This document shows, one piece after another, positions 1-32,266 of a stretch of DNA of 32,266 bases (position 1 is its first letter; every line of letters starts with the position of its first letter). Under the pieces are notes generated by a model. That model was not told the origin of the DNA. It worked only from the letters and a program-made list of their open reading frames with translations, and did no database searches. The DNA comes from an uncultured Thermoplasmatales archaeon. GTDB lineage: Archaea > Thermoplasmatota > E2 > DHVEG-1. The stretch spans positions 1 through 32,266 of the forward strand of contig CAZFAZ010000079.1 of NCBI GenBank assembly GCA_964517155.1, given 5' to 3'. The position numbers were made by a program, and so were the translations under genes.

Positions 1-90
1 AACTGTAGGATAATTCAACAAATCCATTATTCTTAGAATTAAAAGACAGGCTTTAATCTTTTTGTTTAATTTTTATCTTAAAAGAAAATT

Positions 91-112
91 ATGCAGGGGA
101 AGGGATATGAAC
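91..112 (-). repeat. tRNA(Leu)-3'-end-like fragment, copy 1 (att-like direct repeat)
   Basis: atgcaggggaagggatatgaac is 21/22 identical to 776-797. The minus strand reads GTTCATATCCCTTCCCCTGCA, i.e. a degenerate T-loop, the 3' T-stem and the acceptor 3' strand. Confidence 0.7.
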
Positions 113-264
113 ACCAGTTTAGTCATAAAAATTGATTGACGGATGATGATTTACTTCTGTTGACTAAAAAAGAGTTGGAATTGAGGGTTTGAAACTAACA
201 ATATCTTAAAAATAGGTTTTTATATCCCTAAGTTTATTCTATTGTTATTTAGGATGGGATTAAA

Positions 265-756
265 ATGTATAGACATGCGTTTGGATTTTTAGGATTGCTT
301 ATGTTTTTATCAACATTTGGTTTATTTCTTGGTATTGGATTAGGAGCAATTGTCAGTATTTTTACTAAAGAACCGCTACTTATTCTCTTTGCAATGCTCA
401 TTGGTCCCATTGTTGTGAATCTCTTTGGTTTTGTGGGAAGTTGGCGAGTGCACTCTAAATTAAGTCAAGAGAACATCAACAAAATTAATATGATGACCGC
501 TAAATATGAGATGGAAAAAGTTGAAGTAAAGAAGAAAGACACAGCAGAATTTAGATTAACTATGATAGGTTTTTTTGTTTTATTTGTGTTGTTGCTTGTC
601 AATTTCATAATATTTTATTTCAATTGTATCGAGGCCCCTATCGTTAATTTCATGATTTCTTTTTTATTTTTTTTAATTTTTATGATTTATTCTTTATTTC
701 TTATTTTGCTTTTAAGAGTTAAAGGCAAGCAAAGAAATAAAGATATCTTTCGTTAA
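265..756 (+). CDS. Hypothetical integral membrane protein (about 4 TM helices)
   Basis: 163-aa ORF with four hydrophobic stretches. AGGATGG precedes the ATG and a TTTTTATAT TATA-like box lies at about 217-225. Confidence 0.75.
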   Translation: MYRHAFGFLGLLMFLSTFGLFLGIGLGAIVSIFTKEPLLILFAMLIGPIVVNLFGFVGSWRVHSKLSQENINKINMMTAKYEMEKVEVKKKDTAEFRLTMIGFFVLFVLLLVNFIIFYFNCIEAPIVNFMISFLFFLIFMIYSLFLILLLRVKGKQRNKDIFR

Positions 757-775
757 ATTGAAATCTATAAAAAAG

Positions 776-828
776 ATGCAGGGGAAGGGATTTGAACCCT
801 TGGACACTAAAATCAGATTAAATCTTTA
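776..828 (-). pseudogene. 3' half of a tRNA, probably tRNA-Leu; no 5' half present
   Basis: The minus strand reads ...agatttaatctgattttagtgtcc AAGGG TTCAAAT CCCTT CCCCTGC A: a perfect T-arm, a 7-nt acceptor 3' strand and discriminator A. Only 53 nt lie between the purH stop and this end, and the complementary 5' strand GCAGGGG is absent. Confidence 0.7.
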
Positions 829-2379
829 TTAATGCCTAAAATACCGCTGGCCTGTAAAAACCATTGAAATTTTATGTTCATCTGCTGCTTGTATAACTTC
901 TTCATCACGTATACTTCCACCAGGCTGTACAATTGCTGTTACTCCTGCGTCTGCTGCAACATCTACAGCATCGCGGAATGGGAAGAATGCATCAGATGCC
1001 ATGGTACTACCTTTTATGTTTTCTTTACCTTTATTTGTCGCAATCCATGTAGCATCAACACGTGCGGTTTGGCCTCCACCGATACCTACGGTATGAGTAT
1101 CTTTTACAAATACCACACTATTTGATTTAACATGTTTTACACATTTTACTGCAAATTCCATGCTTATCAGATCTTGTTTTGTAGGTTTCTTTTTTGTTAC
1201 AACCTTCCATTCACTCTGCGGTGTCATTTTTGTATCTCTTTCCTGACAGAGAAATCCACCTACGACACTTCTATGTATCATTCCGCTTCTGTGTATCTTT
1301 TTATCAAGTCCTTCTAGTTTTAATAATCTTAAATTCTTTTTTTCACTAAAAACAGAAAGTGCTTCCTTGCTGTAAGCAGGTGCTATTATTACTTCTAAAA
1401 AGAGTTTTGATAGTTCCTCTGCAACAGTTTTATCAACTTCTCTGTTAAAACTTACTACTCCGCCAAAAGGTGAATATGTATCAGTTGCATAGGCATCTTT
1501 CCAAGCAGCAAGTAAGTTTTTAGCAATAGCAATTCCACAGGGTGTTGCATGTTTAATAATAACACAAGTGGGGTCTGTAAACTCTTTAATTGCTTCAATT
1601 GCCCCATCTGAATCAAGGATATTATTATAAGATAATTCTTTTCCTTGTAATTTTACAGCATTTGTAATACATGGCTCTAAAGTTTCAGGTATTACTTTGT
1701 AAAAACCACCTTTAAGATGAGGGTTTTCACCATATCTCATATCCTGTTTTTTTCTCATTGTAACTGTTTTATTATCAGGTAATACTTCATCTGTCCATTT
1801 ACTTGAAAGATAATTTGATATTACTGCATCATATTGAGCAGTATGAGAAAATGCTTCTATTGCAAGTTTTTCTTTATCGGCAATGCTAAGATTTCCTTTG
1901 TCTAAAAGTTGCTGTAAAACAGTTTTATATTGATTTTTATTTGTAATAATTATTACATCTTTATAGTTTTTAGCAGCAGCACGAATAAGAGTAGGACCGC
2001 CGATGTCTATATTTTCAATTACTTCATCCATAGTAACCTTAGGTTTTTTAATTGTTTCTTCAAAAGGATAAAGGTTTACAACAAGCATATCAATAGGTTT
2101 AATCTTGTGTTTCTCAAGAGTTTTCATATGCTCAGGTGTATCACGCCTTGCAAGAATTCCGGCATGTATTATTGGATGCAAAGTTTTTACTCTGCCGTCA
2201 AGCATCTCAGGAAAATTTGTAACACTACTAACATCAGTTATTTTGACATTATTTTCTTTTAAAAAACGTGCTGTACCACCTGTTGATAAGATTTCTACGT
2301 CAAGTTTTGATAATTCCTTTGCAAAATTTTCTAGCTCAGTTTTATCTGAAACGCTTATTAGTGCTCTTTTTACATTCAT
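829..2379 (-). CDS. purH: Bifunctional AICAR transformylase/IMP cyclohydrolase
   Basis: Motifs RALISVSDK, GRVKTLHP, IENIDIGGPT, RYGENPH, SDAFFPF, QPGGSIRD and C-terminal RYFRH. Likely start is the ATG at 2379 (MNVKRAL); the ORF track extends to 2397. Confidence 0.97.
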   Translation of the reverse strand: MNVKRALISVSDKTELENFAKELSKLDVEILSTGGTARFLKENNVKITDVSSVTNFPEMLDGRVKTLHPIIHAGILARRDTPEHMKTLEKHKIKPIDMLVVNLYPFEETIKKPKVTMDEVIENIDIGGPTLIRAAAKNYKDVIIITNKNQYKTVLQQLLDKGNLSIADKEKLAIEAFSHTAQYDAVISNYLSSKWTDEVLPDNKTVTMRKKQDMRYGENPHLKGGFYKVIPETLEPCITNAVKLQGKELSYNNILDSDGAIEAIKEFTDPTCVIIKHATPCGIAIAKNLLAAWKDAYATDTYSPFGGVVSFNREVDKTVAEELSKLFLEVIIAPAYSKEALSVFSEKKNLRLLKLEGLDKKIHRSGMIHRSVVGGFLCQERDTKMTPQSEWKVVTKKKPTKQDLISMEFAVKCVKHVKSNSVVFVKDTHTVGIGGGQTARVDATWIATNKGKENIKGSTMASDAFFPFRDAVDVAADAGVTAIVQPGGSIRDEEVIQAADEHKISMVFTGQRYFRH

Positions 2380-2427
2380 CGTACTGTTACCCAACACACA
2401 TATGAGACAGCCTCATAAACGTTTGGG

Positions 2428-3189
2428 TTATTTGTTCTTTTTTTCTTTTTCTATTGCTTCTGTAAGACTAATTTTTCCATTTATTACATCTATTGCAGAT
2501 TTTTGGGATATTGAAAATCTTCCATTTGTAAGCTTTCTGCTTTTTTCTTGTATATTTCTTATTTCGCCTCTAGTTGGTTCTAACTCAAGTTTACTTTGTA
2601 CCCTTCCACCTTTCATAATTGCAATTAATGCTGCTGCTTCACTGTCTCTTTTTGGTCTACTTATCTCGTGACCAGGTGTTGTTTTTGTTTCATCAACAAT
2701 TTCTATTGTTATACCTAGTTTAATTAAAGAATTTATAATTCTATTTCTAATTGTAATTGAGCCGTGTCCGATTCTTATTATTGTTTGAGTAGCAGGATAT
2801 TCCTTTAAAATTCGTTTAACAGTAGAAAGAACTTTTTCAGGACTGTCGACACTTGTTTTTGAAAGAAGTATATCATCACCGACAACAGCAATACCTGGGT
2901 AATCTCCAGGATCTATACCAATGTAAATCTTTGAATACAAATCTTTTCCAATGAGCATTTGCATAGCAAGATCTACTGCATGCTCAACTGTATCATATGC
3001 ATCAGCTGCAATTACTTTTGAAGTTTTTACATCATGCAGTTCACTATTGGATGTAAGAATCACTCCAATTTTACTTGGGACATGATTTAAAGAAGAAAGT
3101 GAAACATAAGCAATTTTTCTTTTCCTTAAAACTTTTAGTAAATCATAATAAAGTGAGAAATCTTTTGTGTACACCCCGAGTGTTTTCAT
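2428..3189 (-). CDS. Conserved hypothetical protein with YqgF/RuvC-like RNase H fold domain
   Basis: IGIDPG..GIAV, VDE..TT and D..AA..IA acidic motifs in the order typical of YqgF-like nucleases. Confidence 0.65.
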   Translation of the reverse strand: MKTLGVYTKDFSLYYDLLKVLRKRKIAYVSLSSLNHVPSKIGVILTSNSELHDVKTSKVIAADAYDTVEHAVDLAMQMLIGKDLYSKIYIGIDPGDYPGIAVVGDDILLSKTSVDSPEKVLSTVKRILKEYPATQTIIRIGHGSITIRNRIINSLIKLGITIEIVDETKTTPGHEISRPKRDSEAAALIAIMKGGRVQSKLELEPTRGEIRNIQEKSRKLTNGRFSISQKSAIDVINGKISLTEAIEKEKKNK

Positions 3190-3306
3190 TTAAAAACCTA
3201 AAACATTTCTCTGAATTTATATATTTTGGATAAATTGTAACATATTATTTTAAAAAATCTTTAATATGGTTTAAATATTCAAGTATTGCAGGTGGATAAA
3301 CATATA

Positions 3307-4851
3307 ATGGATCCAGATATCGTCAAAGTTTTACGGGAACAAGAAAAGCAAGGTTTACTAACAAATAGTACACAGAGCTATGATGAAGAATCAGCATCTA
3401 CACAAATAATTTCTGAGGAAGAACATCCTCAAACAACGGCTTTTTTAAACCAAGAAGATACAACTGAATTAGATTTTGATGAAAAACTACCTGATGATGT
3501 CGAAAGCTTAAAAAAAGAAGTTTCAAATTTAAGAGAAAAACTCAAAGAATCTAATGAGAGATATAATTCTTTAGCTGAATATTTTGAAATTATATCTGAT
3601 ACTACTATTGCTCTTGGTAAAAAAGATCTTTTCAGTGATGTTAGTGATATTATTTTTCAAGTTTCTCCAAAAGGAAGAATTACGTATATAAATAGTGCTG
3701 TGGAAAAAATAGCAGGTTATCCTTCATCAAGTCTAATTGGTGAAAAATTCTCAAAAATTATTCCTAAAGATGATTGGAAAAAGGTTCATAAACAATTTTT
3801 TTCAGGTTTTAATAAAAAAGAAATGATGGATAGAGAACTTAATAGTTTTGAAAGTTTTATTATAACTAAGTCCGGACAAAAAATTCCTGTTGAAATCAAC
3901 GGTAAACTAATTCAGTATAATATAGAAGTCATGGGGCGTAACGATGAACTTAGGCTGCAAGGAAGTATTAGGGATATAACTGAGCGTCTTGCAGCTGAAG
4001 AAGAAAGAGTTAGAAACGCCCGCAAAATTCAGGAGATGAATGTTAAACTGCAATCTGCAAATACTGATTTAAAAAAAGTTCAAGAAGAACTTAAAATTCT
4101 TAATCAAGACCTTGAGAAAAAAGTTGAAGAAAGAACCCAGGAAATCCAAAAACTTTTGAAACATAAAATTGAGTTCATCGGCCAACTGGGTCATGATCTT
4201 AAAAGCCCGCTTACCCCACTAGTGGGTCTTCTTCCGACTATTGAGAAAAAAGAAAAAGACCCAGAATTAAAAGAGTTATTGAGCGTTGTTAATCGCAATG
4301 TTTTGTTTATGCGCGATATCGTTGTTAAAACTTTAAAACTTGAGCGGCTTAACTCACCAAAGCTTATGCTTAATTTTGAACAAGCAAATCTTTTTGATTG
4401 TGTTGAAAAGATAATTAGTACTAAAGAATATATTTTTAAAGAAAAGAATTTGACTGTTAAAAACAACGTTTTTAAAGATTTTGTTGCATCTATTGATAAA
4501 CTTGAGTTTAATGAACTTATGGATAATCTTTTAACCAATGCTGCTAAATTTACCCCAGATAGTGGCAATATTTATGTCGGCGCAGAAAAACAAGATGATT
4601 TTATCAAAGTTTTTGTTAGGGATACAGGCACGGGTCTTACAGCAGAACACATCGAACATATTTTTGAAGAATTTTATAAAGTTGATCCATCAAGACATGA
4701 CTTAGATAGTAGTGGTCTGGGTCTTTCTATTTGCAAGCGTATCGTTGAGCGTCACGGTGGCCGTATTTGGGTTGAAAGTCAGGGTTTGGGTAAAGGTTGC
4801 ACTTTTTATTTTTTACTAACTATAGAATTAAAAGATGAACAGTTAAACTAG
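3307..4851 (+). CDS. Cytoplasmic PAS-domain sensor histidine kinase
   Basis: PAS region (ITYINSAVE..GY; RDITER), coiled coil, H-box GHDLKSPLT, N-box NLLTNAAKF, DTGTG and GLGLSICKRIVERHGG. ATG at 3307 preferred over TTG at 3286. Confidence 0.93.
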   Translation: MDPDIVKVLREQEKQGLLTNSTQSYDEESASTQIISEEEHPQTTAFLNQEDTTELDFDEKLPDDVESLKKEVSNLREKLKESNERYNSLAEYFEIISDTTIALGKKDLFSDVSDIIFQVSPKGRITYINSAVEKIAGYPSSSLIGEKFSKIIPKDDWKKVHKQFFSGFNKKEMMDRELNSFESFIITKSGQKIPVEINGKLIQYNIEVMGRNDELRLQGSIRDITERLAAEEERVRNARKIQEMNVKLQSANTDLKKVQEELKILNQDLEKKVEERTQEIQKLLKHKIEFIGQLGHDLKSPLTPLVGLLPTIEKKEKDPELKELLSVVNRNVLFMRDIVVKTLKLERLNSPKLMLNFEQANLFDCVEKIISTKEYIFKEKNLTVKNNVFKDFVASIDKLEFNELMDNLLTNAAKFTPDSGNIYVGAEKQDDFIKVFVRDTGTGLTAEHIEHIFEEFYKVDPSRHDLDSSGLGLSICKRIVERHGGRIWVESQGLGKGCTFYFLLTIELKDEQLN

Positions 4852-4912
4852 ATGAAAAGTTTGTTAAATAAAAAGATGATTACAAATAATTAGTTTGTAA
4901 GGATGTGTTTCA

Positions 4913-5284
4913 TTGAAAAAGAAAATACTTATAGTAGATGATGAACCTGATGTTGCATTTACCGTTGATTTTACATTTCGTGATTTAGGTTATGATGTTA
5001 AGCGTGCTGAAAACGGTGAGAAATGTTTTGAAATTTTAGAAAAAGCAAAGGATAAACCTGATTTAATTCTTTTAGATATTATGATGCCAGGGATGAATGG
5101 TTGGGAGGTTTTTAGAAAATTAAAAGAAAATCCTATATGGGAAAATATACCTATTGTTTTTTTGACTGCACGTATCGATCATACTGCTGAGAATGCTGGT
5201 AAATTTTTGGGTGAAGATTACATTGAAAAACCTTATGATCCTGAGGATTTAAAGAAAAGAATTATGAAGATACTTGAAAAATAA
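4913..5284 (+). CDS. Stand-alone response regulator (receiver domain)
   Basis: ILIVDDE, DLILLDIMMP, FLTA and KP motifs. TTG start after AGGATGTG. Confidence 0.95.
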   Translation: MKKKILIVDDEPDVAFTVDFTFRDLGYDVKRAENGEKCFEILEKAKDKPDLILLDIMMPGMNGWEVFRKLKENPIWENIPIVFLTARIDHTAENAGKFLGEDYIEKPYDPEDLKKRIMKILEK

Positions 5285-5296
5285 ATAAATTTTTTT

Positions 5297-6562
5297 TTAT
5301 TGGTTTTTTTCAAATATCGCACAAGTTATAGTTTCATTTAGAATAGATATTTCTTCTCCTTGTTTTTTTAGTCCTTCGCCGCCGACATATATCAATAAAA
5401 ATGGTTTTTCCTGGAAATATTTTTTTAGTTTTTCTTGAACTTGAAATATTTTGGGTCCTAGATAACCTTGTCTTGCAATGCATGATGTGAAAAAACCAAA
5501 ATCTGGTTTTTCAGGCTTTAAAAGCTCGTTTACTGAATCTACCATTTTATCTGTTGACATCTTTGCAATAAATACCTCGTTTTCTTCTACTTCGCATAAA
5601 CAACCAAGATAATTACCCATTATCATAAGAATTGTTCTTAAGAATATTTTATTATTTTTGTAGTAACCAAGTGGATATTTTGATGTTATATCAACCCATT
5701 TTACTCTTTCAAAATCCTGCATAGTCCAATTCATAAGTCTTAAAAATTCTGATAGTGCATGTTTATTGTTTATTTTTTTGATTATACGTCTGTCTTTGCT
5801 TATTTTTGTAATTTTTAGTTTTATATCTGTTTCCTCTGCAGCATTTGCATAGTTTAAAAAATAATCTGCATCTGTTTCAATTAACAAGCCAACAACAGAT
5901 TCAGTTAAAACTTGTTTATTTAAAAACTGATGATTCTTTGAAAAATCAACTACGCTACCATTTGATCCATGTATTATTTCATAATCTGGTAACTGTTTTG
6001 ATATTTCTTTTAATAGTTCATCTTCTCTTCCAAAGCCTTTTTGTTTGGTTTTCTGCATGATTTTAAGCATAATTGGTATAATTTTTCCACCAATTTTTGA
6101 TTTTATAATTGGATTATCTCCGCTAGATTTTGGTATTTCCATGCCTGAAATATTTGTTAGTAAAAGCTTATGTTTGTATGTGTTTTTTGCGTTAACTTTA
6201 ATATTTTTTACAAATTGTTTTGCAGCTTTTTTAGGATTTCTTTTAGTGTTTTTACCATAAGAAACTGCTATATGCATATCATCATATTTTACGGCTAATG
6301 CTACAGCACCTTCTGCGTAGCAGCCCTGTCTTGTTATAAAACCGTTTACTAATCCACCTATTAATTTAGTATCCTGTGGTAAATTTTCCCATAATCCTTT
6401 TAATAAATTTTGTATTCCGCCGTAGTTTTCATAACGACCTATGCAGTAAAGAAGTATAAAATCTGGTTTATCATTTAAATTTTGTAAAATCTTGTTTGTT
6501 AATTCTTTTCCTGCTTTATAAGCGTCTTTTTCTTTTGTTGTCTCTACAACAACTTTTAACAT
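5297..6562 (-). CDS. FIST N/C-domain protein
   Basis: N-terminal DAYKAG...PDFILLY and C-terminal SCIAR...GGE...NET pattern typical of FIST proteins. GGTGA SD upstream. Confidence 0.75.
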   Translation of the reverse strand: MLKVVVETTKEKDAYKAGKELTNKILQNLNDKPDFILLYCIGRYENYGGIQNLLKGLWENLPQDTKLIGGLVNGFITRQGCYAEGAVALAVKYDDMHIAVSYGKNTKRNPKKAAKQFVKNIKVNAKNTYKHKLLLTNISGMEIPKSSGDNPIIKSKIGGKIIPIMLKIMQKTKQKGFGREDELLKEISKQLPDYEIIHGSNGSVVDFSKNHQFLNKQVLTESVVGLLIETDADYFLNYANAAEETDIKLKITKISKDRRIIKKINNKHALSEFLRLMNWTMQDFERVKWVDITSKYPLGYYKNNKIFLRTILMIMGNYLGCLCEVEENEVFIAKMSTDKMVDSVNELLKPEKPDFGFFTSCIARQGYLGPKIFQVQEKLKKYFQEKPFLLIYVGGEGLKKQGEEISILNETITCAIFEKNQ

Positions 6563-6669
6563 ATTCTTTCACCTTTTTTATAAAATGTTGCTAAAACTTT
6601 AACATTTATTTACATGATGACATTCTATCTCTTTACATATTATAATCAAAACATTGTTGATATATTTTT

Positions 6670-8022
6670 TTACCGTTCCCAAGACATCTTTTCGTCAAGA
6701 TATTCTGTCCAGAAAACTTTTAAGTTTTCAGATAGTAAATCATCTATTTCCAAAACTTTGTATTTTTTGTTTACAATTTTATCGATATGTTTTCCAAGGC
6801 TGAGTTTTTCAAATTCTTTTTCTAAGAATTTTTCTGCATATATGTATTGTCTTTTTATTTCTACATGCCACCTTTTATCTTTTTGATAAGGTTTTTTTAC
6901 AACTAAAGAATTATTATTCCATTTCTTGATAAATTGTTCTGAGTTTTCTTTTTTTGATGAGGGTGGTCCTGTATGAATCATTGTTTTGCTAAGTGCTTCT
7001 TTTTGCAGTTTTAATATTATGTATATGTTTTTTTCATCAACAAAATAATTTGTATCATATACTTTAAAATCGTATCTTTTTAGATTTTCTAAAACAGATT
7101 TTGCTGTTTTTCTAATCTGAGGATACAAGTTTTCATCAATTATTTTTGGTTTTTCAAATTTTATACCAATATACTTACAATCTTGTTTTTTTATAGTTTC
7201 TTTTATTTTATCAAGAGTCCATGGTTTTACAGGGTTTGGGAAAAAAAATGTTTCTTTTGGATTTTTAAGATACTTTCTGCAGGCTTTTACAAATAAATCA
7301 AATTTTTCTTCTACAAGTGCACTTGCAACGTTTCTGTTTGAATCAACAGGGTCGATAAACACCAGTGGTGTATCAAAATCAAGGAAATCTTTTACTGTAA
7401 GTGATAGCTTTGTCTGTTTTTTCCAAGTGCTTGCATTTTTAATTGTATTTTCAAATGTTTTAAAGTACAATACTACTATTTCACATAGATAACCTGAGAA
7501 ACCTTGAATTTGAGCTTCTGCACCATAACAATTTATTCCTTTCAAAAACTGTTTGAATAATCTTACTTCTTGTTTTTGACTTTCAGTAATATGTTCTTTT
7601 ACATATTTTGTATGAAGCGGAGTTCTATCAACTGCTGAAAGTTTTTGTTCTGCATTTTCAATTTTGTAGCATGGAACTATTTCTGTATAAAACTCTTTGT
7701 AATATCCACGCAAATATGGGTGTTCTGCGTATGATTCTTCTGTGTTTTTAAGAAAATTTTTGCCTATTGAAAGCGCATGTTTTGCTATTTCTTCTTTTGA
7801 ATAATCTATTGGAAAACAAATAAAAAAATCAATATCCATATTTTTTTGCAGATATGTATCTTTTGCAATACTTCCAACAAGCTGTATTGTCGCAGGTAGT
7901 TTTCTTTTTTTAATTTCATTTTCAAGAATTGCTCTTATCTCTTTTACAATCTCTTTTATCTGTTCACGGTATTTGTGTGTCGGTGTAATTTTTTCAAGAA
8001 CTTGTTCTTTTATTTTATTCAT
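6670..8022 (-). CDS. cca: Archaeal (class I) CCA tRNA nucleotidyltransferase
   Basis: VGSIAKDTYL...DIDFF, YAEHPY, SAVDRTPLH, GFSGYLCE and DPVDSNRNVA motifs. Confidence 0.96.
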   Translation of the reverse strand: MNKIKEQVLEKITPTHKYREQIKEIVKEIRAILENEIKKRKLPATIQLVGSIAKDTYLQKNMDIDFFICFPIDYSKEEIAKHALSIGKNFLKNTEESYAEHPYLRGYYKEFYTEIVPCYKIENAEQKLSAVDRTPLHTKYVKEHITESQKQEVRLFKQFLKGINCYGAEAQIQGFSGYLCEIVVLYFKTFENTIKNASTWKKQTKLSLTVKDFLDFDTPLVFIDPVDSNRNVASALVEEKFDLFVKACRKYLKNPKETFFFPNPVKPWTLDKIKETIKKQDCKYIGIKFEKPKIIDENLYPQIRKTAKSVLENLKRYDFKVYDTNYFVDEKNIYIILKLQKEALSKTMIHTGPPSSKKENSEQFIKKWNNNSLVVKKPYQKDKRWHVEIKRQYIYAEKFLEKEFEKLSLGKHIDKIVNKKYKVLEIDDLLSENLKVFWTEYLDEKMSWER

Positions 8023-8025
8023 TTT

Positions 8026-8817
8026 TCATTTATCCTTGATGTAACGCCTCAATAAGAATATTGCCCCAAATGAAAGAATTGCACCTGCTATTACATCTAA
8101 AATCCAGTGTATCGAAAGATACACAACTGAAATAATTACTGTTGTTGCAATAAATATTCCAAAATATTTTAGTTTTTTATTTCCTGAAAGTGATAAGCAG
8201 TATGCAACAAGAATTGTCATTGCGGTATGTAGTGATGGCAGGCAATTATTTGCAGTTGTAGTTGAGTAAAAGAAAGCCTCAATTGAAGGTATAACTATTT
8301 CTAATGCTGAAGGACTGTTGTAAAAGTTGTATACGTTTTTAATTGGCAAAAACAAGTAAAATGGCAGTGCTACAAGATATATTATTAAAAGGCCGTATGC
8401 TAAAGAGTTTAATGCTTGTTTTTTGTTTGCAACTATGAAATATAATGGTGAAAACCATAAAGTAAATGGATAAATTACTATGTATATCAAAACAAAAAAA
8501 TGCAGTATTCCGGGCGTCCAGTAGTTTGTAAAACTGTGGACAAAACCGTTTTCTAAGTTTTGTATAATGTTTGCATAGTCATAACCAACCCAGTTTGTAA
8601 CGTAAGGGTCAATTAATTTTACTTCTATTAGATGAATTCCTACAACTATTAATATTATTGATAGTGGTTTTATGTTTTCAAGTATTCTTTGTATTAAAAA
8701 GTCTGGTGTAAATTTAATTTTTTTAATTTGTTTTTTATCTAAAAGAAAATATGCTGTAAATGCTAAAAGAATGAAGTTTGCAAGTCCAAATATTAAAAGC
8801 CACATTTTATTCTCCAA
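8026..8817 (-). CDS. PAP2-superfamily membrane phosphotransferase (AUR1/IPC-synthase-like)
   Basis: Multi-TM protein with NCLPSLH and HWILD catalytic motifs. Confidence 0.85.
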   Translation of the reverse strand: MENKMWLLIFGLANFILLAFTAYFLLDKKQIKKIKFTPDFLIQRILENIKPLSIILIVVGIHLIEVKLIDPYVTNWVGYDYANIIQNLENGFVHSFTNYWTPGILHFFVLIYIVIYPFTLWFSPLYFIVANKKQALNSLAYGLLIIYLVALPFYLFLPIKNVYNFYNSPSALEIVIPSIEAFFYSTTTANNCLPSLHTAMTILVAYCLSLSGNKKLKYFGIFIATTVIISVVYLSIHWILDVIAGAILSFGAIFLLRRYIKDK

Positions 8818-9367
8818 GTTTTATTTCTTTTAGATTTGTATAAATTGGACCTTTTGGTGTAAGAGTGCTTTTTTTAAGAAGTATTTTATCTATTTTTATT
8901 TGTTGAAACTCGGTGTTTTGATATTTATTTATCAAATCTATTAGTTTTTCTTTGTTTTTTGCACTTTTTATTCTTGCAATTGTTAGATGTGCAGAAAAAG
9001 GTCTTTTTTCTTTTTCAAATCCTAGGTTTTGCAGTTTACTGTCTATTGTTTCTGCTATTTGTTTTAAATTTTCTGTATTTTCTACTCCGATCCAGGCTAC
9101 TTTTATGTAGTTTTGATTTGGAAATACGCCTATACTTTTTAGTGCTATTTGAAAAGGAGGTATGTTTTTTGCTGAGTTTTTTATTATTTTTCCTATGTCA
9201 TCTATTAGTTTTTCATCTGTGTCACCTAAGAACTTTAGTGTTAAATGCATGTTTTGTGTTTCTACTATTTTTGCATCTATTTGTGTTTTTTTTAGTTCGT
9301 TTAAAACTTGATGTATCTCCTTTGAAATTGGTATTTCTACTGCTATAAATGCTCTTATTTTTTGCAT
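8807..9367 (-). CDS. thpR: RNA 2',3'-cyclic phosphodiesterase (2H family, LigT)
   Basis: RAFIA N-terminus, two HxT motifs (HLTL, HLTI) and S.L.P.GP.Y C-terminus. Confidence 0.95.
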   Translation of the reverse strand: MQKIRAFIAVEIPISKEIHQVLNELKKTQIDAKIVETQNMHLTLKFLGDTDEKLIDDIGKIIKNSAKNIPPFQIALKSIGVFPNQNYIKVAWIGVENTENLKQIAETIDSKLQNLGFEKEKRPFSAHLTIARIKSAKNKEKLIDLINKYQNTEFQQIKIDKILLKKSTLTPKGPIYTNLKEIKLGE

Positions 9368-9484
9368 TTTTGTTCTTTTTGTAATTGTTTTGTTTTTTAT
9401 TTAAATGTGTTTTATTTTTGACAACGATTGTATAGAAATTTATATATAGTGCTAATTAGAAAGTATAACTAAGTGAGGAGTTTA

Positions 9485-10399
9485 ATGGAAAATCAAATTA
9501 ACAACAGACTAAAAGCATACATAGAACTTGTAAGACCATTTACACTGTTTGCACCAATAATTGTGTCAATTTGCATAATGTTTGCAAGCTACAAATACAA
9601 TCAAAATACAAACGATATTATAAACCTTTTTTTAACAATGATAATTCCGGCAAGCCTTTCACTTGCAATACTAAACGCTGCATCAAACGTTCTAAACCAA
9701 GTAACAGATATAAAATCAGATAAAATATCAAAACCTTATAGGCCAATCTGCAAAGGAATAGTATCAAAAAACGATTCAATACTTATTTCTTTACTACTAT
9801 ACACAACATCAATATTACTTGCAATTCTAATAAACCCAATATTTCTAGCATTTGTTTTAATGATAACATTTTTTACAATAACCTACTCTGTCCCCCCAAG
9901 ATGCAAAGACATACTATTTATAAACCAACTATGGGTTGGAATACCAAGAGGATTACTGGGCATACTTGCCAGCTGGAGCGTATTTGGAAACGCACTAGAG
10001 ACACTGCCTCTAACAATAGGCCTTCTAGCAATGGTATTTTTAATAGGCGGCTCAATTACAAAAGATATAATAGATTCAGAGGCAGATAAAAAAACAGGGA
10101 CAAAAACACTAGTAAACACATATGGTTTGAAAAGAGCAGCAATACTTGTATTTCCATTTATGTTTGTTCCGTTTGCATTTATCCCAATGCTTGTGCACAG
10201 TGGAATACTTGCACCACAATTTTTCATACTAACATTTCTTACAATACCAAGTGCATATATTTTTTATTTAATGATAAAAGATAGTAAAAAACAAAGACAT
10301 CTAGAAAACACACCGTCATGGGCATTAATGTATGTAACCTATTTCTTTTTTGCATTTGGATTTAGTGTTATTACAATAACCGGAAAATATATAATTTAA
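9485..10399 (+). CDS. UbiA-family prenyltransferase (DGGGP-synthase-like)
   Basis: ELVRP, NQVTDIKSD..KP.RP and KDIIDSEAD motifs in a multi-TM protein. GTGAGGAG SD before the ATG at 9485. Confidence 0.88.
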   Translation: MENQINNRLKAYIELVRPFTLFAPIIVSICIMFASYKYNQNTNDIINLFLTMIIPASLSLAILNAASNVLNQVTDIKSDKISKPYRPICKGIVSKNDSILISLLLYTTSILLAILINPIFLAFVLMITFFTITYSVPPRCKDILFINQLWVGIPRGLLGILASWSVFGNALETLPLTIGLLAMVFLIGGSITKDIIDSEADKKTGTKTLVNTYGLKRAAILVFPFMFVPFAFIPMLVHSGILAPQFFILTFLTIPSAYIFYLMIKDSKKQRHLENTPSWALMYVTYFFFAFGFSVITITGKYII

Positions 10400-10418
10400 A
10401 CAGAGGATCTAAAATAGT

Positions 10419-10679
10419 ATGTTTATGAAAAATTTTAATAAAACAGATATTACAAAATTAGGTATTTTTGTTGTTTTAATCGGAATTTTTGCGTGGATAA
10501 TATTCTTTACAGTTGGTGCGGAGGTATCAATTATTTTTGGTTGTGCAGCTGTAGTTTTTGGCGATTATGCGGATAGGAAAAATCATAAAATGGGCAAAAT
10601 CGGAATTGTATTAGGTAGCAGTAACGTAATAATCAGTCTTTTACTTGCAGTATTTTCTTTTATTACTATTGCAATATAA
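10419..10679 (+). CDS. Small hypothetical membrane protein
   Basis: 86-aa hydrophobic ORF with GAGG upstream, directly after the UbiA gene. Confidence 0.65.
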   Translation: MFMKNFNKTDITKLGIFVVLIGIFAWIIFFTVGAEVSIIFGCAAVVFGDYADRKNHKMGKIGIVLGSSNVIISLLLAVFSFITIAI

Positions 10680-10685
10680 TATTTT

Positions 10686-10883
10686 TTATCCACCGCCAAT
10701 CATATGAATAACAGATACCTCAGAGTTATCAGTAATAATGGTTTCTTTAAAATCAGTTCTTTTAACAAGCTTACCATTTATTTTTACAACAACATTTGGA
10801 AAAACATATCTCATTCTTTTAAGAAGCTCAGATACTGTTTCATTTTCAACAAAATCAACAGCATTACCATTAACTTTAATCAC
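10686..10883 (-). CDS. thiS: ThiS/MoaD-family ubiquitin-like sulfur carrier
   Basis: 65 aa, IKVNG start, C-terminal GGG; overlaps thiF by 4 nt. Confidence 0.9.
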   Translation of the reverse strand: MIKVNGNAVDFVENETVSELLKRMRYVFPNVVVKINGKLVKRTDFKETIITDNSEVSVIHMIGGG

Positions 10884-11476
10884 TTATCCTCACCTAAAAG
10901 AATCTCAAGGACAATATTTGCCTGCCAATTAGCCATAAGAATCACACGAGGCGCCATTAAAACATCTTCACTGCTGTCCTTTGCCTTTTCATCATAAACC
11001 ATATACAACTTTCCAAGTTTTTTAGTGACAATCCTCTCGGAATTACCATAACCTGCAACACCCGAACAACCAACAACAGGAATACTGGGAAGTTTATGCA
11101 TAACTTCTTCAATAAACAAGGTTTTAATATCAGCACTATCAAGCGCCTCGACAATAACGTCTACATTGTGAAAAGGTCTATCCATAGTATCCTTTGTAAG
11201 TCTATGATTAAAAACCTCAACCTTTACAGATTCATCAATACGATGTATAGTCTCTTTAAGTGCCTCAACTTTAACCATGTCTATTTGATCACGGAAATAA
11301 TACTGGCGATTAAGATTACTTTCTTCAACACTATCAAAATCAACAATAACAAGCCTACCGATTCCAGCACGAGCAAGAGAAACTGCAACATTTGAGCCAA
11401 GACCACCAGCACCAGCAATACCAACACTTGATCTTTGCAGCTTCATTCTTATTTTTTCAGATTTTAAAGTATCCAT
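10880..11476 (-). CDS. thiF: ThiF/MoeB-family sulfur-carrier adenylyltransferase
   Basis: GAGGLGS and DFDSVEESNLNRQ motifs; short type without CxxC zinc motifs. Confidence 0.9.
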   Translation of the reverse strand: MDTLKSEKIRMKLQRSSVGIAGAGGLGSNVAVSLARAGIGRLVIVDFDSVEESNLNRQYYFRDQIDMVKVEALKETIHRIDESVKVEVFNHRLTKDTMDRPFHNVDVIVEALDSADIKTLFIEEVMHKLPSIPVVGCSGVAGYGNSERIVTKKLGKLYMVYDEKAKDSSEDVLMAPRVILMANWQANIVLEILLGEDK

Positions 11477-11482
11477 AGACCT

Positions 11483-13807
11483 TTACCACTTTTCCCAATA
11501 TTTAAGGTCAATGCTTGGTGGTTTTTCACCTTTACCGTATTTACCACCCCAACGATTAAGTCCTTTCTTTGTATCTTCATCAATTGCTTTTTGAAGAATA
11601 TCAAGCATTTTTTTATCAGAAAAACCTAGTTTTTTCATCTTTTGAGGTGTTGGAACACCATTTGGAGTCCAACCACGACGATAGTATACTGCATCTGCAA
11701 GCTTTTGATATTGATCTTGTTTCCAGTCGTATAATGTTTTAATCTTCTCAGGAGTACTCATTTTTTCTAAATCTTTTTCTTTAAGACCTACATTTTCTAC
11801 AAGTTGTTTATCATAACGTTCTTTACGACTCATGTATTCGACTTCTGTTACAGGACCCATGGAGCGATAAGGAATCCAATCATCTTTTCTACGACCTCTT
11901 CCCATCCATACACACAATGCACGCTGCCAGTTATAACAACGCTCACTTTGTAAAATAAGTTCTTCTTTGTCAACATTCCAGCCAGTCATACCATTTTGAT
12001 AATCTACATAGTTTTGAACATGTTCGGGAACTTTTGCTGGCTCTTTAGTTTCTGCGTTGTTTGCTGGCTCTATATCATTCCAAGGTAGTTTACAAAGCCC
12101 ATTTAGTCCAAACCAAGTCCTCCACATTGGAAAATAATGAAGGGCTTCTGCTTTATCTGCAAATGTTGGAATCTGATTATTTACCATGTCCATAAAAATA
12201 AGCCATGCTTCGTCATGCTGAGGACCTTTAAGAGTAAGACCATATCCACCTTGCATAGCAAGAGATTCTTTTGTAACATACTCAGAATACTCAAGACCTT
12301 TGCTTTCCATACCACATTCCTCAATTAGATATGGGTCACCCCAGCCTTTTTCTTTAATCCAATCTTTAACCCTGCGAATACCTTTACTGGCAACTGTTAC
12401 AAACTCACCTTTATCACCTTTTGCCATTCTGTGCAAAAACTCCATTACTGCATCAAAATTACCGAAACATAGTTCAAGTCCGTCACAGCGTTCTTTGTTT
12501 AAAATTCCGTATTCATACATTTCCATATAAAATGCAATTGCAGTACCTGTTGAAATGGTATCGATACCATATGTATCACAATAAAAATTAAACTCAAGTA
12601 CTTCTTTTGGCTCCCAAAGACTCATATTTGATGCACAACCCAATGTTTCATATTCAGGACCGTCAACAGTTACTTTTTGACCTTTGTATGGTCCAGTCAT
12701 AACCTCAAAACCATCAACAGTTTTAGCACAAGCCATTGTGCAGCCATGCCAACATCCATCGGGAATAACTTTTGTAAAAAGTTCATAAAACTTAGGTGAA
12801 TATATTTTTGGTGCTTTTGGAAAACTTCCAAATCTATAGTTCTCACAGGGGAGAAGATCATATTCATCCATGATTTCTACCAGATGCCCGGTTCCAACAG
12901 CACGCATGTTACATTGATAACGATCAAGATCACGAATCTCACGATGAAGCTTTGTTCCAACCTCTGCAATTTTATTAGGATCTGCCGGGTTATTTGAAAC
13001 ACCTGTGAATTTTTCCACTTTTGCAACAATTGCCTTTATTTTTTTATCACGAAGAACAGTTCCAAGACCACCACGGCCTGCTTGTTTCATACGACAAACT
13101 TTTCTTCTGATATCATAAAAACTAAAATTCATACAGCCCCAGAAACTATTCTCAGCGGCTTTACCCGCAGATACAACAGATATCTTCTGCCGTGATTTAT
13201 CAGTATCTTCACTTGCATACATATAAGTTAATTGCTCGTTTACAATATGAGAGTTGGTTTCTTCAAGAGGAGCTGTTTCAATAATTACTTTTCCTTTTTT
13301 ACCATCGATTAAAATTACTACATCATTTTTTGCTTTACCCTGAATCTCAATTGCATCAAAACCAGTAAACTTAAGATAAGGGCCAAAAAAACCTCCAACG
13401 TTACTATCACAGATAATATCTGTTGATGGAGAAATACTAAGACAAAGTGATTTGCCGCTACCAGGATACTGTGTGGTACCACAGAGTGGACCTGTCGTAA
13501 TTATCAATTCATTTTCAGGACTGTTCCAACGAGTACTAGATTTTATTGAATCCCATAAAAGTTTTAGACCAAAACCACGGCCACCCGTAAATAGTTTTTT
13601 CATTTCATTTGTTACTTTTTTTTCTTTGATTTCATTAGTACTTAAATTAATATACAATGTTCTGTTTGCAAAACCTTTGTCAATCTCACCTTTTTTATAA
13701 CTGTATTCTGCAACAACTCTATGAGCTCTTTTAAGTTTATTTAAATCCCAGTTATGCTTAGTGTTTCCTGTTTCATATTCTTCTATGGGTATCTGACCAT
13801 GAACCAT
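11483..13807 (-). CDS. aor: Tungsten-containing aldehyde:ferredoxin oxidoreductase family enzyme
   Basis: GGRGFG, AGRGGLG, CWHGCTMAC, GPEYET, CDTYGIDTIS and YYRRGWTPNGVP motifs. Confidence 0.92.
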   Translation of the reverse strand: MVHGQIPIEEYETGNTKHNWDLNKLKRAHRVVAEYSYKKGEIDKGFANRTLYINLSTNEIKEKKVTNEMKKLFTGGRGFGLKLLWDSIKSSTRWNSPENELIITTGPLCGTTQYPGSGKSLCLSISPSTDIICDSNVGGFFGPYLKFTGFDAIEIQGKAKNDVVILIDGKKGKVIIETAPLEETNSHIVNEQLTYMYASEDTDKSRQKISVVSAGKAAENSFWGCMNFSFYDIRRKVCRMKQAGRGGLGTVLRDKKIKAIVAKVEKFTGVSNNPADPNKIAEVGTKLHREIRDLDRYQCNMRAVGTGHLVEIMDEYDLLPCENYRFGSFPKAPKIYSPKFYELFTKVIPDGCWHGCTMACAKTVDGFEVMTGPYKGQKVTVDGPEYETLGCASNMSLWEPKEVLEFNFYCDTYGIDTISTGTAIAFYMEMYEYGILNKERCDGLELCFGNFDAVMEFLHRMAKGDKGEFVTVASKGIRRVKDWIKEKGWGDPYLIEECGMESKGLEYSEYVTKESLAMQGGYGLTLKGPQHDEAWLIFMDMVNNQIPTFADKAEALHYFPMWRTWFGLNGLCKLPWNDIEPANNAETKEPAKVPEHVQNYVDYQNGMTGWNVDKEELILQSERCYNWQRALCVWMGRGRRKDDWIPYRSMGPVTEVEYMSRKERYDKQLVENVGLKEKDLEKMSTPEKIKTLYDWKQDQYQKLADAVYYRRGWTPNGVPTPQKMKKLGFSDKKMLDILQKAIDEDTKKGLNRWGGKYGKGEKPPSIDLKYWEKW

Positions 13808-14268
13808 TATTTATCTACCCCCTGTTTATGATAGACTACTTCACAGATATCTTTAATATTTACTTCAATAAGATCAAGTGCACCTGTTGGGCATGCGCGA
13901 ACACAAGCACCGCAAGAAATACATTTAAAAGGTTCAATGCGGGCATCGCTTTTTCTCATAGCTCCAATTGGACAAAAACCGACACAAGCTTGACAGCCGA
14001 TACAAATGTTTTTATCAAGAACTACAACGCCGCTTTTCTTACGGGTAAGAGCACCCACCGGACACATATCAATGCATAACCCGCGTTGATCACAAACATG
14101 CATTTTGTATTTACCTGCTTTATCTTTTAAAATACGAATAGCAGATTTATCTGCACCTTCATCTGATTTAAAATGAACTTGAGAACAAGCCTTTTCACAT
14201 TCTTTACATCCTTTACATTTTTCAGGATGAAATTTAAGAATTTTTACAGTTTTTGATTCATCGCTCAA
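13807..14268 (-). CDS. Multi-[4Fe-4S] ferredoxin-like subunit (AorA/DmsB-like)
   Basis: CxxCxxCxxxC(P) motifs; stop codon overlaps the AOR start. Confidence 0.92.
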   Translation of the reverse strand: MSDESKTVKILKFHPEKCKGCKECEKACSQVHFKSDEGADKSAIRILKDKAGKYKMHVCDQRGLCIDMCPVGALTRKKSGVVVLDKNICIGCQACVGFCPIGAMRKSDARIEPFKCISCGACVRACPTGALDLIEVNIKDICEVVYHKQGVDK

Positions 14269-14271
14269 GTT

Positions 14272-14919
14272 TTATGCCCCCAATATAAACCAAACGCTGA
14301 GGACAAAAATCCAACAAAACGCAGAAACACCGAAAGTTGTCGGATAATATAAATTATCTTTAACTTTAAAATCAAGTTTATTTACTTTTAAGATAACTGG
14401 TATAACAATTGCTCCAATAAGTGCTGTTAGAAGACCGCTTGCAAGGATGCGTGGTAAAAATACTATTAAGTTTTCTACGTAAAAACCAACACCTGCGACA
14501 ATAGGTGTTAAAATCTGTGTTACAATGTAACCGCCAACATATACAAGATACGCTGTGATAATGCCCATACTTGCTTGGTTAGTAATTTTTAATTTATCAA
14601 AATCAAATGAGAAACTATACCATATCGCCTCAAAAATAGCACCCTCAGCCATAATGGCGAGTGCAGAGCATAAATGACACCCAGCAAATGGATTAAATAA
14701 ACGCAAGGCTCCTGCAACAACACCCATTCCAAGTTGCATACCTGGTTGTTTATAAAACATTCTGCTTAAAACAAGAAATGTTAAAACAAAAAAACCAGTC
14801 ATAATTGCACCATATGGCAAACCTGCATCTTTTAACATGGATCCAATGAATATCTCAGAAAAACCCCATAGTGATCCAAATACTAAAATTCCTGCAAAAA
14901 GCTTCATATTTTTATTCAT
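14272..14919 (-). CDS. Membrane protein, possibly ECF transporter S-component-like
   Basis: 215 aa with about 6 TM helices, FG.LWG..E N-terminal pattern and KQPG loop; 3 nt upstream of the ferredoxin gene. Confidence 0.55.
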   Translation of the reverse strand: MNKNMKLFAGILVFGSLWGFSEIFIGSMLKDAGLPYGAIMTGFFVLTFLVLSRMFYKQPGMQLGMGVVAGALRLFNPFAGCHLCSALAIMAEGAIFEAIWYSFSFDFDKLKITNQASMGIITAYLVYVGGYIVTQILTPIVAGVGFYVENLIVFLPRILASGLLTALIGAIVIPVILKVNKLDFKVKDNLYYPTTFGVSAFCWIFVLSVWFILGA

Positions 14920-14923
14920 TTTT

Positions 14924-15325
14924 TTATTTCACCTCAATTTCAACTATATCTCTAACCCAAAAAGAGTGAGGAGTATCTGAAAAATAAATGCGGTTCTCCT
15001 TTGTTAAAACACCTTTTTCTAAATAATCCCAAGTAACTGTTTGCTGATAACCATCCTTTGCTTTAAAAGTATACGTGTTACAAGAGGAACATAAGCTGCC
15101 TGTTTTTAATATTAAATCATCAAGGGCGACACCTGTTTTCTCGCCTTCATCAGTAATAATTGTTCTTTTATCAGCAATGCTAAAAAATTCATTTATGGTA
15201 AAATCTTGATTGTTTATTTTAATTTTTTCAGAATCAACTTCTACTGCATGAACATATAATGCAGAAAAACAAGCTATCAAAATGATTATGATTGCAAAAA
15301 CCGGCAGTAATTTTTCCTTCCCCAT
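14924..15325 (-). CDS. Membrane-anchored protein with molybdopterin-oxidoreductase (Oxidored_molyb)-like fold
   Basis: N-terminal TM helix; TGV.L.DL, A.DGY and WVR.IVEIEV motifs. Confidence 0.55.
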   Translation of the reverse strand: MGKEKLLPVFAIIIILIACFSALYVHAVEVDSEKIKINNQDFTINEFFSIADKRTIITDEGEKTGVALDDLILKTGSLCSSCNTYTFKAKDGYQQTVTWDYLEKGVLTKENRIYFSDTPHSFWVRDIVEIEVK

Positions 15326-15377
15326 AATAATCCGTGCACCGGATATAGTAAATTATTATATAAAAATTATGAAAGAA

Positions 15378-15677
15378 TTATTTTTCTTTAAACTTTTTAG
15401 TTTCCTGATGCTTTTTGACAATATTTTCAATTACATTTATATTGCCACCCATGCCCATCATAAAAGGATTATCAATTGTAACCTTTGGCGTATCTGATTT
15501 AGTCATAACTGATACACGCTCGATTGTTTCTTTTTCAAGCTCTGCTTTGCTTTCTTCACGTGATAAATACCTAAAAGAAGGCTGTTGAGGTTTTCTTCTT
15601 TTAATATGTTCATCTCTAATTTCAAATCTTGCAAGTGCTTCGTCAATTGCTTTGTCTACTAACTCATCATCAGTCAT
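15378..15677 (-). CDS. Hypothetical protein
   Basis: 99-aa charged ORF with GTGAGGA SD upstream. Confidence 0.7.
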   Translation of the reverse strand: MTDDELVDKAIDEALARFEIRDEHIKRRKPQQPSFRYLSREESKAELEKETIERVSVMTKSDTPKVTIDNPFMMGMGGNINVIENIVKKHQETKKFKEK

Positions 15678-15735
15678 AATCTTTCCTCACTAGTTGATAA
15701 AACAAGTATTGCTTATTAGTTTTTAACTATTGTTA

Positions 15736-16449
15736 TTAAATTCCCTGTTCTCGTATTCTTTTACTTTGTTTTCTTAAAACCTCTTCATCGTTGGGTCTCC
15801 ACTGTATGTTTTCAAGAAGAGCATATGCTATTTCATCGTTTGCATTAATAATTCTACCTGGTGCCAACTCATTATAACGCTCAAGTAGAAGTTTACAAAG
15901 ATTAAATTTTTCTTTTGTAAACATAGGATCTGTAGAAAGAATCGATGCGCACAAGCCGGCTAAATCTTCAACAGGTCGACCAGTCCTTGATTCTTCAAAG
16001 TCTACACCCCAGATTTTATCAGTTAAAATAAAATTTCTAAGGCTTGGGTCTCCTCTAATTGTAAAATCTTTTTCTTTTTTGAAAAAATTATGAAAATCAT
16101 TAAACCACTCTGCAAGAAGCAGCATAAGTCTCTGTTTTTCATTTTGAGTAGTATCATTATTATTTACAACGTCACAAAGATTTTCACCTATTATATAGCT
16201 TGTAACAAGAACATTGTTTTTATCATCCATTTCAAAAACTGTTGGTATGTTAAGTTTTGAAGAACCTTTTTTTAATATATTGTATTCAACTTGCATTCTT
16301 TTTTTAAAACCTGGGACAAACCATTTCAAAACACGGGGTTTGTCTTTAAGTGTTACATAAGCAACTGTATTTTTTTTACTTTTTAACTCTTGCTGCAATA
16401 TTGATTTTTTATACTTTTTTTTACTAACAAGCTCCCCAATATCTCTCAT
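15736..16449 (-). CDS. Atypical protein-kinase-like (Bud32/APH/Kdo-like) phosphotransferase
   Basis: VLKWF lysine, GD.SLRNF catalytic loop, VDFE and EDLA motifs. Confidence 0.75.
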   Translation of the reverse strand: MRDIGELVSKKKYKKSILQQELKSKKNTVAYVTLKDKPRVLKWFVPGFKKRMQVEYNILKKGSSKLNIPTVFEMDDKNNVLVTSYIIGENLCDVVNNNDTTQNEKQRLMLLLAEWFNDFHNFFKKEKDFTIRGDPSLRNFILTDKIWGVDFEESRTGRPVEDLAGLCASILSTDPMFTKEKFNLCKLLLERYNELAPGRIINANDEIAYALLENIQWRPNDEEVLRKQSKRIREQGI

Positions 16450-16498
16450 AAATTAAAAACTAATATAAAATATGAAGAAAAAAAGTTTGTGGTTGTTT

Positions 16499-17158
16499 TT
16501 ATATCTCCACAATTTCAATTGATACAACAAATTTAGCCCATAAGTTTGATCCTGTGATTACATCAGAGCCGACAAATGCTATTCTTAGTGGGCCATAGTC
16601 CCCACCAATGTATTCACTGTCTTGTTTGTAGGCGAGTATCATTGTTGCACCAGATGTTGATATGATATTACCAGATTCGTTATAGATATCAATTATTCCA
16701 TTGACTTGGTCTTTTGTATATTCACTCGTCCAATTATCATTAGAGGTAACGGTTATGTTATAATTTTCTGTTAGGATTTCAAATTTTTCTAAAAGTGTTG
16801 ATAATGAAACACCAGTAAACTCCCACGTTGATTCGTTTAAATCAGGTGTTATTATAACTGTGTCGGGTAATGCTTTTGATTTAACATATCTCCCTGTACC
16901 AGTTAATGATGTGAAGTCTTCTAATTCTTTGAGGGTATATTCATTTTTTGTATTGTTGTATATTACTGTTAAAAGAACTACTGGCTCTTCAATTTGATTA
17001 TTATCCTTTGTTTCATCTGGCGTGTTATCAGTTATATCATCAGTTGTATCTGTATTTTCCTGTGGTAAATTTACATACAACAGAACTATCGCAGCTATGC
17101 ATATTACTATTGCTAGACTTATTGTAATTATTTTGTTTGGATTGTTTTTTTCTGCCAT
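16499..17158 (-). CDS. Membrane-anchored acidic protein with Oxidored_molyb-like fold
   Basis: N-terminal TM helix and T/D/N linker; YTL.EL, FTGVSL..LL, ILAY...GPLR and WAK.V..IEI motifs. Confidence 0.65.
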   Translation of the reverse strand: MAEKNNPNKIITISLAIVICIAAIVLLYVNLPQENTDTTDDITDNTPDETKDNNQIEEPVVLLTVIYNNTKNEYTLKELEDFTSLTGTGRYVKSKALPDTVIITPDLNESTWEFTGVSLSTLLEKFEILTENYNITVTSNDNWTSEYTKDQVNGIIDIYNESGNIISTSGATMILAYKQDSEYIGGDYGPLRIAFVGSDVITGSNLWAKFVVSIEIVEI

Positions 17159-17195
17159 GTTTTCGGCTTAATTAAAAAATGGTTTTTAAACTTTA

Positions 17196-18086
17196 CTAGA
17201 TTAGTGTTTTTGTTTTTCTTGCAGTCATATAAATTCCAATGAGTATTATTGCACCACCAAAAATTGTGTATTTTGAAGGAATTTGTGCAATTGCGGGAAT
17301 AAGCATTGCCCAAACTGTTGAGCCTATCGGCTCGCCAAGTAGTGCCACCGATGCAATTGATGCTCGAACGTGTTTTAAAGTCCAGTTATATAGTGTATGT
17401 CCTAATAGCCCTGCAGTTACTGCCATTACTATAAAGATTTGAAAATCAGTAATACTTATATTTATCAGTTCAGAATTAAAGAGTATACATAATACAAACA
17501 AGGCTGCTGCACTTATGCTGTATACAATAAATGCATAAGATGCAACTGATACAGTTTTTCTAATTTTTCTACCGCCTAAAATATACAAACCAGCCATTGC
17601 TCCACCAAGTATTGCAAGAATATTTCCCTGAAGTGTATCTATTGTTTCAATACCTGGTTGTCTATTTCCCAGTACAAGTATTATTACACCTGTAACTGAT
17701 ATTATAATCCCAATAGAGTTTATTTTTGATAGTTTTTCTTTAAAGAAAAAATGTGAAACAGGGCCAACCAGTATTGGATGAGCGGTTACTAGTATCACTG
17801 AGCTTGCAACAGATGTGTATCTAAGTGATGTTATCCAAAATGCAAAATGCGCGGTAAGTATAAGTCCGATGCCTATCATTATAAACAGAGTTTTTCTTGG
17901 TAACTTTTTTATTTCTTCTCTTGTTTTTTTGAAAAAGATTACAAAAGGTAGAATTAAAAAGGTTGTAAATAAAAGCCTGTAAAAAGCAATTGATAAAGGC
18001 TCTGCACTGCTAAGTGTTATAAGTACAGCTGCAGATGATACAGAGACAATTGATACGAAAAGTGCGATATATGCTTTGTTTTTCAT
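17196..18086 (-). CDS. EamA/DMT family transporter
   Basis: About 10 TM helices; AFYRL, AHF..W..SL.YTSVASS and EPIG motifs. Confidence 0.9.
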   Translation of the reverse strand: MKNKAYIALFVSIVSVSSAAVLITLSSAEPLSIAFYRLLFTTFLILPFVIFFKKTREEIKKLPRKTLFIMIGIGLILTAHFAFWITSLRYTSVASSVILVTAHPILVGPVSHFFFKEKLSKINSIGIIISVTGVIILVLGNRQPGIETIDTLQGNILAILGGAMAGLYILGGRKIRKTVSVASYAFIVYSISAAALFVLCILFNSELINISITDFQIFIVMAVTAGLLGHTLYNWTLKHVRASIASVALLGEPIGSTVWAMLIPAIAQIPSKYTIFGGAIILIGIYMTARKTKTLI

Positions 18087-18166
18087 ATTTTTAAAATATT
18101 GTAATGTTTTGTCTGCTATTTTGTTTTCTGTATTTTTAGATTTACCATATAATTTATAATAGGTAT

Positions 18167-19492
18167 ATGCATAATCCTTTTCAGATTAATATGAAACTTA
18201 ATTTATATAAATCAATATTTTTGATTTTTGTTATTTTGATTATGAATTGTTATTCTGCTATTGGATATACAATTTCTACAGAGAGTGATTTTATTTCAGA
18301 TAATGCTGTAGATATTTTTGATATGATGAATAATATAACAGAGAAAATGTTAGAAGAACATATCCAAAAAATCGAAGATATAGGTCCACATCCAACAGGA
18401 TCGGATGAACTTGTTTTAGTAAAAAATTATATCTTAGAAGAGCTTAATAAAACAGATTTCACTGTAAGACTTCAAGAATGGACTTTAAAAGGTAGATCTG
18501 GGACTAATATAGAGGCAACACTGGATGGTAAGGGGGATTCAGAAAGTATAGTTATTGCATTTGCACATTATGACAGCATTCCTGTATCGCCAGGAGCGGA
18601 TGATGATGGTTCAGGTGTTTCCTCGATTTTGGCTATTGCAAAAACCATCGACAAATACACATTTAATTGTACAGTTAAACTTGTTTTGTTTTCAGGTGAG
18701 GAACAAGGCCATCTGGGAAGTAGCGTATATGCTCAAGAGGCATATGAAAATGGTGATAACATTATCGCAGTTATTAATCTAGATGGAATTGGATATGCAT
18801 CAAACTATGAAAATGACAGAATCATAAGAGCTTTCATTGAAGATGAATCTCGGTGGATTTTGGAGATAAGTAAACAAGTATCAAATGAATTTTCAAATCT
18901 TGTTGATCTTAATGTTATTGATTATCCAAACACGATTCATGCAGACCACCAACCGTTTATAGATAATGGTTACGATTCTATTTATTTTTTAGAAAATGAG
19001 TTAAATCCGTTTTACCACACATCAGAAGATAAAACCGAACATATGAACTTTTCATATCTTAAAAAAGTTTGTAGGCTTGCCCTTGGAACCTTAATAAGAA
19101 TAGCTGATCTAGAGCGTAGAATAAAAGAAAGTGATCTAAGAATAACAATAAAAGGAATGCTTTTATCTAATCCTGCACATTTAAGTATATCAATCCAAAA
19201 TACTTATTACCCAAAGGACACCGCCAATCTATCAATAAACATCTCATTAACCAACAGCATTACTGGAGAATATATCTATGGAATGCATGATACAGTGACT
19301 TTTTGGAACATACAAACAGAAGTAAAAGACAAATGGGATTTTAAGATAGGAAATAGACGTTACAAATTAGAGCCTTTCATATGCAGAGTTAGACTAGTAG
19401 GTTACAACGACGATATTAGTATATACAAAGAGGTACAAACACGCGGAATTGTGTTTTCTTCATTTCTTTTTGTTATTCCGATTATAAAATAA
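18167..19492 (+). CDS. Secreted M28 family metallopeptidase with C-terminal extension
   Basis: Signal peptide; AHYDS, GADDDGSG, GEEQG..GS, NLD and YHT..D motifs. Start may be the Met at 18191. Confidence 0.9.
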   Translation: MHNPFQINMKLNLYKSIFLIFVILIMNCYSAIGYTISTESDFISDNAVDIFDMMNNITEKMLEEHIQKIEDIGPHPTGSDELVLVKNYILEELNKTDFTVRLQEWTLKGRSGTNIEATLDGKGDSESIVIAFAHYDSIPVSPGADDDGSGVSSILAIAKTIDKYTFNCTVKLVLFSGEEQGHLGSSVYAQEAYENGDNIIAVINLDGIGYASNYENDRIIRAFIEDESRWILEISKQVSNEFSNLVDLNVIDYPNTIHADHQPFIDNGYDSIYFLENELNPFYHTSEDKTEHMNFSYLKKVCRLALGTLIRIADLERRIKESDLRITIKGMLLSNPAHLSISIQNTYYPKDTANLSINISLTNSITGEYIYGMHDTVTFWNIQTEVKDKWDFKIGNRRYKLEPFICRVRLVGYNDDISIYKEVQTRGIVFSSFLFVIPIIK

Positions 19493-19570
19493 TCATTTAA
19501 AAAATAGTGTTTTTAATTCTGAAGCTATTGGTAAAAACAATTAAACAGGTTTTTTATTTAGAGTTCTTGT

Positions 19571-20017
19571 ATGACAAAACCATTTGTAATAGGATTTTAT
19601 GGTTATTCGAATACTGGTAAAACAACAGTAATTTCTGATTTAATTAAAAAATTAACAAATGCAAAATATAAGGTTGCAACAATAAAATGCTCTGATAAAA
19701 AAATAAGTTTTGACAAAGAAGAAAAAGATACATATAAACACTCACAAGCAGGTGCAAACCCAGTTGTTTTATCATCTGTTTTGGAGACTGATTTTATTAT
19801 AAAGAAAAAACTTTCAATAAAAGATATATTAAGTTATTTAACAGCATTTGAAAAAATAGATGTAATATTTATTGAAAGTGTAAATGAGCCAGATATTCCT
19901 AAAGTTCGTATAGGTGATATTCAAAAAAGAGAAAATACAATACTGGACTATAAAGGAGATTTTGAAAAACTCTACAAATTTATTGAAGGAAAAATAAGGA
20001 ACGATGAATATGAATGA
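19571..20017 (+). CDS. mobB: Molybdopterin-guanine dinucleotide biosynthesis protein B
   Basis: P-loop GYSNTGKTT, VATIK and D...KDT..H..AGA motifs. Confidence 0.88.
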   Translation: MTKPFVIGFYGYSNTGKTTVISDLIKKLTNAKYKVATIKCSDKKISFDKEEKDTYKHSQAGANPVVLSSVLETDFIIKKKLSIKDILSYLTAFEKIDVIFIESVNEPDIPKVRIGDIQKRENTILDYKGDFEKLYKFIEGKIRNDEYE

Positions 20018-20159
20018 TATAACTATAAAAATAAATGGAGAGAAAATACCTTTGTCTGAGTTTCCTGCAGAATTTATAAAAAACACAATTGCCGGGATGC
20101 TTTCATCGCTTAAGGGTATTGATGAGATAAATACAGTTGAAATAAAATTTGAAAACTAG
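20004..20159 (+). CDS. 51-aa protein resembling the C-terminal domain seen on MobB proteins (not in ORF track)
   Basis: Manual translation MNMNDITIKINGEKIPLSEFPAEFIKNTIAGMLSSLKGIDEINTVEIKFEN*. AAGGA precedes the ATG, and the ORF overlaps the mobB stop. Confidence 0.75.
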   Translation: MNMNDITIKINGEKIPLSEFPAEFIKNTIAGMLSSLKGIDEINTVEIKFEN

Positions 20160-20875
20160 TAATTTAGTGAATAAATAATTCTATCTGTATCTTTTCCTTT
20201 TGTATCTCTTTTGATTTCTTTAATAGGTGGTATCTCACTCGTATTTTTCACATGAGTTCCAGCACATGGACAAATATCAAAATCTTTTATTTCAACGATT
20301 CTAAGCTTTGAAATAAACTTTGGCAGCAAGTCAAGATTAGATCTTTGAGAATCTACTCTTTTTTCAAGATTTGCTCGTTCTTCTTCATAGATTTTTACAG
20401 GCAAATTCTTAGCAACAATCTCGTTAAACTTTACAGTTATATCTTCTAAATCTTTTTCAGAAAATTTAGCTGGATGAAAATCAATTCTTGAGTAATCTGC
20501 ATGTATTTGGTTTCCAACTGTCCTTGCATTATAATTATCAAATACAATACCTGAAAGTATGTGCTGTGCGGTATGCATCTTCATATATTTATAACGTGTA
20601 TCCCATTTAATTGCTGCATGAATTTGTGTTCCAACAAGAGGTTTTTCACCTTTAACTATATGTTTTATAGCATCGCCTTTTTTGATTACTTGGATTATTT
20701 CTGATTTTTTATCGCCCCATTTTATAAAACCTGTATCAGAAGGTTGACCGCCGCCAAGAGGATAAAACGCAGTCTTATCCAAAATAATATAATCATCCTT
20801 GTTTTTAACAACAGTTGCAAAAAACTCTTTTATGTAATTGCCGTCAATATTTTCCATATAAAGAATTTTTGTCAT
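20156..20875 (-). CDS. alaX: AlaX (AlaXp-M) alanyl-tRNA editing protein
   Basis: TAFYPLGGGQPSDTG, HTAQH and CPCAGTH zinc-binding motifs. Confidence 0.93.
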   Translation of the reverse strand: MTKILYMENIDGNYIKEFFATVVKNKDDYIILDKTAFYPLGGGQPSDTGFIKWGDKKSEIIQVIKKGDAIKHIVKGEKPLVGTQIHAAIKWDTRYKYMKMHTAQHILSGIVFDNYNARTVGNQIHADYSRIDFHPAKFSEKDLEDITVKFNEIVAKNLPVKIYEEERANLEKRVDSQRSNLDLLPKFISKLRIVEIKDFDICPCAGTHVKNTSEIPPIKEIKRDTKGKDTDRIIYSLNY

Positions 20876-20888
20876 ATTTCTTGTGTAA

Positions 20889-21824
20889 TTATTTTTTAGT
20901 TATTGAGTTTTTTCGTTTCATGTTTACAAATGCAAGACCAACTATTACAAATATTCCACCTATAACAAAAAATATAGTGATGTCATCCTGAAATAATATG
21001 TAGCTTGCAATTGTGCTAAGAACAGGTATTGCATACAAATATACACTTATTTCTGAGGCTGTCTTCATTTCAAGGGCGATATACCAAATGGCATAAGCGA
21101 TGACTGTTGAAAAGATACCAAGAAAGATTACTGCAGACCACGTTATCATATTCATGCTTGATATTTCATTTATCAATGAGGAGTGATTAAAGATAGACAA
21201 AGGTATGAGAATAACACTTGAGAAAAGTATTGCATATGCGGTAAGCGAAAGGCCATTGTATCTATCAAGTAGTTTTTTTCCTGCAATTGTATAAAATGCA
21301 CCAACAATTGCTGCAATCAATACCGCAAATGCAGCAAATGCTCTTTGTATTTCTAACGCTTCTTCTGGTTTGCCCCATAGGGATATAACTATTACTCCAA
21401 AAAGTGCAAGAATTATTCCTAGAAATTTTAAAATTGTTATTTTTTCTTTTAAAAAAACTGCGGCAAGAACCAATATAAAAACTGGTATAGTTGCAATAAT
21501 AAGGCTTGCTGCGCCTGCAGATAGATATTGTTCGCCATAGTTTAGTCCAAAATGATATATCATCACTCCAAAAAATCCTAGTAAAAATATTGATGGTATA
21601 TCTTTTTTATGTATTTTTGAAAACCATTTTCTCTTTAAAATAATCATCAGTAAAAAAGTAGTACATACTACTAAAAATCTCATTATTGTCAGATTTATAA
21701 ATGAGAGATTTTCAAGAGCTATTATTATGAATGGAAATGCAAGTGCCCAAGATGTTATTGCTAGCATCATCATTAGAAAAAATTGTAGGTTTGATAGTTT
21801 TGGTGTCTTTTTTTCTTTTTGCAT
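20889..21824 (-). CDS. EamA/DMT family transporter
   Basis: About 10 TM helices in a duplicated EamA layout (MRF, FLKE, P motifs). Confidence 0.9.
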   Translation of the reverse strand: MQKEKKTPKLSNLQFFLMMMLAITSWALAFPFIIIALENLSFINLTIMRFLVVCTTFLLMIILKRKWFSKIHKKDIPSIFLLGFFGVMIYHFGLNYGEQYLSAGAASLIIATIPVFILVLAAVFLKEKITILKFLGIILALFGVIVISLWGKPEEALEIQRAFAAFAVLIAAIVGAFYTIAGKKLLDRYNGLSLTAYAILFSSVILIPLSIFNHSSLINEISSMNMITWSAVIFLGIFSTVIAYAIWYIALEMKTASEISVYLYAIPVLSTIASYILFQDDITIFFVIGGIFVIVGLAFVNMKRKNSITKK

Positions 21825-21900
21825 TATAATTCTGGGTGATAATTATTTGTGTATAAAAACAGTTGGAAATATTTTTTAATTAGTAGAAATTGTAAATACT

Positions 21901-21963
21901 TTAATAAGAATTCCATTTTTGTATGAATTCTCTTATTCGCTGTATTCTATGGTCGTCGTTCAT
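21901..21963 (-). CDS. Candidate 20-aa micropeptide MNDDHRIQRIREFIQKWNSY
   Basis: GTGAGGAG SD 9 nt upstream of the ATG in an otherwise AT-rich intergenic region. Confidence 0.4.
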   Translation of the reverse strand: MNDDHRIQRIREFIQKWNSY

Positions 21964-22106
21964 ATTCTAAATCTCCTCACGATATACTTTGTAATTAATA
22001 ATATTTATACTTTTCGTTGATTGTGGATTTTTACGATTTAAAAAATAAAAAAGAAAGAGGTGGAATTCTTAAATACTATATATATAATACACAGGTCGTA
22101 GGAGAT

Positions 22107-23228
22107 ATGAAAACCCTTATTTTAAATATCGATCGCGATGACGATTTTGGGAGGAAAGCGGGCATAAAAAGCCCTATTGTTGGCTATAAAAACAACGTCA
22201 CAGCGGCTAATAGATTAGGACAAGCAGATCCAGAAGATTCAGATTTAAACGCAATATTTTATGCAATAAAAACATACAATTCTTTAAAAAAAGAAGGAAA
22301 AAACGTAGAAATAGCAACAATATGCGGACATATAAAAGTGGGTTTTAAATCAGATGAAATAATATCACAACAACTAGAACAAGTAATTAAAGAGACTGGT
22401 GTAGAAGAAGTAGTTTTGATATCAGATGGAGCTGAAGACGAATACGTTTTACCAATAATAGAATCACGAATAAAAATAACATCAGTAAGCAGAGTATCAG
22501 TAAAACAAAGCAAAGAACTAGAAGATACCTACTATAGAGTAATGAAAATACTAGAAGATGAAAAAGTACAAAAACAATTTGTTTTACCACTAGCACTAGT
22601 CTTAATAGTCTGGTCTTTTTTTATAATGGTAGGACTTCCTTCGGCAGGATTTGGAGCAATAGTTTTAACACTTGGGATATTTCTGTTAATAAGAGTCTTT
22701 AGATGGGAAAAAAACATAGCATTAATATGGGAAGAAATAAAATCAGGTTTTCTAACAGGAAAACTTTCAATTTATACATATATAATAGGAATTGTGATAC
22801 TAATTGCCTTTGGAATATATGCATACACCAACACTGACTTTGAGACAAACACCTTATTTTTAGCCTTACTATCATTTATTTATCATATGGTTTGGGGTAT
22901 AGTAACAGCAGGTTTACTAGCAATATTTGGACGTGCAGTTGATACATATGTAATTGATAAATACGTTCCCTTAACCTATTATATGGCACCATTCTCTTTA
23001 TTGGCATTTGGTTTTATAACATATGCCAGTTTAGATGCACTGTATAAAGCTTTTTTACCAAATGAATTTACTTTTAAACCATTTCAAACATTTTCTTTTA
23101 TCTTTTTTACTATTGCAGGAATACTAATTTTGCTAATAGGTGCAATAATTCACCGCTACAAAAAAGAAACAAACCACATAACTGAAAAATATGAAAAAAC
23201 CAAAAATAAAATGGCTGAACAAAACTAA
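22107..23228 (+). CDS. DUF373 family archaeal membrane protein
   Basis: DRDDD.G.K, DPEDSD.N, SDGAEDE and VKQS..LE..YY motifs. GGAG SD before the ATG at 22107. Confidence 0.92.
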   Translation: MKTLILNIDRDDDFGRKAGIKSPIVGYKNNVTAANRLGQADPEDSDLNAIFYAIKTYNSLKKEGKNVEIATICGHIKVGFKSDEIISQQLEQVIKETGVEEVVLISDGAEDEYVLPIIESRIKITSVSRVSVKQSKELEDTYYRVMKILEDEKVQKQFVLPLALVLIVWSFFIMVGLPSAGFGAIVLTLGIFLLIRVFRWEKNIALIWEEIKSGFLTGKLSIYTYIIGIVILIAFGIYAYTNTDFETNTLFLALLSFIYHMVWGIVTAGLLAIFGRAVDTYVIDKYVPLTYYMAPFSLLAFGFITYASLDALYKAFLPNEFTFKPFQTFSFIFFTIAGILILLIGAIIHRYKKETNHITEKYEKTKNKMAEQN

Positions 23229-23245
23229 TTAATTAGGTTTTTACT

Positions 23246-23941
23246 ATGTTTTATAAAGAATGGAAACCATTTTATGAAAAAATAACAAGTCAATTAGATC
23301 TTAATTTTAAAGATGATAAAGAATCTGCAACAATACTTGATGAAAATATCAAAAACAAAAAACTTGTGTCAGTTAAAAGTTTAGAAACTTTAATAAAAAA
23401 TAAAAAAGTAATTGTTTTTGGTGCAGGACCATCACTTGAAAAAACAATTATAAACTACAAAGAATTTTTCAAAGATAAAACAATAATCTGTGCAGATGGT
23501 GCGACATCCGCTCTTTTGAAACATAATATCTTTCCAGATATCATTGTAACCGATTTTGATGGTAAAATAACAGATATACTTCATGCTAATAGCAAAGGCG
23601 CTATTGTACTTGTTCATGCTCATGGAGACAATATAAAAAAAATAAATAGTTATTCTAAAAAATTCAAATCAAATATATTAGGCACAACTCAAATAGATCC
23701 TGCAGATTTTAAAAATCTTTATAATTTTGGTGGATTTACAGATGGAGATAGAGCAGTTTTTCTTGCAGATCATTTCAATGCAAAAAAAATTTTTTTAGCA
23801 GGTTTTGATTTTAATGAAAGTATCGGAAAGTATTCGTTTGCAGATAAAAAAAATAAGGAAATGAAACTTAAAAAATTGAAATGGTGTAATCATCTTTTGG
23901 AATTTTTAATAAAAGAAAATAAAAACATCGAATTTCTTTAA
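23246..23941 (+). CDS. mptE: 6-hydroxymethyl-7,8-dihydropterin pyrophosphokinase (MptE/DUF115-like)
   Basis: GAGPSL, ADGA, VTD.DG, HAHGDN, GGFTDGDRA and GFDF motifs. Confidence 0.88.
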   Translation: MFYKEWKPFYEKITSQLDLNFKDDKESATILDENIKNKKLVSVKSLETLIKNKKVIVFGAGPSLEKTIINYKEFFKDKTIICADGATSALLKHNIFPDIIVTDFDGKITDILHANSKGAIVLVHAHGDNIKKINSYSKKFKSNILGTTQIDPADFKNLYNFGGFTDGDRAVFLADHFNAKKIFLAGFDFNESIGKYSFADKKNKEMKLKKLKWCNHLLEFLIKENKNIEFL

Positions 23942-23995
23942 GCTTGTTTTTCCAGGAACTTTAATAAACAATTATTTATTCCACTATTTTCAATC

Positions 23996-25363
23996 ATGAC
24001 ACTTATCCAAGGGCTGCTGATTTTTTTTACTATTATTTCTGCTTATTTTATAATAATTTATATTTTGAAGTTAAAAGGATTATTTGAAAAATTCAATTTA
24101 TCAATGTTTGGTCCTTTTTTGATGATACGTACAAAAAAAGGTCGTAATTTGTTAAAAAAAATTGCCAAGAGAGAAAGATTCTGGAAAGCATATGGTACAT
24201 GGGGAATCATAATTTGTGTTTCTTTAATGATAATATTTACATTATTTTTTGTCTATTCTAATTTTTCATTTATTTTGTTTTCAACACCTCAAGAGCGAGC
24301 AGCGCTTCCAGGGCCTGAAATAGCTCTTGTTTATCCTGGGATAAATCCTGCATTACCAATTGAAACTATTGGTTATTTTATTATAGCTTTTATTGTGGCG
24401 GTGGTAGTTCATGAATTTTCACATGGTATTTTAGCAATTGTTGGTAAAATGAAGGTTAAATCATTAGGTTTATTATTTATGATAGTGCCAGTTGGGGCTT
24501 TTTGTGAGCCGGATGAAGAGGAATTAAAAAAAGCAGATCCTGTAAAAAGAATGAGAGTTTTTGCAGCAGGCCCATTATCTAATTTTACCGTGGCTATGGT
24601 TATAATTATTACTTTAACTTGTGTTTTTATGCCGGCCGTATCGCATGTTCAAGGTGTTGATATTTTTTATTCTTTAGATAATTCTCCTGGTGAAGAAATA
24701 GGGTTATCTGCAGGCTGTGTTATAACAAGCATAAATGATACCAGCGTTTCTGATTTATATGTTTTTAGAGAAGTCATGGACGAAACATATCCTAATCAGA
24801 CAATAAATATTACATATTTTAGAAAAGGAGAGTATATAAAAAAAGAAGTTAAATTGACTTCGGTTTATCAATATGATACTTCAAATGAGACATATAAAAA
24901 TATAAGTTTTTTAGGTATTGGATTTAATCCATATATTCATTTTTTTGATTATGTAAAAAATCCATTTTTAAATGATTTTCCATTTAGTTTCTTGGGTTTG
25001 ACTCTATTGCCTTTATCAAGTTATATTCTGGGATATAATCCAATTGCAGAGCCTTATACTCATGCATACCAACTTGAAGGACCACTAAGCGCTATTTCTC
25101 CAGATATTTTTTGGATAATTTTTACCATATTATTTTGGATTTTTTGGTTGAATTTTTTACTTGGATTATTTAACATTCTACCAATGATTCCTCTTGATGG
25201 AGGATATCTCTTTAAAGATGCATTTTCATTATTTTTGAAAAAGATATCTAAAAATATAACTGATGAAAAAACAGAAAAAATATCAAAAAATGTTGCCTTT
25301 GTTGTATCTTTAATTATTTTATTTGCAATAGTGTCACAATTTTTCTTAAAATATATTCCATGA
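23996..25363 (+). CDS. Site-2 protease (M50) with PDZ domain
   Basis: HEFSH, GAFCEPD, AAGP..N and NILPMIPLDG motifs. Confidence 0.93.
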   Translation: MTLIQGLLIFFTIISAYFIIIYILKLKGLFEKFNLSMFGPFLMIRTKKGRNLLKKIAKRERFWKAYGTWGIIICVSLMIIFTLFFVYSNFSFILFSTPQERAALPGPEIALVYPGINPALPIETIGYFIIAFIVAVVVHEFSHGILAIVGKMKVKSLGLLFMIVPVGAFCEPDEEELKKADPVKRMRVFAAGPLSNFTVAMVIIITLTCVFMPAVSHVQGVDIFYSLDNSPGEEIGLSAGCVITSINDTSVSDLYVFREVMDETYPNQTINITYFRKGEYIKKEVKLTSVYQYDTSNETYKNISFLGIGFNPYIHFFDYVKNPFLNDFPFSFLGLTLLPLSSYILGYNPIAEPYTHAYQLEGPLSAISPDIFWIIFTILFWIFWLNFLLGLFNILPMIPLDGGYLFKDAFSLFLKKISKNITDEKTEKISKNVAFVVSLIILFAIVSQFFLKYIP

Positions 25364-25375
25364 TTTGTTATTCTA

Positions 25376-25876
25376 TTAATTGTTAATATTTACTTTACAA
25401 GGTGAGGGTAGTTTCATACCTGCTTTGCGTAAAGATTCTTTTGCTTGAGGGACAAATTGATCATGCGTTTCAATAGTCATTACAATCTGGTCAGCTTGTA
25501 CTTCAGCTGCTGTTCCAACGTTTTTACCGTATGCTGCACGCATTCCTTGACTAACACGATCTGCACCAGCACCAGTTGCTTGTTTGTTTTCACGGAGAAC
25601 CACATGTGGATAAACTCTAACTTGTAGTCTAAAATTTGTAGTTCCAACTTTTTTTTCCATAGCGCGTGTGACAGTTATACGAGCTGCTTCAAGAGCATTA
25701 TGTCTTATATGACATCTCTCAATTGAATGAAGTGCGACTTTTTTTGGAAATTTATCGGTTTTATTTCCTACTACAAACTGTGTTATACGGGAAGCAGGAA
25801 CTCCGCCCAGGTACTCTTTACGTGTTGTAGGCATTCCTCTAACATATCTATACATTGATGAAGGTTTACGTGCCAT
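25376..25876 (-). CDS. rpl10e: 50S ribosomal protein L10e/uL16
   Basis: ALEAARI and YPH.VLRENKQATGAGADRVSQGMR..YGK motifs. Confidence 0.97.
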   Translation of the reverse strand: MARKPSSMYRYVRGMPTTRKEYLGGVPASRITQFVVGNKTDKFPKKVALHSIERCHIRHNALEAARITVTRAMEKKVGTTNFRLQVRVYPHVVLRENKQATGAGADRVSQGMRAAYGKNVGTAAEVQADQIVMTIETHDQFVPQAKESLRKAGMKLPSPCKVNINN

Positions 25877-25949
25877 TTTGCTACACCTATTTTTTTAGTT
25901 GATAAGAAAAGCGAAATAAGGTTAGTATTTATAAATGTAATGGAGTGTT

Positions 25950-25965
25950 CAGTACTTCCGAAAGT
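25950..25965 (+). repeat. Left terminal inverted repeat
   Basis: cagtacttccgaaagt; the CAGTAC start resembles ISH3-family ends. It lies 180 nt beyond the transposase stop. Confidence 0.75.
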
Positions 25966-26144
25966 GGGGACAAAATAAAGGATTTTGTATAAAAAACTAT
26001 CACAAGATCCGTTTTATAGGAGTAAAAATCTGATAGTTATGAGAAAAAACAGTATATTTCTCCTTAAAACTACTAAAAAAGTGGGATAGAAATATGTTTT
26101 AAACTAATTGAAAAGTATGAATAAAAAAACGGAGAACATGATTG

Positions 26145-27707
26145 CTATCCTCCTCCAGGATCTATGGTGTAAAGTACTGTTCCAAAGTATTTTGAAGTAA
26201 TCAAATGATCCTCTTTTACATATCCAAACAATGCAAGCCAAATTAAGATGTCAGCAAGTAACCAAAGGTTATACAATAAAACTGAAAATAGGAAATAGAA
26301 AATTCTAATCTGATAATTTTTAGAAGTAGTTTTAGGTAAGAAAGACTGTTTTTTGACTCTATAACTTGTCTCAATTCCCCAACGTTTACTATACAATAAA
26401 AATAGTCTTTTAGCAAGACTTATGTCATTTTCATCAAATATTTCATTAGTTGCAAATGCCCTTTTCTTTCCTTCTTCATCATTGATGATAACTACGTTAA
26501 AAACACAATTTTCCATCTCATAATCGTTTATAACTGCGGGTGACGGCATAATTTCTAAAAGTCTTTTAATCCTTGAATTTGCAGAACAAGGAATGAGGAA
26601 CTTAAGTCTGAAATTTTTGAAAACATTGATAGAATTTGAATCGAAAAACCCACGATCTGCATATATTCGATTTATCTTTATTCTTTGCTGAGTAAAACTA
26701 AATAGTTTCTTTAGGATCTGTTCTTTACTGTCAAATGGACCAACAGGCAAAGCAAGAAGCGTAAAACGTTTACCTGCCTCAACTATGTTGATTGTTGCAA
26801 ATTTATAACATTTACTGGTTCCTCGTTCTGGTTTTTTACCAACAACCATTGGAGTGCTTCTATCACCATAGTAGAACCATTCTGTATAGTCAATTGCAAC
26901 ATCATATTGTTTGTGAATATCTAATGTGTTTGACTGTTTTATCATAGTCCAAAGGATTTCAAAAAGAGTAAGATACATCTTTTGAATTTCCTTGAGATCA
27001 TTATGATTTTTGATATGATACAAAAGTGTATCTGCATCGGGAGTTTTATTGTCCTTTAGTTCTTTTAGTGTTTTACTACCATTCTCTGCAAAATCACGTG
27101 TCATCCCCATATGTAACATGAGATCAATGAACTGATTTTTCTGATAAACTGTATTATGTCGTAATTTAAAATCAATAAATGGGGAAAATCTTTTCTTAAT
27201 AAGTTGACAGACTTCTCTTGTATTTTTCTTTCTCTGTAGGTCTTGATTTCTTTTCTTCGTAAGTTTCTTAGGTCTTTTAGGTTCCAACGTTTGAATATCA
27301 AATAATATTCCAAATTTTTCAGATACTTCCTCTATCTTTGTAAGTATGAAATCCAATAGTTCTCTTTTTTCATTGTCTAATATGTGATGTAAAAAATAAC
27401 CTGTTGTTCGTCTATCAGGTATTTCTGTTAAACCAAGTAACAATGTTTCTTCTGGATGTAATTTTAGATATTGGTGTAATTGTTTTTGATATTTGATTTT
27501 CTTTAATTTTTGAAAAATCAATAGTCTAAAAAGTGAGTAGTAATCAAATTTAATTTTTCTATAATCCTGATTAGAAATATCTGTAATTTTTAATTTATTT
27601 AGGAATTCTGCTATGCAGATATTCTTTTCTTTTTTGAATTGTTCGAATGTGTTATATATCTCCAATTCTATTTTTTCTTTGGAGATATTTTGTTTGCTTC
27701 GCGGCAT
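26145..27707 (-). CDS. ISH3/IS4-type DDE transposase with N-terminal extension
   Basis: IDYTE.FYYG (D1), ADRGF (D2) and YSKRWGIETSYRVKK (YREK signature, E); FATI.IV..GKRFTL is typical of the ISH3 group. Confidence 0.92.
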   Translation of the reverse strand: MPRSKQNISKEKIELEIYNTFEQFKKEKNICIAEFLNKLKITDISNQDYRKIKFDYYSLFRLLIFQKLKKIKYQKQLHQYLKLHPEETLLLGLTEIPDRRTTGYFLHHILDNEKRELLDFILTKIEEVSEKFGILFDIQTLEPKRPKKLTKKRNQDLQRKKNTREVCQLIKKRFSPFIDFKLRHNTVYQKNQFIDLMLHMGMTRDFAENGSKTLKELKDNKTPDADTLLYHIKNHNDLKEIQKMYLTLFEILWTMIKQSNTLDIHKQYDVAIDYTEWFYYGDRSTPMVVGKKPERGTSKCYKFATINIVEAGKRFTLLALPVGPFDSKEQILKKLFSFTQQRIKINRIYADRGFFDSNSINVFKNFRLKFLIPCSANSRIKRLLEIMPSPAVINDYEMENCVFNVVIINDEEGKKRAFATNEIFDENDISLAKRLFLLYSKRWGIETSYRVKKQSFLPKTTSKNYQIRIFYFLFSVLLYNLWLLADILIWLALFGYVKEDHLITSKYFGTVLYTIDPGGG

Positions 27708-27719
27708 TCATTTTTCTCC

Positions 27720-27751
27720 ATGCCTTAGGGAGTTGCACCTCCCTATGGCAT
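27720..27751 (-). promoter_or_regulatory. GC-rich stem-loop in the transposase 5' leader containing an SD-like GGGAGGTG
   Basis: atgcc-t-tagggag-ttgcac-ctcccta-t-ggcat: 12 complementary pairs with one mismatch, ending 12 nt before the transposase ATG. Confidence 0.7.
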
Positions 27752-27767
27752 CTTATTTAATCGTAAT

Positions 27768-27844
27768 TACACTTTTACACATAAGTGTATAAATTATATG
27801 TTAATAAGTGTTGTGGTTAAGTGTATAAGTGGAAAAGTTTAAAA
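27768..27844. promoter_or_regulatory. Divergent promoter with (T/A)AAGTGTA-like octamer repeats (putative RHH operator)
   Basis: TAAGTGTA at 27782 and 27818, TAAGTGTT at 27805, TAAGTGGA at 27826; inverted copies at 27768 and 27776. TATA-like boxes at 27788-27793 (minus) and 27838-27844 (plus). Confidence 0.65.
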
Positions 27845-27874
27845 CCTTCATAAAATATTCAGTTTTTGATAACT

Positions 27875-28015
27875 ATGGGTAGAATAGATGTAATATTGCC
27901 TGATGATCTCGAAGAACAATTTCGAAAAAAAGTATTTGAAAAATTTGGAATGAAAAGAGGAAATATTACAGCAGCTATCCAAGAAGCAATTGAAAATTGG
28001 ATTGGGAAAAATTAA
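27875..28015 (+). CDS. 46-aa ribbon-helix-helix (CopG/Arc-like) DNA-binding protein (not in ORF track)
   Basis: Manual translation MGRIDVILPDDLEEQFRKKVFEKFGMKRGNITAAIQEAIENWIGKN*: alternating beta strand, LPDDL helix cap, G turn and second helix I.EAI..W. BRE/TATA about 30 nt upstream. Confidence 0.85.
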   Translation: MGRIDVILPDDLEEQFRKKVFEKFGMKRGNITAAIQEAIENWIGKN

Positions 28016-28323
28016 CTACTAAAATTTAATGCAATTGACAAAAGCATAGACCCAATAGCAACTATTACTGTTAATAGAAAATACATGGATGCTTTTTTAC
28101 TATCTTCCTTTATCTGTTTTGATATATCAGTGATTTCATTTTGCGCTTCTTTAGTTTTTTGTAAAGTTTTTGCAATATCCTCGGAAAGATATCCTCTAAA
28201 AACATTTTCTTCAAATTGTTTATAGTCCTTTTCTTTAAATCCTAAATCTATCCACTTTCTTCTTTTTATCATCATCTTTTGTTCTGCAGTTAGGTAAGGT
28301 ATAACTTTGTTTTCTTTTTTCAT
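28012..28323 (-). CDS. Hypothetical protein with coiled coil and C-terminal TM anchor
   Basis: GGAGTGAG SD before the ATG at 28323; hydrophobic C-terminal helix. Confidence 0.7.
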   Translation of the reverse strand: MKKENKVIPYLTAEQKMMIKRRKWIDLGFKEKDYKQFEENVFRGYLSEDIAKTLQKTKEAQNEITDISKQIKEDSKKASMYFLLTVIVAIGSMLLSIALNFSS

Positions 28324-28398
28324 ATTTCTCACTCCAAATTAAATATCAAATAAAATCCATTAATACTTTAAAGCTTGGGAGCCTAATTTATATTTATA

Positions 28399-28977
28399 TC
28401 AATCATCCCATTCAAAATAGTCTCCCCAATATCCCATATCAAACAGTATATCACATATACCGTTTTCAAAACCAAATTGAATGGGCCACATATCCCCAGT
28501 ATAGCTATTTGAACCCGTTATCGCATTATCAGCACTTAAAAAAGAACTCCATGCTTTATTATAATCTTTTGATAAAAGATATTCTAAACCATCTATTGCA
28601 GAATCTCGACAATCCTCATATTCATATGCGAACAACTTACCTGAATCACTATAATAAGTATTTTCACCTAATTCTTCGATGATATCATCGTTATCTAAAA
28701 TTATTTTTTTATGTTTTTCAAATTCAGTTTGATTATAGTTTAATATATAGTCTATTTCGTTTTGTGAAGTATCAAAATTATATGAACCAGATTCATCTAC
28801 AAAAAAACCCGCGACTCTATCCATAGCGTTTTCAAACTTTTCATGTAATGAATCATAATCGGGCTTTGATTCAGTATCATTATTATTCTGGTCGGTTTTT
28901 TCTGTCGTACATCCACTAATAATTCCAATCCCAATAACCATTATGGAAATCATACAAAATAATATCTCTTTTTTCAT
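28399..28977 (-). CDS. Acidic putative lipoprotein
   Basis: Signal peptide ending in lipobox-like ISGC followed by a polar linker. Confidence 0.75.
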   Translation of the reverse strand: MKKEILFCMISIMVIGIGIISGCTTEKTDQNNNDTESKPDYDSLHEKFENAMDRVAGFFVDESGSYNFDTSQNEIDYILNYNQTEFEKHKKIILDNDDIIEELGENTYYSDSGKLFAYEYEDCRDSAIDGLEYLLSKDYNKAWSSFLSADNAITGSNSYTGDMWPIQFGFENGICDILFDMGYWGDYFEWDD

Positions 28978-28980
28978 TTT

Positions 28981-29361
28981 CTAATCCTCAAACCAAGAAG
29001 TATCTCCAACATCAACGATTTTTATAGCCTTAATATAAACAATTTCTCTTATTATGCCGCTTCCATCACATCGATAACAATTGCCATAGCAATCTTCAAA
29101 ATAGCCATCCTTTATCAGAATTTTTCCATAAATCGGATCATCATAGTATGTTGCTTCAACCCATCTGCGGCATTTTCCAGAGCCATCACAGCTAGGACAT
29201 ACGTCTGTTTTTCCTGTGTAATTATAATATCCATATTCATTTACACCATCATATTTGAACTCTTCAACATCAGAAGATTTGTTATTTGTTTCGATACATC
29301 CACTAGATACAAGAATTAGTGTTATTACAATTACGCTTACTATAAATGCTTTGCATTTCAT
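28981..29361 (-). CDS. Putative lipoprotein with DnaJ-type zinc-finger motifs
   Basis: MKCKAF... signal with SSGC lipobox; CPSCDGSG and CYRCDGSG motifs. GAGAGG SD before the ATG at 29361. Confidence 0.75.
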   Translation of the reverse strand: MKCKAFIVSVIVITLILVSSGCIETNNKSSDVEEFKYDGVNEYGYYNYTGKTDVCPSCDGSGKCRRWVEATYYDDPIYGKILIKDGYFEDCYGNCYRCDGSGIIREIVYIKAIKIVDVGDTSWFED

Positions 29362-29372
29362 ATTTTTGCCTC

Positions 29373-29651
29373 TCAATTTTTGCTGCCACAATAAGGACAT
29401 AATTCCGCATCAAAAGGAATAGAACGACCACATTCGTTACAATATATTTTACTTTTTGGTTTAATGTTTGTTTTTTCTTGTCGTATAGTTATTGTTTGTT
29501 GCTCAGATGAAAAAGCACCGATAATAAGAAGAATGAAACCAAGTAAAGCTATAGGCCCTCCAAGAATAACTCCGAAACCGCCGGTAATGGCTGTAAAAAA
29601 AAGACCAAACAGCAATAATATAAAGCCTGTTATTGTAAGACCTTCTCTCAT
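29373..29651 (-). CDS. Two-TM membrane protein with C-terminal zinc ribbon
   Basis: CNECGRSIPFDAELCPYCG; GAGG SD. Confidence 0.85.
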   Translation of the reverse strand: MREGLTITGFILLLFGLFFTAITGGFGVILGGPIALLGFILLIIGAFSSEQQTITIRQEKTNIKPKSKIYCNECGRSIPFDAELCPYCGSKN

Positions 29652-29671
29652 TTTATCCTCTTTATTTCAAA

Positions 29672-29887
29672 TCATTTAAAATTTTTACCACAGTATGGAC
29701 ATAACTTTGCATCAAAAGGAATAGCACGATTGCAGGCAGGGCATTTTCTATCAGGTTCTTCAGAAATAGACTTTGGAGTATCTTTCTCTATAAAAATTGT
29801 TTTTTTACCTGTTGCTGCCATTGCGATTAAAATAATAATGACTATAACTAACAATATTGCTATTAAACAAAGCATTTTTTCCCTCAT
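29672..29887 (-). CDS. Single-TM membrane protein with C-terminal zinc ribbon
   Basis: CPACNRAIPFDAKLCPYCG; ATGA overlap with the upstream SHOCT gene. Confidence 0.85.
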   Translation of the reverse strand: MREKMLCLIAILLVIVIIILIAMAATGKKTIFIEKDTPKSISEEPDRKCPACNRAIPFDAKLCPYCGKNFK

Positions 29888-30354
29888 TTTTCTTTTATTA
29901 TATCTTCTTTCATTTGTTCATAATCTGTCTTTGTGATTTCTCCTTTGGCATACCTTTTAGTAAGTATCTCGATAGCGTCTTCCTCTTGATGGGTCTCTAC
30001 TTTTGGTTTGGTTACATCTTGTTTTTGACTCTTATATTTTGCAAGAAATCCAAAAAACATAATTGCTACACCTATAAGAATAACAAAAGGAAGTCCATTA
30101 TATACACCTCTAGCGCTCTCTATATTTTCCTCTGCTTCTATACCCATATCATAGTACATATCCCATGCGGATTCCCAGTCATCAAGATATTTAATCGAAG
30201 CTTTCCTCATTTCAGCAGATTCTACTATTATATCTTCTTGTTCTGGAATATATACGTTATTAATATAAAACATTCCTCCAATACCGCCGATAATAATAAA
30301 AAAACCAATAACTATAATCCATATCCAGCTTTCTATCTTATTATTCTCCATCAT
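29884..30354 (-). CDS. Two-TM membrane protein with C-terminal SHOCT domain
   Basis: DAIEILTKRYAKGEITKTDYEQMKEDI matches the SHOCT pattern. Confidence 0.85.
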   Translation of the reverse strand: MMENNKIESWIWIIVIGFFIIIGGIGGMFYINNVYIPEQEDIIVESAEMRKASIKYLDDWESAWDMYYDMGIEAEENIESARGVYNGLPFVILIGVAIMFFGFLAKYKSQKQDVTKPKVETHQEEDAIEILTKRYAKGEITKTDYEQMKEDIIKEK

Positions 30355-30383
30355 TTTTACTCCAATTCTCTATTTTAAAACAA

Positions 30384-31343
30384 TTAGTCGTTTATAAACT
30401 TAATTTTTTTCCATCCTTTCGTTATTTCTAAATAATCGCCATTATAGGCTAATTTAGATAGAATGGATCTTACAACTAATGATCTTAGGTTTTTCATACA
30501 TTTTACTAAAGATTCAGATTCAATTTTTTCTGCTTTATGAAAAATCTTGTTTCTTACATTTAAAATCATTTTAATATCATAATCATAGTCTTTTAAACCA
30601 ATGTTGTTATTCTCCATAAATTCAATAATTCTGTCGCTAATAGGTCTTCTTTTTAATTCAGATATTTTCTTAAAAAGTTCTTTTTTTCTATCCTCCGATA
30701 GTTTATCAAAGGAAGAATGATTTGTTAATACATTTTTTATTTCTGAAGTCAAGCCGTTTGGTAGCCCATCATTTCCATAAATAAATTCCTCAGTATTATA
30801 CAGAACTAATGACTCTAAACTAATATATGGAAAAATAAAGCAATTTGTAAGCATATTATCTTCAATTCCTGCCAAATAAAAAGCAATAGGAAATAATAAA
30901 TTATTTATTCTTAAAAAATCAGGTTCAGTTATTTTCTTCTCTATTTGCTTTAATAATTTTAATATATTTTCTTCATCCATAATTCTTTCTTTTGGAAATT
31001 TTGCTGATTTTGTACCAAAGAAATTACCCGTATGTAAACCAGGAACTTTTGGTGAGATATTATGACCAGTACGTGAAATACGAATTCCTTGTGCAAATGA
31101 TAATATCCAATTTATTTGATCGATTTCATTTTCTTTAAGTGTAATTTTTTTCTTTAATTCATCTGTGTCTTCTCCTTGAATCTCAGATATAGCATTAAAT
31201 GTAATATAGTCTTTTTTTTCATTATTCATCTTTTTAATAACTTCATCATATTTTTCAACTTTATAAAAATTAAAAGTGCCTATTTGAAAATCATTTTGTA
31301 TTTCAAGATTCTTTACAGAAAAGTTAATTTTCGTAGTTATCAT
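30384..31343 (-). CDS. HEPN-domain protein (ApeA/MAE_28990-like architecture), putative RNase
   Basis: LLSFAQG-like segment (ILSFAQG), ISLESL glutamate and C-terminal RNKIFH (R-x4-H) motif. Confidence 0.7.
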   Translation of the reverse strand: MITTKINFSVKNLEIQNDFQIGTFNFYKVEKYDEVIKKMNNEKKDYITFNAISEIQGEDTDELKKKITLKENEIDQINWILSFAQGIRISRTGHNISPKVPGLHTGNFFGTKSAKFPKERIMDEENILKLLKQIEKKITEPDFLRINNLLFPIAFYLAGIEDNMLTNCFIFPYISLESLVLYNTEEFIYGNDGLPNGLTSEIKNVLTNHSSFDKLSEDRKKELFKKISELKRRPISDRIIEFMENNNIGLKDYDYDIKMILNVRNKIFHKAEKIESESLVKCMKNLRSLVVRSILSKLAYNGDYLEITKGWKKIKFIND

Positions 31344-31433
31344 ATTTTGAAAATAAGTTCCATCTGTTTAATGTTTATGCCAATGAAGTAGATTTTAATT
31401 ATATTTTTATAGTAATTGTAGACATAGTAATTG

Positions 31434-32114
31434 ATGAGAGCAGATCTGATTAAAGAAATCCGTAAGGCGATTAGGAATGGAAAACCAAAAATTCAGGTTT
31501 CTTATGAGTTTGGTTTATCATATAAAAAAGTGTTAAGACTAACCAGCGATATTAAAACGAAAAGGGGTATTTCCCAGGTTCTTAGAAAGAAAATTCGTAA
31601 TGAAGTTAAAAATGGTAGATCTAAGAGACAAACTGCTCTTTATTTTGGTGTTTCAGAAAATACTGTATGTTATCATACAAAAGATATTTGTTTACGTCCT
31701 TTTAAAAACCTGCGAGTTCATGATAAAAAGTTAGAACTTATGAAAGATCTTTTGAGAGATGGTTATGCATTGCCTTCTAAGAAATATCATACACCTGAAT
31801 ATAACGAGCTGAAACGACATTTCCCATCTATTTGTAAAGTTAAGATGTATGATCGTGTTATCTTTTATCTTGAGGATAAAAAGGATGCTGCAACACGTGC
31901 TTTTCTTGATAATTCAAAACGTAAAATTATTAGTTATCAAGAGTTGAAACGAGTAACGAAAACTTTTGACTCTAATCTAAATATTAAGGAGAAAAGACAG
32001 ATTATCAAAGATAACCGTTCTAAAAAGTTATTCAAGAAGGAAAAAGACGGTGATTATTCTTTGGCATTTTTTTACATTCGGAGGTACTTTGATAACAAAA
32101 ACATTTATATATAG
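31434..32114 (+). CDS. Basic protein with two tandem N-terminal HTH-like repeats; C-terminus reads through the right TIR
   Basis: Repeats LIKEIRKAIRNGKPKIQVSYEFGLSYKKVLRLTSDI and LRKKIRNEVKNGRSKRQTALYFGVSENTVCYHTKDI. The YIRRY codons are the TIR sequence. Confidence 0.8.
   Translation: MRADLIKEIRKAIRNGKPKIQVSYEFGLSYKKVLRLTSDIKTKRGISQVLRKKIRNEVKNGRSKRQTALYFGVSENTVCYHTKDICLRPFKNLRVHDKKLELMKDLLRDGYALPSKKYHTPEYNELKRHFPSICKVKMYDRVIFYLEDKKDAATRAFLDNSKRKIISYQELKRVTKTFDSNLNIKEKRQIIKDNRSKKLFKKEKDGDYSLAFFYIRRYFDNKNIYI
32074..32089 (-). repeat. Right terminal inverted repeat (imperfect)
   Basis: acattcggaggtactt; reverse complement aagtacctccgaatgt versus left cagtacttccgaaagt. Confidence 0.65.
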
Positions 32115-32266
32115 TATGTATAATGCTTTGTTCCTCTGTCTACACCAGACATTTATCTGGGCAATACAAAAAAAATTTTTTGTAACCCGGGATCAAACAG
32201 TTAAAAAAATAATGGGTTTGGTTTTTGAGCTGTTTGTTAAATGTCACGGTATAGAGTTAGAAGAGA

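Follow-up and report, generated by a model that had tools for sequence, protein, structure and literature searches.

The window analysed here, a 32,266-nt stretch of DNA from an uncultured Thermoplasmatales archaeon, contains between positions 25950 and 32089 a 6140-bp segment of 10 ORFs bounded by 16-bp inverted repeats that match at 13 of 16 positions. The left repeat (IRL, 25950..25965, + strand) reads CAGTACTTCCGAAAGT and marks the transposase end, and the right repeat (IRR, 32074..32089, - strand) reads inward as AAGTACCTCCGAATGT and marks the HTH end; both were placed by the motif and its consensus matches in the window. Outside IRL lies the housekeeping gene rpl10e (25376-25876, - strand; Pfam Ribosomal_L16, E 6.6e-30), and inside it a non-coding stretch (25966..26144), which across 58 loci keeps its length but shows little sequence conservation, leads to the stop codon of a transposase gene (26145..27707, - strand) directed toward IRL. 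A 46-aa RHH-like gene (27875..28015, + strand) is divergent from the transposase gene, seven minus-strand cargo ORFs follow between 28012 and 31343, and a 227-aa multi-HTH gene (31431..32114, + strand) points out through the right end, its frame crossing IRR and its stop lying 22 nt beyond the element. The original prediction had described this arrangement of repeats, outward transposase, divergent RHH-like ORF, seven co-oriented passengers, outward HTH gene and housekeeping gene beyond the left repeat, and each part was located as claimed.

The 520-aa DDE transposase (Pfam DDE_Tnp_1, 29.1 bits) belongs to an ISH3-like clade, in agreement with the earlier assignment. Its best NCBIfam match is ISH3 (NF033541; 165.9 bits, E 1.1e-48), which spans residues 219-484 only and scores below the equivalog cut-off of 225 bits. 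Residues D273, D351 and E446 and the arrangement Y439-x2-R442-x3-E446 are at least 97% conserved across 116 transposase homologues. Residues 439-450 read YSKRWGIETSYR, and Y439-x2-R442-x3-E446-x3-R450 fits the ISH3 family motif Y-(2)-R-(3)-E-(3)-(R), which replaces the YREK motif of IS4 according to De Palmenaer et al. (2008; PMC2266710). The protein consists of a classical ISH3 catalytic core and an extra N-terminal region of ~170-200 aa, and would be expected to cut and join the two repeats. In its leader, a GGAG Shine-Dalgarno-like motif (27716-27719, - strand) is directly preceded by a conserved stem-loop (27720-27751, - strand; MFE -20.2 kcal/mol and z -7.0 in the window). The hairpin was found in 53 of 61 distinct transposase leaders, with compensatory changes at 7 of 7 predicted consensus pairs.

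The RHH-like gene occupies what we call the regulator slot. Its homologues lie in the same place at 15 of 66 loci, Pfam support for RHH is weak (the homologues give 56B_RHH at E 0.0017 and RHH_6 at E 0.006), and other loci have a Zn-ribbon, AbrB/MazE-like, winged-HTH or HxlR gene in this slot, which is occupied in 56 of the 66 loci and draws on at least five unrelated families of small DNA-binding proteins. The fixed core of transposase, RHH and HTH genes proposed originally therefore holds for the transposase and HTH genes at opposite ends, but not for the RHH gene. The small gene in the slot would repress or tune transposase expression.

Counting from the transposase side, the seven cargo ORFs, all on the - strand, begin with a 106-aa ORF (28012..28332) that has a hydrophobic C-terminus by eye, no Pfam match above cut-off and in its own genome only a self-match. 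A 192-aa ORF with a lipoprotein-like N-terminus, also read by eye from the sequence (28399..28977), and a 139-aa ORF with a signal-like N-terminus and CxxC motifs (28981..29400; DnaJ_CXXCXGXG below cut-off) come next, and three ORFs in which a membrane segment is visible by eye combine it with a zinc ribbon (92 aa, 29373..29651, Pfam Zn_ribbon_3, 27.4 bits; 71 aa, 29672..29887, Pfam UPF0547, 29.9 bits) or a SHOCT domain (156 aa, 29884..30354, Pfam SHOCT, 31.6 bits). The last, a 319-aa ORF (30384..31343), falls in no family, with no Pfam, NCBIfam or PADLOC match; a 76% identical homologue adjoins the HTH gene in locus L012. Atlas leads for this ORF are MauJ and ApeA/HEPN (0.91-0.92), an RNKIFH (Rx4H) motif can be seen by eye, and the product is possibly a HEPN-like protein, which we offer as a lead only.

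Taken alone, the 13/16 repeat pair is unremarkable, since a repeat search returned 1465 inverted pairs in the region, the window pair is outside the 25 longest, and such pairs are common in AT-rich DNA. This would suit a simple IS that has unrelated genes beside it and a second repeat by chance, or two IS copies forming a composite transposon, but the consensus CAGTASYTCCGAAWGT, allowing at most one mismatch, has exactly two matches in the 32-kb window, namely IRL and IRR, against 0.02 expected (100 shuffles). The element contains a single transposase gene, and no further repeat was found inside it at one mismatch or fewer, on which grounds a composite transposon was rejected, and a second inverted repeat directly upstream of the transposase gene was sought and found at none of the examined loci, the nearest true one, in a deletion derivative, being at a distance of 1.18 kb. 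Of 73 transposase-anchored loci fetched, 3 were duplicates, and among the remaining 70, 15 homologous transposase-bearing units from one class of Thermoplasmatota were closed, each with a perfect 5/5 target duplication, and they differ in cargo and size (2936, 4059, 6443, 7030, 7766, 8585, 9409, 9955, 9995, 10386, 11003, 13059, 17940, 21059 and 22649 bp). We therefore consider a simple IS or a composite very improbable, and the proposal of a unit transposon is borne out, as is the expectation of 4-5 bp duplications in other copies. An 1800-bp transposase-less derivative with a 5/5 duplication was also found. As a control, upstream motif matches with four mismatches gave 0-3/5 flank agreement, apart from three exceptions with 4/5 or 5/5 (L020 2631, L053 301, L080 3473).

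Across 58 aligned loci, the element terminates in a 16-17 nt IRL (consensus CAGTAGTTCCGAAAGTa) that lies ~195-210 nt beyond the stop codon of the transposase gene, and the IRR consensus of the other copies is CAGTACYTCCGAATGY; whole units end in 16-17-bp inverted repeats and are flanked by 5-bp target duplications. The duplicated sequence varies from copy to copy, and insertion accordingly does not appear to be site-specific. Elements recur in head-to-tail arrays, separated by a 5-bp spacer. Where ~10 kb or more of upstream sequence was available (25 loci), 11 loci closed with a duplication, five had the HTH gene but no recognisable IRR, and nine had neither HTH gene nor closure within 10-35 kb. 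The elements have just two genes in common, those for the transposase (17/17) and the HTH protein (16/18), while the cargo between the ends varies and extends to about 19 kb, including elsewhere UbiA/KaiC genes, a two-component (PAS-kinase-response regulator) set, the defence genes HmaA/B/C, type IIG R-M, helicases of PDC-S28 and Mokosh-like type, a metal/arsenic set (ArsR/ArsP/LMWP/NikR/FecCD) and surface proteins (PKD/M28/C25). The family has so far been found in one class of Thermoplasmatota only, in which 197 genomes divide into 53 that combine the large transposase with the HTH gene, 10 in which the transposase occurs alone, 26 in which the HTH gene does, and 108 without either, a count that includes related genomes and is not one of independent cases. 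HTH gene, right repeat and transposase co-occur across loci and genomes as anticipated, rpl10e was not seen next to 28000-32100 without the transposase, and in a genome of the same genus rpl10e is present and the element absent. A literature search found no published description of such elements.

The HTH protein was modelled with AlphaFold2 (pLDDT 81.9) as two three-helix HTH units and a helix/beta-hairpin (winged-helix-like) domain. It would be an element-encoded accessory factor that binds the ends or has a regulatory role; as for the transposase and the small gene, we infer this function from sequence. The gene might instead be a passenger, or code for a general transcription factor, recognition of the two repeats being left to the transposase, as in classical ISH3. 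ISH3 transposases of the classical type (354-399 aa) that occur in these genomes work on closely similar repeats without an HTH gene, the 26 genomes with an HTH gene and no large transposase are compatible with such a role, and some homologues are named 'CsgD family transcriptional regulator' by their sources. Fold matches are weak: VIA-align gave Z 6.6 to IstA and Z 5.2-6.4 to the HTH units of Tc3, Hin, Tn3 resolvase, TnsB and Cbp1, all within the tool's stated noise range, Foldseek gave no match at E 0.001 or better, and NCBIfam HTH_Cbp1 reached 20.9 bits where its cut-off is 140. Two short elements, L025 and L020 (4/5 duplication), are without the gene, but the last HTH codons remain fused to the IRR of L025, which is therefore a deletion derivative, and the 1.8-kb transposase-less derivative retains the HTH gene, though split. 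Moreover, besides the transposase this is the sole gene common to elements with otherwise unrelated cargo, and its place and orientation are kept, homologues lying at this end in 16 of 18 delimited elements and the frame continuing as far as the outer end or past it in 13 of 16; in a more distant clade (transposase 48-50% identical; L076, L080) the gene is internal, not terminal. On this evidence we regard a mere passenger or general regulator as rather unlikely and retain the HTH protein as a probable accessory factor of the element.

The host genome contains two further elements of the same build. One (C59, 10404-18988; 8585 bp) has repeats matching at 15/16, an AATAT target duplication, and a transposase and HTH protein 72% and 31% identical to those of the window; the other (C50, from 6109 to the contig end) has both proteins 62% identical, its missing IRL end lying on C71 with the matching flank AATCT. 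In both, the HTH gene is at the same end as in the window. A target duplication was sought at the window copy and is absent (left flank GTGTT, right flank TGATA, 1/5 agreement). The window IRL begins with CAGT and the IRR with AAGT, the family consensus being CAGT at both ends. The original prediction took the mismatched tip base and the missing duplication as signs of an older or degenerating insertion. The former is contradicted by L013, where AAGTA stands at either end of an element with a perfect duplication. As to the latter, similarity with element-free relatives ends 4-15 bp before IRL and restarts 7 bp past IRR, and the two flanks are not neighbours in any of the four relatives where both were found, lying 94 kb and ~1.2 Mb apart in the two of these that are single contigs; because of this distance, and because the transposase and HTH ORFs are both intact, the missing duplication fits a hybrid or chimera better than age.

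An origin from two insertions, either recombined in the cell within homologous modules or joined by the assembler inside the transposase gene, has in our estimation about an even chance. The IRR flank TGATA also borders a decayed IRL remnant (C76:21752) that is followed by a transposase C-terminal fragment, and more element ends lie at contig edges in this genome (C55, C70, C71). Logan depth is 85 at the left junction piece versus 34-40 in the interior and 34-42 outside that piece as a whole, and since the Logan contigs break within the transposase gene (26583-26713) a chimeric join is possible there. Logan contigs from two runs do bridge each junction without mismatches, but they are not independent support, because the runs may be the sample behind the genome assembly. 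The intact ORFs also speak for a single insertion, the TGATA match is one among several candidate pairings and could be chance, and the left flank of the C76 remnant has no similarity to the paralogous C3 region.

According to De Palmenaer et al. (2008), classical ISH3 elements are 1225-1500 bp long with one ORF and ends that begin with CRGT (PMC2266710). Our elements share the family's transposase motif (Y-x2-R-x3-E-x3-R), CAGT ends, archaeal host and 5-bp duplication (4-5 bp, typically 5, in ISH3; absent from the window copy and present in the wider family), but differ in their length of 2.9-22.6 kb, in a larger transposase that falls below the NCBIfam cut-off, and in a second conserved gene at the far end, a regulator slot and central cargo. 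Eight loci with ISH3-type ORFs of 318-399 aa were taken from the same class, and six of them are 1347-1406-bp elements with repeats CAGTAGTTCGGCAAGT or CAGTACTTCGGAAAGT (5/5 duplication in two), the former close to the repeat CAGTAGTTCCGAAAGT of our elements in the same genomes. ISfinder's term for IS with passenger genes is 'transporter IS'. The IS231 subgroup of IS4 (1450-5400 bp) carries passenger genes, a modular aspect that, according to the same paper, had not been met in other IS families (PMC2266710). Like our elements, IS231 has one transposase, and its additional genes lie between the transposase gene and one of the repeats. It differs in transposase family and host domain and lacks a conserved second end module, and the cargo described here grows larger. 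Tn3-family elements have a ~1000-aa transposase, a resolvase, ~38-bp repeats, a 5-bp duplication, a small DNA-binding gene beside the transposase gene and varied cargo that includes defence and metal-resistance genes. Our elements resemble them as unit transposons with terminal repeats, duplications of the same length, a small DNA-binding gene by the transposase and comparably varied defence and metal cargo, but their transposition genes are split between two ends; membership of Tn3 was rejected because the 10 ORFs include no Tn3-type Pfam families and the repeats are 16-17 bp, not 38. Archaeal Tn7-family elements (bioRxiv 10.1101/2025.07.27.667033) and casposons are also cargo-bearing DNA transposons of archaea. 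TnsA/B/C, TniQ and Cas1 were found in none of the elements examined, and the machinery is unrelated.

Our data suggest, with a probability of roughly 0.87, that positions 25950-32089 of the window are one copy, likely hybrid or chimeric, of an ISH3-derived family of unit transposons with conserved end modules and interchangeable cargo. The family has all the marks of a unit (non-composite) transposon, and the window copy all but the duplication. The 'new class' suggested originally is too strong; this is a variant new within the ISH3 lineage and of the known kind 'unit transposon / IS with passenger genes'. Such elements would grow and swap cargo via recombination between their conserved end modules, and fusion of head-to-tail neighbours may be a second route of growth. 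More speculatively, and we hold this to be possible but doubtful, they may form a two-ended system new to the IS4/ISH3 superfamily, in which the HTH protein would be a required subunit for end recognition or assembly, the 5-bp-spaced arrays would arise because new insertions are directed to the flank of a copy already present, and neighbour fusion would give rise to 20-kb carriers of defence and resistance genes. A cargo-carrying build with a transposase and a DNA-binding gene at opposite ends is unusual for archaea.

The inverted repeats that the original prediction placed around this element were found at 25950-25965 (left repeat, IRL, CAGTACTTCCGAAAGT) and 32074-32089 (right repeat, IRR, AAGTACCTCCGAATGT, read inward), with 13 of 16 positions identical and a span of 6140 bp. 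Taken alone, a 13/16 inverted pair means little in AT-rich DNA; a repeat search returned 1465 inverted pairs in the region and this one was outside the 25 longest. When the whole window was searched with the consensus derived from relatives (CAGTASYTCCGAAWGT, at most one mismatch), the two matches were IRL and IRR, against 0.02 expected from shuffles. The predicted gene layout was likewise confirmed: the 520-aa transposase (26145-27707, minus strand) faces the left repeat, a small 46-aa RHH-like ORF (27875-28015, plus strand) is divergent from it, seven passenger ORFs follow on the minus strand, and an outward 227-aa multi-HTH ORF (31431-32114, plus strand) has a frame that passes through the right repeat. 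The rpl10e gene ends 74 bp to the left of the element. An Rfam search of 25300-32266 gave no match at E <=0.1, PADLOC found no matches among the window cargo ORFs, and a promoter and terminator scan, a type of scan ill-suited to archaea, gave counts at shuffle level. The 319-aa cargo protein (30384-31343) has no family match; its Atlas leads are MauJ and ApeA/HEPN clusters (0.91-0.92), it contains an RNKIFH motif compatible with the HEPN Rx4-6H pattern, and a 76% identical homologue occupies the equivalent position in another locus (L012).

After orientation, transposase-anchored loci (73 fetched, 70 distinct) were scanned with the repeat motif and with a six-seed HMM for the HTH gene, and their flanks were compared for identity. 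Fifteen transposase-bearing copies were closed in this way, and all carry a 5/5 target duplication, a length within the 4-5 bp that the original prediction had said to look for in other copies: L025 (2936 bp, AAACC), L013 (4059 bp, AAGTT), L021 (6443 bp, AAAAG), L039 (7030 bp, ACTAA), the second element of G057:C55 (7766 bp, CCTCT), C59 of the window's own genome (8585 bp, AATAT), L019 (9409 bp, AATAC), L067 (9955 bp, CTACA), L068 (9995 bp, CCTTA), L066 (10386 bp, CAGCA), L072 (11003 bp, TCTCC), L076 (13059 bp, TTCAT), G103:C75 (17940 bp, CTTTG), G031:C3 (21059 bp, CTTAA) and G031:C4 (22649 bp, TTTAA). In an internal control, chance motif matches with four mismatches mostly showed 0-3/5 flank agreement, the exceptions with 4/5 or 5/5 being L020 2631, L053 301 and L080 3473. 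One 4339-bp contig (L084) consists of a single element and begins and ends with its repeats. A repeat immediately upstream of the transposase was absent from all loci; the closest genuine one lies at a distance of 1.18 kb, in L025.

At most loci the contig edge was reached inside the element. Among the 25 loci with at least about 10 kb upstream, 11 were closed, five had the HTH gene with no recognisable right repeat, and nine had neither within 10-35 kb; in those nine, a second-end search over the same 10-35 kb (duplication plus loose motif) closed nothing. Transposase ends that lack both HTH gene and right repeat over the 20-35 kb upstream include G055:C1 (1.40 Mb and 1.88 Mb), G054:C1 (1.90 Mb), G051:C7 and G043:C102, and these four genomes have HTH genes elsewhere. 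Such unpartnered ends may be rearranged or orphaned, or may belong to elements larger than 35 kb.

The best match to the transposase is the NCBIfam ISH3 model, at 165.9 bits (below its cut-off of 225) and over residues 219-484 only. Residues D273, D351 and E446 are conserved, and residues 439-450 read Y-x2-R-x3-E-x3-R, which the available text of De Palmenaer et al. (PMC2266710) gives as the ISH3 motif, together with ends starting CRGT, a duplication that is typically 5 bp and a length of 1225-1500 bp. As a control we took eight loci of the same class with ISH3-type ORFs of 318-399 aa; six of them are elements of 1347-1406 bp with 16-bp repeats (CAGTAGTTCGGCAAGT or CAGTACTTCGGAAAGT), and two of these six have perfect 5-bp duplications. 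Given the model match, the motif, the ends, the duplication and these small control elements, the large elements are a derived branch of ISH3, in which about 170-200 residues have been added at the N terminus of the transposase.

Metagenomes contain hundreds of full-length relatives of the transposase, and those with a name are labelled Thermoplasmatota or Thermoplasmatales. Within the class (197 species genomes), 81 genomes match at E <=1e-30 and 63 at <=1e-100, the criterion for the 520-aa type; in an even sample of the phylum (401 genomes), all 32 matches at <=1e-100 fall within three families of the window's class. An IMG/VR scan with the transposase alignment found no relative. A bacterial (Ignavibacteriaceae) MAG includes a contig (L017) with a full-length transposase that is 60% identical, a placement that could reflect mis-binning or transfer; neither the HTH gene nor a right repeat was found within 10 kb of it.

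An all-against-all comparison of the 164 ORFs of 18 delimited elements returned just two shared families, the transposase (17/17 transposase-bearing elements) and the HTH protein (16/18). The HTH gene is missing from L025 and L020; L025 retains the last HTH codons fused to the repeat and is therefore a deletion derivative. PKD-type surface proteins are recurrent cargo and the remaining cargo is unrelated from copy to copy, including two UbiA prenyltransferases with an FAD oxidoreductase and KaiC; a PAS sensor, histidine kinase and response regulator; a CDC48-N protein with a metallo-beta-lactamase-fold protein; a Mokosh-like helicase-nuclease; a PDC-S28 helicase with a spore-photoproduct-lyase-like protein; a type IIG restriction-methylase with ParB-ASCH; and C25 and M28 peptidase/PKD giants. 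One genome (G031) has two elements of 21-22.6 kb with differing cargo (L030 1338-14697 on C3; L029/L085 on C4), one with a complete HmaA/B/C defence system and a caspase-RNase HII fusion, the other with an arsenic, nickel and iron-transport set (ArsR/ArsP/low-molecular-weight phosphatase/NikR/FecCD/DsbD) and a nested IS inside.

Relatives of the HTH protein are named hypothetical or 'CsgD family regulator' by their sources. Its AlphaFold2 model (pLDDT 81.9) has two three-helix HTH units, a winged-helix-like domain and C-terminal helices. Foldseek found no PDB match to this model at E <=0.001, and VIA-align paired it with the DNA-binding domains of IstA, Tc3, Hin, resolvase, TnsB and Cbp1 at Z 5.2-6.6, the tool's noise range, so that the likeness of the predicted fold to these domains is a lead and not a result. 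BLASTP revealed no meaningful similarity between the HTH protein and the transposase, and prediction runs for a complex of the two gave 0.42, 0.00 and 0.00, values that speak neither for nor against such a complex. The HTH frame reaches or crosses the outer end of the repeat without a stop in 13/16 elements, and its stop codon therefore usually comes from flanking DNA. In the class, the HTH gene and the large transposase occur together in 53 genomes; 10 genomes have the transposase alone, 26 have the HTH gene alone and 108 lack both, counts drawn from related, non-independent genomes and incomplete assemblies.

The RHH gene had been proposed as a fixed core component, an assignment that we rejected: in the window's own genome it matches only itself, and it is present at 15/66 loci, with other DNA-binding families elsewhere. 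At 56/66 loci the transposase has a small divergent ORF 90-190 bp upstream, drawn from one of five unrelated families: Zn-ribbon (26), RHH-like (15, window included), AbrB/MazE-like (8), winged HTH (4) and HxlR (3). In L076 the slot holds an ArsR gene. This regulator slot (27875-28015 in the window, with equivalents in L012-L084) is an example of non-homologous replacement at one fixed place. In 53/61 distinct leaders a stable stem-loop ends at most 4 nt from a GGAG/GGAA motif that is itself 8-10 nt ahead of the transposase start; in the window the stem-loop and its GGAG motif occupy 27716-27751 (minus strand). The hairpins have a median MFE of -16.4 kcal/mol and a median z of -3.9, compensatory changes occur in 7/7 consensus pairs, and the arms co-vary across copies (GGGAG/CTCCC, GAGAA/TTCTC, AGAGG/CCTCT). 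The conserved hairpin may fold in the leader RNA, or it may be a palindromic operator.

Elements also occur head to tail. Eight distinct left-end/right-end junctions were found in the fetched DNA (L025:~1098, L037:7938, L064:7619, L068:6715, L076:~3645, L087:6384, L094:2414 and L095:764), seven of them with a 5-bp spacer that matches the duplication. Neighbours share at most 89% identity over 300 nt, and because they differ in sequence the arrays are real rather than circle artefacts. In G103:C75 the CTTTG duplication is present three times; the G103 element adjoins an 1800-bp transposase-less derivative with the same CTTTG (L087 4597-6396; repeat, split HTH gene, KaiC-like gene, repeat), which looks like a non-autonomous family member. 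The junctions suggest that elements have inserted repeatedly beside a copy already in place.

The window's own genome (1.59 Mb, 91 contigs, the window being one whole contig) has two further elements of the same build. The C59 element (8585 bp; transposase 72% and HTH protein 31% identical to the window's) has these two genes at opposite ends, 15/16 repeats and AATAT on both flanks. That on C50 (62% and 62%) is truncated by the contig end, and its missing left end is on C71 with a matching AATCT flank. Neither the RHH-like gene nor any of the seven passenger ORFs has a second copy in this genome. Other element ends lie at C55:43305, C70:195, C71:99 and C52:16719, several less than 200 bp from contig edges, and at C76:21752-22085 a left end has decayed and retains 44 codons of a transposase. 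Because of these extra ends, the genome holds more copies than the three assembled.

The core ORFs of the window copy are intact, and both its junctions are cleanly bridged by Logan contigs. One same-genus genome has rpl10e without an adjoining element. The mismatched A at the IRR tip, previously taken as a hint of age or decay, is not decay, since both ends of L013 read AAGTA and its duplication is perfect. The copy itself has no target duplication, and its flanks are not adjacent in relatives, lying 94 kb and about 1.2 Mb apart in two single-contig genomes. Its right flank, TGATA, agrees with that of the decayed remnant on C76; a test for paralogy between the C76 left flank and the part of C3 that is similar to the window's right flank found no similarity. 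The interior is broken inside the transposase gene in the Logan contigs, and Logan depth in runs X1 and X2 is about 85 across 25300-26583 (rpl10e, the left repeat and the 3' end of the transposase gene) and 34-42 across 26700-32266, a twofold excess of the left piece over the interior that hints at two sub-populations with a common left junction. A Logan joint from 27698 to 32069 was set aside, having just 20 letters on its short side and probably stemming from another copy. The missing duplication, the non-neighbouring flanks, the TGATA match and the Logan depth and break together make a hybrid of two insertions, formed in the cell or by the assembler, the probable explanation for the window copy.

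The kind of element, a DDE unit transposon with cargo, is already known; the lineage, the split end modules and the regulator slot appear to be new. The available text of a 2019 survey of archaeal integrated elements describes passenger-gene transposons as undetected in archaea (PMC6563490), that of a 2025 preprint reports Tn7-like elements there (bioRxiv 10.1101/2025.07.27.667033), and that of a 2026 archaeal IS survey treats ISH3 as simple IS only (PMC13343696). Our search of the full-text literature found no account of passenger genes in ISH3-type elements. The family would add to archaea an abundant DDE-type cargo carrier (63/197 genomes of one class), one that would move its cargo, from defence systems and metal-resistance sets to signalling genes and large surface proteins, in single units of at most 22.6 kb. 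It offers testable features in its split transposition module, its regulator slot that swaps unrelated proteins and its conserved leader hairpin, and would be a concrete vehicle for gene flow within the genomes of uncultured sediment archaea.

Follow-up and report, generated by a model that had tools for sequence, protein, structure and literature searches.

A tandem helix-turn-helix gene as a core component of a cargo-carrying, ISH3-related transposon family in archaea

A helix-turn-helix (HTH) gene at one end of a mobile element in an uncultured Thermoplasmatales archaeon is a core component of a cargo-carrying, ISH3-related transposon family, and not part of its cargo. The window analysed, a contig of 32,266 nucleotides, harbours one 6140-bp copy of this element (25950-32089). 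We put at about 70% the probability that the ORF codes for a sequence-specific DNA-binding protein of ~220 aa, one of the two invariant genes of the family, the other being an outward-pointing transposase. The family is apparently new to the literature, and we infer that its HTH protein has a role in end binding, transposition regulation or target choice.

Architecture, boundaries and distribution of the element

The window copy is made up of the following features, given in order from the transposase side to the HTH side.

25950..25965, no strand: transposase-side terminal inverted repeat CAGTACTTCCGAAAGT, the left end, where homology to copy C59 begins and the related genome G091 diverges
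25966..26144, no strand: non-coding subterminal region of ~180 bp, from the repeat to the transposase stop
26145..27707, minus strand: 520-aa DDE transposase, ISH3-like, outward-pointing, identified by Pfam and NCBIfam matches
27866..28015, plus strand: small RHH-like ORF of 49 aa, divergent from the transposase start, with weak Pfam RHH_5/DUF7750 matches
28012..31343, minus strand: cargo of the window copy, seven ORFs, identified by ORF reading and Pfam
31400..31433, plus strand: putative archaeal promoter with an A/T-rich, TATA-like box ~25 bp before the ATG
31434..32114, plus strand: HTH gene, with two transposase-type HTH repeats, a winged-helix-like domain, helices and a Lys/Ser-rich tail, its stop lying in the flank
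32057..32089, no strand: HTH-side terminal inverted repeat, defined by an alignment of 13 HTH ends
32090..32114, plus strand: flank-encoded tail (part of F219, then DNKNIYI) and stop codon TAG, as read from the sequence

The inverted repeat, if judged inside the window alone, is weak evidence for an element. The left arm, AGTACTTCCGAAAGT (25951-25965), and the right arm, once the latter is reverse-complemented, agree at 13 of 15 positions; chance alone would give about one 14-mer match with at most three mismatches, and at least two matches were found in 33 of 100 shuffles. The window repeat can be taken as real because three comparisons mark the same boundaries: homology between three copies in the same genome ends exactly at the terminal motifs, the same motifs bound elements at more than 20 loci in other genomes, and G091, a genome that lacks the element, parts from the window sequence precisely at 25949/25950. 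G091 retains the left flank as far as this boundary, and its contig ends 37 bp further on; an empty-site test with the right flank (~177 bp to the contig end) found no counterpart in the two same-genus genomes searched. On the HTH side the left repeat has its counterpart in the outer 16 bp (32074-32089), and the inner 17 bp, which also encode the residues D-D-x-L-x-x-F, are conserved at this end only. An inner-repeat module, CTACCAAGGA, was left out as binding-site evidence, since both ends share it in one subfamily only. A search for repeats near the transposase alone, such as would mark a 1.8-kb insertion sequence nested in a larger unit, gave no convincing pair, and no copy of the end motif was found at the inner side of the transposase. 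Between the left repeat and the transposase stop a spacing of ~185-197 bp is kept in all elements examined, the sequence there being poorly conserved save for a short AAATCTA...CTAA patch.

The transposase matches the Pfam families DDE_Tnp_1 (29.1 bits, cut-off 23) and DUF772. Its match to NF033541, the NCBIfam ISH3 equivalog model (E 1.1e-48), covers residues 219-484 only; ISH3 is by a wide margin the best-scoring family, IS4 coming next at 1e-4. At residues 439-450 it carries the signature Y-2-R-3-E-3-R (YSKRWGIETSYR), in which Y439, R442 and E446 are invariant in 45 relatives; at E<=1e-30 the relatives number 827. ISH3 elements are described as lacking the full YREK motif and having Y-(2)-R-(3)-E-(3)-(R) in its place (De Palmenaer, Siguier & Mahillon 2008, PMC2266710), and are tabulated with terminal CRGT, direct repeats of 4-5 bp and a size of 1225-1500 bp (PMC2266710). 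The elements studied here have ISH3 as the best family match of their transposase and share with it the signature, CAGT ends that fit the CRGT consensus, 5-bp duplications (absent from the window copy) and archaeal hosts. They differ in size, at 3.95-22.65 kb lying outside the tabulated range, in possessing a second invariant gene together with cargo, and in their transposase, which is 520 aa long, has ~218 additional residues at its N-terminus and at 165.9 bits falls below the NF033541 cut-off of 225.

Comparison of the three elements in the same genome revealed that they share only the transposase (62-72% identity), the HTH protein (31-63%) and the repeats. The window cargo codes for small proteins of the membrane or for secretion, two membrane proteins with zinc ribbons and a protein with a SHOCT domain, and includes an ORF of 319 aa that weakly matches HEPN_Apea; it has no similarity to the cargo of the two other copies beyond the zinc-ribbon motif; a PADLOC search for defence systems gave no match for the HTH protein or for the window cargo. 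Among 20 loci, fetched because the transposase and the HTH gene shared a contig, 17 have the two genes as an outward-facing pair at opposite ends with differing cargo, and in the other three the pair exists only across a junction between two elements. Further outward-facing pairs account for the range of sizes given above, and wherever the two genes share a contig 0.4-20 kb of unrelated cargo lies between them. This cargo always entered upstream of the HTH gene, never between the gene and the end. It includes a PAS kinase with a response regulator, an Eco57I-type methylase, helicases, dCTP deaminase, PKD proteases, ArsP/NikR/ABC transporters and a helicase-DUF1156-DUF499-YaaC cluster. In function it ranges over signalling, restriction-modification, helicase or nuclease activity, dCTP deamination, metal handling, lipid synthesis and surface proteolysis. 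The slot beside the transposase start, conserved in position, is filled in other elements by RHH, AbrB-like, zinc-ribbon or winged-helix ORFs.

The sequence-only reading had proposed a dedicated partner of the transposase rather than random cargo, to be checked by genomic co-occurrence, and had known of no such helper for ISH3 elements. Partner status rests on synteny, the two genes keeping fixed, outward-facing positions at opposite ends while the genes between them vary, and on this ground the proposal is upheld. Co-occurrence agrees with it, as 61 of the 83 genomes with the HTH gene also carry the transposase. Across the 197 genomes of the class, both genes were found in 61, the HTH gene only in 22, the transposase only in 22 and neither in 92; for the long-type transposase (E<=1e-100), present in 63 genomes, the HTH gene accompanies it in 53 and is missing from 10. 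Genomes with one gene only are weak evidence either way, because most of the genomes are incomplete. A full-text literature search likewise found no accessory helper gene described for ISH3 elements in the available portions of PMC2266710, PMC6563490 and PMC13343696.

Target duplications of 5 bp, read by eye from printed flanks, occur at 18 of 22 elements (11/14 and 7/8), and most element ends begin with CAGT. One repeat pair encloses transposition and passenger genes and is flanked by a target duplication, the organization of a unit (non-composite) cargo transposon. A 2019 survey stated that no DNA transposons with passenger genes had been detected in archaea (PMC6563490). Growth through extra genes taken up between repeat and transposase gene is a trait shared with the IS231 group of IS4 (PMC2266710), elements of 1450 to 5400 bp in the Bacillus cereus group, whose modularity was at that time unseen in other IS families (PMC2266710); for these, by way of difference, the same portion of text makes no mention of a conserved accessory DNA-binding gene at the far end (PMC2266710). 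Transposase-less derivatives that retain the HTH gene exist (L099 and the middle element of L051), as does a miniature element of 312 bp that has the two ends but lacks both genes, which implies that the HTH gene is not needed in cis. In close pairs of elements the identities of transposase and HTH protein run together (79/79, 88/80 and 87/80%), with a Pearson r of 0.56 over 66 pairs overall, and there are discordant pairs (72% versus 31% for C79-C59; 82% versus 50% for L046-L048).

Head-to-tail junctions between element ends were observed as a separate feature of these genomes, 34 in all, in 29 of 197 genomes. The spacer between ...TACTG and CAGTA... is exactly 5 bp in 30 of the 34 and 0-4 bp in none, and a control with the reversed pattern gave no junctions. 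In five arrays (L047, L050, L085, L094 and L099) an element adjoining the junction is flanked by a target duplication of the same sequence as the spacer, and along the array G103:C75 the same 5-mer appears three times. The junctions join different elements, miniature ones included, and are stable in chromosomes, single-contig genomes among them. In the inverted-repeat targeting of IS30, and in the tandem junctions of (IS30)2 and IS21, ends abut within a few bp and insertion takes place beside a resident end; here, in contrast, the spacer equals the 5-bp duplication and the stable junctions are between different elements. Contigs from two DNA sequencing runs gave short pieces, and their only joints had 20-32 letters on the shorter side, too few to bear on excised circles, empty sites or transcripts.

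A reading frame that runs out through the element end

From a TTG start the ORF extends over 31431..32114 (plus strand) and codes for 227 aa; from the ATG at 31434 it codes for 226. The position of the TATA-like box suggests that the gene may be transcribed as a leaderless mRNA. The sequence-only reading had described a Lys/Arg-rich protein with two HTH-like repeats of ~36 aa, whose codons for FYIRRY are formed by the terminal repeat and whose final residues and stop come from outside it, and it had expected homologues to be conserved up to a repeat-encoded tail of YIRRY or HSEVL type, followed by unrelated residues. Each part of this description held. Lysine makes up 16.4% and arginine 9.3% of the protein, and residues 5-40 align with residues 50-85 over 36 aa at a BLOSUM62 local score of 65, a value reached in 0 of 2000 shuffles (20.8 +/- 4.1); both units are present in the structural model. 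The codons TTT TAC ATT CGG AGG TAC at 32070-32087 give FYIRRY, the element ends at 32089, and the last eight residues, FDNKNIYI, with the stop TAG (32112-32114), lie in or across the flanking DNA.

The same arrangement is seen across the family. Of 96 HTH homologues, 82 end in a repeat-encoded peptide, which is read in three different frames (A, n=26; B, n=55; C, n=1) and takes the form ...FF[YH]IRxY or, in another frame, ...FLHS[ED]VL. The conserved DNA of the HTH end is read in two frames set apart by a 1-nt indel. Past the repeat-encoded peptide, the 81 homologues in frames A and B carry tails of 0-56 unrelated residues, and in frame B the codon that follows the repeat always starts with T (F 17, stop 15, C 11, L 7, W 3, Y 2). 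The three paralogues in the same genome are likewise conserved up to the repeat-encoded tail. As the repeat is read in three frames with unrelated residues beyond it, what is conserved at this point is DNA and not peptide. The 3' end of the gene is repeat DNA, which lacks a stop in all frames of this direction, so that translation exits the element and stops in the flank, and the flank-encoded tail is a by-product of the overlap between gene and repeat rather than a selected peptide. Three homologues end ~20 codons short of the repeat (...KKLFQDD/E), implying either that the extreme C-terminus is dispensable or that those copies are decaying. For annotation, this means that the C-terminus of the HTH protein changes with each insertion site and that gene callers will give chimeric tails.

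Fold and relatives of the HTH protein

Sixty aligned HTH sequences contain 9 invariant and 28 near-invariant columns. An AlphaFold model of the protein (pLDDT 84) has two three-helix HTH units (3-36 and 48-81) and a helix/beta-hairpin domain. Pfam-type matches among 60 members are to HTH_Tnp_ISL3 (38), GerE (36), HTH_23 (14), HTH_28 (9) and the resolvase HTH_7 (7), mostly under the cut-offs, and searches of Pfam and NCBIfam found no curated family that reaches its cut-off for the HTH protein. For HTH_Tnp_ISL3 the score of the window protein, 17.5 bits, lies under the cut-off of 27.4, and matches at E<=0.01 occur in 38 of 60 relatives (the best at 7.6e-7), which indicates a likeness of type and not membership. 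The predicted fold and the HTH profile matches together point to a protein that probably binds DNA. Its best structural neighbours, with Z of 5-6.8, a range common for helical models, are the N-termini of the IstA, Tc3, SETMAR and TnsB transposases, the Hin/resolvase HTH, Cbp1 and winged helices. A Foldseek search of the PDB with the whole model gave no match at E<=0.001, the leading ones, at E 0.04-0.3, being tandem winged-helix proteins and Cbp1, and a sequence search of the PDB with the HTH profile gave as its best match a KorA-domain protein at only E 0.01. Relatives of the HTH protein were not found in the viral contigs searched. In the ESM Atlas the best score was 0.80, at lead level only, and a feature search there returned IS3-type HTH_Tnp_1/HTH_28 proteins among the leads (0.77-0.78), again at lead level only.

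Three known systems offer points of comparison. The bipartite, paired-like domains of Tc3, Mos1 and SETMAR (PDB 1u78, 1tc3 and 7s03) consist of tandem tri-helical HTH units, as here, and bind bipartite inverted repeats, the HTH-side end here being bipartite too. VIA-align gave Z 6.2 against 1u78 (83 aligned, rmsd 14.4), 6.4 against 1tc3 (44 aligned, rmsd 3.0) and 5.2 against 7s03, all within the common helical range; in these transposases the domains belong to the enzyme's own polypeptide, whereas the HTH protein is separate. Cbp1, the CRISPR repeat-binding protein of Sulfolobales (NF040595, PDB 2lvs), is also a tandem-HTH protein that binds repeated DNA. The likeness is weak (E 2.6e-4; Foldseek probability 0.90; VIA Z 6.2), its 20.9 bits are far under the 140-bit cut-off of the family, and there is no CRISPR context here. 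IS1 InsA and IS3-family OrfA are small element-encoded HTH proteins that bind inverted repeats and modulate transposition, from genes on the same strand as, upstream of and overlapping the transposase frame. The HTH gene described here, in contrast, lies at the opposite end with kilobases of cargo between, and its product has three DNA-binding modules. A domain shared with the N-terminus of the transposase, after the manner of the Mu repressor, was not supported, as hhalign gave a profile-profile probability of 0.3 and thus no homology. Prediction of a complex between transposase and HTH protein scored 0.01 with alignment A2 and 0.00 with A1, against a mark of 0.32, a result uninformative either way.

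Possible roles of the HTH protein and the history of the window copy

In its general organization, an element begins with CAGTA and a 15-16-bp inverted repeat, continues with ~190 bp of non-coding DNA, the outward transposase gene, a small variable DNA-binding ORF and 0 to ~20 kb of cargo, and closes with the outward HTH gene and a 33-bp conserved end, the whole being flanked by a 5-bp target duplication. The HTH protein would bind element DNA and work with the transposase, with the inner module of its own end, the promoter region between transposase and small regulator, or both as candidate targets. Its task may be to mark the HTH-side end or to assemble it, or, as with InsA and OrfA, to set the level of transposition. 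Synthesis of the protein close to the site that it probably binds, off a transcript reading across the end, would favour action on its own copy.

A first alternative concerns the window copy rather than the family. The flanks of the element, GTGTT on the left and TGATA on the right, do not form a target duplication. Its ends may therefore stem from more than one event, and it is possible, at somewhat less than even odds, that 25950-32089 is a recombinant or two juxtaposed halves, in which the right repeat and the transposase need not have arrived together. The discordance of HTH and transposase modules between copies, the many chances for inter-element recombination that arrays provide and the short right flank without a counterpart in the two same-genus genomes fit such a history. 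On the other side, the architecture, orientation and 6.14-kb size of the copy are typical of duplication-flanked elements, both genes are intact, and duplications can vanish by inter-copy recombination while mobility is kept.

We consider it unlikely that the HTH protein is purely a transcriptional repressor or immunity factor, acting at the promoter between transposase and regulator or at its own, with an end position that is historical and no role at the end. HTH and GerE-type matches are typical of regulators; at the compact locus L054 the HTH gene directly follows a zinc-ribbon ORF in the small-regulator slot, operon-like and divergent from the transposase; and derivatives with the HTH gene only persist, as repressor-only copies could. 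The repressor gene of phage Mu, too, lies at an element end and reads outward. Yet a pure repressor leaves unexplained both the fusion of the gene's 3' end to the repeat in 82 of 96 homologues and the entry of cargo always upstream of the HTH gene, and the classical position by the transposase promoter is already filled by the separate small DNA-binding ORF.

A more far-reaching reading, in which the HTH protein is the end-recognition or tethering factor of a gene-capture system that includes array building and fusion, seems to us quite improbable. Bound at a resident end, the protein would guide incoming copies to the flanking 5 bp; arrays would come to mix autonomous, HTH-only and miniature elements; and loss of internal ends would then yield fused, ever larger cargo transposons, up to at least 22.6 kb. 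Very doubtful, in our estimate, is that the protein is a target selector or tether, which recognises a resident end and steers the transpososome to the 5 bp beside it, thereby producing the arrays. The 34 junctions, 30 of them with spacers of exactly 5 bp and none in the control, speak for it, as do the duplications identical to spacers, the 5-mer found three times in one array and weak TnsD-family matches in 4 of 60 members (best E 7e-4). Nothing, however, ties the arrays to the HTH protein over the transposase itself, the TnsD matches are sub-threshold and cover generic HTH only, and most insertions with duplications do not adjoin another element. That the gene is a passenger, such as an ordinary host transcription factor, or a chance ORF beside a repeat is hardly credible and already contradicted: although no curated family reaches its cut-off and no defence match was found, the 96 homologues with their conserved columns, the pLDDT of 84 and the end position and orientation, fixed while other internal genes vary, stand against it.

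By published descriptions, ISH3 elements are small insertion sequences of archaea with a length of 1.2-1.5 kb. In the family studied here a transposase related to theirs goes together regularly with another DNA-binding gene, so far uncharacterised, which 83 of the 197 genomes of a single archaeal class contain, and the two move 0.4-20 kb of diverse genes. Should the gene-capture reading be true, the family would be an archaeal counterpart of the assembly of bacterial resistance islands, built on an ISH3-type enzyme and a dedicated multi-HTH partner. The pair of transposase and HTH protein constitutes a defined two-protein system in which one can ask how an enzyme of the IS4 superfamily tells two ends apart, how insertion sequences become transposons, and why new copies land exactly beside old ones.

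The HTH gene and its terminal repeat

The HTH gene lies at the right-hand end of an element spanning window positions 25950-32089, within a genome of 1.59 Mb (32% G+C, 91 contigs). The relevant features are as follows.

25376-25876, minus strand: ribosomal protein L10e (uL16) gene
25951-25965: left arm of the inverted repeat, AGTACTTCCGAAAGT, about 180 bp past the transposase stop
26145-27707, minus strand: 520-aa DDE transposase gene
27866-28015, plus strand: small RHH ORF beside the transposase promoter
29373-29651, minus strand: small membrane protein
29672-29887, minus strand: small membrane protein
30384-31343, minus strand: cargo ORF of 319 aa, immediately before the HTH gene on its upstream side
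31431/31434-32114, plus strand: HTH gene as called (ATG at 31434)
32074-32088: repeat motif ACATTCGGAGGTACT

From its ATG, the gene encodes a protein of 226 aa, the length of its own entry in the protein collection, with 16.4% Lys and 9.3% Arg. An internal repeat of 36 aa, at residues 5-40 and 50-85, has a local score of 65, which was attained by none of 2000 shuffles (20.8 ± 4.1), in line with the sequence-only reading of a Lys/Arg-rich protein with two HTH-like repeats of roughly 36 aa. As that reading also held, the frame runs through the right terminal inverted repeat: codons 32070-32087 encode FYIRRY on the repeat motif, after which the frame ends with FDNKNIYI and a TAG stop. Within the window alone the inverted repeat was not significant, with as many matches in 33 of 100 shuffles; the evidence for it is comparative.

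The genome holds three transposase genes and three HTH genes, all on contigs C79 (that of the window), C59 and C50. DNA similarity among the three copies starts and stops exactly at the two end motifs; the two genes face outward in each copy, and an all-against-all protein comparison found that only their products (transposase, 62-72% identity; HTH protein, 31-63%) are common to all three, the intervening genes being different. The C59 element is 8.6 kb long, with the 5-bp direct repeat ATATT at both sides. The HTH proteins end in ...SLAFFYIRRY+FDNKNIYI, ...SLAFFHIRMY+stop and ...RFLHSEVL+IFYPKKYYF. Thus the same repeat DNA is read in two frames and followed by unrelated tails, just as had been predicted (a YIRRY-like or HSEVL-like peptide, then random residues).

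A search of 5.8 billion proteins identified 96 HTH homologues, every one of them derived from a metagenome or a metagenome-assembled genome; a few have a name, which is Thermoplasmatota archaeon. The expected conservation up to a repeat-encoded tail was found in 82 of the 96, in which 0-56 unrelated residues come after the repeat peptide near the C-terminus. The repeat is crossed in frame A (LHSE/DVL) in 26 of these, in frame B ([YH]IRxY) in 55 and in frame C in one; the remaining 14 homologues comprise truncated proteins, long forms and three that terminate about 20 codons early. In frame B the codon after the repeat always begins with T (F, L, C, Y, W or a stop), so the conserved sequence of the element has its last base there. 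Frames A and B are separated by a 1-nt indel immediately upstream of the outer repeat, and a D-D-x-L-x-x-F motif preceding it is preserved at the protein level in both. The 3' end of the HTH gene and the end of the element are the same DNA, and the tail of the protein is not under selection as a peptide.

Longer relatives carry one to three extra N-terminal HTH modules in open frames of 398-589 aa (genome:contig G095:C187, at 1409-2935 of locus L073; G103:C59, L074; G015:C50, L076; G087:C153, L077). At least two still end in the terminal repeat, among them the four-module, 589-aa frame of G095:C187.

Distribution, ends and target duplications

Of the class's 197 species-level genomes, 83 were hit by the HTH profile (71 of 107 within the window's own family), with up to 10 copies per genome; the transposase likewise hit 83. 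Both genes were present in 61 genomes, the HTH gene alone in 22, the transposase alone in 22 and neither in 92, while the HTH gene was found in 53 of the 63 genomes having a long-type transposase (E ≤ 1e-100). These counts agree with the proposed genomic co-occurrence and are descriptive only, as the genomes are interrelated and mostly incomplete.

We fetched 20 loci at which the two genes share one contig. In 17 they form an outward-facing pair separated by 0.4-8 kb, and in the other three they converge across the junction of two different elements. The end motif AGTA[CG]yTCCGAAWGy lies 185-197 bp past the transposase stop and within the last codons of the HTH gene. Once one further terminal base is included, the ends read CAGTA...TACTG; on this basis a perfect 5-bp target duplication, judged by eye from printed flanks, was seen at 11 of 14 two-ended elements (those without one being the window copy, L053 and the middle one of the L051 elements) and a 5-bp duplication at seven of eight elements from further loci.

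Elements of different sizes and gene content
G031:C4 (L063+L064): 22.65 kb, perfect 5-bp duplication
G031:C3 (L065+L066): 21.06 kb, perfect 5-bp duplication
G103:C75 (L071+L072): 17.9 kb, perfect 5-bp duplication
G097:C119: 3.95 kb, 5-bp duplication
L099 797-2596: 1.8 kb, 5-bp duplication; disrupted HTH gene, KaiC-like gene, no transposase
L094 2625-3796: 1.17 kb, 5-bp duplication
L085 2199-2510: 312-bp miniature element, both end types, 5-bp duplication
L094 1567-2617: about 1.05 kb, non-autonomous
L051 1599-5201: non-autonomous; HTH gene kept, no intact transposase

The left boundary of the window copy was independently confirmed using G091, a genome of the same genus that lacks the element, whose homologous flank matches to the last base before 25950 and then diverges. 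This transposase-side end is separated from the L10e start by 73 bp (25877-25949), on the upstream side and just past the A/T-rich putative promoter of that gene. Elsewhere, four loci (L044, L045, L046 and L099, in genomes G059, G112 and G103) have ACAGAACC within a few bases of the HTH-side end, on its outer side; this sequence could be a favoured target or belong to another repeat.

Head-to-tail arrays and cargo

Searching the 197 genomes for two outward-facing end cores with 0-30 nt between them revealed 34 end-to-end junctions in 29 genomes (for example L050 2820-2850; L051 1581-1611 and 5189-5220; L052 764-794; L099 2584-2614), and a reversed-pattern control found none. The spacer between ...TACTG and CAGTA... 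was 5 bp in 30 junctions, 6 bp in three and 9 bp in one, with none of 0-4 bp or 10-28 bp. An HTH gene runs into the junction from one side in 23 of the 34, and a transposase gene lies about 190 bp away in seven; both kinds of gene are present at five, no junction is flanked by the same gene twice, and at nine neither gene is close. Judged by the diagnostic base, 26 junctions are clean transposase-end/HTH-end pairs, five are ambiguous and three are apparently same-type, one of which is mixed by its genes. Four fall within single-contig genomes (two in G054, one each in G055 and G093) and are therefore chromosomal. The commonest spacer has the length of the target duplication, and in five arrays the spacer is identical to the duplication of an adjoining element; the G103:C75 array carries the same 5-mer three times. 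The tail SSSSESSYQGPT of several frame-A homologues represents read-through over a 5-bp spacer into the neighbour's transposase-side end. This suggests that junctions reflect insertion precisely beside a resident end.

Different elements carry unrelated cargo. Among the proteins encoded are a PAS histidine kinase accompanied by a response regulator, an Eco57I-type methylase accompanied by ParB-ASCH, helicases of the SF1 and DEAD types, a dCTP deaminase, M28 and C25 peptidases with a PKD domain, and UbiA prenyltransferases. The three largest elements tabulated carry metal-handling genes (ArsP, LMW phosphatase, DsbD, NikR, FecCD ABC transporters), a caspase-RNase HII fusion and a cluster of SNF2 helicase, DUF1156 methylase, DUF499 and YaaC genes. 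The cargo of the window copy encodes small proteins of membrane or secreted type, together with a SHOCT protein and the 319-aa ORF, a weak HEPN_Apea candidate (E 0.02, below cut-off) for which PADLOC gave no match. The two adjacent membrane-protein ORFs of this copy are tandem paralogues: both have the zinc-ribbon motif ...IPFDAxLCPYCG at the C-terminus, and each contains one unit of a 42-nt direct repeat with 86% identity (29386-29427 and 29688-29729). A related motif occurs in one cargo ORF of copy C50.

Likely role of the HTH protein and relation to ISH3

An AlphaFold model of the HTH protein (60-sequence alignment; pLDDT 84, pTM 0.55) has tri-helical HTH units at 3-36 and 48-81, a helix/beta-hairpin/helix domain at 98-159, more helices to about residue 200 and a low-confidence tail. 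Among 60 family members, Pfam matches were to transposase, invertase or LuxR-type HTH models, mostly below threshold (HTH_Tnp_ISL3, 38; GerE, 36; HTH_23, 14; HTH_28, 9; HTH_7, 7). VIA-align neighbours (Z 5-6.8) included the N-termini of IstA, Tc3, SETMAR and TnsB transposases, the Hin/Tn3 resolvase HTH and Cbp1, with winged-helix domains for residues 88-162; these scores lie within the tool's 'common arrangement' range and so support a multi-module DNA binder, nothing finer.

The HTH gene is a core, position-fixed part of the mobile element while the other genes vary, which favours the earlier view of it as a partner of the transposase rather than random cargo. The two ends differ in conserved length (33 bp on the HTH side versus 16 bp on the transposase side) and consistently at one position (GAATGy versus GAAAGT), and are thus functionally distinct. 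We infer that the HTH protein would bind element DNA and assist or regulate transposition, because its modules resemble those transposases use for end binding, the ends are distinct, cargo is always on the gene's upstream side and never separates it from the end, and transposase-less derivatives keep it. Three observations call for caution. The 312-bp miniature element shows that the gene can be dispensed with in cis. Every element (window, C59, L040-L055) has a small ORF, 46-134 aa long, divergent from the start of the transposase gene; its position is kept and its genes are non-homologous (RHH in the window; AbrB-like, zinc-ribbon or winged-helix elsewhere), and this DNA-binding product may be the actual repressor or regulator of the transposase. 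HTH and transposase divergence are only partly congruent (Pearson r 0.56; C79-C59, transposase 72% versus HTH 31%), reflecting either module exchange or much faster HTH protein evolution.

The best curated family for the transposase is ISH3 (NF033541; E 1.1e-48, 165.9 bits against a cut-off of 225), the match spanning residues 219-484 only. The ISH3 signature Y-2-R-3-E-3-R is present (YSKRWGIETSYR), with Y439, R442 and E446 invariant in 45 relatives. In the family table of PMC2266710, ISH3 has 'CRGT' ends, direct repeats of 4-5 bp and a size of 1225-1500 bp. The elements described here share CAGT ends and 5-bp duplications with that entry, but differ from it in size and gene content, and their transposase is extended N-terminally by about 218 aa. 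The same source notes passenger DNA in the IS231 group only and such modularity as not seen in other families; according to a section of PMC6563490, DNA transposons with passenger genes belong to the elements that had not been detected in archaea, and ISH3 is treated as a simple IS in passages of PMC13343696. A full-text literature search, with ISfinder and TnPedia outside its scope, found no description of accessory genes or cargo in an ISH3-type element, consistent with the initial statement that no such helper was known. The elements form an ISH3-related, cargo-carrying transposon family with two core genes, of which the HTH gene is the defining second component.
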